A DNA stretch of 64,000 nucleotides from Escherichia coli (GTDB taxonomy: Bacteria > Pseudomonadota > Gammaproteobacteria > Enterobacterales > Enterobacteriaceae). Location: NCBI RefSeq assembly GCF_036507355.1, contig NZ_AP027877.1; one strand, given 5' to 3'. This document shows positions 1 through 64,000 of the stretch, one piece after another; positions within the stretch are counted from its first letter, which is position 1; every line of letters starts with the position of its first letter. Made by a program: the position numbers and the translations under genes. The notes under the pieces are model-generated. The model had not been told where the DNA came from. It did not search any database and was given only the letters and a program-made list of their open reading frames with translations.

Positions 1-886
1 GCGCCACCTTCATACATTCGTAGCTGTCGCACAACAAGGAACTTTGGGGCGCGCGGCTGAAACCCTTAATTTGAGTCAACCTGCGCTCTCTAAGACATTG
101 AATGAACTGGAGCAACTGACGGGCGCTCGCTTGTTTGAGCGTGGTCGTCAGGGGGCGCAACTTACCTTACCCGGCGAACAATTTTTAACGCATGCAGTCA
201 GAGTTCTTGACGCCATCAACACTGCTGGACAGTCGCTTAATCGTAAAGAAGGTCCTAATAATGATGTCGTCAGGGTTGGTGCACTACCTACTGCGGCACT
301 GGGGATATTACCTTCGGTTATAGGTCAGTTTCATCAGCAACAAAAAGAGACGACCTTGCAAGTTGCGACAATGAGTAACCCTATGATTCTGGCGGGTTTG
401 AAAACCGGGGAAATCGATATCGGCATTGGTCGGATGTCAGATCCTGAACTGATGACCGGGCTTAATTACGAACTGCTGTTTCTTGAATCGCTGAAGCTGG
501 TTGTCCGCCCTAATCACCCGCTACTTCAGGAGAACGTAACGCTAAGCCGGGTGCTGGAATGGCCGGTCGTTGTATCACCAGAAGGCACTGCGCCACGCCA
601 GCATTCAGATGCATTAGTACAGAGCCAGGGATGTAAAATTCCTTCGGGTTGTATCGAAACGCTGTCTGCTTCGCTATCTCGTCAACTTACGGTTGAATAC
701 GACTACGTGTGGTTTGTCCCTTCTGGCGCGGTAAAAGACGACCTGCGTCATGCCACGCTGGTGGCCCTGCCTGTTCCGGGACATGGTGCAGGCGAACCGA
801 TTGGAATACTGACCCGCGTAGATGCGACGTTCTCTTCTGGTTGCCAGTTGATGATTAACGCTATTCGAAAATCAATGCCGTTCTGA
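1..886 (+). CDS. ydcI: LysR-family transcriptional regulator, 5' end lies outside the window
   Basis: Reading frame is open from the window edge (…LRHLHTFVAVAQQGTLGRAAETLNLSQPALSKTL…, a LysR-type HTH) and continues into ORF 44..886; symbol from synteny next to trg. Confidence 0.7.
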   Translation, partial: RHLHTFVAVAQQGTLGRAAETLNLSQPALSKTLNELEQLTGARLFERGRQGAQLTLPGEQFLTHAVRVLDAINTAGQSLNRKEGPNNDVVRVGALPTAALGILPSVIGQFHQQQKETTLQVATMSNPMILAGLKTGEIDIGIGRMSDPELMTGLNYELLFLESLKLVVRPNHPLLQENVTLSRVLEWPVVVSPEGTAPRQHSDALVQSQGCKIPSGCIETLSASLSRQLTVEYDYVWFVPSGAVKDDLRHATLVALPVPGHGAGEPIGILTRVDATFSSGCQLMINAIRKSMPF

Positions 887-923
887 AAGGTGAAGGGATC
901 TGTCGATCCCTCCTTGAACATTT

Positions 924-2564
924 TCACACCGTAGCGAAACTAACTTGTTCACCCGCTCCGCGAGGTTCTGCCGACACAGAATGTTTGTTCAGACGGAATA
1001 CGTCCACCGCCTCAGTTAATCGTGCAGCCTGTTCTTCAAGGGACACCGCCGCTGCTGAGGCCTCTTCTACCAGAGAAGCATTCTGTTGCGTCACCTTATC
1101 CATTTCAGAAATCGCCTGGCTAACCTGAGTTATGCCTCTACTTTGCTCATCCGAGGCGGCGGCGATTTCCTGCATGATATGTGTGACACTCGCGACGGCA
1201 TCAACAATAGTGCTCATGGTTTTCCCGGCCGTTGCCACCTCATCCGATCCCAGGTCAATTAACCTGACTGATTCACTGATCAAGCCTTCAATCTCTTTCG
1301 CCGCCTGGGCGCTGCGGCTTGCGAGTGTCCGTACTTCGCTGGCGACAACGGCAAATCCACGCCCTTGCTCACCCGCTCGCGCAGCTTCAACGGCAGCATT
1401 CAGTGCCAGAATATTCGTCTGGAAAGCAATACTGTTGATGACGGCGGTGATCTCAGAAATTTTCTTCGAACTCATAGAGATAGCACCCATCGTTTTTACT
1501 ACCCCGGAAACCGTCTGCCCGCCATCGCTGGCTTTAATAGAAGCCTCTTGCGCCAGTTTGCTGGCATGATGCGCGTTATCCGCATTCTGTTTCACCGTCG
1601 CAGTGAGTTGCTCCATGCTGGCGGCAGTTTGTTCGATAGCCGCCGCTTGTTCTTCGGTGCGAGATGAAAGGTCCGCATTGCCAGCGGAAATTTCGCTGGT
1701 GCCACGATAAATCTCTTCCGCGCCCTGTCGAACAGTCCCTACTGTCATCCCCAGTGAATGCTGCATTTGCTGTAAATGACGACTTAAGCGACCGATTTCA
1801 TTACGACCCGCCGGTTCATCATTCATCGTCAGATCGCCACTGGCGATTTTTTCAATCCGTTGTGCGGCATGTTGCAGTGGACGAATGACGATCTGCCGTA
1901 GCACCATAAATGTTATCAGCGTCATGACCAGGGCAAGCACAAACGCGCCAATCATGAACATCCCACCCACGCGGGTGCGCTGATGGGCCAGTTCCGCCAG
2001 TTGGTTGGCTCTGGTGCTACGTATCTTAACGGCTTTGTTCAAAATATCGGTATAAGCATTATCCAGCGTTCGGATCTGCTCACTTTCATGATTGATAATT
2101 GCTTCAAACATACCATTTTTGGCATATTTCAACATAGGTTGCATACCCGTGATATAAGCCTGAAAGCGTTGATTTAATTCAGTGTCGAGGGCTTCATCAG
2201 CAGGTGTTTTCACCGGCCGATTCTGATAAGCACGATAACCTTGCTGCGACTGTTTAATCTCCGATTCGGCTTGCGCAATATTTCGCTTCATTGCTTCCAT
2301 TTCCGCAATACGACTCGCAGCCCCGGCCTGAATCATATTGATCCGGGCTGAACGCAAAAAATCTGAACTGTTCGCTAACCCGGTCCGAATCTCAATCTCC
2401 GCAGTAACATCACGCTGATCGCGATCGGCCTGCCAGAGGAAATAGCCAGCCAGGGCTGAACTTAATGCGAATAGAACTAAGATACCGCCTAGAATGCAGG
2501 CAAATAACGGAACCAACCTGATGTGATGCAAAAAACCTAATCGCTGTGAGGGAGTTGTATTCAT
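924..2564 (-). CDS. trg: Methyl-accepting chemotaxis protein (ribose/galactose sensor type)
   Basis: 546-aa ORF with two TM segments, HAMP region and the conserved MCP signalling/methylation region (…[28 protein letters not shown]…); synteny. Confidence 0.85.
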
Positions 2565-2904
2565 TACCGTTGTCTCTCGTCTAGGTTTACTCCTGATAGA
2601 AAGTCATCGGCATTTGACGGTAATTACTTACGACTAAAAGCCTCTTTGCGTCACATTTTTACAACAATTATTGCAGAGAAGATTAATGCCATTGGAATGA
2701 AGAGAGTAACGAATGGTTAAACTGGCTAACCCGAATGACGAAAAATTCTGGAAAACAGCACGCAATTTCGTCAGGTGATTATTTTCGTCCCTAAGGAAAC
2801 CACATAGGATGCTCACGGGTGCCTGAGACTTTCTGTTTTCAGGCTAACCGGGAATCAGAAAGACGAAGGCCCCGACCGATATTTCTATCAACCGAGGCCA
2901 ACGA

Positions 2905-3112
<208 letters not shown>

Positions 3113-3116
3113 GGGC

Positions 3117-3140
3117 AAGCGCGGGGATTTTCCCCGCGCA
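3117..3140 (+). terminator. Stem-loop just downstream of hokB (gcgcgggga-ttt-tccccgcgc)
   Basis: Perfect GC-rich inverted repeat immediately after the hokB stop; no clear T-run, so function as terminator or mRNA fold element is uncertain. Confidence 0.4.
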
Positions 3141-3183
3141 TCTGACTAGCAGATTCATTTTCTCATGGCACCCCTTTTATACT

Positions 3184-3357
3184 TCAGTTAGTGCATGTTT
3201 TTTTCGATGCACTAATAGAACCATCATTACAGACAAATTTGCCGCCTGCCGTACAGTGTGAGATCCCCCCTTTCGAACCAGAACAGGGTTTGCGCCCGGC
3301 ATCGGCATAAAAGGAAACAAGCGTTCCCATAAACAAAATAAGTGCCAGTTTTTTCAT
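3184..3357 (-). CDS. ydcA: Small Cys-rich secreted protein (57 aa)
   Basis: Manual translation gives MKKLALILFMGTLVSFYADAGRKPCSGSKGGISHCTAGGKFVCNDGSISASKKTCTN (signal peptide, 4 Cys); position between hokB and cybB. Confidence 0.6.
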   Translation of the reverse strand: MKKLALILFMGTLVSFYADAGRKPCSGSKGGISHCTAGGKFVCNDGSISASKKTCTN

Positions 3358-3601
3358 ATAACCTCCATGGTTTATCGAATCTTATGTTCGATTTGAACGT
3401 TATACGCTGGTTTATTTTGATACCGTTGATGAGATCAAAGATCGGGTGAATTGATTAAAAATAAGCCAGATGGACGTATGGGCAAGGATTATGGTTTTAT
3501 TTGTCATACAAATAAATATAATAGGCGCTTCCGATGTAGACCCGTATTCTTCGCCTGTACCACGGGTCGGTTTTAGTACAGGCGTTTTCTTTAAATATCC
3601 T

Positions 3602-4132
3602 TCAGGAACGTTTACGCGGCATCATGCGTAGAAGTGTGTTGTCCTTCCAGAAATAGTGGTGTGCCAGTGCAGCCGCAGCGTGCAACCCGATGACAAAATA
3701 TCCCAGATTCGCCAGCGTTTCATGCCACGACTTTAAGCTATCTACCCGTTCGAAATTGGCCTCTGAAGCGTAAGGCATCGTCAAACCAAACGCAAACCAC
3801 GGGTTGCCCCGGTTATACATCATCACCAAACCAATCACTGGCAGCGCAATAAACAGGAGATAAATCACCAAATGTCCCAAATGCGCCAGTCCCGTCATCA
3901 TCGGTTTCGGCTTAGGTATAATCGGCGGGGGTGGGTATTTCAGTCTTAACAAAAGACGAACCACCATCAGCACGAGAATTGAGATGCCACAGGAAACATG
4001 AATCATGTTGATGAGCGGCCGATCGCTACGTGGGAAGAAACCACGAAACTCCATTGCGCAATACGCTGCGATAACCAGCAAAAAGACCAGCCAGTGAATG
4101 CCGATTTGTAACCTTGAGTATTTATTTTCCAT
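3602..4132 (-). CDS. cybB: Cytochrome b561
   Basis: Four-TM protein with conserved His ligands; start placed at the internal ATG giving MENKYSRLQIGIHW… (the ORF track begins 12 codons upstream). Confidence 0.85.
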   Translation of the reverse strand: MENKYSRLQIGIHWLVFLLVIAAYCAMEFRGFFPRSDRPLINMIHVSCGISILVLMVVRLLLRLKYPPPPIIPKPKPMMTGLAHLGHLVIYLLFIALPVIGLVMMYNRGNPWFAFGLTMPYASEANFERVDSLKSWHETLANLGYFVIGLHAAAALAHHYFWKDNTLLRMMPRKRS

Positions 4133-4320
4133 AACATTTCCTGCTTTAACATAATTTTCCGTTAACATAACGGGCTTTTCTCAAAATTTCATTAAATATT
4201 GTTCGCCCGTTTTCAGTACGTTACGTTTCACTGTAAGAATGGAGATTGCCCATCCCACAATCCTGGTCTAAGCCTGGAAAGGATCAATTTTCATCCGAAC
4301 GTTCCTGACAGGAGAAAACC

Positions 4321-5322
4321 ATGAGTAAAGTTGGTATTAACGGTTTTGGTCGTATCGGTCGACTGGTGTTGCGTCGTTTACTTGAAGTCAAAAGCAACAT
4401 AGACGTTGTCGCTATTAATGATCTTACTTCCCCAAAAATTCTCGCCTATCTGCTGAAACATGATTCAAACTATGGTCCGTTCCCCTGGAGCGTTGATTTT
4501 ACGGAAGATTCACTTATCGTTGATGGGAAAAGTATCGCGATTTACGCCGAAAAAGAGGCTAAAAATATTCCGTGGAAAGCGAAAGGGGCAGAAATCATTG
4601 TCGAATGTACTGGCTTTTATACCTCCGCCGATAAATCGCAGGCGCATCTTGATGCTGGTGCGAAGAAGGTGTTGATTTCCGCTCCTGCCGGTGAAATGAA
4701 AACCATCGTTTATAACGTTAATGACGACACTCTGGATGGCAACGACACCATTGTTTCCGTGGCGTCATGCACCACTAACTGCCTTGCGCCGATGGCCAAA
4801 GCCTTGCATGACAGTTTCGGGATAGAAGTCGGCACGATGACGACCATTCATGCCTATACTGGCACCCAGTCACTGGTGAATGGCCCGCGTGGTAAAGATT
4901 TACGTGCTTCACGCGCAGCGGCAGAAAATATCATTCCCCACACTACGGGGGCGGCAAAAGCCATTGGTCTGGTGATCCCGGAACTGAGCGGCAAACTGAA
5001 AGGTCATGCGCAACGCGTGCCGGTGAAAACAGGTTCGGTCACTGAGCTGGTGTCCATTCTCGGAAAAAAAGTGACTGCCGAAGAGGTGAATAACGCACTT
5101 AAACAAGCAACCACCAATAACGAGTCATTTGGTTATACCGATGAAGAAATAGTCTCTTCCGATATCATTGGCAGCCATTTCGGTTCAGTGTTTGATGCCA
5201 CGCAAACGGAAATTACCGCCGTGGGCGATTTACAACTGGTGAAAACGGTCGCCTGGTACGATAACGAATATGGCTTCGTCACGCAGCTTATTCGCACCCT
5301 CGAAAAATTCGCTAAACTCTGA
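4321..5322 (+). CDS. gapC: Glyceraldehyde-3-phosphate dehydrogenase, apparently intact
   Basis: 333-aa uninterrupted ORF with NAD-binding [10 protein letters not shown] and catalytic [10 protein letters not shown] motifs. Confidence 0.85.
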
Positions 5323-5330
5323 CGCGCACA

Positions 5331-5360
5331 GGCGGAGGGAAAAAACCTCCGCCTCTTTCA
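5331..5360. terminator. Bidirectional stem-loop between convergent gapC and aldA
   Basis: ggcggaggg-aaaaaa-cctccgcc followed by a T-rich stretch, lying between the two stop codons. Confidence 0.55.
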
Positions 5361-5364
5361 CTCA

Positions 5365-6804
5365 TTAAGACTGTAAATAAACCACCTGGGTCTGCAGATA
5401 TTCATGCAGGCCATGTTTACCATCTGCGCCGCCAATACCGGATTTACGCCATCCGGCGTGGAAGCCTTGCATAGCTTCGAAGTTTTCACGATTGATGTAA
5501 GTTTCACCAAACTTCAGCCCTTTAATGGCTTTCATCGCGACGTTCAGATTTTGGGTATAGATTGATGAGGTCAGGCCGTAATCACTGTCATTAGCCATTG
5601 AGATAGCATCTTCCAGCGTGTCAAATGCGACTACCGGCAGAACCGGGCCAAAGGTTTCCTCATGCATAATCGACATTTCCTGGCGAACATCCAGCAGCAA
5701 TGTCGGCGGATAATAATATCCTTTCCCCTCTACCGCTTTGCCACCCAACGCCACTCTCGCCCCTTCTTCTACTGCGCGCGCCACTTTTTGCTCGACCCTT
5801 TCCAGCGCCGCGGCGTTAATCAACGGCCCCATCGCAATGTCGTTGCGTTCAGCGGGGTTACCAAATTGAACCGCCTGCATCGCTTCACCCAGCCGATTGA
5901 CGAACTGATCATAAATGCCTTTCTGTACATAAACACGTTCTGCACAGTTACACACTTGCCCACTATTAATGACGCGTGAATCAACGATGGCTTTGACTGC
6001 CAGTTCAAGATCGGCATCGTCCATTACGATAGCTGGTGCTTTACCCCCCAGTTCCAGGCACACTTTGGTGATGTTTTTCGCCGCAGTCGCCATGATCTTC
6101 TCACCTGCAGAGACGCTGCCTGTCATACTGACCATTGCGACCTTTGGGTTACCCGCCAGTTCTTGCCCAACGGTTTCACCACACCCCAGAACAAGGTTAA
6201 ACACGCCGCGCGGAAGGCCTATTTCATCGACGATTTTGGCGAATGCAATCGCATTGTTTGGCGTAAATTCACTGGGTTTAATGACAATGGTATTACCAGT
6301 CAAAAGAGCGGGAGCCATTTTGCGGGCAATGAGGAAGAACGGGAAGTTCCACGGCAGAATGCCGGTAGTCACACCAAGCGCACGTTTAAACAGAAGAATA
6401 TTTTCTCCTGGACGATCGCTTTGAATAATCTCGCCCTCGTAACGCCGTGCCCACTCCGCCATGTAATCGATATAGTCGGCAGTAAAAGCCACTTCGACTT
6501 CAGCCAGCTGCTGGATCTTGCCCCCTTCTTCAACAATCAGCGCACTGATTTCACTGGCGCGTTCGCGGATCCCGGCGGAGATTTTGCGCAACCAACTGGC
6601 GCGTTCAATAGCAGGCAACGCTTCCCATTCTGGTTGTGCACGTTCTGCTGCATCGATTGCCTTACGGGCATCCTCGGCCTGACCATCGGGTATGCGGGAA
6701 ATGACAGCCTCTGTAGCAGGGTTTACCACATCAATCCATGCGTCTCCACGCCAGGTAACAAACTGTCCATCGATATACATAGGATGTTGAACGGGTACTG
6801 ACAT
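5365..6804 (-). CDS. aldA: NAD-dependent aldehyde dehydrogenase (lactaldehyde dehydrogenase type)
   Basis: 479-aa ORF with ALDH family features (catalytic Cys region …GQVCNCAERVYVQ…); synteny. Confidence 0.9.
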   Translation of the reverse strand: MSVPVQHPMYIDGQFVTWRGDAWIDVVNPATEAVISRIPDGQAEDARKAIDAAERAQPEWEALPAIERASWLRKISAGIRERASEISALIVEEGGKIQQLAEVEVAFTADYIDYMAEWARRYEGEIIQSDRPGENILLFKRALGVTTGILPWNFPFFLIARKMAPALLTGNTIVIKPSEFTPNNAIAFAKIVDEIGLPRGVFNLVLGCGETVGQELAGNPKVAMVSMTGSVSAGEKIMATAAKNITKVCLELGGKAPAIVMDDADLELAVKAIVDSRVINSGQVCNCAERVYVQKGIYDQFVNRLGEAMQAVQFGNPAERNDIAMGPLINAAALERVEQKVARAVEEGARVALGGKAVEGKGYYYPPTLLLDVRQEMSIMHEETFGPVLPVVAFDTLEDAISMANDSDYGLTSSIYTQNLNVAMKAIKGLKFGETYINRENFEAMQGFHAGWRKSGIGGADGKHGLHEYLQTQVVYLQS

Positions 6805-7000
6805 GGGCGACTCCTGTGATTTATATGTTTGTTTTCGGTGAATACATTGTTAATTAACATCAATCATCATAGAGACGGCATCGTGAAAGGACAATTCTGT
6901 GAAGGGCTTCATAAAAACAAGTGTAAAAGGAATAAAAGGCAGAAATAAAAGTCAGGAGTCATGCCCGTTTGCAAACAAGTGGTTCACAAACGGGCAATTT

Positions 7001-7801
7001 TTAACGTAACGAGCGACTTTCCATCGCCTCGATGAGCACCGCATCGTGTTTAAGCGTTTGCCATGCCTGAATGACTTCTGCCGGAAAATCAACGTGAACG
7101 ATAAAATCTCGCCCGCGGGGACCGTAGCCATCGCTATCATCGCGTAAACGCGGCAGCTCGCCAGTGAGTAGTGAGAGATAACGCTCAACCGGCCATAATC
7201 CTTGTAACTGATTAATAAAGATTACACTGTCTGCGTTATTTCCTAACTGAGGAACGAATCCGGGATAACTCAACCAGCGGGGTGCATCGGGATTGTCCCC
7301 GGTCATACGGCGGAACGTTGCCATCGTGCGCCGCTGCATGGTGGGGTCCTGTACAACGATAGCCGTATGAACTCGTTCTACGGCCTGATTCAATAGCGCG
7401 ATGCTAAAGCGTGCGTTTTCACCGCAGTTTGTTGACTGGTCTTCAACCCAGATTTTTTCATGCGGAATATGCCAGAACTGATGAGCGATATCCGCCAGGA
7501 TGGTCGCTTCTGCTCTGCCAGTGGTGCGGATAGTGTTGTAGTGCGGATGCTGTGCGATGGCGCTATACAAAAAAGTTGTCGAGTGACCGATACCACCACT
7601 AATCAGTAAAGGAATTTGCTGATCGCGAGCAATCTTACATGCCGCATCGATAGTCGGCATAACCGCATTTCCTGCAAGTATGACGCAATCAGCCTGATAC
7701 GGCACCTCACCGGAGAAATCATCCTGCGCCAGCCACTGTCCGATAACATTTATGGCATCTATAGTTGCCGTCGAAAGCGTCGGAAACGGGGTAATGTTCA
7801 T
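7001..7801 (-). CDS. ydcF: DUF218-family protein
   Basis: 266-aa ORF between aldA and hrpA; symbol from synteny. Confidence 0.7.
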
Positions 7802-8069
7802 GGTTCCTCCTTATCGTTCCCTTCAGAATACTGCGTGAGATAATAGTGAGAAGCGGAGCACTCTGAAAGGAGGAAGTCGTATGTCCTTAACCGCCACTCC
7901 GCAAGCCTGACATATCTTTTAAGGAAATGCTGTAGATAAACATTATTCATCTTGCAGCAGAGAATTGTATTTTTCAGAATTCCTGAATTTTTGCCCTTAC
8001 CGTTTTAGAATTAAAAAACCCGGCGCTAAATGCTTACCGGGTTTTAGATTTATCAGGCAAATAGCAGGG

Positions 8070-11000
8070 TTAACCGCTAATCTGCTCCATCGCCTGCAAA
8101 ATACGCTTATCTGAAATAGGATAAGGCGTACCAAGTTGTTGAGCGAAGTAACTAACGCGCAGCTCTTCTATCATCCAACGGATCTCTTTCACGTCTTCAT
8201 CCTCACGACGTGCAGGCGGCAGTTTGTTGATCCATTGCTGCCACGCCTGCTGGACGTTTTCGACTTTCAGCATCTGAGCACGGTCGCGATGCGGATCAAC
8301 CGCCAGTTTTTCCAGCCGTTTTTCAATCGCCTGCAAATAACGCAGCGTGTCGCCCAGCCGTTTGAAGCCGTTACCAGTCACAAAACCGCGATACACCAGC
8401 CCGCCCATCTGCGCTTTAATGTCAGAAAGCCCCAGCGCCATCGTCATATCCACCCGCCCTTTCAGGCGTTTGTTGATATTGAACACCGCAGTGAGGATTT
8501 GCTCGACCTGCTTCGCAATATCCACCACCGTGTCATTCAGTTCGGCGCGCACTTTTTCATGCAGCGCAGCAAAGCCTTCTTCCGTCCAGACCGGGCCACC
8601 ATTGGCGTCGATCAGTTGATCCACGCCGCAGGAGATACAATCGTCGATCAGATCCAACACTTTGCCATACGGGTTAAAGTACAGCCCTAACTTGGCTTTA
8701 TTTGGCAACTTCTCATGCAAATATTTGATTGGCGAAGGAATATTCAGCAACAGTAAACGGCGAAGGCCGTTCCACATTGCCTGTTTTTGCTCCAGCGGAT
8801 TATCAAACAGTTTGATCGCCACACTGTCGCGTTCATCAACCAGCGCAGGCCACGCCTTCACTTTGTAGTTGCCACGCTTCTGCTCGTAGCTTTCCGGCAG
8901 TTGTCCAAAGCTCCAGATATGCAGTCCGCTCTGCTCGATACCGTCATCCGCCACCGCAGACAACGTTTCCTGTACTTTGCCTTTTAGCGCCTCTTTCAGT
9001 GCCTGCAAAGAACGTCCTTCCTGAAGCTTCTTGTTTTTGTCATCCACCACGCGGAAGGTGATTTTCAGGTGATCGGGCACTTGATCCCAGTGCCAGTCTT
9101 CGCGGTCAACGGTAACGCCGGTCATCCGCCGTAACTCGCGCTCAAGGCTGTCGAGCAACGGTAACTCCAATGGTGTTGCGCGGCCTAAAAACGCTTCGGC
9201 GTAGTTTGGCGCAGGTACAAAATTACGGCGTACCGGTTTCGGCAGCGATTTAATCAGAGCAATCACCAGTTCGCGGCGCAGACCGGGGATCTGCCACTCA
9301 AACCCGCTCTCCTCAACCTGGTTAAGCAGCGGCAGCGGAATATGTACGGTCACGCCGTCAGCATCTGCCCCCGGCTCAAACTGATAGCTCAAACGCAGCT
9401 TGAGATTGCCCTGATGCCAGAAGTTCGGGTAATCCAGTTTGCTGATTTTTTCTGCGCCCTCTTTGATCAACATGCTTTTTTCAAAGTTGAGCAAATCAGG
9501 GGTTTCGCGGCTGACTTTTTTCCACCAGCTGTCGAAGTGACGAGCGGAGATTACATCGTGGCTGATGCGCTGGTCGTAGAACTCAAACAGCGTTTCGTCA
9601 TCCACCAGAATATCGCGGCGACGTGATTTGTGTTCCAGCTCTTCCACTTCCGCCCGCAGTTTCAGGTTTTCACGGAAGAATGCGTGACGCGTCTGCCAGT
9701 CACCTTCCACCAGCGCGTGGCGAATAAAGAGTTCACGACATAACGCCGGATCGATCTGGCTGTAGTTGACCTTGCGCGCAGCAACAATCGGCAAACCATA
9801 AACAGTGACTTTTTCCGTTGCCATCACCGCGCCCTGCGCCCGTTCCCAGTGCGGTTCGCTGTAGGTGCGTTTAATCAAATGCTGAGCGACAGGCTCCACC
9901 CATTCCGGGTCGATACGCGCAGCAATGCGGCCCCACAGGCGGCTGGTTTCTACCAGTTCCGCCACCATTACCCATTTCGGCGGTTTTTTGAATAAACCAG
10001 AACCGGGGAAGATGGAGAAACGCGCGTTACGTGCGCCGGTATATTCTTGTTTATCGGCATCTTTCATGCCGATATGCGAAAGCAAACCGGTCAGTAAGGC
10101 GATGTGAATTTCGCGATACTCCGCCGGTTCGCTGTTAACCGGAATGCCAAGCTCTTTCACCACCTGGCGCAACTGAGTGTAGATATCCTGCCATTCGCGC
10201 ACGCGCAGATAGTTGAGATAATCGGTACGACACAGGCGACGGAAGGCGTTAGAAGAAAGCGCCTTTTGCTGCTCGCCAAGATAATTCCACAGATTTACAA
10301 ACGCGAGGAAGTCGGATTCTTTGTCGTGGAAGCGACGATGTTTTTCGTCCGATGCCTGCTGTTTGTCCATCGGACGTTCGCGCGGATCCTGAATGGAGAG
10401 CGCGGACGTGATAATCATCGCCTCACGCACGCAGCCATGTTTTTGCGCTTCCAGCACCATACGCGCCAGACGTGGGTCGACAGGCAACTGCGAGAGCTGG
10501 CGACCGAGCGGCGTCAGTTTATAGGCGCTGGCCTGTTCATCAGTGGTGATCGCGCCCAGCTCTTCGAGCAGACGCACGCCATCCTGGATATTGCGTTTAT
10601 CCGGTGCTTCGACAAACGGGAACGCAGCGATATCGCCCAGCCCCAGCGCGGTCATCTGCAAAATAACCGAGGCCAGGTTGGTACGCAGAATCTCCGGATC
10701 GGTAAACTCCGGGCGCGAGAGGAAATCGTCTTCGGAATAGAGACGAATACAGATCCCTTCGGACACACGACCACAGCGGCCTTTACGCTGATTGGCAGAC
10801 GCCTGGGAAATCGGCTCAATCGGCAAACGCTGCACTTTGGTGCGATAGCTGTAGCGGCTGATACGTGCTGTACCGGGGTCGATAACGTATTTAATCCCCG
10901 GTACGGTCAGCGAGGTTTCCGCGACGTTGGTCGCCAGCACAATACGCCGTCCACTGTGCGACTGGAACACGCGGTTCTGTTCGCTGTTCGAAAGCCGCGC

Positions 11001-11972
11001 ATAAAGCGGCAAGATTTCGGTATGACGCAGATTTAGCTTGTTCAGCGCATCGGCGGTATCGCGAATTTCCCGCTCGCCGCTCATAAAGATCAGAATGTCG
11101 CCGGGGCTTTCCTGGCTCAGTTCGTCTACGGCGTCAAAAATCGCCTGCAATTGATCGCGCTCGGTGTCATCGGCTTCTTCAACAATCGGGCGATAGCGCA
11201 CTTCCACCGGATAGGTCCGACCGGAGACTTCAATAATCGGCGCATTATTAAAGTGGCGCGAAAAGCGTTCCGGGTCGATAGTCGCGGAAGTGATAATGAT
11301 TTTTAGGTCAGGACGCCGCGGCAGCAACTCTTTCAAATAGCCGAGCAAAAAATCGATATTCAGGCTGCGTTCGTGCGCTTCGTCAATAATGATAGTGTCG
11401 TACTGCATCAGCAGGCGGTCTTGCTGGATCTCCGCCAGCAGGATACCGTCGGTCATCAGCTTGACCATCGTGTTATCACTTACGTGATCGCTGAAACGCA
11501 CTTTGTAACCGATGCAACCGCCCGGCTCCGTTTTCAGCTCTTCCGCAATACGGTTCGCCACTGTTCTTGCCGCCAGACGACGCGGCTGGGTATGGCCGAT
11601 CAGCCCTTTAATCCCGCGCCCCAGCTCCATACAGATTTTCGGTAGCTGAGTCGTTTTACCGGAACCGGTTTCCCCGGCGACGATCACCACCTGGTGATCA
11701 CGAATCGCTTCGAGAATGTCCTGCTTTTTCTGACTAACCGGTAAATTGTCAGGGTAAGTAATTTCCGGTCGTGCCGCTTCACGCAGCAGGACTTTCCCTG
11801 CCGCCTGGTCAATCTCTTTCGCCATCTCCTGGAAAATGGCCTGTTGTGCATCAGGATTTTTAACCTTCTTCACACCATGCAGACGGCGAGAAAAACGCAG
11901 TCTGTCACGCAGCATCAGCGAATCCAGCCGCTGCTGCAAAGCAGTAAAGGTCAATTTTTGTTGTTCTGTCAT
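8070..11972 (-). CDS. hrpA: ATP-dependent DEAH-box RNA helicase
   Basis: 1300-aa ORF with Walker A (GETGSGKTTQ), DEAH box (IIIDEAHERS) and helicase C motifs. Confidence 0.9.
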   Translation of the reverse strand: MTEQQKLTFTALQQRLDSLMLRDRLRFSRRLHGVKKVKNPDAQQAIFQEMAKEIDQAAGKVLLREAARPEITYPDNLPVSQKKQDILEAIRDHQVVIVAGETGSGKTTQLPKICMELGRGIKGLIGHTQPRRLAARTVANRIAEELKTEPGGCIGYKVRFSDHVSDNTMVKLMTDGILLAEIQQDRLLMQYDTIIIDEAHERSLNIDFLLGYLKELLPRRPDLKIIITSATIDPERFSRHFNNAPIIEVSGRTYPVEVRYRPIVEEADDTERDQLQAIFDAVDELSQESPGDILIFMSGEREIRDTADALNKLNLRHTEILPLYARLSNSEQNRVFQSHSGRRIVLATNVAETSLTVPGIKYVIDPGTARISRYSYRTKVQRLPIEPISQASANQRKGRCGRVSEGICIRLYSEDDFLSRPEFTDPEILRTNLASVILQMTALGLGDIAAFPFVEAPDKRNIQDGVRLLEELGAITTDEQASAYKLTPLGRQLSQLPVDPRLARMVLEAQKHGCVREAMIITSALSIQDPRERPMDKQQASDEKHRRFHDKESDFLAFVNLWNYLGEQQKALSSNAFRRLCRTDYLNYLRVREWQDIYTQLRQVVKELGIPVNSEPAEYREIHIALLTGLLSHIGMKDADKQEYTGARNARFSIFPGSGLFKKPPKWVMVAELVETSRLWGRIAARIDPEWVEPVAQHLIKRTYSEPHWERAQGAVMATEKVTVYGLPIVAARKVNYSQIDPALCRELFIRHALVEGDWQTRHAFFRENLKLRAEVEELEHKSRRRDILVDDETLFEFYDQRISHDVISARHFDSWWKKVSRETPDLLNFEKSMLIKEGAEKISKLDYPNFWHQGNLKLRLSYQFEPGADADGVTVHIPLPLLNQVEESGFEWQIPGLRRELVIALIKSLPKPVRRNFVPAPNYAEAFLGRATPLELPLLDSLERELRRMTGVTVDREDWHWDQVPDHLKITFRVVDDKNKKLQEGRSLQALKEALKGKVQETLSAVADDGIEQSGLHIWSFGQLPESYEQKRGNYKVKAWPALVDERDSVAIKLFDNPLEQKQAMWNGLRRLLLLNIPSPIKYLHEKLPNKAKLGLYFNPYGKVLDLIDDCISCGVDQLIDANGGPVWTEEGFAALHEKVRAELNDTVVDIAKQVEQILTAVFNINKRLKGRVDMTMALGLSDIKAQMGGLVYRGFVTGNGFKRLGDTLRYLQAIEKRLEKLAVDPHRDRAQMLKVENVQQAWQQWINKLPPARREDEDVKEIRWMIEELRVSYFAQQLGTPYPISDKRILQAMEQISG

Positions 11973-12163
11973 AACGTTAGAGGGCAGTAGTCTGCCTGAT
12001 TAATTTTCTTTTAAATGATAGATATAGAGTACCACATCGCGGCTTTCTATGCGTTGTTCAATAAATTCGAACATAGGCTTCGATTTATTGCGCTATCTCT
12101 GTGGCAGGATTGTGAATAAAGTGTCAACAAGCAACGGGGCATCGCCCATTCAAACATCTATAA

Positions 12164-12778
<615 letters not shown>

Positions 12779-12831
12779 CCGGACACGGTCTTGATGTGGA
12801 CTGTAGATATTCAGTCCACATCTCAATCCAC

Positions 12832-15895
<3,064 letters not shown>

Positions 15896-15910
15896 TTTCT
15901 CTATTTTCCT

Positions 15911-16807
15911 TCAGTAACAGCAGTAGCGAATAAAATAAAAAAATACCGGATCGGTGAAAATTAATGAGTCAATCCTGTCAAGGAGTCCGCCATGTCCTGG
16001 TAATAGTTTTCCGCTATCTTTAACACCAATATCTCGTTTGATGGCTGACATCACTACATCGCCGCAAAAACCACTAATACCAATTAACAAACCCGCTAAT
16101 AATGCCTGTAATGTATTTAGCGGTGTCAGCAACGGTCCAATAATCAGTGACGCAATCATGGTGGTGATGACGCCCCCCACCAGACCTTCCAGCGTTTTTC
16201 CCGGGCTGACTTTGGGGACCACTTTTCTTCTGCCGCAGGATTTCCCCCATAAATACTGTGCAATATCGTTTGACTCTGTTAACGCCAAAAGAAATAACAC
16301 CAGTAACGCCCCGCCCTGGGTATTTATGGTTGGCAACATTAATAGCCAGGCGGTATGACTCAAGGCGAAAACGGTCATTATCCAGCCCCAAAAAATGGCG
16401 CTCACGATATGCAGAAAACCGGAGGGATCACCCACAAAAACTCGCCAGGTGGCTAATATCAGAAACCCAGTCAAAGGTATAAATAACAGAAACAGCTCAA
16501 AGCAATTAAAACCGATAAGCAAATAGTTAAGAGGAATAACCCAATATAACCAACGCGGAAAATGTACGGATATAAGCGTACAATATTCTTTCAATGCCAG
16601 AAAACTTATCAGCGCAAAAAACGTCAACGTCATCCAGCGTGGACCTGAAATCACCAGTGAAAAACAAATGACGATACCCCACCAGGTACGAATACGTAAT
16701 GTAACTTCATCCCCTTTTCTCTCCGGTAACCGCCATACCCGAAAACGGTTTATCAGCGTTGCTAAAATTAACAACGCGAAAAGTGTTGCCAGAGATTTTT
16801 CCAGCAT
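15911..16807 (-). CDS. ynbB: CDP-diglyceride synthetase (CdsA)-like integral membrane protein
   Basis: 298-aa multi-TM ORF; its start overlaps the ynbA stop at 16807. Confidence 0.7.
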   Translation of the reverse strand: MLEKSLATLFALLILATLINRFRVWRLPERKGDEVTLRIRTWWGIVICFSLVISGPRWMTLTFFALISFLALKEYCTLISVHFPRWLYWVIPLNYLLIGFNCFELFLLFIPLTGFLILATWRVFVGDPSGFLHIVSAIFWGWIMTVFALSHTAWLLMLPTINTQGGALLVLFLLALTESNDIAQYLWGKSCGRRKVVPKVSPGKTLEGLVGGVITTMIASLIIGPLLTPLNTLQALLAGLLIGISGFCGDVVMSAIKRDIGVKDSGKLLPGHGGLLDRIDSLIFTDPVFFYFIRYCCY

Positions 16808-17418
16808 TATCTTTCAGCACTCATCAGGAGCACACTCCGACAACGATTAATCGCAGTCCAGATAAGCAGAATTGAAGCAATGCCCCATAAAAGATTATTC
16901 CATTGCATCCACTGTGGATAAATGGCAACGGCCAGCCCCCACAACCCAAATATTAACGCACGATCGCTTTTGCCGAATGGACCGGCATAACTGCGAATAC
17001 CGTTAATCGTCTGCGCGAGTAAACCGCAAAACTCAGTCAATATGGTGCAAAATAACATGAGTATTACGAGTGATGCGTTACTTTCCGGTAAAAATAAAAA
17101 CGGTAAATAGAGCGCAATATCGGAAATAACATCGCCAGTTTCATTCAAAATCGCCCCCAGACGTGTTTGCTGATTGCACTCACGCGCCAACATGCCATCC
17201 AGCGCATTGAGTGCCATACGGATAAAAAGCACGATGGGCAATAGCAAAAAGAGGATGGGTTGTGCGACCAACATCAACAGCAATCCGTTAATAAGAGAAA
17301 GCGCCAGTGCAGCAAGAGTGATGTGATTCGCTGTAACATGGTGCTTATAAAGCCAAAACATCGTCGGCCTTAACAGCGACTGAAAGAGCGGTTTTATCTG
17401 GTAGAGCGTCATTATCAA
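16807..17418 (-). CDS. ynbA: CDP-alcohol phosphatidyltransferase family protein
   Basis: 203-aa membrane ORF with the CDP-alcohol transferase motif (…DGMLAR…G…GDVISD…). Confidence 0.75.
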   Translation of the reverse strand: MIMTLYQIKPLFQSLLRPTMFWLYKHHVTANHITLAALALSLINGLLLMLVAQPILFLLLPIVLFIRMALNALDGMLARECNQQTRLGAILNETGDVISDIALYLPFLFLPESNASLVILMLFCTILTEFCGLLAQTINGIRSYAGPFGKSDRALIFGLWGLAVAIYPQWMQWNNLLWGIASILLIWTAINRCRSVLLMSAER

Positions 17419-17581
17419 TCCTTGATAATTCGGTTTGCGCTATGGTGCATCAATTCCCCTGACGGAGATATCGCAACACGACGCTTCATTAAAAATTCAG
17501 AATATATCAAGGTATTGGGGACTCACTGTCAGGAATGATTATCCCAATAAATCAAGTGGTTAAAAATTATTACGCTGTTAT

Positions 17582-18478
17582 TCAATACAACTCATCAAGT
17601 TTTCTCATCGCTTGTTCCCGTATTGCGCGCGTCTTACCGTTAAGCGCCAGCTGGCGAACTAAATCCAGTTCAGGGTTAACAAGCTCTAACGCCAGCAAAG
17701 GATCACGTTTCAGCCTCGCCTTTAATACATCAACTGGAAAACGGGGATTATTCATCGCCACAATCCACCACTCGGGATCAATTTCTGCCGCCAGTACTGC
17801 AGGCGGTGTGTGGCGGTTGTTAAGTGCGCCGAACTTGAAAAATGTGAGATTGCTTTTCGCCAGTGTACTCCACCATATACGATCCGGTTGTTTTGCCAGT
17901 ACATCCAGTTGTGCTAACGCATCGGGGTCTAGTGCATAATAAACACGTAACGCTTCGTTAACCTGCGCACGGGAACTGTTTTCCTGCCTCAGAAAAAACT
18001 TCGCCCAAATATCATTGCGTGGCGTGTTTTGCTGTAATTCCTTGAGAACAACAGCGGGTAAATTATCCCAACTAATTAATGCACTCTCTAAAAAGTCCCA
18101 GTCGTCCGAACGTATCAGAGAGGTGGCATTTAATAGCATCTGGTCATCAACTTCACCGTAGCTGATAAGCTCAGACAAAATCATATCAGCGCTGGTTTCA
18201 TATGCATCTGAATCTGCTTTGGGATTATTTTTCCGATGCGATAAAGCACGTTGCCAAATTTTTTGTTTCATCGACGTGCTCAGATACTGATTTTTCGCCA
18301 GATTACTCCACCCCTCAGGATCGTTGAAACGTGTCAATAACCGTTGTAAAGCAGCGTCAGAGTGAATTATCTGCATATCCCGACAGCAAAAGTAGGCAGG
18401 GGATTTTTTCTCCATCCTTTTAACAAAATTAAACTGTAAGTTATCTGGCAACGCTAAAAATAACGCATCTATTAGATC
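17582..18478 (-). pseudogene. ydbD: 3' fragment of ydbD-like gene, truncated at its 5' side by IS1
   Basis: 289-aa C-terminal-type ORF (17582..18451) runs up to the IS1 end at 18479 with no credible upstream start; symbol from synteny next to ynbA, moderate certainty. Confidence 0.5.
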
Positions 18479-19246
18479 GGTAATGACTCCAACTTATTGA
18501 TAGTGTTTTATGTTCAGATAATGCCCGATGACTTTGTCATGCAGCTCCACCGATTTTGAGAACGACAGCGACTTCCGTCCCAGCCGTGCCAGGTGCTGCC
18601 TCAGATTCAGGTTATGCCGCTCAATTCGCTGCGTATATCGCTTGCTGATTACGTGCAGCTTTCCCTTCAGGCGGGATTCATACAGCGGCCAGCCATCCGT
18701 CATCCATATCACCACGTCAAAGGGTGACAGCAGGCTCATAAGATGCCCCAGCGTCGCCATCGTGCGTTCACCGAATACGTGCGCAACAACCGTCTTCCGG
18801 AGCCTGTCATACGCGTAAAACAGCCAGCGCTGGCGCGATTTAGCCCCGACATAGCCCCACTGTTCGTCCATTTCCGCGCAGACGATGACGTCACTGCCCG
18901 GCTGTATGCGCGAGGTTACCGACTGCGGCCTGAGTTTTTTAAGTGACGTAAAATCGTGTTGAGGCCAACGCCCATAATGCGGGCTGTTGCCCGGCATCCA
19001 ACGCCATTCATGGCCATATCAATGATTTTCTGGTGCGTACCGGGTTGAGAAGCGGTGTAAGTGAACTGCAGTTGCCATGTTTTACGGCAGTGAGAGCAGA
19101 GATAGCGCTGATGTCCGGCGGTGCTTTTGCCGTTACGCACCACCCCGTCAGTAGCTGAACAGGAGGGACAGCTGATAGAAACAGAAGCCACTGGAGCACC
19201 TCAAAAACACCATCATACACTAAATCAGTAAGTTGGCAGCATCACC
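18479..19246 (-). mobile_element. insAB: IS1 (768 bp), copy 1, minus orientation; insA 18916..19191, insB' 18494..18997
   Basis: Both terminal inverted repeats recognised (GGTGATGCTGCCAACTTACTGAT… and …AAGTTGGAGTCATTACC); InsA/InsB ORFs; flanking 9-mers differ (attagatcg vs cacgtcggt), so no target-site duplication. Confidence 0.9.
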
Positions 19247-21479
19247 CACGTCGGTATCAGCCGTTTTGTTTGTGTTGCTAAATGCAATCGAACGGCTACT
19301 GTCAAGGTTGTGAACGTCATAACGCAATGCGTTATTCCAGTTCATGCCGTTGTCGAAGGACATCTGATGTTTCAGGCCAAAGAACTGGCTATAACCACCT
19401 GTGACGCCATTATCACCCGCTTTCTGCGCACCATCACCATCGAGACGAGCGATACCGTATTCCAGGCTCATGCTCTGGCTTTCGCTCAGGTCAACGGTTT
19501 TACGCAGTGCCAGCATGTCATACTCGGTGTTATTTCCGAGTTCCTCACGCGGGTCACCTTTCGCCACCACGTTAAAGGCCAGGCCATTGCCCACCTTCGG
19601 CGCGGCATCCGCCAGCATGCTGAAGCGGTTGCTTAACATACGCGCTTCACGGAATACCGTGGTCGCCTGGCTACCGCTCACCTGCTTCAGGGCGCTATTC
19701 AGTTCAGCAGTGGTGCCCACGTTCAGGCTGGTATACAGCTCGTTATTGGTGTAACCCGCATCCAGTGCCTTCGCCACATCGTTCACCGAAGCATCGGTCG
19801 CCACATCGGTGTAGGCGTTTTTGCTCATGATGACGTCAACGTTGCCGCTGGCATCGGTGCTGCCTTTGGCGGTCCATACCACGGACGTTGAGGTGATGGC
19901 ATCGGCGTCGGTCAGGTTGATGCCTTCCACCACGTTGTCGAAACTGACCGTGGTGTCTGCCGTACCGGCGGCGAAACCGGTGTTGATCCCGACACCATTC
20001 ATGCTGGCGTTGTTGACCTTCAGTTTACCGGCGCTGCCGTCAACGTTGGTACCGACGATATAGCCGTTGAGGTTGTTACTGCTGCCATCGCTACTACCGC
20101 TATCAGTCGTTTCACTGAAAGGTGAAGTGGTGTAAGTGTTTGGCATGTCCGGCAACGTGTAGTCGGTGTAATGCACTTCGGTATTGTTACCGCTGTTGCC
20201 GTTCACCCCTTCCACATTCACGCTGTCGCCCTGCTTAATCAACCCCGAACCAGTCACGCCGTCGGCAATCACCACCGTACCGTTGTTAACGATATGACCT
20301 TCTGTGCCCAGTACGCTGAACGCAAACGAGTCGTTAGCAAAAATATTGATCGTGCCGTTGTTCTCAATTACCGCATCGGCGGTGGCATTGGCATCCAGTT
20401 GCATACCAGTCAATCCGGTATCGGTGGTGCCTTCGGTACCGAGATTGATAACACCGTTGTTAACCAGCTGTGCGTTTTTATCGCCTTCCATCGCCACGGC
20501 GTTGTTGCCGCTGATGTTCATTACACCATCGTTGAGAGCAACATAGTTGTTGTGGGTGAATTTAACCGCGCTGGCGTTGTCTTTATCGAAGTTAATTACC
20601 CCGCCATCCTGGTTCCACAAGAAGGCATCGCTTTCTGTCGCACCGGCAGTACTTACCGCCACGGTGACTTTCGCATCCACCACGCCCTTGTTAATAAACT
20701 GGCTGGCGCCATCGTCATAGTGAATAGCGCCCGCACCTAATGCGGCATCCAGCGTCATTTCACCGGTGTTATATAACGTGGCGTTAGCATTGCTGCCCTG
20801 GAAGCGAATGGCGTTTTTGCTGTTATCAAGGATGAGTTTGCCGCTGTTGTTGAACGTTGACTTATCGTCAATATCCAGCGTCCCGGCATTGTTGTTTTCA
20901 TCCTGATAACCCATTTTCCAGGTACCCGCGTTATTCACTACCGCAGAGTTATAGAGAATCGCGCCTTTACGCGCCTCGCCGCCTGCAAGGTTATTGAATA
21001 CCGCATCGCCCTGAGCGTTAACGCGCGCCGACGCAATACCGCTGTTATTCACCGTACCATCGTGAAGTTGTAAAGTTGACAGGGAACCGGTGTTATTAAT
21101 TACCGCGTTGCTGTTTTTCTCAATTTTTACGACGTCATTAAGCGTTCCGTTGTTATTGAAGGTCCCTCCTTCCAAAGTCACCGTGTTCAATACACCTTCA
21201 TTGGTTAACGCACCGCCTGCATTCACGACGATGGCTGAGCTAATGGTTCCGCTCGACTCGTTAACCAGCGCACCATTTTCGAGTATCCTGATCGTTCCAT
21301 TTTTAACAGCACCCGCACTGGTGACATCCCCGTTGATAATCGCACCAGACGATAATAATACGGTCTCACCCGCAGAACTTAATACATCGCCATCATCATA
21401 CAAATCGGCGATATAATTATCCGTCGGATTATATTCATCGGCCCCCTGGCAAACCCCAAAGGTACAAATGGTGCCATAG
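19247..21479 (-). pseudogene. ydbA: Internal fragment of autotransporter adhesin passenger domain (ydbA-like)
   Basis: Asn/Gly/Thr-rich beta-helix-type repeats (…NNGTLN…VNNSG…). The apparent start (TTG) and last 8 codons (GDAANLLI*) are encoded by IS1 ends, so this is not an intact gene. Confidence 0.7.
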
Positions 21480-22247
21480 GGTGATGCTGCCAACTTACTG
21501 ATTTAGTGTATGATGGTGTTTTTGAGGTGCTCCAGTGGCTTCTGTTTCTATCAGCTGTCCCTCCTGTTCAGCTACTGACGGGGTGGTGCGTAACGGCAAA
21601 AGCACCGCCGGACATCAGCGCTATCTCTGCTCTCACTGCCGTAAAACATGGCAACTGCAGTTCACTTACACCGCTTCTCAACCCGGTACGCACCAGAAAA
21701 TCATTGATATGGCCATGAATGGCGTTGGATGCCGGGCAACAGCCCGCATTATGGGCGTTGGCCTCAACACGATTTTACGTCACTTAAAAAACTCAGGCCG
21801 CAGTCGGTAACCTCGCGCATACAGCCGGGCAGTGACGTCATCGTCTGCGCGGAAATGGACGAACAGTGGGGCTATGTCGGGGCTAAATCGCGCCAGCGCT
21901 GGCTGTTTTACGCGTATGACAGGCTCCGGAAGACGGTTGTTGCGCACGTATTCGGTGAACGCACGATGGCGACGCTGGGGCGTCTTATGAGCCTGCTGTC
22001 ACCCTTTGACGTGGTGATATGGATGACGGATGGCTGGCCGCTGTATGAATCCCGCCTGAAGGGAAAGCTGCACGTAATCAGCAAGCGATATACGCAGCGA
22101 ATTGAGCGGCATAACCTGAATCTGAGGCAGCACCTGGCACGGCTGGGACGGAAGTCGCTGTCGTTCTCAAAATCGGTGGAGCTGCATGACAAAGTCATCG
22201 GGCATTATCTGAACATAAAACACTATCAATAAGTTGGAGTCATTACC
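21480..22247 (+). mobile_element. insAB: IS1 (768 bp), copy 2, plus orientation; insA 21535..21810, insB' 21729..22232
   Basis: Terminal IRs at both ends; flanking 9-mers differ (gtgccatag vs ctggactta); inverted relative to copy 1. Confidence 0.9.
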
Positions 22248-22357
22248 CTGGACTTACGTGTTTTTTCGGTTGAGTCGGGTATTGAAGTATCCGCAGCCCA
22301 TGTCTGGCTACTTAACGCCATGGCAACACAAACAGACAATAATTTTTTCCTTTGCAT
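22248..22357 (-). pseudogene. ydbA: 5' end of autotransporter gene (signal peptide) cut by IS1
   Basis: Minus-strand ATG at 22355-22357 gives MQRKKLLSVCVAMALSSQTWAADTSIPDSTEKT… (signal peptide) and runs into IS1 copy 2 after about 36 codons. Confidence 0.55.
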
Positions 22358-22764
22358 ATAAAATTCCTTAGATCTAGACCGTGCGTAACAAGCCATGCAG
22401 AATTTGAAGATAAATCGTAGTAAATATTCATAGTGAAATAAGCAATAAAGAAATGCTTATATAATTCACAAAATCAATATTAAAATCAGGCAAGTAAAAG
22501 CATACAAAAAAACAGTTGATGGAATTATATTCCACAAAAAACTCACTTCAATCTAAAAATTAACGACAAAAAACAAAAACACACTAATAATTCATTGACG
22601 CTGCATATATATTTTGTGATTACATATATATTGGTAATGATTTGTTATTTAAGGGAAGGATATATAAGGTTTTTGTAGAAATATCCACGGTAATTAAGCA
22701 TGCTAACGTCAGTTTAAATACTGTAAAAGATCATTAATAGATACATTTTGTAGCCAACTATAAT

Positions 22765-23091
22765 TTATTTGCGCAACCATTTACCATTAATTCCCTGAAC
22801 ATATTGCCCCGACTTCGCGCGAGCAACAAGCTTTTGTCCAGCCAGTTTGGCTATCTCTTTAGTGGATACATTATTTTGCTTTGCCAGTTGTTGGTAACTA
22901 TGGTTACGAGCTTCATTAATATCTTTTACTAATGCCTGTGTTTCGGCATCCGTTTGTAGCGCCACCAGGTAACCGTTAAGCGTTTCACCTACCCGCCCCT
23001 GACTTCTGGCTTCGTTCAGGGTTAAAGCCATTGCACTGTCGCTCATCAGGCCAATGGCCCATACAGCTATGAGTAATGTTCTTTTCATCAT
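22765..23091 (-). CDS. ydbL: DUF1318-family periplasmic protein
   Basis: Start chosen at the internal Met giving a 108-aa signal-peptide protein (MKRTLLIAVWAIGLMSDSAMA…); last gene of ydbH-ynbE-ydbL. Confidence 0.7.
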   Translation of the reverse strand: MMKRTLLIAVWAIGLMSDSAMALTLNEARSQGRVGETLNGYLVALQTDAETQALVKDINEARNHSYQQLAKQNNVSTKEIAKLAGQKLVARAKSGQYVQGINGKWLRK

Positions 23092-23095
23092 CACC

Positions 23096-23281
23096 TCAAA
23101 ATAGATCGCTACGGGTTTTGAGCAGGTCTTCAACGTCCTTATCCGCTTTAATGATGATTTCATGCTCAATTTTAACGTTCATATTAATGGTGATTGGCTC
23201 TTTCGGCGCAGCCACTTCAATGCGAGGCGTGCAACCAACCAACATAAAAGAGGACGCAAACGCGGCTATCACTATTTTCAT
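23096..23281 (-). CDS. ynbE: Small lipoprotein
   Basis: 61-aa ORF with lipobox (…FMLVGC…); overlaps the ydbH stop by 4 nt. Confidence 0.75.
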   Translation of the reverse strand: MKIVIAAFASSFMLVGCTPRIEVAAPKEPITINMNVKIEHEIIIKADKDVEDLLKTRSDLF

Positions 23282-25917
23282 TGTTTTTCCTCACACTCTT
23301 TTCCTGATGGGCAGCCAGTTTCCGGTAGCTGGGCATTCTGCTCCAGCCATACCTGGAGATTATCGCCAAAGCGTAAACTGCGCCATAACGTAAAAATATT
23401 CTCTTCATGGTGATAATTAAGGTTTACCGTACCGCTTTTACCATCGACGCGACTGGTGCCCGAAATGTTGGCCTGCATGGTTAACACACCGAGATTATCT
23501 AAATTAATCCTTGTTGATGAGCGACTGATTTCCATATAACGCAACCAGTTGATGGCAGTTCCAGCGGTCATATTGTCTTTGGCCACCGCATCTGCAGTGT
23601 CTTTATCCAGACGCAGCGTCATCGGCCCCGCGTTTGCCAACCAGCCATCTTTGACAATCCATTTTTCATTGTTCAGCCATAGTGGCAAGGCCCCACTGAA
23701 TGCCCCAGACATGGCGAATTGTTTCGGATTGACGGCGCTAACCAGTTCGCTGGATGAGAGATTATTCAGCCGCAACAGCGCCGGGTCATGTTGCGGCATA
23801 CGTAATTGTTTCATCAGCACGTTACCGCCTAACACATCGACGCTAACATCAGTCAACAGCAATGGTTCTTCTTCAGTCCACGGATAACGCCCTTGCAAAT
23901 CAGCCGTAATATTTTTCGCTGTCACCAGATTAATCACTTCGGCAATTCGCAACGTAACGGGGCCGCGAGTCCCAAGATGCCAGGCTCCATCGGCAAAACG
24001 GAAAGGCAGGACAAAATCGACACCGTTAACCTGATTATCTGGCATCCAGGCACTACCGCCTTTCAACACGCCGTGCCCTCCCGCGCGGAATCCTTGTTCA
24101 GGCGCAGCAGAAAATGCAACCTGAGCATACAGTTCACCATCGCGTAAGTTCATCTTCCAGTCGGGTGGCACCAGCGGCTGGAATACAGTCAGTGATTGTT
24201 TAGGCCACCAGGCGTTACCGCGCAGACGAATACCGTCCCAGCGACCATTTACCCGAACCGGGCCAATCTCACCAGCATGTAAATCGCCTTTAAAGAGGAA
24301 ATACGTCGGATCGCGCCCATCGACGCTAAATTTTAAGGTTGATGGCGGTAACACACTGCCGCCAGTGAACAGCGTTTGCCCGGCGTCCAGTGACAGCGCG
24401 CCGCTGAAGGAGGGATGCTGTGCGTCACGTACCCAGACGACGGGCTTGTCGAGAATTAATCGCGGCTTTTCTACCGTCATCGTACCGTATTGTAGCTGGT
24501 CGAAACCGGTGGAGAGATCGGTCAGCGTAATCGTGCTGTCATGCCACTCACCTTTTCCTGCGACATCCCAGGTGGCATTCATCGGTGTAAAACTCCCTTT
24601 TCCCCAGTAGCGCCACTGCCAGCGGCCAGCGTCAGGGAGAAAATCATTCGCCAGCCCATCCATATGCAGCACGAAATCGCCCAGTTCATTTTCATGCGCC
24701 TGCAAAATGGCCTGCAAACGTCCGTCAACACCACGTTGGGTGACTTTTACACCCGCTAAAGGCCAGCGGATTTCATCGATGTCCAGCGAATCGATGACTC
24801 TTCCCTTTGAACGAAGTAACGCGCCTGGCTCAAAGGTCAGCGTTGGGTCAGACAGACTTCCACTTACCTGCGCAGGTAAACGGGCATATAAAATGAGGTC
24901 CGCCTGTTTCGCTTCACCGGTCAGCTGCAGAGGCAGCTGGCTGTTATCCATGCTTAATTTTCCTGGGCCAAAATTAAGCACCGCGTTGCCCTTACCCGCT
25001 TGCCCCTGGGTCAGCACACTCAGTCGTCCGCTGACCAGAGCGTTCTCAAGCCCTGCCTGCCAGTTGTCGACTTTGACACCCAGTCGGCCACTCAAAGGAA
25101 AACCTGCATACGGCCAGCTCCAGCGACCATCGCTTACGGTCAATTGTTGACGCGTAATTTGCCACGGCAAATCGAGCAACGGATCGCCGTTATCCCGTGC
25201 CAGCACGATCAATTGCCCGCTATTTTCCTGCCAGTCCAGCTCTGCATCCACCAGTGACGGTTCCTGCGGCAAGTTTAACGTCGCAGTAGCATGCCCACTT
25301 ACAGGAAGTCCATCCGGCACGAGCGGCATAGTAAATTCCCCCACCAGTTTAACCGGCGGCTGATTTTCAAACGCGACGACATCCAGCTCGCTGACTGTAA
25401 GTTGTTGCCCTTTCAGCTGGCCTTGAAATTTAACTTTTTCGCCCTGATAACGCAGTTGCTGGATATCAGAGGTTAATGCGAGAGAGAGTTTTCCCTGCCA
25501 TTCCTGCCAGGGAGAAAAAATCAGTTTATCGATATTGATCCAGGTGTTAGGCAGCATGGACTGCCACTGCGCGAGGGTTTTTGGAGCAGCTGGCGATTGC
25601 TCCGTCTGCGGCAATTTCGCCAGACAAGCAGAATCAAGTTCTACCGTGCCGACGTTCAATAACCAGCGGCTGGGATGTGAAAGGCTGGCGTTGGTGATAT
25701 GCGCAAGCTGACAATCTCCCACCAGATAACGGAGATCGGGAATGATTAAACCTTTACGCGTAATGCGTGGGCTTTCATCTAATGCAATACGTGTCCCGAG
25801 CGGTAGCCAGATGCCCGCCAGCGTGGGAACCCACAGCCCGAGCGTCATCAGCAGCGTCAACGGCACAAGAATAATCAGTAATAACAGCGCGAGAACGGCT
25901 TTATATTTACCCAGCAT
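23278..25917 (-). CDS. ydbH: AsmA-like large envelope protein
   Basis: 879-aa ORF with N-terminal TM anchor; operon with ynbE and ydbL. Confidence 0.8.
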   Translation of the reverse strand: MLGKYKAVLALLLLIILVPLTLLMTLGLWVPTLAGIWLPLGTRIALDESPRITRKGLIIPDLRYLVGDCQLAHITNASLSHPSRWLLNVGTVELDSACLAKLPQTEQSPAAPKTLAQWQSMLPNTWINIDKLIFSPWQEWQGKLSLALTSDIQQLRYQGEKVKFQGQLKGQQLTVSELDVVAFENQPPVKLVGEFTMPLVPDGLPVSGHATATLNLPQEPSLVDAELDWQENSGQLIVLARDNGDPLLDLPWQITRQQLTVSDGRWSWPYAGFPLSGRLGVKVDNWQAGLENALVSGRLSVLTQGQAGKGNAVLNFGPGKLSMDNSQLPLQLTGEAKQADLILYARLPAQVSGSLSDPTLTFEPGALLRSKGRVIDSLDIDEIRWPLAGVKVTQRGVDGRLQAILQAHENELGDFVLHMDGLANDFLPDAGRWQWRYWGKGSFTPMNATWDVAGKGEWHDSTITLTDLSTGFDQLQYGTMTVEKPRLILDKPVVWVRDAQHPSFSGALSLDAGQTLFTGGSVLPPSTLKFSVDGRDPTYFLFKGDLHAGEIGPVRVNGRWDGIRLRGNAWWPKQSLTVFQPLVPPDWKMNLRDGELYAQVAFSAAPEQGFRAGGHGVLKGGSAWMPDNQVNGVDFVLPFRFADGAWHLGTRGPVTLRIAEVINLVTAKNITADLQGRYPWTEEEPLLLTDVSVDVLGGNVLMKQLRMPQHDPALLRLNNLSSSELVSAVNPKQFAMSGAFSGALPLWLNNEKWIVKDGWLANAGPMTLRLDKDTADAVAKDNMTAGTAINWLRYMEISRSSTRINLDNLGVLTMQANISGTSRVDGKSGTVNLNYHHEENIFTLWRSLRFGDNLQVWLEQNAQLPETGCPSGKECEEKQ

Positions 25918-26124
25918 GGGTAGTTAATATCCTGATTTAGCGAAAAATTAAGCATTCAATACGGGTATTGTGGCATGTTTAACCGTTCAGTTGAAGGTTG
26001 CGCCTACACTAAGCATAGTTGTTGATGAATTTTTCAATATCGCCATAGCTTTCAATTAAATTTGAAATTTTGTAAAATATTTTTAGTAGCTTAAATGTGA
26101 TTCAACATCACTGGAGAAAGTCTT

Positions 26125-27114
26125 ATGAAACTCGCCGTTTATAGCACAAAACAGTACGACAAGAAGTACCTGCAACAGGTGAACGAGTCCTTTGGCTTTG
26201 AGCTGGAATTTTTTGACTTTCTGCTGACGGAAAAAACCGCTAAAACTGCCAATGGCTGCGAAGCGGTATGTATTTTCGTAAACGATGACGGCAGCCGCCC
26301 GGTGCTGGAAGAGCTGAAAAAGCACGGCGTTAAATATATCGCCCTGCGCTGTGCCGGTTTCAATAACGTCGACCTTGACGCGGCAAAAGAACTGGGGCTG
26401 AAAGTAGTCCGTGTTCCAGCCTATGATCCAGAGGCCGTTGCTGAACACGCCATCGGTATGATGATGACGCTGAACCGCCGTATTCACCGCGCGTATCAGC
26501 GTACCCGTGACGCTAACTTCTCTCTGGAAGGTCTGACCGGCTTTACTATGTATGGCAAAACGGCAGGCGTTATCGGTACCGGTAAAATCGGTGTGGCGAT
26601 GCTGCGCATTCTGAAAGGTTTTGGTATGCGTCTGCTGGCGTTCGATCCGTATCCAAGTGCAGCGGCGCTGGAACTCGGTGTGGAGTATGTCGATCTGCCA
26701 ACCCTGTTCTCTGAATCTGACGTTATCTCTCTGCACTGCCCGCTGACACCGGAAAACTACCATCTGTTGAACGAAGCCGCCTTCGATCAGATGAAAAATG
26801 GCGTGATGATCGTCAATACCAGTCGCGGTGCATTGATTGATTCTCAGGCAGCAATTGAAGCGCTGAAAAATCAGAAAATTGGTTCGTTGGGTATGGACGT
26901 GTATGAGAACGAACGCGATCTATTCTTTGAAGATAAATCCAACGACGTGATCCAGGATGACGTATTCCGTCGCCTGTCTGCCTGCCACAACGTGCTGTTT
27001 ACCGGGCACCAGGCATTCCTGACAGCAGAAGCTCTGACCAGTATTTCTCAGACTACGCTGCAAAACTTAAGCAATCTGGAAAAAGGTGAAACCTGCCCGA
27101 ACGAACTGGTTTAA
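26125..27114 (+). CDS. ldhA: Fermentative D-lactate dehydrogenase (2-hydroxyacid dehydrogenase family)
   Basis: 329-aa ORF MKLAVYSTKQYDKKYLQQVNE… with NAD-binding GxGxxG (GVIGTGKIG). Confidence 0.9.
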   Translation: MKLAVYSTKQYDKKYLQQVNESFGFELEFFDFLLTEKTAKTANGCEAVCIFVNDDGSRPVLEELKKHGVKYIALRCAGFNNVDLDAAKELGLKVVRVPAYDPEAVAEHAIGMMMTLNRRIHRAYQRTRDANFSLEGLTGFTMYGKTAGVIGTGKIGVAMLRILKGFGMRLLAFDPYPSAAALELGVEYVDLPTLFSESDVISLHCPLTPENYHLLNEAAFDQMKNGVMIVNTSRGALIDSQAAIEALKNQKIGSLGMDVYENERDLFFEDKSNDVIQDDVFRRLSACHNVLFTGHQAFLTAEALTSISQTTLQNLSNLEKGETCPNELV

Positions 27115-27224
27115 TCTTGCCGCTCCCCTGCAATCCAGGGGAGCTGATTCAGATAATCCCCAATGACCTTTCATCCTCTATTCTTAAAATAGTCCTGAGT
27201 CAGAAACTGTAATTGAGAACCACA

Positions 27225-27647
27225 ATGAAGAAAGTAGCCGCGTTTGTTGCGCTAAGCCTGCTGATGGCGGGATGTGTAAGTAATGACAAAATTGCTGTTA
27301 CGCCAGAACAGCTACAGCATCATCGCTTTGTGCTGGAAAGCGTAAACGGTAAGCCCGTGACCAGCGATAAAAATCCGCCAGAAATCAGCTTTGGTGAAAA
27401 AATGATGATTTCCGGCAGCATGTGTAACCGCTTTAGCGGTGAAGGCAAACTGTCTAATGGTGAACTGACAGCCAAAGGGCTGGCAATGACCCGTATGATG
27501 TGCGCTAACCCGCAGCTTAATGAACTCGATAACACCATTAGCGAAATGCTGAAAGAAGGTGCACAAGTGGATCTGACCGCGAACCAGTTAACGCTGGCGA
27601 CCGCGAAACAGACATTAACTTATAAGCTGGCGGATTTAATGAATTAA
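27225..27647 (+). CDS. hslJ: Heat-inducible lipoprotein HslJ (META domain)
   Basis: Start at the internal ATG giving MKKVAAFVALSLLMAGCVSN… (lipobox); about 140 aa. Confidence 0.8.
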   Translation: MKKVAAFVALSLLMAGCVSNDKIAVTPEQLQHHRFVLESVNGKPVTSDKNPPEISFGEKMMISGSMCNRFSGEGKLSNGELTAKGLAMTRMMCANPQLNELDNTISEMLKEGAQVDLTANQLTLATAKQTLTYKLADLMN

Positions 27648-27910
27648 TAGCTGCCACAGCTCCCGGCGGCAAGTGACTGTTCGCTACAGCGTTTGCCGTT
27701 GGGTAATGCACACATCCCAATCGCCGTACCATCCAGTTGACGGGCAACAGAAAGCGAACCGCCGATCATTGCACAATTTGCTTCTCCACTACTGGACATC
27801 GACGCTTTTAAACCTGGCACTACGTGCGCCGCTGTCGCCTGCTGAACAGGCTCACTACTACACGCCGACAACAATAAAGCGGCACACCCTACCCAAAACG
27901 CTGCTCGCAT
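27644..27910 (-). CDS. ydbJ: DUF333 small lipoprotein
   Basis: 88-aa ORF with lipobox (…LLLSACSS…) and conserved Cys residues. Confidence 0.7.
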   Translation of the reverse strand: MRAAFWVGCAALLLSACSSEPVQQATAAHVVPGLKASMSSSGEANCAMIGGSLSVARQLDGTAIGMCALPNGKRCSEQSLAAGSCGSY

Positions 27911-28183
27911 CTCTTCTTCCTCTGATCTTCAAGCCAAACGACACCGCCATAAATAATAGGCAGCACAGAGGGTGGCGTCGAGAGCTGTCCTGCGCGTTGC
28001 CCCGCATTTTTACTTTTTTATGGCTATTTTTTTGCCCTCTGTTTGATCAAAACATTCATTACTCTGATGTGGGGGACACAAAAGCGAAAATGCAGAAGAA
28101 AGCCATTTGCTAAAATTGAAGGATTACTACTGGGCGCGCAGCAATTTCGTGCGCCCCTCATTTGCGCAATGTAAGGGTGTCAT

Positions 28184-31100
28184 ATGATTACTATTGACGG
28201 TAATGGCGCGGTTGCTTCGGTGGCGTTTCGCACCAGTGAAGTTATCGCCATCTACCCTATTACCCCCAGTTCCACGATGGCAGAACAGGCTGATGCCTGG
28301 GCCGGAAACGGCTTGAAGAACGTTTGGGGAGACACACCACGCGTGGTTGAAATGCAGTCGGAAGCGGGTGCTATCGCTACCGTGCATGGCGCTTTGCAGA
28401 CGGGTGCCCTTTCAACATCGTTTACGTCATCGCAGGGTTTGCTGCTGATGATCCCGACGCTGTACAAACTGGCAGGCGAACTCACACCGTTTGTCCTGCA
28501 TGTAGCGGCACGTACCGTTGCCACACATGCACTCTCTATTTTTGGCGATCATTCCGACGTCATGGCGGTGCGCCAGACGGGTTGCGCGATGTTGTGTGCG
28601 GCAAACGTCCAGGAAGCGCAAGACTTTGCTCTCATTTCGCACATCGCGACGCTGAAAAGCCGCGTGCCATTTATTCATTTCTTTGATGGTTTCCGTACGT
28701 CCCACGAAATCAATAAAATTGTCCCGCTGGCCGATGACACGATTCTTGATCTCATGCCGCAGGCCGAAATTGATGCTCATCGCGCCCGGGCGCTCAACCC
28801 GGAACATCCGGTGATCCGCGGTACGTCCGCCAATCCTGACACTTATTTCCAGTCTCGCGAAGCCACCAACCCATGGTACAACGCGGTCTATGACCATGTT
28901 GAACAGGCGATGAATGATTTCTCTGCCGCGACAGGTCGTCAGTATCAGCCGTTTGAATATTACGGGCATCCGCAAGCGGAACGGGTGATTATCCTGATGG
29001 GCTCTGCCATTGGCACCTGTGAAGAAGTGGTTGATGAATTGCTAACCCGTGGCGAAAAAGTTGGCGTGCTGAAAGTTCGCCTGTACCGTCCCTTCTCCGC
29101 CAAACACTTGCTGCAAGCTCTGCCGGGATCCGTACGCAGCGTGGCGGTACTGGACAGAACCAAAGAACCCGGTGCCCAGGCAGAACCACTCTATCTGGAT
29201 GTAATGACCGCACTGGCAGAAGCCTTTAATAATGGCGAGCGCGAAACTCTGCCCCGTGTCATTGGTGGGCGCTATGGTCTTTCATCCAAAGAATTTGGCC
29301 CGGACTGTGTACTGGCGGTATTTGCCGAGCTCAACGCGGCTAAACCGAAAGCGCGCTTTACGGTTGGTATTTACGATGATGTGACCAATCTGTCACTGCC
29401 GTTGCCGGAAAACATCCTGCCAAACTCGGCGAAACTGGAAGCCTTGTTTTATGGCCTTGGCAGTGATGGCAGCGTTTCCGCGACCAAAAACAATATCAAG
29501 ATTATCGGTAATTCCACGCCGTGGTACGCACAGGGCTATTTTGTTTACGACTCCAAAAAGGCGGGCGGCCTGACGGTTTCTCACCTTCGAGTGAGCGAAC
29601 AGCCGATTCGTTCCGCTTATCTCATTTCCCAGGCTGATTTTGTTGGCTGCCACCAGTTGCAGTTTATCGATAAATATCAGATGGCTGAGCGTTTAAAACC
29701 TGGCGGCATTTTCCTGCTCAACACGCCGTACAGCGCAGATGAAGTGTGGTCGCGCTTGCCGCAAGAAGTTCAGGCCGTGTTAAACCAGAAAAAAGCGCGC
29801 TTCTATGTGATTAACGCAGCTAAAATCGCCCGCGAATGTGGCCTGGCGGCCCGTATTAATACCGTCATGCAGATGGCTTTTTTCCATCTGACGCAAATTC
29901 TGCCTGGCGATAGCGCCCTCGCAGAATTGCAGGGTGCGATTGCCAAAAGTTACAGTAGCAAAGGTCAGGATCTGGTGGAGCGCAACTGGCAGGCTCTGGC
30001 GCTGGCACGTGAATCCGTAGAAGAAGTTCCGTTGCAACCGGTAAATCCGCACAGCGCCAATCGACCGCCAGTGGTTTCCGATGCCGCCCCTGATTTCGTG
30101 AAAACCGTAACCGCTGCGATGCTCGCCGGGCTTGGTGATGCCCTCCCCGTTTCGGCGCTGCCGCCAGACGGCACCTGGCCGATGGGCACCACTCGCTGGG
30201 AAAAACGCAATATCGCCGAAGAGATCCCCATCTGGAAAGAGGAACTCTGTACCCAATGTAACCACTGCGTCGCCGCTTGCCCACACTCAGCTATTCGCGC
30301 AAAAGTGGTACCGCCTGAAGCGATGGAAAACGCCCCTGCCAGCCTGCATTCGCTGGATGTGAAATCGCGTGATATGCGCGGGCAGAAATATGTCTTGCAG
30401 GTGGCTCCGGAAGATTGCACCGGTTGTAACCTGTGCGTCGAAGTTTGCCCGGCGAAAGACCGTCAGAATCCAGAGATTAAAGCCATCAATATGATGTCGC
30501 GCCTGGAACATGTCGAAGAAGAGAAAATCAATTACGATTTCTTCCTCAACCTGCCAGAAATCAACCGTAGCAAACTGGAACGTATTGATATTCGTACATC
30601 GCAGCTGATTACACCGCTGTTTGAATATTCCGGTGCTTGCTCCGGTTGTGGCGAGACGCCGTATATTAAATTGCTGACTCAGCTCTATGGCGACCGGATG
30701 TTGATCGCTAACGCCACCGGCTGTTCTTCAATTTATGGCGGTAACCTGCCCTCTACACCGTATACCACCGATGCCAACGGTCGTGGGCCGGCATGGGCGA
30801 ACTCTCTATTTGAAGATAATGCCGAATTTGGCCTTGGTTTCCGCCTGACGGTCGATCAACACCGTGTCCGCGTGCTGCGTCTGCTGGATCAATTTGCCGA
30901 TAAAATCCCGGCGGAATTACTGACTGCATTGAAATCAGACGCCACGCCAGAGGTTCGTCGTGAACAGGTCACAGCTTTACGCCAGCAACTCAACGATGTT
31001 GCCGAAGCACATGAACTGCTGCGTGACGCAGATGCACTGGTGGAAAAATCAATCTGGCTGATTGGTGGCGACGGCTGGGCTTACGATATCGGCTTTGGCG

Positions 31101-31708
31101 GTCTGGATCATGTATTGAGTTTGACGGAAAACGTCAACATTCTGGTGCTGGATACGCAATGCTATTCCAACACCGGTGGTCAGGCGTCGAAAGCGACACC
31201 GCTGGGTGCAGTAACTAAATTTGGCGAGCACGGCAAACGTAAAGCGCGTAAAGATCTTGGCGTCAGTATGATGATGTACGGTCATGTTTATGTGGCGCAG
31301 ATTTCTCTCGGCGCGCAACTGAACCAGACGGTGAAAGCGATTCAGGAAGCGGAAGCGTATCCGGGGCCATCGCTGATCATCGCTTATAGCCCATGTGAAG
31401 AGCATGGTTACGATCTGGCACTCAGCCATGACCAGATGCGCCAACTCACAGCTACCGGCTTCTGGCCGCTATATCGCTTCGATCCGCGTCGTGCCGATGA
31501 AGGCAAACTGCCGCTGGCGCTGGATTCACGCCCGCCGTCAGAAGCACTGGAAGAAACGTTACTTCACGAGCAACGTTTCCGTCGGCTGAATTCGCAGCAG
31601 CCAGAAGTGGCAGAACAGTTATGGAAAGATGCTGCAGCTGATTTGCAAAAACGCTATGACTTCCTGGCACAAATGGCCGGAAAAGCGGAAAAAAGCAACA
31701 CCGATTAA
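28184..31708 (+). CDS. ydbK: Pyruvate:flavodoxin/ferredoxin oxidoreductase
   Basis: 1174-aa ORF with two 4Fe-4S ferredoxin motifs (CTQCNHCVAACP, CTGCNLCVEVCP) and a TPP-binding region. Confidence 0.9.
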   Translation: MITIDGNGAVASVAFRTSEVIAIYPITPSSTMAEQADAWAGNGLKNVWGDTPRVVEMQSEAGAIATVHGALQTGALSTSFTSSQGLLLMIPTLYKLAGELTPFVLHVAARTVATHALSIFGDHSDVMAVRQTGCAMLCAANVQEAQDFALISHIATLKSRVPFIHFFDGFRTSHEINKIVPLADDTILDLMPQAEIDAHRARALNPEHPVIRGTSANPDTYFQSREATNPWYNAVYDHVEQAMNDFSAATGRQYQPFEYYGHPQAERVIILMGSAIGTCEEVVDELLTRGEKVGVLKVRLYRPFSAKHLLQALPGSVRSVAVLDRTKEPGAQAEPLYLDVMTALAEAFNNGERETLPRVIGGRYGLSSKEFGPDCVLAVFAELNAAKPKARFTVGIYDDVTNLSLPLPENILPNSAKLEALFYGLGSDGSVSATKNNIKIIGNSTPWYAQGYFVYDSKKAGGLTVSHLRVSEQPIRSAYLISQADFVGCHQLQFIDKYQMAERLKPGGIFLLNTPYSADEVWSRLPQEVQAVLNQKKARFYVINAAKIARECGLAARINTVMQMAFFHLTQILPGDSALAELQGAIAKSYSSKGQDLVERNWQALALARESVEEVPLQPVNPHSANRPPVVSDAAPDFVKTVTAAMLAGLGDALPVSALPPDGTWPMGTTRWEKRNIAEEIPIWKEELCTQCNHCVAACPHSAIRAKVVPPEAMENAPASLHSLDVKSRDMRGQKYVLQVAPEDCTGCNLCVEVCPAKDRQNPEIKAINMMSRLEHVEEEKINYDFFLNLPEINRSKLERIDIRTSQLITPLFEYSGACSGCGETPYIKLLTQLYGDRMLIANATGCSSIYGGNLPSTPYTTDANGRGPAWANSLFEDNAEFGLGFRLTVDQHRVRVLRLLDQFADKIPAELLTALKSDATPEVRREQVTALRQQLNDVAEAHELLRDADALVEKSIWLIGGDGWAYDIGFGGLDHVLSLTENVNILVLDTQCYSNTGGQASKATPLGAVTKFGEHGKRKARKDLGVSMMMYGHVYVAQISLGAQLNQTVKAIQEAEAYPGPSLIIAYSPCEEHGYDLALSHDQMRQLTATGFWPLYRFDPRRADEGKLPLALDSRPPSEALEETLLHEQRFRRLNSQQPEVAEQLWKDAAADLQKRYDFLAQMAGKAEKSNTD

Positions 31709-31737
31709 ATGCTCTGGATAAGGATTATCCAATTCTA

Positions 31738-31846
31738 AAAAAAAGCCCGGACGACTGTTCGGGCTTGTCTTTTTATATGTTGGAAAATCAGTGGCAATGC
31801 AATGGCCCAACAGAAAATAAAATCTGTGACAATAAAGGCATATAAC
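31738..31846 (-). ncRNA. micC: MicC small RNA (porin regulator), divergent from ompN
   Basis: Minus strand reads GTTATATGCCTTTATTGTCACAGATTTTATTTTCTGTTGGGCCATTGCATTGCCACTGATTTTCCAACATATAAAAAGACAAGCCCGAACAGTCGTCCGGGCTTTTTTT, matching MicC as I recall it, ending in a hairpin plus T-run. Confidence 0.8.
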
Positions 31847-32073
31847 CCGCGCAGAATAACGTATAGAAAATTAAAAGTATAATTTTTATTTTGTATGTAT
31901 TATCTTCGATACATTCACCAGACTTATTATCATTTCAGAAGAATTATTTGATTAAGGTTTTACTTAAGGCGTAACAAATGATATTTATCGGCTAACTGAA
32001 CTTCTCCTTTAGGATGTTTTCACTCCCCGAAATGGGGATAAAAGGCAAATAAAATAACTAAAGGATTTATTCA

Positions 32074-33207
32074 ATGAAAAGCAAAGTACTGGCACTTTTA
32101 ATTCCTGCCCTGCTCGCCGCAGGTGCTGCACATGCAGCCGAAGTTTATAATAAAGACGGCAACAAATTAGATCTGTATGGCAAAGTTGATGGCCTGCATT
32201 ATTTTTCAGATAATTCGGCGAAAGATGGCGACCAGAGCTATGCGCGTCTGGGTTTTAAAGGCGAAACCCAAATTAACGATCAACTTACTGGCTACGGTCA
32301 ATGGGAATACAATATTCAGGCAAACAACACTGAATCTTCAAAAAACCAGTCATGGACCCGTCTGGCATTTGCCGGACTGAAATTTGCAGATTACGGTTCT
32401 TTCGATTACGGACGTAATTATGGCGTAATGTACGACATCGAAGGCTGGACCGATATGCTGCCTGAATTTGGCGGTGACTCTTATACCAATGCAGACAACT
32501 TTATGACTGGTCGAGCCAATGGCGTCGCGACTTATCGTAATACTGATTTCTTCGGTCTGGTAAATGGTCTGAACTTCGCGGTGCAGTATCAAGGTAACAA
32601 CGAAGGAGCCAGTAATGGTCAGGAAGGCACCAACAACGGACGTGATGTTCGCCATGAAAACGGTGACGGCTGGGGTCTTTCCACAACATATGATTTAGGC
32701 ATGGGCTTTAGCGCTGGTGCGGCATACACCTCTTCTGACCGCACCAATGACCAGGTTAACCATACTGCGGCGGGTGGTGATAAAGCAGACGCGTGGACTG
32801 CTGGGCTAAAATACGATGCTAACAATATTTACCTGGCAACCATGTATTCAGAAACGCGTAATATGACCCCGTTTGGCGACAGCGATTATGCTGTTGCAAA
32901 CAAAACCCAGAACTTTGAAGTCACTGCACAGTACCAGTTTGATTTTGGTCTGCGTCCGGCAGTCTCTTTCCTGATGTCTAAAGGCCGTGACCTGCACGCT
33001 GCCGGTGGTGCAGACAACCCGGCAGGTGTTGATGATAAAGATCTGGTTAAATACGCCGATGTTGGCGCGACTTACTATTTCAATAAAAACATGTCCACTT
33101 ATGTTGACTATAAAATCAACCTGTTGGATGAAGATGACAGTTTCTACGCTGCCAACGGCATCTCTACCGATGATATTGTCGCTTTAGGTCTGGTTTATCA
33201 GTTCTAA
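32074..33207 (+). CDS. ompN: Outer membrane porin (OmpC/OmpF family)
   Basis: 377-aa ORF with signal peptide ([21 protein letters not shown]), porin beta-strand pattern and C-terminal …LVYQF. Confidence 0.85.
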
Positions 33208-33215
33208 ATCCTCCT

Positions 33216-33240
33216 GCCCGCTGTTATGGCGGGCTTTTTC
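33216..33240 (+). terminator. Rho-independent terminator after ompN
   Basis: gcccgc-tgttatg-gcgggc followed by ttttt. Confidence 0.7.
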
Positions 33241-33266
33241 TGCTTATTCTTCCTCCTTTGATCTAA

Positions 33267-33782
<516 letters not shown>

Positions 33783-33789
33783 CACTAAC

Positions 33790-33815
33790 GCCCGCACATT
33801 GCTGCGGGCTTTTTG
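33790..33815 (+). terminator. Rho-independent terminator after uspF
   Basis: gcccgcacattgctgcgggc followed by ttttt. Confidence 0.7.
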
Positions 33816-33957
33816 ATTCATTTCGCAAATGTGCTGACATTTTCCCCTCTAATCCGTACCATACACGCCACAGTTTTTATATCAGATTTCTTATGCTGGG
33901 CGTTCCGGCATGACGCATACTCTTCTGATGCCATATAACGAATTGAGTCGCTTTTAA

Positions 33958-34010
33958 ATGTCGCAAAATCAAGAAATTAGCAAGAAAGAACAATACAACC
34001 TGAACAAGTA
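33958..34010 (+). pseudogene. ttcC: ttcA 5' remnant (ttcC-like) at the int-distal prophage junction
   Basis: atgtcgcaaaatcaagaaattagcaagaaagaacaatacaacctgaacaag ([17 protein letters not shown]) parallels the start of ttcA at 45115 and contains the shared att core. Confidence 0.65.
33982..34007. repeat. Prophage att core, int-distal copy (direct repeat of 45140..45165)
   Basis: About 26 bp, aagaaagaacaatacaacctgaacaa, occurs again within the start of ttcA next to intR. Confidence 0.75.
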
Positions 34011-34248
34011 AGGGCAAAAATCACAACTATCTGACTCATAAGTGTTTTACTTATTTTTCAATGTGTTAAACATCATCAGCGAGAACAATAAACTACGATA
34101 ATCAACTCTTTTTTTGCCCCTTTTTTGCCCCTTTTGCAGCGTTTTGCCCCATTTTTGCCACAAAAAAAAATTCCAAAACGTCTCAATCAAAGTCAAACCA
34201 ACCGCAGCACGTTCTTGCTTAAGACGTGCTGCGGCATAATCCCAATGA

Positions 34249-34833
34249 TTACTCCCTGACAGGGTTCGTAGGCCACTCAATATCAGGTGCAGTTGATGTA
34301 TCAACACGGTTCAGCAACACCCGATACTTTTTCCAGGCTTCCAGCAATGAGGTTTCTTCCTCCGTTGCGATTTCCAGATCCACAGCATCCTGAAGTGGCG
34401 CAATATGCTCACTGGCTACCTGCATCAGGCTGTTTTTTGTTTCTTCCGCCTCTCGGATCCGGAACAGTTTTTCTGCTTCTGCATCTTTCACCCAGGCTGT
34501 GCCGTTCCACTTCTGAAACTCCCCTTCCGGCGATAACCAGGTAACATTTTCCGGTAACGGACCGAGTTCAGAAATAAATAACGCGTCCCCTGACGCTACG
34601 TCATAAACCGTTTTACCCCGATGGTCTTCAACGAGATGCCACGATGCCTCATCACTGTTGAAAACAGCCACGAAGCCTGCCGGAATATCTGGCGGTGCAA
34701 TATCGGTACTGTTTGCTGGCAGACCTGTATGAGGCGGAATATATGCATCACCTTCACCAATAAATTCATTAGTTCCGGCCAGCAGATTATAAATTTTTAT
34801 GGTCCGTGGTTGTTCACTCATTCTGAATGCCAT
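34249..34833 (-). CDS. tfaR: Phage tail fibre assembly protein
   Basis: 194-aa ORF directly downstream of the tail-fibre remnant; Tfa-like sequence; prophage context. Confidence 0.7.
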
Positions 34834-35737
34834 TATGCAAGCCTCACAATGTAGTTAAATGCGATGTTTTTGACGGTGTTTTCCGCGTTACCCGCAGCGT
34901 TAACGGTGATGGTGTGTCCATGTGAGCCAATCGAAACAGAGTGCGTATGAGCACCAATTCCGACAGTATGTGCGTGAGCACCTGCAGATGCAGCTGTGCC
35001 GCTGACACTATGAGTGTGCGCTCCTGCAGCACTTGTATTCACACTGGCCGCAGACACAACCTTATGTACTGACCCATTTTGTGACTACTGGCTGACTGCT
35101 GATGCGCCTGTGACACTATGAGTATGGTTTCCGGCACTTGCGGCTGTACCGCTCACACTGTGTGTATGTGCCCCGGTGTTATTCGTAGATTTAGTGCCGT
35201 AATCAAACGACGATGTGGTTTTCGTACCCAAATCCGTACTGGATGCGCTGGCGCTGTGGGTGTGCGATTTAATACCGTCCTGTTCCTGAGACAATACGGC
35301 CCGACCACTGGCAGGTTTGCCCTTAATCGTCCAGCCACGCATATCAGGGATCACGCCTGACGGATAAGCGGCTGCAAGTTTCGGGTAAGCAGATTTGTCA
35401 AAAGTTTGCCCCTGCATCAGGGCATAGCCAGACGGAACGGTATCTGATGGCCACGGGATTGGTGCACCGACTGGATAAAACTCTGCAGGAGGATGAGCTG
35501 AGGTGTAAAGCTGCGCCCACGGCGACCAGTTTGCGTCGGTCGTATCCCGTCGTGAACGAATAAATGCCGGAGCATGAGCACCGCTTGTACCACTCCAGCC
35601 GATGAGTAACTCACCTTCGCCAACGGCTGTCATCCCTTTCAGGTGAATGATATTTCCATACGCTGTTGGATATCCGTTGTTATACACCTCGTATAACTCA
35701 AGACCTGTTGCCCCCTGCGTATTGTCTGTCAGCGCGG
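34833..35737 (-). pseudogene. stfR: Side tail fibre gene, C-terminal remnant with an internal frame break
   Basis: Two ORFs (35085..35687 and 34833..35057) in different frames with G-A-H-T-H-S-V-S-G-type repeats typical of tail-fibre C-termini; the N-terminal about 800 codons are absent. Confidence 0.65.
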
Positions 35738-36238
35738 TTAGCCGCCATTGTCACCAAGAAAATCCCCGCCCTGCGACATAGCGATGGAAAGAGCAGGTAT
35801 TGATTCGTAGTACGCCAGCATTTCAGAAAGGATCGCATCCAGTTTCCTTATCGGAAAATAGGCCTGGTCATAGTTGCGATCCACCCGAAACTGGAACTCG
35901 TGATAATCATCATCGAGCTGAATGAAGTATTTACACCCGACCAGTTTTGCCTGGTCGAAACAGGCATTACGGGCGTAAAAAATTGAGCGGCGGTCACAGA
36001 AATTATCGGCTTCGTCAAAACGACTGGCGATATCGGCTTTGGAAAACACCAGCACCTGTTCACCAAATTCAGCCATGTACTGATGCCGTGTCTTATCTTC
36101 ATCATCAACAACGATAAAAATTTTCCCGGTATAGCCAGCACGACGCAACGTCCGGTAAGTCAGAACTTTGTCCGGTCGCCCGTGAGTCAGAATAAAGGCG
36201 CAAAAATCATCACGCATATTCCTCCTCCTCACCACCAT
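35738..36238 (-). CDS. Prophage hypothetical protein (ydaY-like); possible nucleotide-sugar transferase-like N-terminal fold
   Basis: 166-aa ORF overlapping the upstream gene by 29 nt; motifs …IFIVVDDED… and …QLDDDY… resemble GT-A/DxD signatures (eyeball inference); abuts the tail-fibre deletion junction. Confidence 0.45.
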
Positions 36239-37001
36239 GCATGATCTCCACCATGCGCTGCGTCATCCGGACAAATCCATTTTCAATAGCCTGCTGATAA
36301 TCAATGATCACCAGCGCCGACTCCTCGAAAAAACACTGAATTTCAGCGGGGGCGTGAGCGTAATAGTCCGCAATTCTGCTGAAATTAAACACCGTGTGAC
36401 GTTCTGCCGCACACAGGAGGAATTTCTCAATATCAGGCTCAAGGGACGCCGAACGTATCCGGCTGATCAGCTCCTGAGTTTTCGTATCGTCGTACAGTTC
36501 ACTGATATCCGGTTTACCGCCCGACGGCTCATAAACAGGCGTATCAATTTTCGTCGTATACGGCTCCTCCTCATTTCCTGTACCGGGCAAAACATCCGTC
36601 AACAGTTCATCAATTTCTGTCGGGATGAAGCCTGTCAGGGAGACATCAAAATCAGCATTGATTAGGTCCGACAGCTCCATCCGCAACAGATCTTCATCCC
36701 AGCCAGCATTCATCGGCAGGCGATTATCTGCCAGGCGGTACGCCTTTTTCTGCTCATCCGTCAGGCCAGACAGAACAATGACCGGAACAGAATCCATTTT
36801 GAGCATTTCAGCCGCCATAACACGACCGTGACCCGCAATAATTTCGCCCTTTTCGTCAATCAGCACCGGATTAGTCCAGCCGAATTGCTTAATACTTTCT
36901 ACCAGTTGTGCCACCTGCTCAGTACTGTGCGTCCTGGCGTTGTGCGCATACGGTGACAATTCTTGTAATGGGCGATAGACTATCTTTAATTTCTCGCTCA
37001 T
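36210..37001 (-). CDS. ParB-like nuclease (ParB N-terminal) domain protein, prophage-encoded (ynaK-like)
   Basis: 263-aa ORF; N-terminus …YRPLQELSPYAHNARTH…LVESIKQFGWTNPVLID…IIAGHGRVMAA…VPVIVL…AYRLADNRL matches the ParB/Srx-fold signature. Confidence 0.6.
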   Translation of the reverse strand: MSEKLKIVYRPLQELSPYAHNARTHSTEQVAQLVESIKQFGWTNPVLIDEKGEIIAGHGRVMAAEMLKMDSVPVIVLSGLTDEQKKAYRLADNRLPMNAGWDEDLLRMELSDLINADFDVSLTGFIPTEIDELLTDVLPGTGNEEEPYTTKIDTPVYEPSGGKPDISELYDDTKTQELISRIRSASLEPDIEKFLLCAAERHTVFNFSRIADYYAHAPAEIQCFFEESALVIIDYQQAIENGFVRMTQRMVEIMHGGEEEEYA

Positions 37002-37138
37002 ACAGCCTTGCTTTATGAATAAAACGCACCCCAGCAGCCAGTGCTACTGGGGACGGAGGTGTTGCTGGTAAAGTTAGGTATTGGATCAATGAGTGAGTCA
37101 ACATAATATTAAACTCACAATTATAAATCAGCCATATA

Positions 37139-38596
37139 TTAGGAGCGCCAAAAAAAACCTGAAAACAATATAATAACAGGATAAATTTCAAGGCGACCAA
37201 GAATCATAGCTATGCACATTAAACATTTTGCAATGTCATTAAGCACTCCGAATGACGATGCAGTAGCCCCAAAACCTAATCCCATATTATTAATACATGC
37301 AGCCACTGTTGCAAATGATGTAAGAAAATCATATCCCATACCATTTAACACCAGTATAAAAAACACCGTGAAGAGAGTATAAAGAAAAAAGAAACTCCAT
37401 ACAGACCTCATTACACGATCTGTAACTATCTTCCCTCCTACATTTACACTCAACAACGCTCTGGGATGAGAAAGCTGATTTATCTCGTGTTTGCTTTGTT
37501 TGAAAAGTATAAGAAATCGAAGTGACTTAATTCCACCACAAGTTGAACCTATACATCCCCCAAAGAAACTTGACAACAGCAAAAACACTATCGTGTGCGT
37601 GGGCCAACTTGCATAATCCTGCGTAGCTAAACCATTATCAGTGAGCATGGAGCTGGCAAGAAAAAACGAATGAATAAAACTTCCATGCAAGTCATACATA
37701 CCTATATGCCAGACCTGGAAAGAGGTAACAATGATCACCCCTAAGGCTATTAACAGAAAGAAACGAAGTTCAATATCTCTGATTAAAGGTTTTATCGTTT
37801 TCCTGCTAATAACAATATACCAAAGAGTGAAGTTGAAAGCCGATAGCAGGGAAAAAGAACCAGCCACCAGCTCAACCAAATAGTTATTAAAATATCCGAT
37901 ACTCTCGCTATGAGTTGAGAAACCACCAAGCGAAACTGTGGAAATCCCGTGACAAATAGCATCAAACAAAGGCATTCCTGCAAGTCTATAACAGACAATA
38001 CAAGCAATACCTAATAAAGAATAAGTTATCCACAGTGTCCGTGACGTATCGGCCAGGCGGGGAGTGAGTTTGTCATCCTTAAATGGCCCCGGCATTTCTG
38101 ACTGATAAAGCTTTGCACCACCAATACCCAATAATGGCAATACAGCAACCGCCAGAACAATAACTCCTAAACCACCTATAAAATTTAACTGTGACCGATA
38201 GTACAAATATGCCCGAGGTAATGAACTAACATCATCAATTACAGTTGCTCCTGTTGTTGTTATTCCAGAAACCCCTTCAAACAGAGCATCAATGAACGTT
38301 AAATTAAGTTCTGAGTCAATCCATAAAGGGAATGCACTAATAACAGAAAACAAAATCCAAAACATTACAATTATAATAAACCCATCACGGGTACGTAATT
38401 GAATGCCAGATTTCTTAGTTGTATACCACGCTCCGCCACCAATGCAAAAAAATATAACGAAAGTTATAAAGAAAACGAACAGGCTTTTTTCTTTATAAAA
38501 CAATGCTACAACCATTGGTGGCAACATTGAAAGACTATAGAGCCAAACCAGGAACCCACACATATGAGTAACAACTCTTACATGAGATGTATTCAT
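37139..38596 (-). CDS. trkG: Trk-system potassium uptake protein (prophage cargo)
   Basis: 485-aa multi-TM TrkH/TrkG-family ORF from the internal ATG (MNTSHVRVVTH…). Confidence 0.8.
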   Translation of the reverse strand: MNTSHVRVVTHMCGFLVWLYSLSMLPPMVVALFYKEKSLFVFFITFVIFFCIGGGAWYTTKKSGIQLRTRDGFIIIVMFWILFSVISAFPLWIDSELNLTFIDALFEGVSGITTTGATVIDDVSSLPRAYLYYRSQLNFIGGLGVIVLAVAVLPLLGIGGAKLYQSEMPGPFKDDKLTPRLADTSRTLWITYSLLGIACIVCYRLAGMPLFDAICHGISTVSLGGFSTHSESIGYFNNYLVELVAGSFSLLSAFNFTLWYIVISRKTIKPLIRDIELRFFLLIALGVIIVTSFQVWHIGMYDLHGSFIHSFFLASSMLTDNGLATQDYASWPTHTIVFLLLSSFFGGCIGSTCGGIKSLRFLILFKQSKHEINQLSHPRALLSVNVGGKIVTDRVMRSVWSFFFLYTLFTVFFILVLNGMGYDFLTSFATVAACINNMGLGFGATASSFGVLNDIAKCLMCIAMILGRLEIYPVIILFSGFFWRS

Positions 38597-38733
38597 ATCT
38601 AAATATTCTTTCAATTATAACCACCTTGCTGCAATATTATGATTATACTGTATAAAATTTAACTCCTCTTAGATCTTACTTCACTGTTCCTTATGAAACA
38701 ATCATCAAAATGAATCATATTGTAGTTAAGATT

Positions 38734-38862
38734 TTACTTTAAACACTGCTCGGTTATGTATTGCTGAGCACCTTCAAGTTGGGCCTGCATCATTACCAGT
38801 CGTTCCCGGAGGGTGAAATAATCCCGTTCAGCGGTGTCTGCCAGTCGGGGGGAGGCTGCATT
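38734..38862 (-). pseudogene. rzpR: 3' ends of phage lysis genes Rz/Rz1 (rzpR/rzoR-like), 5' parts replaced by IS3
   Basis: Minus-strand translation …ADTAERDYFTLRERLVMMQAQLEGAQQYITEQCLK*, with an embedded +1-frame proline-rich Rz1 tail (…QPPPDWQTPLNGIISPSGNDW*). Confidence 0.65.
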
Positions 38863-40120
38863 TGATCCTACCCACGTAATATGGACACAGGCCTAAGCGA
38901 GGTTCTGGTTTTCAAATTGTTCCGGACTGAGGCCGCCACACCAACTGTGCCGCCGCCACCGATTGTAATCACATTCGATATAATTAAACACCGTTGCCCG
39001 CATTATTTCCCGGCTGATAAAGTGTTCTCCATGGATACATTCCACTTTCAGCGAATGAAAGAAGCTTTCCACGCAGGCATTATCGTAGCAGCAACCTTTT
39101 GCGCTCATACTTCCACGCAGATTATGCCGCTTCAGTTGCGCCTGATAATCTGCTGAACAGTACTGGCCTCCACGGTCCGTGTGAACGATAACGTTCCGGG
39201 GCCTCTTACGCCGCCACAGCGCCATCTGCAGGGCATCGCAGGCCAGTTGCGCCGTCATGCGTGGCGACATTGACCAGCCAATAACGGCACGTGACCACAG
39301 GTCAATGACCACTGCCAGATACAGCCAGCCTTCATCTGTACGTAAGTACGTGATGTCTCCTGCCCACTTCTGGTTCGGGCCACTGGCGTAAAAATCCTGC
39401 TCCAACAGATTTTCTGACACAGGCAGGCCGTGTGCGCGGTAGCTGACCGGGCTGAACTTCCGGGAGGCCTTTGCCCTCAGTCCCTGACGGCGCAGGCTTG
39501 CCGCCACGGTTTTTACGTTAAAGGGGTAACCCTGAGCACGCAGTTCATCCGTCAGGCGTGGGGCACCGTAACGCTGTTTTGACCGGGTAAAAGCCGCGAG
39601 GACAACGCTGTCGCAGTGTTGGCGGAACTGCTGACGCGTGCTTATCCTTGTCCGCCGCTGACACCACGTATACCAGCCGCTGCGGGCCACCCGGAGCACG
39701 CGGCACATTGCTTTGATGCTGAACTCAGCCTGATGTTTTTCAATAAAGACATACTTCATTTCAGGCGCTTCGCGAAGTATGTCGCGGCCTTTTGGAGGAT
39801 AGCCAGCTCTTCATCCCGTTCTGCCAGCTGGCGTTTGAGACGTGCAATCTCGGTAGACATCTCCAGTTCACGTTCAGAAGACGTCTGCTGATTTTGCTGT
39901 TTACTGCGCCAGTTGTAGAGCTGTGATTCATACAGGCTGAGTTCACGGGCTGCGGCAGTAACACCGATGCGTTCAGCAAGCTTCAGGGCTTCACTGCGAA
40001 ATTCAGGCGAATGCTGTTTACGGGGTTTTTTACTGGTTGATACTGTTTTTGTCATGTGAGTCACCTCTGACTGAGAGTTTACTCACTTAGCCGCGTGTCC
40101 ACTATTGCTGGGTAAGATCA
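38863..40120 (-). mobile_element. insEF: IS3 (1258 bp); insE/orfA 39756..40055, insF/orfB 38893..39759
   Basis: Terminal IRs TGATCCTACCCACGTAATATGGACAC… and …GTGTCCACTATTGCTGGGTAAGATCA; orfA/orfB transposase pair; flanking triplets differ, so no 3-bp target duplication. Confidence 0.9.
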
Positions 40121-40270
40121 CCGGACGCAACTGAACATCATCAGGACACGCAGCCGCTGGATGCTCAGTCACAGGTAAATTCTGTTGATGCGAAATATCA
40201 GGAACTGCGGGCAGAACTCCATGAAGCCCGGAAAAACATTCCATCAAAAAATCCTGTCGATGCCGATAAA

Positions 40271-41500
40271 TTGCTTGCTGCATCACGTGGTGAATTTGTT
40301 GACGGAATTAGCGACCCGAACGATCCGAAATGGGTAAAGGGGATCCAGACTCGCGATTGTGTGTACCAGAACCAGCCAGAAACGGAAAAAACCAGCCCAG
40401 ATATGAATCAACCTGAGCCAGTAGTGCAACAGGAACCGGAAATAGCCTGCAATGCCTGCGGCCAGACTGGCGGGGATAACTGCCCTGACTGTGGTGCGGT
40501 GATGGGCGACGCAACATACCAGGAAACATTCGATGAAGAGAGTCAGGTTGAAGCTAAGGAAAATGATCCGGAGGAAATGGAAGGCGCTGAACATCCGCAC
40601 AATGAGAATGCTGGCAGCGATCCGCATCGCGATTGCAGTGATGAAACTGGCGAAGTCGCAGATCCCGTAATCGTAGAAGACATAGAGCCAGGTATTTATT
40701 ACGGAATTTCGAATGAGAATTACCACGCGGGTCCCGGTATCAGTAAGTCTCAGCTCGATGACATTGCTGATACTCCGGCACTATATTTGTGGCGTAAAAA
40801 TGCCCCCGTGGACACCACAAAGACAAAAACGCTCGATTTAGGAACTGCTTTCCACTGCCGGGTACTTGAACCGGAAGAATTCAGTAACCGCTTTATCGTA
40901 GCACCTGAATTTAACCGCCGTACAAACGCCGGAAAAGAAGAAGAGAAAGCGTTTCTGATGGAATGCGCAAGCACAGGAAAAACGGTTATCACTGCGGAAG
41001 AAGGCCGGAAAATTGAACTCATGTATCAAAGCGTTATGGCTTTGCCGCTGGGGCAATGGCTTGTTGAAAGCGCCGGACACGCTGAATCATCAATTTACTG
41101 GGAAGATCCTGAAACAGGAATTTTGTGTCGGTGCCGTCCGGACAAAATTATCCCTGAATTTCACTGGATCATGGACGTGAAAACTACGGCGGATATTCAA
41201 CGATTCAAAACCGCTTATTACGACTACCGCTATCACGTTCAGGATGCATTCTACAGTGACGGTTATGAAGCACAGTTTGGAGTGCAGCCAACTTTCGTTT
41301 TTCTGGTTGCCAGCACAACTATTGAATGCGGACGTTATCCGGTTGAAATTTTCATGATGGGCGAAGAAGCAAAACTGGCAGGTCAACAGGAATATCACCG
41401 CAATCTGCGAACCCTGTCTGACTGCCTGAATACCGATGAATGGCCAGCTATTAAGACATTATCACTGCCCCGCTGGGCTAAGGAATATGCAAATGACTAA
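40271..41500 (+). CDS. recE: Exonuclease VIII (RecE) C-terminal portion, N-terminal part of gene missing
   Basis: 409-aa ORF ending …[12 protein letters not shown] just upstream of recT and beginning shortly after the IS3 end; contains the nuclease-domain region. Confidence 0.7.
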
Positions 41501-42302
41501 GCAACCACCAATCGCAAAAGCCGATCTGCAAAAAACTCAGGGAAACCGTGCACCAGCAGCAGTTAAAAATAGCGACGTGATTAGTTTTATTAACCAGCCA
41601 TCAATGAAAGAGCAACTGGCAGCAGCTCTTCCACGCCATATGACGGCTGAACGTATGATCCGTATCGCCACCACAGAAATTCGTAAAGTTCCGGCGTTAG
41701 GAAACTGTGACACTATGAGTTTTGTCAGTGCGATCGTACAGTGTTCACAGCTCGGACTTGAGCCAGGTAGCGCCCTCGGTCATGCATATTTACTGCCTTT
41801 TGGTAATAAAAACGAAAAGAGCGGTAAAAAGAACGTTCAGCTAATCATTGGCTATCGCGGCATGATTGATCTGGCTCGCCGTTCTGGTCAAATCGCCAGC
41901 CTGTCAGCCCGTGTTGTCCGTGAAGGTGACGAGTTTAGCTTCGAATTTGGCCTTGATGAAAAGTTAATACACCGCCCGGGAGAAAACGAAGATGCCCCGG
42001 TTACCCACGTCTATGCTGTCGCAAGACTGAAAGACGGAGGTACTCAGTTTGAAGTTATGACGCGCAAACAGATTGAGCTGGTGCGCAGCCTGAGTAAAGC
42101 TGGTAATAACGGGCCGTGGGTAACTCACTGGGAAGAAATGGCAAAGAAAACGGCTATTCGTCGCCTGTTCAAATATCTGCCCGTATCAATTGAGATCCAG
42201 CGTGCAGTATCAATGGATGAAAAGGAACCACTGACAATCGATCCTGCAGATTCCTCTGTATTAACCGGGGAATACAGTGTAATCGATAATTCAGAGGAAT
42301 AA
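41493..42302 (+). CDS. recT: Single-strand annealing recombinase RecT
   Basis: 269-aa ORF from the internal ATG ([29 protein letters not shown]…), overlapping the recE stop. Confidence 0.85.
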
Positions 42303-42346
42303 TTCAGCCTGGCGGTGTAATGCACCGCCAACTTGAAATATTTTTT

Positions 42347-43330
42347 ATGAGAAAAATTATGAGATATGACAATGTTGGTGATGCTGCCAACTTACTGATT
42401 TAGTGTATGATGGTGTTTTTGAGGTGCTCCAGTGGCTTCTGTTTCTATCAGCTGTCCCTCCTGTTCAGCTACTGACGGGGTGGTGCGTAACGGCAAAAGC
42501 ACCGCCGGACATCAGCGCTATCTCTGCTCTCACTGCCGTAAAACATGGCAACTGCAGTTCACTTACACCGCTTCTCAACCCGGTACGCACCAGAAAATCA
42601 TTGATATGGCCATGAATGGCGTTGGATGCCGGGCAACAGCCCGCATTATGGGCATTGGCCTCAACACGATTTTACGTCACTTAAAAAACTCAGGCCGCAG
42701 TCGGTAACCTCGCGCATACAGCCGGGCAGTGACGTCATCGTCTGCGCGGAAATGGACGAACAGTGGGGCTATGTCGGGGCTAAATCGCGCCAGCGCTGGC
42801 TGTTTTACGCGTATGACAGGCTCCGGAAGACGGTTGTTGCGCACGTATTCGGTGAACGCACGATGGCGACGCTGGGGCGTCTTATGAGCCTGCTGTCACC
42901 CTTTGACGTGGTGATATGGATGACGGATGGCTGGCCGCTGTATGAATCCCGCCTGAAGGGAAAGCTGCACGTAATCAGCAAGCGATATACGCAGCGAATT
43001 GAGCGGCATAACCTGAATCTGAGGCAGCACCTGGCACGGCTGGGACGGAAGTCGCTGTCGTTCTCAAAATCGGTGGAGCTGCATGACAAAGTCATCGGGC
43101 ATTATCTGAACATAAAACACTATCAATAAGTTGGAGTCATTACCGACAATGTTAAACCATGTCCATTTTGTGGTTGTCCATCAGTAACGGTGAAAGCCAT
43201 TTCAGGATATTACCGAGCGAAGTGTAACGGATGCGAATCCCGAACCGGTTATGGTGGAAGTGAAAAAGAAGCACTCGAAAGATGGAATAAACGAACCACT
43301 GGAAATAATAATGGAGGTGTTCATGTATAA
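42347..43330 (+). pseudogene. ralR: lar/ralR (restriction alleviation; type I TA toxin) interrupted by IS1
   Basis: 5' codons (MRKIMRYDNV) at 42347..42376 and the remainder (…KPCPFCGCPSVTVKAISGYYRAKCNGCESRTGYGGSEKEALERWNKRTTGNNNGGVHV*) at 43145..43330, separated by IS1 with a duplicated GACAATGTT. Confidence 0.7.
42377..43144 (+). mobile_element. insAB: IS1 (768 bp), copy 3, simple insertion; insA 42432..42707, insB' 42626..43129
   Basis: Terminal IRs present; perfect 9-bp target-site duplication GACAATGTT at 42368..42376 and 43145..43153. Confidence 0.9.
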
Positions 43331-43532
43331 AATTACCGCCACTATTGAAAAGGAAGGTGGCACTCCTACTAACTGGACAAGATATTCAAAATCTAAACTA
43401 ACGAAATCAGAATGCGAAAAAATGCTCTCAGGTAAAAAAGAAGCAGGCGTTTCCAGAGAGCAGAAAGTAAAACTGATAAATTTTAATTGCGAGAAACTTC
43501 AGTCCTCGAGAATTGCATTGTATTCAAATTAA
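43323..43532 (+). CDS. ydaC: Small prophage protein
   Basis: 69-aa ORF MYKITATIEKEGGTPTNWTRYSKSK… whose start overlaps the lar stop; symbol from position between lar and xisR. Confidence 0.6.
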   Translation: MYKITATIEKEGGTPTNWTRYSKSKLTKSECEKMLSGKKEAGVSREQKVKLINFNCEKLQSSRIALYSN

Positions 43533-43610
43533 AACTTCATAGCTGATTATTAATAATCAACATCGGGCGTCAATTTCAGTCTAACATTGGCGCCTGCCAG
43601 AGGTGATGCG

Positions 43611-43826
43611 ATGGCACAAGTAATCTTTAATGAAGAGTGGATGGTTGAATACGGCCTGATGCTTCGCACTGGTCTGGGGGCCAGACAAATTGAAGCATAC
43701 CGCCAGAACTGTTGGGTGGAGGGCTTCCACTTCAAACGAGTATCTCCTTTAGGTAAGCCAGACAGCAAACGAGGGATTATCTGGTACAACTATCCAAAGA
43801 TAAATCAGTTTATCAAAGACTCATGA
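43611..43826 (+). CDS. xisR: Prophage excisionase
   Basis: 71-aa ORF from the internal ATG ([17 protein letters not shown]…) immediately upstream of the integrase. Confidence 0.7.
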
Positions 43827-43827
43827 T

Positions 43828-45063
43828 ATGTCTAAATTACCAACAGGTGTCGAGATTAGAGGTAGATACATTCGCATCTGGTTCATGTTTCGAGGAAAAC
43901 GATGTCGGGAAACATTAAAAGGCTGGGAGATTACAAACAGTAATATTAAAAAGGCCGGAAATTTAAGAGCGCTGATAGTTCATGAAATAAACTCCGGTGA
44001 ATTTGAGTATTTAAGACGTTTTCCCCAGTCCAGCACTGGGGCAAAAATGGTGACAACGAGAGTCATAAAAACGTTCGGAGAGCTTTGTGATATCTGGACA
44101 AAAATTAAAGAGACAGAGTTAACAACAAACACAATGAAGAAAACGAAATCACAATTAAAAACACTCAGAATAATAATTTGTGAAAGTACCCCGATATCAC
44201 ATATTCGTTATAGCGATATCTTAAACTACCGGAATGAACTGCTGCATGGAGAAACGCTTTACCTGGATAATCCAAGATCCAACAAAAAAGGAAGAACCGT
44301 GCGCACAGTTGATAACTATATCGCCCTGCTCTGTTCGCTGTTGCGTTTTGCGTATCAGTCGGGATTTATATCAACCAAACCATTTGAAGGAGTAAAAAAA
44401 TTACAGCGAAACAGAATAAAGCCTGATCCGTTATCTAAAACAGAATTCAATGCATTAATGGAAAGTGAAAAAGGACAGAGCCAGAACTTGTGGAAATTTG
44501 CCGTTTACTCAGGACTTCGTCACGGGGAACTGGCAGCTCTGGCGTGGGAGGATGTGGATCTCGAAAAGGGAATAGTGAATGTCAGAAGAAACCTGACGAT
44601 ACTTGATATGTTCGGTCCCCCAAAAACAAATGCCGGGATCCGAACAGTAACACTACTGCAGCCTGCTCTTGAAGCACTGAAGGAGCAATACAAACTGACC
44701 GGGCATCATCGCAAAAGCGAAATCACCTTTTATCATCGGGAGTACGGCAGAACCGAAAAGCAAAAACTGCATTTTGTTTTCATGCCCAGGGTGTGTAACG
44801 GAAAACAAAAACCTTATTACTCGGTAAGCAGTTTGGGGGCAAGGTGGAATGCAGCAGTAAAACGTGCTGGTATTCGCCGCCGTAATCCGTACCATACGCG
44901 GCATACTTTTGCCTGCTGGCTGTTGACGGCAGGAGCGAACCCGGCATTTATAGCCAGCCAAATGGGGCATGAAACTGCGCAGATGGTGTATGAAATTTAC
45001 GGTATGTGGATTGATGACATGAACGACGAACAGATAGCCATGTTGAATGCGCGGTTATCGTAG
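43828..45063 (+). CDS. intR: Prophage tyrosine integrase
   Basis: 411-aa ORF with the C-terminal catalytic tyrosine-recombinase region (…HTRHTFACWLLTAGANP…QMGHET…MVYEIY…). Confidence 0.85.
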   Translation: MSKLPTGVEIRGRYIRIWFMFRGKRCRETLKGWEITNSNIKKAGNLRALIVHEINSGEFEYLRRFPQSSTGAKMVTTRVIKTFGELCDIWTKIKETELTTNTMKKTKSQLKTLRIIICESTPISHIRYSDILNYRNELLHGETLYLDNPRSNKKGRTVRTVDNYIALLCSLLRFAYQSGFISTKPFEGVKKLQRNRIKPDPLSKTEFNALMESEKGQSQNLWKFAVYSGLRHGELAALAWEDVDLEKGIVNVRRNLTILDMFGPPKTNAGIRTVTLLQPALEALKEQYKLTGHHRKSEITFYHREYGRTEKQKLHFVFMPRVCNGKQKPYYSVSSLGARWNAAVKRAGIRRRNPYHTRHTFACWLLTAGANPAFIASQMGHETAQMVYEIYGMWIDDMNDEQIAMLNARLS

Positions 45064-45114
45064 TTGCAAAGTTTGCCCCCAATTTGCCCCATTTAGTACC
45101 AGGGAACTGAAATA

Positions 45115-46050
45115 ATGCAAGAAAATCAACAAATTACAAAGAAAGAACAATACAACCTGAACAAATTACAAAAACGCCTGCGTCGTAACGTGGGCGAAGC
45201 CATTGCTGACTTCAATATGATTGAAGAAGGCGATCGCATCATGGTTTGCCTCTCCGGGGGTAAAGACAGCTATACCATGCTGGAGATTCTGCGCAATTTG
45301 CAGCAAAGCGCGCCAATCAATTTTTCGCTGGTGGCTGTTAACCTCGATCAAAAGCAACCGGGCTTCCCGGAACACGTTCTGCCCGAGTATCTTGAAAAGC
45401 TGGGCGTTGAGTACAAGATTGTTGAAGAGAACACTTACGGTATCGTGAAAGAGAAGATTCCAGAGGGCAAAACCACTTGCTCACTGTGTTCTCGGCTACG
45501 TCGCGGTATCCTTTATCGCACCGCAACGGAACTGGGGGCGACGAAGATCGCGCTGGGTCACCATCGTGACGATATCCTGCAAACGCTGTTCTTAAATATG
45601 TTCTACGGCGGCAAGATGAAAGGTATGCCTCCGAAATTGATGAGCGATGATGGCAAACATATCGTGATTCGTCCGCTGGCCTACTGCCGCGAGAAAGATA
45701 TTCAGCGCTTTGCCGATGCAAAAGCGTTCCCGATTATTCCGTGCAACCTGTGCGGTTCACAGCCTAACCTGCAACGTCAGGTGATTGCTGACATGTTGCG
45801 TGACTGGGATAAACGTTATCCGGGGCGTATCGAGACGATGTTCAGCGCGATGCAGAATGTGGTGCCATCGCATCTGTGCGATACCAACCTGTTCGATTTT
45901 AAAGGCATTACCCACGGTTCTGAAGTGGTTAACGGGGGTGATCTGGCGTTTGATCGCGAAGAGATCCCACTACAACCGGCGGGCTGGCAGCCAGAAGAAG
46001 ATGAAAATCAGTTGGATGAGTTACGGCTGAATGTGGTTGAAGTGAAATAA
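45115..46050 (+). CDS. ttcA: tRNA 2-thiocytidine(32) synthetase
   Basis: 311-aa ORF with PP-loop (…[11 protein letters not shown]…) and Cys clusters. Confidence 0.85.
45140..45165. repeat. Prophage att core, int-proximal copy inside the 5' end of ttcA
   Basis: aaagaaagaacaatacaacctgaacaa matches 33982..34007. Confidence 0.75.
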
Positions 46051-46057
46051 CCAGGAT

Positions 46058-46135
46058 AGCGCCCGATGCGCAAGCGTATCGGGCTACTCTTATGGAGGCC
46101 GGATAAGACGCGGCCAGCGTCGCATCCGGCAATCC
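46058..46135. repeat. REP (palindromic unit) elements downstream of ttcA
   Basis: gcccgatgcgcaagcgtatcgggc and gccggataagacgcggccagcgtcgcatccggc palindromes typical of enterobacterial REP. Confidence 0.7.
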
Positions 46136-46178
46136 CGAATAAGATGTTTACTCTTGCACCCGGCAATTCAACATTTCA

Positions 46179-47552
46179 TTATTTTAATAACCGCACCCGG
46201 CACGTTTTTCCTTTAATCTTCCCGCCCTGTAACTGTTTCCATGCTTTATGAGCAACAGCCTGACGGACCGCGACATAGACATGCGCCGGATGCACGGCGA
46301 TTTTGCCAATATCTGCGCCATCAAGCCCGATATCTCCTGTCAGTGCACCTAATACATCACCCGGGCGCATTTTGGCTTTTTTCCCGCCATCGATACACAA
46401 CGTTGCCATTTCTGCTTCCAGCGTCACAATGGAACTATTAGCTGGCGGCGTTTGCCAGTTAAGTTTTATCTGCAACATGTCAGAAATGATATTGGCCCGC
46501 TGTGCTTCTTCCGGAGCACAGAAACTGATCGCCAGACCGCTATTTCCTGCACGAGCTGTACGACCGATGCGATGTACATGAACTTCAGGGTCCCACGCCA
46601 GCTCAAAGTTCACCACCAGCTCAAGCGATTTAATATCCAGACCACGCGCAGCAACATCAGTCGCGACCAGTACACGGGCGCTACCGTTAGCAAAACGTAC
46701 CAGGGTCTGATCGCGATCGCGTTGCTCCAAATCGCCGTGTAATGACAATGCACTTTGCCCTACTTCATTCAGCGCGTCGCAGACAGCCTGGCAATCTTTT
46801 TTGGTATTGCAAAACACCACGCAAGAGGATGGCTGATGCAAGCTTAATAACCGTTGCAACAGAGGAATTTTGCCTTTACTGGATGTCTCATAAAATTGTT
46901 GATCAATGGGTGGCAAAGCATCTGTTGAGTCAATTTCAATCGCCAAAGGATCGCGTTGCACTCGTCCGCTGATTGCAGCGATGGCTTCCGGCCAGGTTGC
47001 TGAAAACAGAAGCGTCTGTCGAGATGCAGGCGCAAAACGGATGACATCATCAATGGCATCGCTAAATCCCATATCCAGCATGCGGTCGGCCTCATCCATC
47101 ACCAAAGTATTCAGCGCATCCAGTGATACCGTGCCTTTTTGCAAGTGATCCAGCAAACGACCCGGCGTTGCCACGATAATATGCGGCGCATGTTGCAACG
47201 AATCACGCTGCATACCGAACGGTTGACCACCGCACAACGTCAAAATTTTGGTATTTGGCAGAAAACGCGCCAGCCGACGCAATTCACCTGCCACCTGATC
47301 CGCCAGTTCACGCGTAGGACACAGCACTAAAGCCTGGGTTTGAAATAGCGACGCATCAATTTGCTGTAACAAGCCGAGGCCAAAAGCCGCCGTTTTGCCG
47401 CTGCCGGTTTTCGCCTGCACGCGAACATCTTTTCCGGCAAGGATCGCCGGAAGCGCGGCGGCCTGCACCGGCGTCATGGTTAAATAACCCAACTCATTAA
47501 GGTTCGTGAGTTGGGCGGGAGGCAAAACATTCAGGGTAGAAAAAGCGGTCAC
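46179..47552 (-). CDS. dbpA: DEAD-box ATP-dependent RNA helicase (23S rRNA specific)
   Basis: 457-aa ORF with Walker A (AKTGSGKT), DEAD box (LVMDEADRML), SAT and HRIGRTAR motifs. Confidence 0.9.
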   Translation of the reverse strand: MTAFSTLNVLPPAQLTNLNELGYLTMTPVQAAALPAILAGKDVRVQAKTGSGKTAAFGLGLLQQIDASLFQTQALVLCPTRELADQVAGELRRLARFLPNTKILTLCGGQPFGMQRDSLQHAPHIIVATPGRLLDHLQKGTVSLDALNTLVMDEADRMLDMGFSDAIDDVIRFAPASRQTLLFSATWPEAIAAISGRVQRDPLAIEIDSTDALPPIDQQFYETSSKGKIPLLQRLLSLHQPSSCVVFCNTKKDCQAVCDALNEVGQSALSLHGDLEQRDRDQTLVRFANGSARVLVATDVAARGLDIKSLELVVNFELAWDPEVHVHRIGRTARAGNSGLAISFCAPEEAQRANIISDMLQIKLNWQTPPANSSIVTLEAEMATLCIDGGKKAKMRPGDVLGALTGDIGLDGADIGKIAVHPAHVYVAVRQAVAHKAWKQLQGGKIKGKTCRVRLLK

Positions 47553-47581
47553 AATCTATTCTCGTGGTCATCGACGCAAAG

Positions 47582-47755
47582 TTAGCAGGCGCGTATCCTC
47601 GCAGATCTACGCTCACGATGCGACAATTTAATCGGTTCTTCATCGGGTGGTGGGTCAGGCATGGGTTGCGGGCGAGGGATCGGATCGGGCACTGGAACAG
47701 GATCGCCAGGAATCGGTTCAGGGACAGGAATTTGCAAATAAATAAGTGTCGTCAT
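47582..47755 (-). CDS. Small proline-rich ORF (57 aa) immediately upstream of dbpA, unidentified
   Basis: Manual translation: MTTLIYLQIPVPEPIPGDPVPVPDPIPRPQPMPDPPPDEEPIKLSHRERRSARIRAC; GGAGGG Shine-Dalgarno about 5 nt upstream of the ATG; ends 30 nt before the dbpA start. Confidence 0.45.
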   Translation of the reverse strand: MTTLIYLQIPVPEPIPGDPVPVPDPIPRPQPMPDPPPDEEPIKLSHRERRSARIRAC

Positions 47756-47812
47756 ATTTCCCTCCGGTCATTGGGTGGACTCTTAAAGGGTAGACGCTGA
47801 TAAATAACAGGC

Positions 47813-47934
47813 AAAAAAAAGCCGACTCATCAAAGTCGGCGTCGTACGAATCAATTGTGCTATGCAGTAATTCAAAAAAGGAAGTAAGACAATATGGAGC
47901 GCAACGCCCATCGCTTGACGTTGCATTCACCTGC
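47813..47934 (-). ncRNA. fnrS: FnrS small RNA
   Basis: Minus strand reads GCAGGTGAATGCAACGTCAAGCGATGGGCGTTGCGCTCCATATTGTCTTACTTCCTTTTTTGAATTACTGCATAGCACAATTGATTCGTACGACGCCGACTTTGATGAGTCGGCTTTTTTTT, matching FnrS as I recall it, with terminal hairpin and T-run. Confidence 0.8.
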
Positions 47935-47969
47935 AAGAGAGATATTGCCCTGAATGGGTAGAGAGTTTA

Positions 47970-47983
47970 TTGACTTCGCTCAA
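47970..47983. promoter_or_regulatory. FNR-type binding site (TTGAC-N4-CTCAA) centred about 42 bp upstream of fnrS
   Basis: ttgacttcgctcaa palindrome resembling the FNR consensus TTGAT-N4-ATCAA, at the class II activation distance. Confidence 0.6.
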
Positions 47984-48029
47984 ACTTTGCGGCGTTTTTG
48001 TATACAGACAGCCGGAAAAATTGCTTTTG

Positions 48030-49034
<1,005 letters not shown>

Positions 49035-49267
49035 TTATTTTGTAGTCTAGCCTTCTGGCCCTGTTACGCAACATCTCATCACCCCATTACCCTGAAATGA
49101 TTAATAAAATTCTGTCTAAATTGAATACAAAAAGCAAAATGCTTTTCCGTATACAAACCGTGTGAAGTGTTAAATAGCGTCTATCATTATCAGAATTATC
49201 TGATCATATGACGAGGCTTTTTTGCGATCGGATAGCAACAAAAATTGATAAAAATAATGGGATCTCA

Positions 49268-50500
49268 ATGATTACGCACAACTTCAATACCCTGGACTTA
49301 CTCACCAGTCCTGTCTGGATCGTTTCGCCCTTTGAGGAACAGTTAATTTATGCCAATAGCGCGGCGCGACTGTTGATGCAAGACCTCACGTTTAGTCAGC
49401 TACGAACCGGTCCCTATTCCGTCTCCTCACAAAAAGAACTGCCGAAATACCTCTCCGATCTGCAAAACCAACACGATATTATCGAAATCCTCACTGTTCA
49501 GCGTAAAGAAGAGGAAACAGCATTAAGCTGTCGGCTTGTTTTGCGAGAGCTGACAGAAACAGAACCGGTGATTATTTTCGAAGGTATCGAAGCGCCGGCA
49601 ACGCTGGGGTTAAAAGCCAGTCGCTCGGCAAATTATCAGCGCAAAAAACAAGGTTTTTATGCGCGCTTTTTTCTGACTAACTCTGCACCAATGTTGTTGA
49701 TTGACCCGTCACGAGATGGACAAATCGTCGATGCTAACCTCGCCGCGCTCAATTTCTATGGTTATAACCATGAAACGATGTGCCAGAAACATACCTGGGA
49801 AATAAATATGCTCGGGCGTCGCGTCATGCCTATCATGCATGAAATTTCGCATTTACCCGGCGGTCATAAACCTTTGAATTTTGTTCATAAACTGGCGGAT
49901 GGATCTACTCGTCATGTGCAGACCTATGCCGGACCGATTGAAATTTATGGCGACAAGCTCATGTTATGTATTGTGCATGATATTACTGAGCAAAAACGGC
50001 TGGAGGAGCAGCTGGAACATGCTGCTCACCATGACGCGATGACCGGATTACTGAATCGGCGACAGTTTTATCACATTACGGAACCAGGCCAAATGCAGCA
50101 TCTCGCCATCGCTCAGGATTACAGCTTGTTGCTCATCGACACCGATCGTTTTAAACACATTAACGATCTCTATGGGCATTCTAAAGGTGATGAGGTGTTA
50201 TGCGCCCTCGCCCGCACCCTCGAAAGTTGCGCTCGCAAAGGCGATTTGGTGTTTCGTTGGGGAGGCGAAGAGTTTGTCTTATTGCTACCAAGAACCCCAC
50301 TGGATACCGCGCTTTCGCTGGCTGAAACTATCCGCGTAAGCGTGGCAAAAGTGAGTATTTCGGGCTTACCACGCTTTACCGTCAGCATTGGTGTGGCGCA
50401 TCACGAAGGAAATGAAAGCATCGATGAACTGTTTAAACGCGTTGATGATGCTTTGTATCGGGCGAAAAATGATGGACGCAACCGCGTGCTGGCGGCATAA
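49268..50500 (+). CDS. dgcM: PAS-GGDEF diguanylate cyclase
   Basis: About 410-aa ORF from the internal ATG (MITHNFNTLDLLTSPVWIV…) with PAS regions and a GGEEF active site (RWGGEEF). Confidence 0.8.
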   Translation: MITHNFNTLDLLTSPVWIVSPFEEQLIYANSAARLLMQDLTFSQLRTGPYSVSSQKELPKYLSDLQNQHDIIEILTVQRKEEETALSCRLVLRELTETEPVIIFEGIEAPATLGLKASRSANYQRKKQGFYARFFLTNSAPMLLIDPSRDGQIVDANLAALNFYGYNHETMCQKHTWEINMLGRRVMPIMHEISHLPGGHKPLNFVHKLADGSTRHVQTYAGPIEIYGDKLMLCIVHDITEQKRLEEQLEHAAHHDAMTGLLNRRQFYHITEPGQMQHLAIAQDYSLLLIDTDRFKHINDLYGHSKGDEVLCALARTLESCARKGDLVFRWGGEEFVLLLPRTPLDTALSLAETIRVSVAKVSISGLPRFTVSIGVAHHEGNESIDELFKRVDDALYRAKNDGRNRVLAA

Positions 50501-50559
50501 GCCGCGGATGCGTCTCGAGATCAACGACTGCGCTTAGCGTGGCGCTCCCAGTTTTCTTG

Positions 50560-51084
50560 CTACGCCTGCGCCGTTTTACGTAGTGCGACGTAACACGCCC
50601 CGCTGCCGCCATGATGCGGTAGCGCGGTGCAATATGCCTGAACATCATCAAATTCGGTCAGCCAGCGCGCCACATAGCTGCGGACAATATTGGCATGCGA
50701 TTTATCATCCCGCCCTTTACCATGAATAATCAGCACGTTACGCAAACCATCCGCCAGGGCTTGTTGAATAAAACTGAACACCATTTTGCGGCACTCTTCC
50801 ACCGGCTGGCGCAAAAGATTCAGGCTCGCCTGTTGCGGATATTTACCACTGCGCAGCTTATCCAGCACCCCATGTTGCAACCCTTCCCGCCGAAACTCCA
50901 GCGGCTGACTTAGTGGGATGATGTCGAGAAATCCGGTGGTGAGGAAATTATCAAGCTGCAGCGTGTCGATACGCTGCGGCGCACGTTGGTTACGCGTTGG
51001 ATGCCAGTGGACATCGGTAGCACGTTTCAGCGGCTGGACATCTTCCATGGCGTCAAGAAACAGCGATTTGTCGTCAAGGTTCAT
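50560..51084 (-). CDS. smrA: Smr-domain DNA endonuclease
   Basis: 174-aa ORF with a C-terminal Smr-like region (…LIIHGKGR…); synteny next to dgcM. Confidence 0.65.
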   Translation of the reverse strand: MNLDDKSLFLDAMEDVQPLKRATDVHWHPTRNQRAPQRIDTLQLDNFLTTGFLDIIPLSQPLEFRREGLQHGVLDKLRSGKYPQQASLNLLRQPVEECRKMVFSFIQQALADGLRNVLIIHGKGRDDKSHANIVRSYVARWLTEFDDVQAYCTALPHHGGSGACYVALRKTAQA

Positions 51085-51278
51085 GTAACCTCCTATGCAC
51101 CTTCACACGTCGTGATTCAGACGGGTTAATTGTTCATACTTACTGCATCGTTCCCTTCACAGATTGAAACAATACTCTACTTCATACCTGTGAGTATCTG
51201 CGCAGGCGGGGCATTTTATACTAGCCTGTTAGCAGTATCGAACAGTTTAGCCCGAGTTTAATTCAGCACAGGCTCCGA

Positions 51279-52792
51279 TCAGGATGATTTATTCATAGCA
51301 GGAACCAACAAAAATGCGATAAATAACAGACCACTGATTAGCAGAAAGGTATCCGAAAATGCCATAGTTTGCGCCTCCCTCAGCATCAATTGACTCAATA
51401 ATTTGGTTGAAGCCAGTATTTCCGATGTCTGGTCACTTCCACTGCGATTAAAAAATAAAGCACTTCTGGAAATGAAGTCATTCACCGTATGGGGAACAGA
51501 AACCATTTTTTCACCCATTCTCGAAAAATGAAAATTAGTTCGATTATTGAGAATAGAGCCACACAGGGCAATACCGATCGCGCCCCCAAGATTACGTGTT
51601 AAATTAAATACACCAGAGGCTAACTTCAGCCGTTCTTTTGGAATTCCCCCCAGCGTTAATGTTACGATGGGGGCCATCGCAAACTGCTGCGAAATCCCTC
51701 TAATTGCCTGTGGAAACAGTAACTCCTGCCATCCCCATTCGTGGGTTATAGGGGTAAAAAGATACATTGAAAACACAAATCCGCCCAGCCCCGCCATCAA
51801 CAGCCATCGCAGATTTATTTTTTTACTTAACCAGAAGTAAAAGGGAACAGAAAATAACTGGAAAATACCTGTTGTGCAAACGGCAAAACCTATCTCTTCG
51901 GCATTTAATCCGCGAATCTGCCCCAAAAACACAGGTATTAAATATACAGTAGAGAATATCCCAACTCCTCCAGAAAAAGAAAAAAACATCCCAGAGTGAA
52001 ATTTTTATCCTTAAAAGCATGAAGATCCATTATCGGATTGGATATTGTAAGTGTACGCGCAGCAAATAAAATAAAACTCACCAATGCCAGAACTGATGTC
52101 AGCAAAATAGTATTATCATCCAGCCATCCCCAGCGCGCTCCTTCTTCAAGGGTATATTCCAGACATCCCAGTGTCATGGCCAACAGGATAATACTCGGAT
52201 AATCAGCAACTTTCAGTAAAGAGAGATCAGGTTTATCAAAATTAACCAGAAAAGGAATACTCAAAACTAAATATATGCCAGGTAATATATTGATATAAAA
52301 TAGCCATCGCCAGTCGAGGTTATCAGTGATCCAGCCCCCCAGAGTTGGCCCTAGCGTCGGTGACAGTGAGGCCAGCGCACTGACTACCGCAGCAGCCAAC
52401 CCCAACTCTTTACCCTGGTAATAAATAAACGCCGTCGTGAAAACTAAAGGGATCATGGATGCGCCAGCAGCTCCCTGTAAAGCACGAAACAAAATCATGA
52501 TCTGAATATTCCATGCAAGTCCACACGCGATACTCATTAAAGTAAATATTCCCGCGGATAGAGTAAAAAGCCAACGAGTGGAAAATACCCGTGACAGCCA
52601 CCCAGAGAGCGGAATAACAATAATCTCAGCAATTAAATAGCTGGTCTGAAGCCAGGCCATTTCGTCTTTACCTGCGGACAGACCACCACCTATTTCATTT
52701 AGGGATGACGATACAATTTGAATATCAAGCTGAGCAATAAATAATCCCATACACATACTGGCGAAAGCAATATGTTTACGCATAGACATCAT
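51279..52792 (-). pseudogene. EmrB/QacA-family MFS efflux transporter, disrupted by a frameshift
   Basis: Two ORFs in different frames (51938..52792 N-terminal half, 51279..51989 C-terminal half) overlapping by about 50 nt; both multi-TM MFS-like. Confidence 0.65.
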
Positions 52793-53820
52793 CTCTCATC
52801 AACACTGACGGTGACGGACAGTCCCGGGCGAAGAAGTTGCTTTAATTCCTTTGCGTCGTCAAATGCAATCCGTACCGGGACACGCTGAACAATTTTGGTG
52901 AAATTGCCAGTGGCATTTTCTATCGGAATCAAGCTGAAACTGGCTCCTGTCGCTGGGGAAAGGCTTTCAATGTGACCGTGAAACACTTCCCCTTTGAGAA
53001 TATCAGCACGGATCTCAGCCTTCATTCCTGGCTTCATTCCCGCTATTTGGTTTTCTTTATAATTTGCATCAACCCACAACTCACTGACTGGTACTAGTGA
53101 AACTAACGATGTGCCGCCTTCCACCCAACTGCCTGTATGGGCGCTGCGGTTTGCGACAATGCCATCAATCGGCGCACGAACAAGGGTATATTCCAGATCC
53201 AGTAGTGCCTGAGTCAAAGCGGCCTGAACTTCTTCGATACTCGCACGTACGTTTTCTTCCTGAGCAGATAAAACTGCCAGCCGTTGCTTCTCCACCAGGA
53301 AATCGTTCGCGGCTTTGCGCTCCTTTGCTGCGACCTGCTGGTAGTCAAACCTGGCGTTATCAATAATTTGTTGCGATATTGCCGCTGATTGTGCGAGTTT
53401 TTCATAACGTTCAGTATCTCGCAGGCGCTTTTGCTCCTCATGTTTTACTGCCTGCCATGTTTCACTGGCACTTTGAATTATCGACTGCTGCATCGCAATA
53501 GTGGCTTGAATGCTTTCGAGATTGGCTTTGCTACTTTTTATTTTTGCCTCAAGCCTGGCGACATTTGCACGATAATCCCGATCATCGAGACGCAGGATAA
53601 TATCGCCTTTTTTTACGCTCTGATTATCGCGCACCTCTATAGCAGAAATATAACCAGAAACTTTACTTGCCACCGTGGTGATATTACCACCAATGTAAGC
53701 ATCATCCGTCGTCTGTATAAATCTTCCTTTGCTTACCCACCAGATAAAAAAGACAACGCCAGTCAAAAGAATACCGATCGCTACCACCCCAATAAGCTGT
53801 TTTTTAGAAATTATCATCAC
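52789..53820 (-). CDS. HlyD/EmrA-family membrane fusion protein
   Basis: 343-aa ORF with N-terminal TM anchor, long coiled-coil region and a C-terminal beta domain; stop overlaps the MFS start. Confidence 0.75.
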   Translation of the reverse strand: MMIISKKQLIGVVAIGILLTGVVFFIWWVSKGRFIQTTDDAYIGGNITTVASKVSGYISAIEVRDNQSVKKGDIILRLDDRDYRANVARLEAKIKSSKANLESIQATIAMQQSIIQSASETWQAVKHEEQKRLRDTERYEKLAQSAAISQQIIDNARFDYQQVAAKERKAANDFLVEKQRLAVLSAQEENVRASIEEVQAALTQALLDLEYTLVRAPIDGIVANRSAHTGSWVEGGTSLVSLVPVSELWVDANYKENQIAGMKPGMKAEIRADILKGEVFHGHIESLSPATGASFSLIPIENATGNFTKIVQRVPVRIAFDDAKELKQLLRPGLSVTVSVDER

Positions 53821-53913
53821 TCTTTACACCGTATATATCCGGAAACTTGCATACGTCATATTTAAAATTTAACATGGCTTATTTGATGATTTCTGACAAA
53901 ATACCTACTGTAA

Positions 53914-54729
53914 ATGACAATTACACTGCAACCCAAAGCATCACCAGGGCATCACATTATCGGACTGGATTCGGAACATCTGAATGGAGGTACAGTTCCC
54001 TGGCATAAACATCTCTATGCCCAGTTGCTTTACCCGGCTGAAGGAGTCGTTCGTGTATGGGCTGGAGAAAGCGTCTGGCTAGTCCATGCCAGCAGCGCGC
54101 TTTGGCTGCCCCCACAAATGCCGCATAAGTTTGTTGCGACAGGCAACGTACTTTTAAAAACCGTACTGGTTTCAGAAGCGGAAAGTGAAACGCTGGGAAC
54201 AGTTTGCTTCATGACGGGTATTTCACCCCTGTTAAGGGAATTACTAATTGCAATTAACCAACTTCCACCGTCGCAAAGTACCACAGATAAACAACAGTTA
54301 CGTTTTTCAGCCCTCGAGACACTGATACTTCAGGAAATAAAAATGGGGGTGAAAATGTCACTTGAACTCCCTTGGCCAAATGATGAGCGGCTACAGCAGC
54401 TTTGTGAGAATTTGCTAAACAACCAAGGGTATCTGCCAACACTGGATAATCTAGCGGATAAAATTAACGTCAGTAGCCGTACACTCATGCGCTTATTTGT
54501 TAAAGAGACGGGATTAACATTTCGCCACTGGGTTCAGCAAATGCACGTTATATCTGCAGTGACGCTTCTTGATGATGGATATTCGTTGACCAAAATTGCC
54601 CATCGTCTGGGCTATGCCTCAGCTGAATCGTTCGGCAATATGTTTAAGCGTCGAACGGGTTACTCGCCCGGTAAATTTACTCGTCGATTAACGATGCATG
54701 ATTATGCAATCACAAGACAAATGATTTAA
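53914..54729 (+). CDS. AraC-family transcriptional regulator (cupin N-domain plus HTH), divergent from the efflux genes
   Basis: 271-aa ORF with a C-terminal AraC-type HTH (…LTKIAHRLGYASAESFGNMFKRRTGYSPGKF…). Confidence 0.75.
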   Translation: MTITLQPKASPGHHIIGLDSEHLNGGTVPWHKHLYAQLLYPAEGVVRVWAGESVWLVHASSALWLPPQMPHKFVATGNVLLKTVLVSEAESETLGTVCFMTGISPLLRELLIAINQLPPSQSTTDKQQLRFSALETLILQEIKMGVKMSLELPWPNDERLQQLCENLLNNQGYLPTLDNLADKINVSSRTLMRLFVKETGLTFRHWVQQMHVISAVTLLDDGYSLTKIAHRLGYASAESFGNMFKRRTGYSPGKFTRRLTMHDYAITRQMI

Positions 54730-54799
54730 CTTATATTTTCGTGAAATCTGTCACTGAAGAAAATTGGCAACGGATGGGTAAAACCGTTATAACACTGTC

Positions 54800-54894
54800 A
54801 CCGGTCACCAGGACCCCAGGCCGGATTTAAGACGAGGATGCACTGCTGTGTGTACTGTAGAGTCTGGCGGATGTCGACAGGCTCTATTTTTTTA
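54800..54894 (+). ncRNA. mcaS: McaS (IsrA)-like small RNA, variant sequence
   Basis: …GGATTTAAGACGAGGATGCACTGCTGTGTGTACTGTAGAGTCTGGCGGATGTCGACAGGCTCTATTTTTTTAT closely matches McaS as I recall it; the 5' about 25 nt differ but still form a stem. Confidence 0.6.
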
Positions 54895-55272
54895 TTCATT
54901 TTTTAGCTCTGTAAATAACCACATTCTCGCCGGGATTGGGGAATGAGTGACGAGATCAGTGGTGTCTGGCGGCTATCACGCCACAGAATCAAATAACAGA
55001 TAGCCTACGGTAAAATTTCGCTGACTGGAATTATCCCACCCTCGATCCATGTGATGGCTTGCCCTCATTTCTTCAGGCAGAAAAATCAAAAAATCGCTTT
55101 ATGCTATCAAACTGCGACAAACCAGACGCGAAACTGGGTACTTACTATTCGTTAGTCTTGCCCTATCCACTTATCTTTTTGGTGGTATGGCTGCTGATGT
55201 TGCTGGCGTGGTATCTTGTCGGTCTGCCGATAGGTCCGGGTATTTACCCACGTTTGTCTTAAGAGAGAACGG

Positions 55273-55788
55273 ATGCTGAGATTACTTGAAGAAAAAATTG
55301 CCACGCCACTGGGTCCACTGTGGGTGATTTGCGATGAGCAATTTCGCCTGCGGGCGGTTGAATGGGAAGAGTACAGCGAACGCATGGTGCAGCTGCTGGA
55401 CATCCATTATCGCAAAGAAGGCTATGAGCGCATTTCTGCCACCAACCCAGGTGGTTTAAGCGACAAGCTTCGTGAATATTTTGCCGGTAATCTTAGCATT
55501 ATTGATACGCTTCCCACTGCCACGGGGGGGACGCCATTTCAGCGCGAAGTCTGGAAAACACTGCGCACTATCCCCTGCGGGCAGGTAATGCATTACGGCC
55601 AACTGGCTGAACAATTGGGCCGCCCTGGCGCGGCGCGTGCCGTTGGTGCGGCAAACGGATCGAATCCCATCAGCATCGTCGTACCTTGCCATCGGGTTAT
55701 TGGCCGAAACGGCACCATGACCGGATATGCAGGCGGAGTTCAGCGAAAAGAGTGGTTATTGCGCCACGAAGGTTATCTTTTGCTGTAA
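55273..55788 (+). CDS. ogt: Methylated-DNA--protein-cysteine methyltransferase
   Basis: 171-aa ORF with the active site PCHRV. Confidence 0.9.
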
Positions 55789-55982
55789 ACATTAAACAAT
55801 TTGTGCCAGCTTGTTCACACTTTTATGTAAAGTTACCCTTAACAACTTAAGGGTTTTCAAATAGATAGACATATATTTACATCTAATATCGGAATTCTCT
55901 GCTGTTAAGGTTTGCTTAGACTTACTTGCTCCCTAAAAAGATGTTAAAATTGACAAATATCAATTACGGCTTGAGCAGACCT

Positions 55983-56735
55983 ATGATCCCGGAAAAGCGA
56001 ATTATACGGCGCATTCAGTCTGGCGGTTGTGCTATCCATTGCCAGGATTGCAGCATCAGCCAGCTTTGCATCCCGTTCACACTCAACGAACATGAGCTTG
56101 ATCAGCTTGATAATATCATTGAGCGGAAGAAGCCTATTCAGAAAGGCCAGACGCTGTTTAAGGCTGGTGATGAACTTAAATCGCTTTATGCCATCCGCTC
56201 CGGTACGATTAAAAGTTATACCATCACTGAGCAAGGCGACGAGCAAATCACTGGTTTTCATTTAGCAGGTGACCTGGTGGGATTTGATGCCATCGGCAGC
56301 GGTCATCACCCGAGCTTCGCGCAGGCGCTGGAAACCTCGATGGTATGTGAAATCCCGTTCGAAACGCTGGACGATTTGTCCGGTAAAATGCCGAATCTGC
56401 GTCAGCAGATGATGCGTCTGATGAGCGGTGAAATCAAAGGCGATCAGGACATGATCCTGCTGTTGTCGAAGAAAAATGCCGAGGAACGTCTGGCTGCATT
56501 CATCTACAACCTGTCCCGTCGTTTTGCCCAACGCGGCTTCTCCCCTCGTGAATTCCGCCTGACGATGACTCGTGGCGATATCGGTAACTATCTGGGCCTG
56601 ACGGTAGAAACCATCAGCCGTCTGCTGGGTCGCTTCCAGAAAAGCGGCATGCTGGCAGTCAAAGGTAAATACATCACCATCGAAAATAACGATGCGCTGG
56701 CCCAGCTTGCTGGTCATACGCGTAACGTTGCCTGA
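55983..56735 (+). CDS. fnr: Anaerobic global regulator FNR (CRP/FNR family)
   Basis: 250-aa ORF from the internal ATG with the N-terminal Cys cluster (…[16 protein letters not shown]…) and C-terminal HTH. Confidence 0.9.
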
Positions 56736-56886
56736 TTTTTCCGCATAACTCACTATCCTTCTGTCATATCATTAAATTTTTCTGATTTATTGATCTGGCA
56801 GAAGGTTCATCACTGTTTCATTCACCAGATATGGGTTAATCTTTTAATTACAAACTGCGTTGACAGTTGTTGTAAGGAGACCCTGT

Positions 56887-57837
56887 ATGGCTATGTATCA
56901 GAACATGCTCGTTGTTATCGATCCTAACCAGGACGACCAACCAGCATTGCGGCGAGCTGTTTATTTACATCAACGGATTGGTGGCAAAATTAAAGCCTTT
57001 TTGCCGATCTATGACTTCTCATACGAAATGACCACCCTGCTCTCCCCGGACGAACGTACCGCTATGCGTCAGGGCGTCATCAGCCAGCGTACAGCCTGGA
57101 TCCACGAGCAGGCAAAATATTATCTCAATGCTGGCGTTCCCATTGAAATTAAAGTGGTCTGGCATAACCGTCCTTTCGAAGCCATCATTCAGGAAGTGAT
57201 CAGCGGCGGGCACGATTTGGTGCTAAAAATGGCGCACCAACATGACCGTCTGGAAGCGGTGATTTTTACGCCAACGGACTGGCATCTGTTACGCAAATGC
57301 CCAAGCCCGGTGTGGATGGTGAAAGACCAGCCGTGGCCGGAAGGAGGTAAGGCGCTGGTGGCGGTGAATCTCGCCAGTGAAGAGCCGTATCATAATGCGC
57401 TCAATGAAAAACTGGTCAAAGAGACGATCGAACTGGCAGAACAAGTCAACCATACCGAAGTTCATCTGGTTGGCGCTTACCCAGTAACGCCAATTAATAT
57501 CGCGATTGAACTGCCGGAATTTGATCCGAGCGTTTATAACGATGCCATTCGTGGGCAACATTTGCTGGCAATGAAAGCTCTGCGGCAGAAATTCGGCATT
57601 AATGAAAACATGACGCACGTAGAAAAAGGTCTGCCAGAAGAGGTGATTCCTGATTTGGCGGAGCACTTACAGGCGGGGATTGTGGTTCTGGGTACGGTAG
57701 GACGCACCGGTATTTCAGCAGCATTCCTCGGCAACACGGCGGAACAGGTGATTGATCATCTTCGCTGCGATCTGTTGGTCATTAAACCTGACCAGTATCA
57801 GACACCCGTTGAACTGGATGACGAAGAAGACGATTAA
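56887..57837 (+). CDS. uspE: Tandem-domain universal stress protein E
   Basis: About 316-aa ORF from the internal ATG ([15 protein letters not shown]…), two Usp domains. Confidence 0.85.
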
Positions 57838-57886
57838 CGACTCTTCAATAACTGACAAGGCCCGAGTTATCGGGCCTATTTTTTAC

Positions 57887-58144
57887 TTACTGCTCTTCGC
57901 CGCCAAGGAAATAAATTCCCAACGGGATTGCCAGCAACACAGTAAAGACCAGGCTATAAACAAAAATCATCGATGACTGAATCACATACATTGATGTCGT
58001 CCACTCAGACAGCGGAATATTGTACTGTTCTATAACGCCGCCGATAGTCGCGCGAGTCACAACCGACGCCGCAATAATGAAAACCGCCAACAAACCAAAG
58101 AGAAATTTCTTCCCTTTCGCTGACTTCAGTTTCGCCATAATCAT
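57887..58144 (-). CDS. ynaJ: Small inner-membrane protein (DUF2534)
   Basis: 85-aa two-TM ORF; synteny between uspE and ynaI. Confidence 0.7.
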   Translation of the reverse strand: MIMAKLKSAKGKKFLFGLLAVFIIAASVVTRATIGGVIEQYNIPLSEWTTSMYVIQSSMIFVYSLVFTVLLAIPLGIYFLGGEEQ

Positions 58145-58387
58145 GATGTAATCCTTGTGCAGACAAATTTCTTGTTACCTAAACGTAACAATACCATGAC
58201 ATTTCACCGTTGTCTGCTCTGAAAACCTCACCTCTTAGCTGGATTTACAATCAACGCATTGATTAGTTAGCTAATGTTGCTACTTCCTTCCCTGACTATT
58301 GATGATCTGAATGAATTGTCGCGGTAAAATAGCCCCGCCAGGGGTTTCCGGCATGACGACAATTATCTGGAGGAGCCTGATAAAACA

Positions 58388-59419
58388 ATGATCGCTGAAC
58401 TGTTTACAAATAATGCGCTTAATCTGGTCATTATTTTCGGTAGCTGCGCAGCATTGATTCTGATGAGCTTTTGGTTTCGCCGCGGAAATCGTAAAAGAAA
58501 AGGTTTTTTATTCCATGCGGTGCAATTTTTAATCTACACCATAATTATCAGTGCTGTTGGTAGCATTATTAATTATGTTATAGAAAACTATAAACTCAAA
58601 TTTATCACCCCAGGCGTTATCGATTTTATCTGTACGTCCCTGATTGCGGTTATTCTGACGATTAAGCTATTTTTGCTGATTAATCAGTTTGAAAAACAGC
58701 AGATTAAAAAAGGTCGCGATATCACCAGTGCGCGGATTATGTCGCGCATTATCAAAATCACCATTATTGTGGTGCTTGTTCTGCTTTATGGCGAACATTT
58801 TGGCATGAGCCTTTCTGGCTTGCTGACCTTTGGTGGTATTGGTGGTCTGGCTGTCGGTATGGCCGGTAAAGATATTCTGAGTAATTTCTTTTCCGGGATC
58901 ATGCTCTATTTCGACCGTCCTTTCAGTATTGGCGACTGGATCCGTTCACCGGACAGAAATATCGAAGGTACAGTAGCGGAAATTGGCTGGCGAATTACCA
59001 AAATTACGACCTTTGATAATCGTCCATTGTACGTACCGAACTCGCTGTTTTCGTCGATCAGCGTAGAAAACCCAGGACGAATGACCAACCGCCGCATTAC
59101 CACGACCATTGGTTTACGTTATGAGGATGCGGCAAAAGTGGGCGTTATTGTCGAAGCCGTACGTGAGATGCTGAAAAATCACCCGGCCATCGACCAGCGA
59201 CAAACCTTACTGGTTTATTTCAACCAGTTTGCTGACTCGTCATTGAATATTATGGTTTATTGCTTTACCAAAACCACGGTATGGGCTGAGTGGCTTGCTG
59301 CACAGCAAGACGTTTATTTGAAGATTATCGATATTGTACAGTCACACGGCGCGGACTTTGCCTTCCCCAGCCAGACGCTGTATATGGATAACATTACACC
59401 GCCGGAACAGGGTCGCTAA
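58388..59419 (+). CDS. ynaI: MscS-family mechanosensitive channel
   Basis: 343-aa ORF with N-terminal TM helices and the MscS pore/beta-domain region. Confidence 0.8.
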
Positions 59420-59469
59420 ATCAGACATCACTGGCGTTATCCACAAGGGTAACGCCAGTTCCCATCACA

Positions 59470-61083
59470 TCAATGCTTCACAATATACATAGTCCGACTG
59501 TACGCCACATCTTCAGGGTTATTAATGGGATAACCTTTCAGCCACGGTTTGATTAATCGTCCATTGGTATATTGATAAATTGGTGCAATCGGTGCTTGCT
59601 CCATGAGGATTTTTTCTGCCGCGTTGTAATCGGCATTACGCGCTTTAACGGTATTTTCCGTCGATGCCTGGGCCAGAACTTTGTCGTATGCCGGATTGTT
59701 AAAGCGTGAAATATTTCCTGAATGCGTTGACGTTAATAATGTCAGGAAAGTGGAGGGTTCATTATAATCCCCCACCCATGAGGCGCGGATAACATCAAAA
59801 TTGCCGGTGTTACGGCTATCGATATAGGTTTTCCATTCCTGATTTTGCAATTTAACATCTACGCCAAGGTTCTTTTTCCACATCGATGCTACAGCAATCG
59901 CAATTTTTTGATGGTTTTCTGAAGTGTTATACAAAAGCGTCAGCTTCAGCGGTTTTTGCGGACCATAACCAGCTGCGCTCAACAAAGTTTTTGCCTGCGC
60001 ATTCAGTTCTTCCTGACTCATTTGTTCAAACGGCGAAGGTTCCGGCGTAAATCCGGCGGTAACATCTGGTGTAAAATGCCACGCTGGCTTTTCGCCCGTC
60101 CCTAATACTTTTTCGGTCATCAGGCGGCGATCTATCGTCATACTTAATGCCAGACGAACGCGCTGATCTGCCGTCGGCCCTTTTTGCGTGTTAAACGCAT
60201 AATAATAGGTCCCGAGCTGCGGCGGCGTATAAACCTGCCCCGGAATATCCTTCAACAGCTTCTGATACATATTTTTCGGGAAGGATTCGGTGATATCAAT
60301 ATCCCCCGCGAGGTAACGCTTAGTGGCTGCGGATTCCTGATTAATTGGCAGGAAGGTCACTTTTTGCAGTACCGTTTTGGCGTTATCCCAATAATGGGTA
60401 TTCGGTACCACGACCAGTTTTTCATTGACTACGCGCTCTTTAAGAACATAAGCGCCATTGCCGATCAGATTTCCGGGTTTCGTCCACTCTTTACCGCTTT
60501 CTACGTTGGCTTTTTGCACCGGGAAGAAGGCAAAGTTAGCGGTTAAATTCACAAACCACGGCAACGGTTTATCAAGCTGAATTTTCAAAGTATGGGCATC
60601 AACTGCGGTGACGCCAAGCTGGTCAGGCGTAGCTTTACCATCAATAATCGCCTGTGCGTTGTTGATTCCCGCCAGCGCGGCAAACCATGCAAATGGCGAT
60701 AGCGTTTTCGGGTCCACCAGACGCTGCCAGCTGTAGACAAAATCTTGCGCCGTTACCGGTGTGCCATCCGCCCATTTTGCGTTATCGCGCAGGGTAAAAG
60801 TCCAGATACGGTTGTCATTACTTTTCCACTGAGTCGCAACGCCGGGGACAATCTCCCCTTTCTCGTTCTGATTCACCAGTCCTTCAAACAGATCGCGAAT
60901 GACCTGAATCTCTGGCAGGCCCACGGCTTTAGCGGGATCCAGCGACGCAGGCTCATCTTTAATGTGGCGCACCAGCTCCTGCTTCTCTGCCAGTACTGTG
61001 CCGCTCGGAACTTCTGCAGCATACGAAAGAGAAATGCTGCTGACCAACAGCGCACAACACGTGACTGAAACAGAGTGCTTCAT
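59470..61083 (-). CDS. mppA: Periplasmic murein tripeptide-binding protein (ABC substrate-binding family 5)
   Basis: About 537-aa ORF from the internal ATG (MKHSVSVTCCALLVSS…), OppA-like. Confidence 0.85.
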   Translation of the reverse strand: MKHSVSVTCCALLVSSISLSYAAEVPSGTVLAEKQELVRHIKDEPASLDPAKAVGLPEIQVIRDLFEGLVNQNEKGEIVPGVATQWKSNDNRIWTFTLRDNAKWADGTPVTAQDFVYSWQRLVDPKTLSPFAWFAALAGINNAQAIIDGKATPDQLGVTAVDAHTLKIQLDKPLPWFVNLTANFAFFPVQKANVESGKEWTKPGNLIGNGAYVLKERVVNEKLVVVPNTHYWDNAKTVLQKVTFLPINQESAATKRYLAGDIDITESFPKNMYQKLLKDIPGQVYTPPQLGTYYYAFNTQKGPTADQRVRLALSMTIDRRLMTEKVLGTGEKPAWHFTPDVTAGFTPEPSPFEQMSQEELNAQAKTLLSAAGYGPQKPLKLTLLYNTSENHQKIAIAVASMWKKNLGVDVKLQNQEWKTYIDSRNTGNFDVIRASWVGDYNEPSTFLTLLTSTHSGNISRFNNPAYDKVLAQASTENTVKARNADYNAAEKILMEQAPIAPIYQYTNGRLIKPWLKGYPINNPEDVAYSRTMYIVKH

Positions 61084-61419
61084 AAGTTTCCCTCTAACCG
61101 ACATTAAAATTGATGCGTAATTATTTGTTTCGCCTTAAAGAAATGCAAACAACTTCCATCAAAAAAGTGACACAGGAAGCATAAAATGTTTTATGTATCA
61201 ATATATTAAATCAGATTTAGTGTAAATAATAGACGCCAAAATGCGGCAAAGCACATAGAACACCGAACACTACGTTCGGGCTTCGCACGTTCAAACCAGT
61301 TTTCGGTATCATAATCAGCATCTGTCGCCATTGTACGAAGAATAAAAAATAACCAAAACGTTGAAAGGAACTGAGAATACGTTAAGAGAAGAATTAAATT
61401 AATGTATCAGCAAGTAGTG

Positions 61420-62319
61420 CTAAACAGCACCTTTATACTTCAGCCTATCTATAAATAATGAGAATGCCGAGCCAGCATGTCGACGGTGTGGATAGTACAG
61501 GTGATAACCGGGTAAATCTGGTGTGAATTTATCCAAAACACGTATCAGTTTTTTTTCTTTAATAGCCCGCTCAACCTGATCATAAGGTAGATACGCCAAT
61601 CCATGCCCATCAATTGCAGCATCAATGATCAGGTCTATCGTATTCAGTAAAAGCTGACCTTCCATGCGAACACGAACTTCACGTCCACCGCGTATTAATC
61701 TCCAGCGATTTGCTGTACCCGATGTGGGAAGATACAAATTAACTGCCTGATGATCTATTAATTGTGACACTGACGTTGGAACACTTCGGCGGGAAAAATA
61801 ATCCGGTGAGCCGACAATAGCCATTGGTATATCTGGCCCGATTCGAATGGCGATCATATCTTTATCCATCTCCCCACCCAGACGGACGCCTGCATCAAAA
61901 CGCTCAGAAACGACATCAGTCAAACCATAATCAATGATAAGCTGAATATCAATTTCAGGGTGTGATTTCAGGAATGTGCGCATGGCTGGTAACAATATCG
62001 TTTTTGCTGCATGTTCTACAGTAGTAATACGTATTGTCCCGGATGGGCGGTTCTGCAGATCGCTCAGGGATGCCAGGGCAGAATCTATGTCATGCAGCAT
62101 AGGGCCAAGAACAGACAAAAGATGCTCGCCCGCTTCAGTGGGTACAACACTGCGCGTGGTTCGCGTCAGAAGCCGCAATCCCAATCGTTCTTCTATACGG
62201 CGCACTATCTGGCTTAAAGCTGACTGCGCCATGCTCAGGCGGGCTGCTGCTCGAGTGAAGCTACGCTCCTCTGCAACGACGACAAACGCCATCAGATCAG
62301 CGATCTCTTCACGCTTCAT
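61420..62319 (-). CDS. pgrR: LysR-family transcriptional regulator
   Basis: 299-aa ORF with N-terminal LysR HTH (…FTRAAARLSMAQSALSQIVRRIEERLG…); symbol from synteny next to mppA. Confidence 0.7.
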   Translation of the reverse strand: MKREEIADLMAFVVVAEERSFTRAAARLSMAQSALSQIVRRIEERLGLRLLTRTTRSVVPTEAGEHLLSVLGPMLHDIDSALASLSDLQNRPSGTIRITTVEHAAKTILLPAMRTFLKSHPEIDIQLIIDYGLTDVVSERFDAGVRLGGEMDKDMIAIRIGPDIPMAIVGSPDYFSRRSVPTSVSQLIDHQAVNLYLPTSGTANRWRLIRGGREVRVRMEGQLLLNTIDLIIDAAIDGHGLAYLPYDQVERAIKEKKLIRVLDKFTPDLPGYHLYYPHRRHAGSAFSLFIDRLKYKGAV

Positions 62320-62424
62320 TCAGTATCTCCATACAATCTATTAATCATTTAAATGATAGGTCTAATCATGATTTTGGGTCTAATCAACTTAATGATCAAT
62401 ATCTATAGTGATATCACCAACCGT

Positions 62425-63653
62425 TGAATCGCCACGGGTTTAACAGACACCTCAGAGTCATTTAAGATGGCTTAAAGAGAGGTGCCCATGAGCGGTAAGC
62501 GTTATCCCGAAGAGTTTAAAATTGAAGCAGTCAAACAGGTTGTTGATCGCGGTTATTCTGTTGCCAGCGTTGCAACACGTCTCGATATCACCACCCACAG
62601 CCTTTACGCCTGGATAAAGAAGTACGGTCCGGATTCTTCCGCTAATAAAGAACAGTCAGATGCTCAGGCCGAGATCCGCCGTCTCCAGAAAGAGCTGAAG
62701 CGGGTTACCGACGAACGGGACATATTAAAAAAAGCCGCGGCGTACTTCGCAAAGCTGTCCGACTGAGGTACGCCTTTATCCGTGACAACACCTGTTGCTG
62801 GCCTGTTCGCCTGCTCTGTCGGGTGCTGGATGTTCATCCCAGTGGTTTTTACGCCTGGCTTCAGCAGCCGCATTCACAACGCCATCAGGCAGACCTGAGG
62901 CTGACAGGGCAGATTAAACAGTTCTGGCTGGAATCGGGATGCGTCTATGGTTATCGCAAAATCCATCTGGATCTGCGGGACAGCGGGCAACAGTGCGGAG
63001 TGAACAGAGTCTGGCGACTGATGAAACGTGTCGGGATAAAGGCTCAGGTCGGATACCGGAGCCCGCGGGCACGTAAAGGCGAGGCCAGTATCGTGTCGCC
63101 CAACAGGCTCCAGCGACAGTTCAATCCGGATGCTCCGGATAAGCGTTGGGTAACGGACATAACCTACATCAGGACCCACGAAGGCTGGCTGTATCTTGCC
63201 GTGGTTGTTGATCTGTTCTCACGCAAAATTATCGGCTGGTCCATGCAATCCCGGATGACAAAGGACATTGTCCTGAACGCACTGCTGATGGCTGTATGGC
63301 GCCGTAATCCCCAAAAACAGGTGCTGGTTCATTCGGATCAGGGCAGTCAGTACACAAGCCATGAGTGGCAGTCGTTCCTGAAATCACACGGCCTGGATGG
63401 CAGCATGAGCCGTCGCGGTAACTGCCATGATAATGCGGTTGCAGAAAGCTTTTTCCAGTTGTTGAAACGCGAACGGATAAAGAAAAAGATCTACGGAACG
63501 CGGGAAGAAGCCCGCAGCGATATTTTTGATTACATCGAAATGTTTTATAACAGTAAGCGTCGGCATGGTTCCAGCGATCAGATGTCACCGACAGAATATG
63601 AAAACCAGTATTATCAACGGCTCGGAAGTGTCTAGATTATCCGTGGCGATTCA
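62425..63653 (+). mobile_element. IS3-family insertion sequence (about 1229 bp), exact IS name not resolved; orfA 62482..62766, orfB 62823..63635
   Basis: Terminal inverted repeats TGAATCGCCACGG … CCGTGGCGATTCA; orfA (HTH) and orfB (DDE transposase) in -1 frame relation with an A7G slippery site at 62726..62733. Confidence 0.8.
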
Positions 63654-63864
63654 TACAATTCTTCGCCCTGCCTGGCTGACGGATGAAGATATTATTGATT
63701 ATGAGCTTACCTCACGCAATGAACCATTCAAAGGTACGATCGTATCACGTAAGAGTGTCGCAGCATTAATTACAGATATCATCGATAAACCTGAGAAACA
63801 CATTGGTGAGAATATAGGCATCAATCAACCCGGGACTGATGGCGATAAGCCATTCTTCATGTAA
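63654..63864 (+). pseudogene. 3' fragment of an unidentified gene truncated by the IS3-family element
   Basis: Open frame (…WLTDEDIIDYELTSRNEPFKGTIVSRKSVAALITDIIDKPEKHIGENIGINQPGTDGDKPFFM*) begins at the IS boundary with no start codon of its own. Confidence 0.4.
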
Positions 63865-64000
63865 ATCAATTATATAGCCACCATCGTACTGTACTATGTG
63901 CAGTACGATTTATTAAACTTATTAAGGTGAACTGATCAATCAGATGCGATTAACATGTGTAGAACCAGTAAGAATAAAATACGCCATGTATATAACATTA

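What the first reader, a model, noticed from the sequence alone, without database searches (positions are those of the whole stretch)
54800..54894. McaS-like sRNA with a diverged 5' stem
The 3' two-thirds matches McaS as I remember it, but the first about 25 nt differ (accggtcaccaggaccccaggccgg) while keeping a CCGG…CCGG stem. The 5' region of McaS contributes to target pairing (csgD, flhD) and CsrA binding, so target range could differ in this lineage.
Basis: partly seen in the sequence, partly recalled or inferred. Interest (0 to 1): 0.35.

Follow-up and report, generated by a model that had tools for sequence, protein, structure and literature searches.

The report
Common McaS allele, not a novelty
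This is the ordinary mcaS small-RNA gene in one of the two common E. coli versions: it is letter-for-letter the same as in the well-studied strains CFT073 and E2348/69, where it has already been caught binding its usual targets csgD and flhD.

Summary
Window 54800-54895 (+) is a full-length McaS (Rfam RF00115, 112.8 bits against a threshold of 42). It differs from K-12 at 9 of its first 25 nt, all within nt 6-20, and at only 2 of the remaining 71. The 6-bp stem, the 12-nt loop and the loop GGA are kept.

The allele is not unusual:
- Complete E. coli genomes carry two allele classes. The K-12 type is in 3907 genomes and the window type in 1460, of which 1331 are exact over nt 1-40.
- The window's 96 nt are identical to those of CFT073 and EPEC E2348/69.
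- Variability of stem 1 was already published (van Nues 2015).

The suggested change in target range is mostly not supported. The csgD seed (nt 39-56), the flhD-pairing loop of stem 3 (nt 71-78) and all four GGA motifs are unchanged. Published RIL-seq in E2348/69 detects McaS with csgD and with flhD. Only a minor contact made by the loop of stem 1 could differ.

One side finding: mcaS lies in a 421-bp segment that is only 81% identical to K-12, while the flanking genes are about 99% identical. This segment is linked to an efflux-pump/AraC gene block and to loss of the abg operon.

Verdict: already known, low interest.

The parts
54740..54755 (+). CRP-type half-sites (cGTGA-N6-TCACt) upstream of the mcaS promoter
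   Evidence: Read directly. It lies in the 61-nt promoter block, which is 56/61 identical to K-12 inside a segment whose unconstrained flanks are 24% diverged. A CRP element in the isrA/mcaS promoter is reported in the PMC4824073 Suppl. Fig. S2 legend. Function was not tested here.
54764..54793 (+). Core promoter: -35 TTGGCA (54764-54769), 18-nt spacer, -10 TATAAC (54788-54793). The transcript start inferred from the Rfam model is 54800
   Evidence: sequence. The hexamers are identical to K-12, and 4 of the 5 promoter differences lie in the spacer. The assignment is inferred from spacing and from the start of the Rfam model.
54800..54895 (+). mcaS (isrA/IS061) small RNA gene, 96 nt
   Evidence: RF00115 full-length hit, 112.8 bits. 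96/96 identical to CFT073 and E2348/69.
54801..54824 (+). Stem-loop 1: stem nt 2-7 with 20-25, 12-nt loop ACCAGGACCCCA with GGA at 54811-54813. This is the variable module and the CsrA-binding hairpin
   Evidence: Folding. GGA is unpaired with probability 0.69-0.97. A11, G12, G13, A14, C17 and A19 are invariant in 8 Escherichia alleles. The 5'-most GGA is the main CsrA site according to PMC10729762.
54836..54855 (+). Second CsrA-type GGA (nt 37-39) and the csgD-pairing seed (nt 39-56), within stem-loop 2
   Evidence: Perfect 16-bp duplex with csgD leader nt 52-68. Hybridisation energy is -29.6 kcal/mol in both alleles; totals are -16.8 (K-12) and -18.1 (window). The same seed is predicted to pair with espC.
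54857..54894 (+). Stem-loop 3 with U-tract, a Rho-independent terminator. Its loop nt 71-78 GAUGUCGA (54870-54877) is the flhD-pairing site
   Evidence: Folding. All 12 pairs are kept in all 11 homologues. The loop pairs with flhD leader 137-145, total -8.8 kcal/mol in both alleles. PMC4824073 assigns flhDC activation to this loop.
54694..55114 (.). Hyperdivergent 421-bp segment holding mcaS: 81% identical to K-12, with flanking core genes at 99.0-99.8%
   Evidence: blastn segments. Divergence by sub-segment: flanks 24%, promoter 8%, stem-loop 1 interior 60%, nt 37-96 2%.
51095..54693 (.). Gene block absent from K-12: an MFS efflux gene split into two ORFs (51279-52792, -), a HlyD-family gene (52789-53820, -) and an AraC-family regulator (53914-54729, +)
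   Evidence: ORFs. Annotation of the same block in SK1144 and CFT073. No hit in K-12; 99.1-99.6% identical to SK1144.
54896..55262 (.). Remnants of abgR (3' end, - strand, 54896-55114) and abgT (~55119-55262, +). abgA, abgB and most of abgR and abgT are deleted, and ogt follows at 55273
   Evidence: Alignment to K-12. Pseudogene annotations in SK1144, CFT073 and E2348/69.

Best explanation
This is the orthologous mcaS gene in the second of two common E. coli allele classes, and it works as McaS does in K-12.

Shown here from the sequence:
- The transcript folds into three stem-loops.
- Stem-loop 1 displays an AGGA motif in a 12-nt loop.
- Nt 39-56 carry the seed that is perfectly complementary to the csgD leader.
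- The loop of stem 3 carries the flhD-pairing sequence.
- Stem 3 with its U-tract forms a terminator.
- A conserved promoter with CRP-type half-sites lies upstream.

Inferred from published work on K-12:
- Transcription is activated by CRP.
- Stem-loop 1 binds CsrA through its GGA. Titrating CsrA de-represses pgaA.
- Pairing of the csgD seed leads to Hfq/RNase E-dependent decay of csgD mRNA.
- The loop of stem 3 activates flhDC.

The 9 substitutions in the interior of stem-loop 1 are turnover at loop and inner-stem positions. The only visible constraints there are 'form a hairpin' and 'present AGGA'. The substitutions look concentrated because the whole 421-bp segment is an old, about 24% diverged haplotype in which every other part of mcaS is held constant by purifying selection.

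That this exact allele is expressed, sits on Hfq and contacts csgD and flhD is shown by published RIL-seq in E2348/69, not by me.
For: - Full-length RF00115 hit.
- The stem-loop 1 fold is the same in both alleles, and all four GGAs are retained.
- The csgD seed and the stem 3 loop are identical, with equal predicted energies.
- The flhD target site is invariant in a genome carrying this allele.
- GGA sits at nt 11-14 in all 15 homologues from Escherichia, Citrobacter and Pseudescherichia, while the rest of stem-loop 1 varies.
- Nt 37-96 differ at 1 of 60 positions against 24% in the flanks (Fisher P = 1e-5).
- Census: 1460 window-type and 3907 K-12-type genomes add up to the 5367 genomes that carry mcaS.
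- The window's mcaS is 96/96 identical to CFT073 and E2348/69.
- RIL-seq in E2348/69: csgD 5'UTR-McaS 164 chimeras (p = 1.5e-153) and flhD-McaS 37 chimeras (p = 2e-18) (PMC8550237 Table S3).
- McaS is recovered in Hfq pull-downs from UPEC UTI89 (PMC4546395).
Against: - The stem-loop 1 interior is more diverged (9 of 15) than even the local unconstrained flanks (24%; binomial P = 0.003). That could mean more than neutral turnover, although the region was picked after the fact and is tiny.
- A published secondary flhD site overlaps the 5'-most GGA (PMC10729762). The K-12 loop's predicted AGGAGA/CCUCCG contact has no counterpart in the window allele.
- C36A removes one pair from stem-loop 2 (-6.1 to -4.3 kcal/mol), which may change how accessible the seed is.
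- The primary papers that map the pairing and the CsrA sites (Thomason 2012, Jorgensen 2013) were not available, so site assignments rest on secondary sources and on my predictions.
- No expression or binding data exist for the window's own strain.
Confidence: 0.82

Rival explanations
1. Allele-specific retargeting. The changed stem-loop 1 loop (ACCAGGACCCCA instead of CAGAGGAGACAA) alters secondary base-pairing or CsrA affinity, so strains with this allele regulate flhD or other mRNAs differently.
For: - A secondary McaS-flhD site is reported to overlap the 5'-most GGA (PMC10729762).
- The K-12 loop AGGAGA is predicted to pair with flhD +8..+13 CCUCCG (total -6.3 kcal/mol; only 2 of 60 shuffled loops are as good). 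The window loop's best contacts (-4.8 to -5.2) are no better than shuffles (17-22 of 60).
- The window's C-rich loop is predicted to pair with the csgD Shine-Dalgarno region GGGGUUUC (-6.8) and with a second espC site (-5.9). The K-12 loop has neither.
- The stem-loop 1 interior is diverged beyond the local background (P = 0.003).
Against: - All these contacts are short (4-7 bp) and weak, and none is validated.
- The main csgD and flhD seeds are unchanged.
- Both canonical targets are recovered with this exact allele in RIL-seq.
- The espC interaction is explained by the shared nt 40-53 seed.
- The stem-loop 1 interior differs just as much between every pair of Escherichia species (6-9 of 15), which fits lack of constraint better than directed change.
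- PMC4824073 reports that deleting stem 1 had little effect on RNA polymerase binding, and that phylogeny poorly supports extended pairing.
Confidence: 0.12
2. A decaying or non-functional copy. The sRNA gene sits in a degraded locus (abg operon deleted, MFS gene frameshifted) and is drifting.
For: Neighbouring genes are pseudogenised or deleted. One pair is lost in stem-loop 2.
Against: - The promoter hexamers and CRP half-sites are intact.
- Nt 37-96 differ at 1 of 60 positions against 24% in the flanks.
- The terminator is intact.
- The allele is exact over nt 1-40 in 1331 genomes.
- It is abundant and bound to Hfq in E2348/69 and UTI89.
Confidence: 0.02
3. Artefact of the reader's memory: the sequence is really identical to K-12.
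For: None.
Against: Direct alignment with MG1655 shows 11 differences in 96 nt, 9 of them in nt 6-20.
Confidence: 0

Closest known systems
McaS / IsrA / IS061 of E. coli K-12 (Rfam RF00115)
   Same: Length (96 nt), three-stem-loop architecture and terminator. The promoter hexamers and CRP half-sites match. All four GGA motifs are at the same positions. The csgD seed (nt 39-56) and the flhD-pairing loop of stem 3 (nt 71-78) are identical. The gene sits on the smrA side of ogt.
   Different: Nine substitutions in the stem-loop 1 interior (nt 6-10, 15, 16, 18, 20), plus C36A, which costs one pair in stem-loop 2, and A82G, which turns a U-A pair in stem 3 into U-G. The immediate neighbours are AraC/HlyD/MFS upstream and abg remnants downstream, instead of smrA and abgR.
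mcaS of UPEC CFT073 and EPEC E2348/69
   Same: 96/96 identical. Same AraC-mcaS-abg-remnant-ogt arrangement.
   Different: The flanking core genes of the window are closer to K-12 (99.0-99.8%) than to CFT073 (97.2-98.8%). The MFS/HlyD genes are further truncated in CFT073.
CsrB/CsrC-type CsrA-titrating hairpins
   Same: Stem-loop 1 is a short hairpin presenting (C)AGGA in its loop. From general knowledge, this is like the CAGGA(U/A/C)G repeats of CsrB. The window's CAGGAC and the CAGGAA of other Escherichia species fit that motif at least as well as K-12's GAGGAG.
   Different: McaS has only two functional CsrA sites and also acts by Hfq-dependent base-pairing. CsrA binding by this allele was not tested.

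Membership tests
McaS/IsrA sRNA (Rfam RF00115) | Covariance-model score at or above the curated gathering score, over the full length | tested here: met
   112.8 bits against 42, model positions 1-96 of 96, E = 3.5e-20.
McaS/IsrA sRNA (Rfam RF00115) | Three stem-loops, the last a Rho-independent terminator with a U-tract | tested here: met
   The minimum-free-energy fold (-30.1 kcal/mol) has stem-loops 1, 2 and 3 followed by U7. 92% of cells pair across 11 homologues. Helix 3 pairs in 100% of cells, and helix 1 has two pairs changed on both sides. The shuffle controls are only modestly exceeded: 18 of 500 shuffles reach the observed percentage paired and 47 of 500 the covariation score.
McaS/IsrA sRNA (Rfam RF00115) | csgD-pairing seed in stem 2 | tested here: met
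   Nt 39-56 are identical to K-12, with a 16-bp perfect duplex to csgD leader 52-68. A csgD-McaS chimera is detected in a strain with an identical mcaS.
McaS/IsrA sRNA (Rfam RF00115) | flhD-pairing sequence in the loop of stem 3 | tested here: met
   GAUGUCGA (nt 71-78) is identical, and its flhD leader target GCGACAUCA is invariant. An flhD-McaS chimera is seen in E2348/69.
McaS/IsrA sRNA (Rfam RF00115) | GGA motifs for CsrA, including one in the loop of stem-loop 1 | tested here: met
   GGA at nt 12-14, 24-26, 37-39 and 70-72, as in K-12 (sequence). The loop GGA is unpaired with probability 0.69-0.97. Actual CsrA binding cannot be tested here.
McaS/IsrA sRNA (Rfam RF00115) | Conserved promoter with a CRP element; locus next to smrA (ydaL) and ogt/abgR | tested here: met
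   The promoter block is 56/61 identical to K-12, with the hexamers and CRP half-sites intact. Gene order is smrA - (MFS/HlyD/AraC) - mcaS - abg remnants - ogt.
McaS/IsrA sRNA (Rfam RF00115) | Expression and Hfq association | not testable with these tools
   Literature only: RIL-seq on Hfq in E2348/69, which has an identical mcaS, and Hfq pull-down in UTI89. There are no data for the window's own strain.

The most novel reading that the evidence does not exclude
The interior of McaS stem-loop 1 is effectively randomised between the two E. coli haplotypes (9 of the 12 non-GGA positions differ). It is more diverged than the already about 24% diverged neutral flanks. The two versions could be maintained as functionally distinct alleles, for example with different CsrA affinity, loss of the K-12 loop's flhD contact, or gain of a C-rich loop that pairs with Shine-Dalgarno sequences. 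Each allele is locked to alternative gene content: an efflux-pump/AraC block on one side, the abg operon on the other. The haplotype appears in more than one genomic background.
Probability: 0.1. Interest if true: 0.45.

Novelty: already known. Interest (0 to 1): 0.12.

Why it matters
It matters little as a discovery. The gene is a textbook sRNA. The allele is present unchanged in over a thousand sequenced genomes, including CFT073 and E2348/69. The variability of its first stem-loop has been published, and interactome data for this exact sequence already exist.

The practical points are modest:
- Work on McaS done in K-12 uses the stem-loop 1 version found in about 72% of complete genomes. 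About 27%, including major ExPEC and EPEC clones, carry the other version.
- The conservation pattern gives a clean natural mutagenesis map: only the hairpin and AGGA are constrained in stem-loop 1, and everything from nt 37 onward is fixed.
- The published secondary flhD contact in the stem-loop 1 loop may be specific to the K-12 type.

Tried and rejected
- I tried to read the primary mapping papers (Thomason 2012, PMC3312966; Jorgensen 2013, PMC3672647) and the EPEC paper (Bhatt 2017, PMC5827581). None is held, so the pairing and CsrA sites come from secondary sources.
- The first duplex_subopt scan gave unrealistically long hybrids with positive total energies. I replaced it with a short-window scan that corrects for accessibility.
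- I tested for co-variation between the stem-loop 1 loop and the flhD leader. A genome with this allele has T74G in the leader, near a predicted loop contact, but this does not improve the predicted pairing (-5.2 against the K-12 leader, -2.6 against its own). Rejected.
- My early idea that the K-12 allele is the derived one and the window allele the ancestral one was rejected. Both are 6-7 of 15 positions away from the outgroup alleles.
- I first took the allele to be lineage-specific to phylogroup B2. This was rejected because the window's flanking genes are closer to K-12 than to CFT073 or SK1144.
- The covariation statistics on 11 homologues are weak, and the Citrobacter stem-loop 1 aligns out of register. 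They are used only as supporting evidence.
- Literature searches for an explicit description of the two-allele split within E. coli found nothing. The alignment in van Nues Suppl. Fig. S2 is an image, so I could not check it.

Full report
**Observation.** A scan of the whole window against Rfam gives a full-length McaS/IsrA hit (RF00115) at 54800-54895 on the + strand: 112.8 bits against a gathering score of 42, E = 3.5e-20. Alignment with MG1655 mcaS shows 11 differences in 96 nt:
- nine lie in nt 6-20, the interior of the first stem-loop (SL1);
- none lies in the CCGG/CCGG arms;
- one is C36A;
- one is A82G.

Both alleles fold SL1 as a 6-bp stem with a 12-nt loop, at -8.3 kcal/mol for K-12 and -8.9 for the window. 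The inner pair G7-U20 has become C7-G20, and C6-G21 has become U6-G21.

**How common the allele is.** I searched nt 1-40 of each allele against the 5426 complete E. coli genomes.
- The window type is in 1460 genomes, 1331 of them exact.
- The K-12 type is in 3907 genomes, 2380 of them exact.
- Together these make 5367, the number of genomes in which mcaS was found at all.

There are therefore two allele classes, and I saw no sign of intermediates. The window type is carried by CFT073, E2348/69, O25b:H4-ST131 and APEC O2:K1. From general knowledge these are phylogroup B2 strains. The window's 96 nt are identical to CFT073 and to E2348/69.

**What is constrained.** I scanned one genome per bacterial species with the conserved 3' core and found 12 loci: E. 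albertii, E. whittamii, other Escherichia, Citrobacter amalonaticus, Pseudescherichia vulneris and relatives.
- From nt 37 onward the RNA is almost invariant in all of them.
- The 5' third is different in nearly every species, yet every homologue has GGA at nt 11-14.
- Within Escherichia the CCGG arms and A11, G12, G13, A14, C17 and A19 never change.
- Pairwise differences in the SL1 interior are 6-9 of 15 between the major groups. The two E. coli alleles are equally far from the outgroups, so neither is clearly ancestral.

This agrees with van Nues et al. [quoted passage not shown] Formal pair counts on 11 homologues are supportive but weak: 92% of cells pair, and helix 1 has two pairs changed on both sides.

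**Function of the parts.** According to the literature available to me:
- McaS has four GGAs, of which two bind CsrA, namely the 5'-most one and one overlapping the csgD site;
- the 5'-most GGA also overlaps a reported flhD site (PMC10729762).

My accessibility-corrected pairing scan reproduces the two main sites. McaS nt 39-56 pair with csgD leader 52-68 with a total of -16.8 kcal/mol for K-12 and -18.1 for the window. The slight gain comes from C36A weakening stem-loop 2. Nt 71-78 pair with flhD leader 137-145 at -8.8 kcal/mol in both alleles. Both seeds are identical in the two alleles, and all four GGAs are retained.

In a genome carrying the window-type allele, the flhD leader differs from K-12 at six positions, but the target of the stem 3 loop is invariant.

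Only the SL1 loop contacts differ. K-12's AGGAGA is predicted to pair with flhD +8..+13 CCUCCG at -6.3 kcal/mol, and only 2 of 60 shuffled loops do as well. The window loop has nothing better than shuffled loops, 17-22 of 60.

**Experimental data for this exact sequence.** The EPEC RIL-seq study used E2348/69. Its Table S3 lists these McaS partners (PMC8550237):

| Partner | Chimeric fragments | p-value |
|---|---|---|
| csgD 5'UTR | 164 | 1.5e-153 |
| flhD | 37 | 2e-18 |
| espC | 357 and 197 (the two orientations) | 4.4e-92 and 9.8e-11 |
| sbmA 5'UTR | 37 | 1.3e-15 |
| yfbQ-lrhA intergenic region | 38 | 5.1e-12 |
| yncL | 40 | 2.4e-11 |
| glnK | 33 | 0.004 |

Both canonical targets are therefore contacted by this allele on Hfq. 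The EPEC-specific espC interaction is best explained by the shared nt 40-53 seed, with totals of -9.1 kcal/mol for the window allele and -7.8 for K-12. That target difference comes from accessory gene content, not from SL1. McaS was also recovered in Hfq pull-downs from UPEC UTI89 (PMC4546395). I did not verify which allele UTI89 carries.

**Why the changes are clustered.** The window is 99.2-99.3% identical to K-12 from dbpA to smrA (46563-51094) and from the abgT 3' end through fnr (55114-58000). The 421 bp in between that align (54694-55114, with mcaS in the middle) are only 81% identical. Divergence from K-12 within that segment:

| Sub-segment | Diverged from K-12 |
|---|---|
| Unconstrained flanks | 24% |
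| Promoter | 8% |
| mcaS nt 37-96 | 2% (Fisher P = 1e-5 against the flanks) |
| SL1 interior | 60% (binomial P = 0.003 against the flank rate) |

The SL1 test is post hoc and rests on 15 positions. The cluster is mainly what an old haplotype looks like once purifying selection has held everything else still. SL1 is at or beyond saturation.

**The haplotype as a whole.**
- The segment is joined on its left to a 3.6-kb block absent from K-12: an MFS efflux gene (split here into two ORFs), a HlyD-family gene and an AraC-family regulator.
- On its right it is joined to a deletion that leaves only remnants of abgR and abgT.
- The 8-kb arrangement is in 1313 genomes.
- Other species have smrA-mcaS-ogt, and short AraC remnants upstream in E. 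whittamii and another Escherichia suggest the block is old.
- The window's flanking genes are closer to K-12 (99.0-99.8%) than to SK1144 or CFT073 (97.1-98.9%). The block plus mcaS is 98.6-99.6% identical to SK1144. The haplotype therefore occurs on more than one genomic background.

**Verdict.** The functional inference is mostly not supported. This is an ordinary, already sequenced and already studied allele of a known sRNA, and the variability of its first stem-loop is published. Two questions remain open:
- whether the SL1 loop makes allele-specific secondary contacts or tunes CsrA affinity;
- why the locus exists as two deeply diverged haplotypes.

I put about 10% on the first of these being functionally meaningful. 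Interest is low (0.12).

Noticed in passing
window 54694-55114, with flanks 46563-51094 and 55114-58000: mcaS sits in a 421-bp segment only 81% identical to K-12, while the flanking core genes are 99.2-99.3% identical. The unconstrained parts of the segment are about 24% diverged, far above normal divergence within E. coli. This implies an ancient or imported haplotype.
   Followed up: yes
window 51095-55114 compared with L005 (SK1144), L023 (CFT073) and L022 (K-12): The MFS/HlyD/AraC block plus mcaS is 98.6-99.6% identical to SK1144, and mcaS is 96/96 identical to CFT073. The neighbouring dbpA, dgcM and smrA are closer to K-12 (99.1-99.8%) than to those strains (97.1-98.1%). The haplotype seems to cross lineage boundaries, by recombination or as an old polymorphism.
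   Followed up: partly
window 51279-51989 and 51938-52792 (- strand): The DHA2-family MFS efflux gene is split into two overlapping ORFs (236 and 284 aa), so it is probably frameshifted. The same gene is annotated as frameshifted in SK1144 and truncated in CFT073, which suggests this efflux cluster is decaying in several strains.
   Followed up: partly
window 54896-55262: Only remnants of abgR (3' end) and abgT remain. abgA, abgB and most of abgR and abgT (p-aminobenzoyl-glutamate utilisation) are deleted, so ogt lies 378 bp after mcaS. Most other species in the scan (E. albertii, E. whittamii, Citrobacter, Pseudescherichia) have mcaS directly followed by ogt with no abg operon.
   Followed up: partly
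L024/L025 (E2348/69); PMC8550237 Table S3: In EPEC RIL-seq the most abundant McaS partner is espC, an island-encoded autotransporter toxin (357 and 197 chimeras). I predict it pairs with the same nt 40-53 seed that targets csgD. A weaker second site involving the variant SL1 (nt 11-26, total -5.9 kcal/mol) is predicted only for this allele.
   Followed up: partly
window 48000-56000: The best match among 5426 complete E. coli genomes is only 99.5% identical (isolates from baboons and calves), and only 51 genomes reach 99%. The window's strain is not closely represented in the collection.
   Followed up: no
window 2817-2968, 3528-3591, 31729-31849, 34292-34490, 43329-43507, 47817-47934: Other Rfam hits above the gathering score: sok antitoxin, RydC, MicC, IS009, RalA (the antitoxin of RalR, which I recall as a Rac-prophage system) and FnrS. 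All are full-length.
   Followed up: no
L018/L020/L021 (flhD leaders): The flhD 5' leader has allele classes of its own: 2081 genomes are at least 99% identical to K-12 and 3240 are at 95-99%. The differences cluster at leader nt 34-37, 54 and 62-82, while nt 83-228 are almost invariant (one A/G at nt 159).
   Followed up: partly

Follow-up and report, generated by a model that had tools for sequence, protein, structure and literature searches.

An ISEhe3-type insertion sequence at the joint of a 2.33-kb deletion beside pgrR in Escherichia coli

The window analyzed here is a 64-kb stretch of Escherichia coli DNA that holds, near its right end, the gene of the LysR-type regulator PgrR, most of the intergenic region next to it, a complete insertion sequence (IS) and the 3′ remnant of an oxidoreductase gene (Table 1). 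The exact PgrR protein of the window is found in many E. coli genomes, in which it is annotated as PgrR, and MppA, YnaI, UspE, Fnr and Ogt are likewise common alleles, with look-ups of PgrR and MppA leading to ordinary E. coli loci. For pgrR itself, 62382-62353 resembles a promoter, solely on the basis of agreement with the consensus. In the mppA-pgrR spacer, ~61248-61322 corresponds to a stretch that carries the annotation of a partial QueH (epoxyqueuosine reductase) pseudogene fragment in E. coli EC1515, our uninterrupted reference locus (L001, positions 1899-1973).

Table 1. Features at the pgrR locus and insertion sequences in the 64-kb window.
Feature	Position	Strand	Basis or remark
IS1	18479-19247		
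IS1	21479-22247		
IS3 (orfB 38893-39759, orfA 39756-40064)	~38870-40130	-	OrfA sequence
IS1	42377-43144		
pgrR (ycjZ), intact LysR-type regulator, 299 aa	61420..62319	-	HTH_1 + LysR_substrate
Surviving part (105 of 137 bp) of the spacer between pgrR and ycjY	62320..62424	.	Alignment with L001 2971-3075
ISEhe3-type IS3-family insertion sequence, complete, 1229 bp, TG...CA ends	62425..63653	+	Listed best matches and boundaries of 9 other copies
Left terminal inverted repeat TGAATCGCCACGG	62425..62437	+	Imperfect extension to ~62457
orfA, 92 aa, helix-turn-helix protein	62488..62766	+	PF01527 HTH_Tnp_1, E = 4e-20
A7G slippery run, in-frame heptamer A AAA AAA at 62727-62733	62727..62734	+	Sequence and orfA frame
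orfB, -1 frame, HTH_21 and rve DDE domain	62733..63635	+	PF00665 rve, E = 2.5e-33
Candidate frameshift stimulator, predicted 11-bp hairpin	62739..62774	+	RNA fold
Right terminal inverted repeat CCGTGGCGATTCA	63641..63653	+	Imperfect extension from ~63621
3′ remnant of ymjC-type SDR/NAD(P)H-binding oxidoreductase gene, residues 144-212 and stop	63654..63864	+	PF13460, EC1515 identity

The boundaries of the element are fixed because full-length copies elsewhere share the same ends next to unrelated DNA: nine further full-length copies (L025-L033), whose flanks are unrelated, all begin with TGAATC and finish with GATTCA. The terminal inverted repeats are perfect over 13 of 13 positions and imperfect beyond, with ~25 of the first 33 positions matching, and the ends and repeats that a preliminary, sequence-only reading of the locus had assigned are the ones we retain. 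Its assignment of the element to the IS3 family was also confirmed, both by the rve domain of OrfB and by a match of the transposase to the IS3-family equivalog NF033516 transpos_IS3 (NCBIfam) at 360.6 bits, for which the cutoff is 160 bits; length and TG...CA ends are within the range of the family (1.2-1.5 kb, 5′-TG...CA-3′). Its transposase genes point away from pgrR. Matches that cover at least 80% of its length occur in 178 E. coli genomes and in 702 plasmid records, the latter from Escherichia, Klebsiella, Enterobacter, Citrobacter, Salmonella, Pantoea and other hosts, and among the best matches listed, from E. coli chromosomes and enterobacterial plasmids, all span 1..1229 with 98.9-99.9% identity.

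The two transposase genes have the arrangement expected for such an element. As had been proposed, orfA and orfB are joined by an A7G -1 frameshift motif: orfB is open throughout 62733-63635 and A AAA AAA G lies in the overlap, where the orfA-frame codons read TTA AAA AAA GCC (A7 at 62727-62733, G at 62734). A -1 slip at this run is predicted to give a fused OrfAB of 382 aa, and the DDE residues of OrfB, D...D(35)E, can be read in WVTDITY, HSDQGS and AVAESF. RNA folding predicts a hairpin 5 nt 3′ of the heptamer (z-score of the region -0.63), with the orfA stop, UGA (62764-62766), inside its 3′ arm, which makes it a candidate stimulator of the frameshift. A slippery run followed by a hairpin is the usual layout in the IS3 family, and with the predicted hairpin the element of the window would have it too. 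The element is intact and probably still active, the indirect evidence for activity being its open frames and the repeated occurrence of its OrfB allele on one contig (see below).

An exact-protein look-up of the fused OrfAB gave no match. The OrfB of the window differs from the common allele at three residues, and this exact allele is recorded only in a 1258-bp Logan contig, with a left flank different from that of the window, and on one 4.64-Mb contig labelled E. coli, where at least four protein accessions represent it. From the presence of at least four accessions on one contig it follows that the allele has multiplied in at least one lineage and, consequently, that recombination in this lineage could take place between several identical copies.

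Which named IS does the element represent? Its OrfA sequence is identical to a UniRef entry named “ISEhe3 transposase A.” ISEhe3 was originally described from Pantoea agglomerans, on plasmid pPATH, and is listed in ISfinder as a member of the IS3 family, IS51 group, with direct repeats of 3-4 bp (quoted in PMC10425158). Proteins annotated as ISEhe3 orfA occur in Shigella flexneri genomes (92 aa) and in S. sonnei (71 aa) (PMC4924310), and pT5282-Ct2 (MF344574) has been reported as an ISEhe3 carrier. The element of the window is like ISEhe3 in its TG ends, two ORFs, DDE transposase and the 3-4 bp duplications of its sibling copies, and unlike it in that the window copy has no target duplication. 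The element may be either ISEhe3 itself or an isoform with a name of its own, the criterion for the name ISEhe3 being DNA identity of 95% or more to AF327445, the reference in ISfinder. Because the DNA comparison was with the ISEhe3-labelled copy of Shigella phage SfIV, which is only 89.4% identical, we refer to the element as ISEhe3-type.

The triplets that adjoin the element are CGT on the left and TAC on the right. We found no direct repeat of 3-5 bp at its ends, including when both ends were shifted together by up to 3 bp, and the observation in the sequence-only reading that the triplets differ and that a 3-bp duplication is absent was therefore correct. Among the nine sibling copies, four have a duplication of 3-4 bp (TCT, GTA, TAA and GAAA) and five do not, three of these five being in one multi-copy genome (ERZ27273564). 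Since sibling copies duplicate 3-4 bp, absence of a duplication at the window copy signals a secondary event, not that the element falls outside the IS3 family. With five of nine siblings duplication-less, secondary rearrangement at ISEhe3-type elements seems to be common.

The nature of the event at this locus became apparent by alignment with the uninterrupted EC1515 locus, a comparison that the sequence-only reading had recommended. There, pgrR (minus strand) is followed by a 137-bp spacer, a ycjY-type alpha/beta hydrolase gene (306 aa), a second alpha/beta hydrolase gene (310 aa), an SDR oxidoreductase gene (212 aa) and mpaA, and the same order, with pgrR divergent from hydrolase, hydrolase, SDR and mpaA, is seen in 12 further loci. 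The left flank of the element ends at position 3075 of L001 and the right flank restarts at 5406, with an ambiguity of at most 1 bp per joint, and so 2330 bp (L001 3076-5405) are missing from the window: 32 bp of spacer immediately ahead of the ycjY ATG, both hydrolase genes in their entirety and, from the SDR gene, the first 428 nt. The left junction reads GATATCACCAACCGT followed directly by TGAATCGCCACGG, and the right junction CCGTGGCGATTCA followed directly by TACAATTCTTCGCC. Both flanks are present in 13 of the reference loci that we fetched, and in all 13 they are 2329-2331 bp apart. The flanks are thus apart in relatives, their joint coincides precisely with the IS ends and a duplication is lacking, the features of an IS-associated deletion. 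Since the flanks are 2.33 kb apart in uninterrupted loci, ycjY and the second hydrolase gene have almost certainly been deleted at the IS joint, together with 428 nt from the SDR gene.

These findings bear out the earlier view that the IS is linked to a deletion and alter it in two respects. The extent had been underestimated, as two whole genes and two-thirds of a third are gone, and the fragment to the right of the element does not derive from the gene divergent from pgrR: ycjY is entirely lost and the fragment is the 3′ end of the third gene, that for the SDR. The downstream frame is indeed headless. It occupies 63655-63864, has 69 codons and a stop, lacks a start or promoter of its own, is identical at 69 of 69 residues to positions 144-212 of the 212-aa EC1515 SDR oxidoreductase, and matches PF13460 NAD_binding_10 at the C-terminal end only (profile positions 139-184 of 184). 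A 112-codon open frame, 63526-63864, starts within the right end of the IS (TTG at 63526, with in-frame ATG and GTG codons later) and runs into the remnant. A chimeric peptide from this frame is conceivable; exact-protein look-ups of the IS/SDR products of five start variants matched no database gene call.

An alternative that needs to be considered is that nothing was deleted by or at the element, and that the IS simply inserted beside a headless frame that was already a pseudogene next to pgrR, or that its duplication lies hidden under other end assignments. Decay of the locus in IS-free form does exist, as in E. coli DETEC-E480; the right flank is missing from ~46% of E. coli genomes, and loci such as L013 and L021 are shortened by other deletions. 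Against this, none of 5426 complete E. coli genomes has the flanks of the window adjacent to each other, the joint of DETEC-E480 is a different one (501 vs. 211 nt of the SDR gene retained), and entry of an IS into a pre-existing joint should have left a duplication, of which there is no trace as a 3-5 bp repeat at shifted ends, the true ends being fixed by the other copies. We consider simple insertion very improbable, and the variant of it that depends on a different end assignment was rejected on the last of these grounds. Similarly, the combination that the sequence-only reading had named as contrary to its own claim, a 3-bp duplication at other ends together with an intact upstream portion of the gene, was looked for, and neither is present.

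Neither IS junction occurs in any of 5426 complete E. coli genomes, and exact patterns of the right and left junctions had no matches in genome-representative and metagenome contig collections; the event therefore looks private to a lineage that is absent from these collections. Among RefSeq E. coli, flank identity reached 99.5% at best. The two flanks adjacent without an IS were found in 0 of the 5426 genomes, from which we conclude that no common allele carried the deletion before the IS arrived, and a deletion older than the IS was rejected. The right flank of the window is present in 2942 of the 5426 genomes and absent from ~46%, and fetched loci such as L013 and L021 have a shorter, differently deleted arrangement.

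Two other strains have changes at the same place. E. coli MB51 (NZ_CP073946.1, L002 5184-7635) carries an independent ISEhe3-type copy 33 bp further into the pgrR-ycjY spacer and in the same orientation. The MB51 copy is split by an IS30, has no duplication, and ~50 bp are missing at its right (IRR) end (L001 ~3109-3160), including the start of ycjY. In E. coli DETEC-E480 (NZ_CP116181.1, L034 2596-3104) there is a deletion without any IS, which has brought pgrR almost directly against a 5′-truncated SDR gene of which 501 of 639 nt are kept, compared to 211 nt in the window, and the joint is elsewhere. By its end points, the DETEC-E480 deletion arose separately, although it took away the same two hydrolase genes.

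Might the joint have been made by the assembly rather than by the cell? A 1.2-kb perfect repeat is the type that short-read assemblers collapse, and two IS copies 2.33 kb apart could have been merged into one with the segment between them dropped. However, three IS1 copies and one IS3 stand in the window each between unique flanks, as would be expected if the assembly were finished or made from long reads, and the only named record with the OrfB allele is a single 4.64-Mb contig. We give an assembly artefact hardly any credence.

The major question arising from the joint is “By what route was the 2330-bp segment removed?” The most likely route, to which we assign about an even chance, is recombination between two direct copies of the IS. 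The element would first have inserted once in the pgrR-ycjY spacer, at the target CGT; a second copy would then have inserted in the same orientation in the SDR gene, at the target TAC; and homologous recombination between these direct copies would have removed one copy together with the intervening DNA, the outcome being a single IS with unmatched flanks. At the left site, the expected precursor would have the IS followed by CGTTAAAACG and an intact ycjY, and at the right site it would have an IS in the SDR gene preceded by GGAATATAC. Recombination between two copies is made plausible by the multiple occurrence of the OrfB allele on one contig, and there is precedent for it, as IS150-adjacent deletions of the rbs operon have been attributed to recombination between two identical copies (PMC4173774). 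Arguing against it, neither a presumed precursor, with a single insertion or with both and a duplication at each, nor the same junction was found among the 5426 E. coli genomes or in the contig scans, so that the route is inferred and not observed, and there is no second copy of the ISEhe3-type element within the 64-kb window.

The other route would require only one copy. One IS end, in a tandem IS dimer or in a one-ended event, would have joined to a site 2.33 kb distant in the same DNA molecule, deleting the interval without making a duplication. Active IRR-IRL junctions of IS3-family dimers have been reported to yield adjacent deletions. The single-copy route is consistent with the absence of a duplication, with the clean joint at the IS end (ambiguity at most 1 bp) and with the five of nine siblings that have no duplication. 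It also has a parallel in the independent MB51 copy, which has in the same spacer a deletion of ~50 bp at the same IRR side, a loss that is awkward for the two-copy model and fits an adjacent deletion made by transposase better. However, standard IS3-family transposition, which is copy-out/paste-in, keeps the donor flanks untouched; three of the five duplication-less siblings are in one multi-copy genome, where recombination is equally possible; and the best-documented adjacent deletions of the family, those of IS150 at rbs, are ascribed to two-copy recombination (PMC4173774). We regard the single-copy route as possible rather than likely, and the data cannot separate it from the two-copy route.

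A further idea that follows from the MB51 copy is that the ISEhe3-type element prefers the pgrR-ycjY spacer as a target and tends to cause deletions that begin at its right end (IRR) and differ in length. It arises because the window and MB51 copies are 33 bp apart and in the same orientation, and because both have no duplication and both have lost DNA on the IRR side (2330 bp and ~50 bp, respectively). If true, it would mean transposase-driven, one-sided deletion, an activity not commonly attributed to copy-out/paste-in elements of the IS3 family, and we think it unlikely.

The ycjY/ycjZ spacer is a binding site of PgrR, and ycjY-ymjD-ymjC-mpaA belongs to the PgrR regulon (PMC5934670). What survives at the locus is pgrR and 105 bp of the spacer, and we infer that the promoter-proximal part of this PgrR-controlled operon has been lost, its first three genes being gone or dead, that the SDR remnant is a dead pseudogene and that mpaA, which should start ~290 bp past the remnant, beyond the end of the window, has been cut off by the IS from the PgrR-regulated promoter. 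In terms of annotation, ycjY, the adjacent hydrolase gene and the ymjC-type gene are to be recorded as deleted or pseudogenised, the IS is to be named as ISEhe3-type, and mpaA is to be marked as detached from the PgrR-controlled promoter. Taken with the other arrangements, namely the genomes without the right flank, the IS-free DETEC-E480, MB51 with an IS and a loss of ~50 bp, and the window with an IS and a loss of 2.33 kb, the sequences indicate that the accessory ycjY-ymjD-ymjC-mpaA locus decays repeatedly and independently in E. coli. The importance of the case beyond annotation is little: a known type of IS marks the place where an IS-associated deletion has removed part of a dispensable operon, and this is genome decay of an ordinary kind and known biology.

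The element is the fifth IS copy in the window, as had been counted from the sequence, the others being three IS1 and one IS3, and several of these also adjoin altered genes. The IS3 copy (~38870-40130) lies directly against a 5′-truncated recE-like gene. From there the region 40271-45063 contains the recE-like PDDEXK gene (40271-41500), recT (41436-42302), an IS1 (42377-43144) and a phage integrase gene (43828-45063); it looks like a Rac-type prophage remnant, and the arrangement suggests that the prophage interior was lost between IS1-bounded ends. The IS1 pair at 18479-19247 and 21479-22247 is inverted and brackets a 2.2-kb piece of a BigA/ydbA-like gene, the 757-codon frame of which enters both IS1 copies, and so the gene is cut at both ends in a composite-transposon-like structure. 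Accessory content differs as well: beside ogt (55273-55788) are genes for an AraC-family regulator (53914-54729) and an HlyD-type membrane-fusion protein (52789-53820), at the position where the fetched E. coli loci carry abgT-abgB.

The closest parallel to the deletion is that of the IS150/rbs deletions in the E. coli long-term evolution experiment (PMC4173774). In both, an IS3-family element lies beside an operon, the deletion starts from the exact IS end, and the genes removed are promoter-proximal and presumably dispensable. The difference is that at rbs both precursor and products have been seen experimentally and recurrently, whereas the window shows the end product alone and in one genome. 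On a broader scale, the locus is one more case of IS-bounded gene loss in the IS-rich chromosomes of Escherichia and Shigella. The IS-driven pseudogenisation and genome reduction of Shigella and enteroinvasive E. coli is the obvious comparison, as the window is likewise dense in IS (five in 64 kb) and has other IS-bounded losses, those at the Rac recE-recT/IS1/integrase region and at the ydbA-like gene cut by two IS1 copies, although the only named record with the OrfB allele of the window is labelled Escherichia coli.
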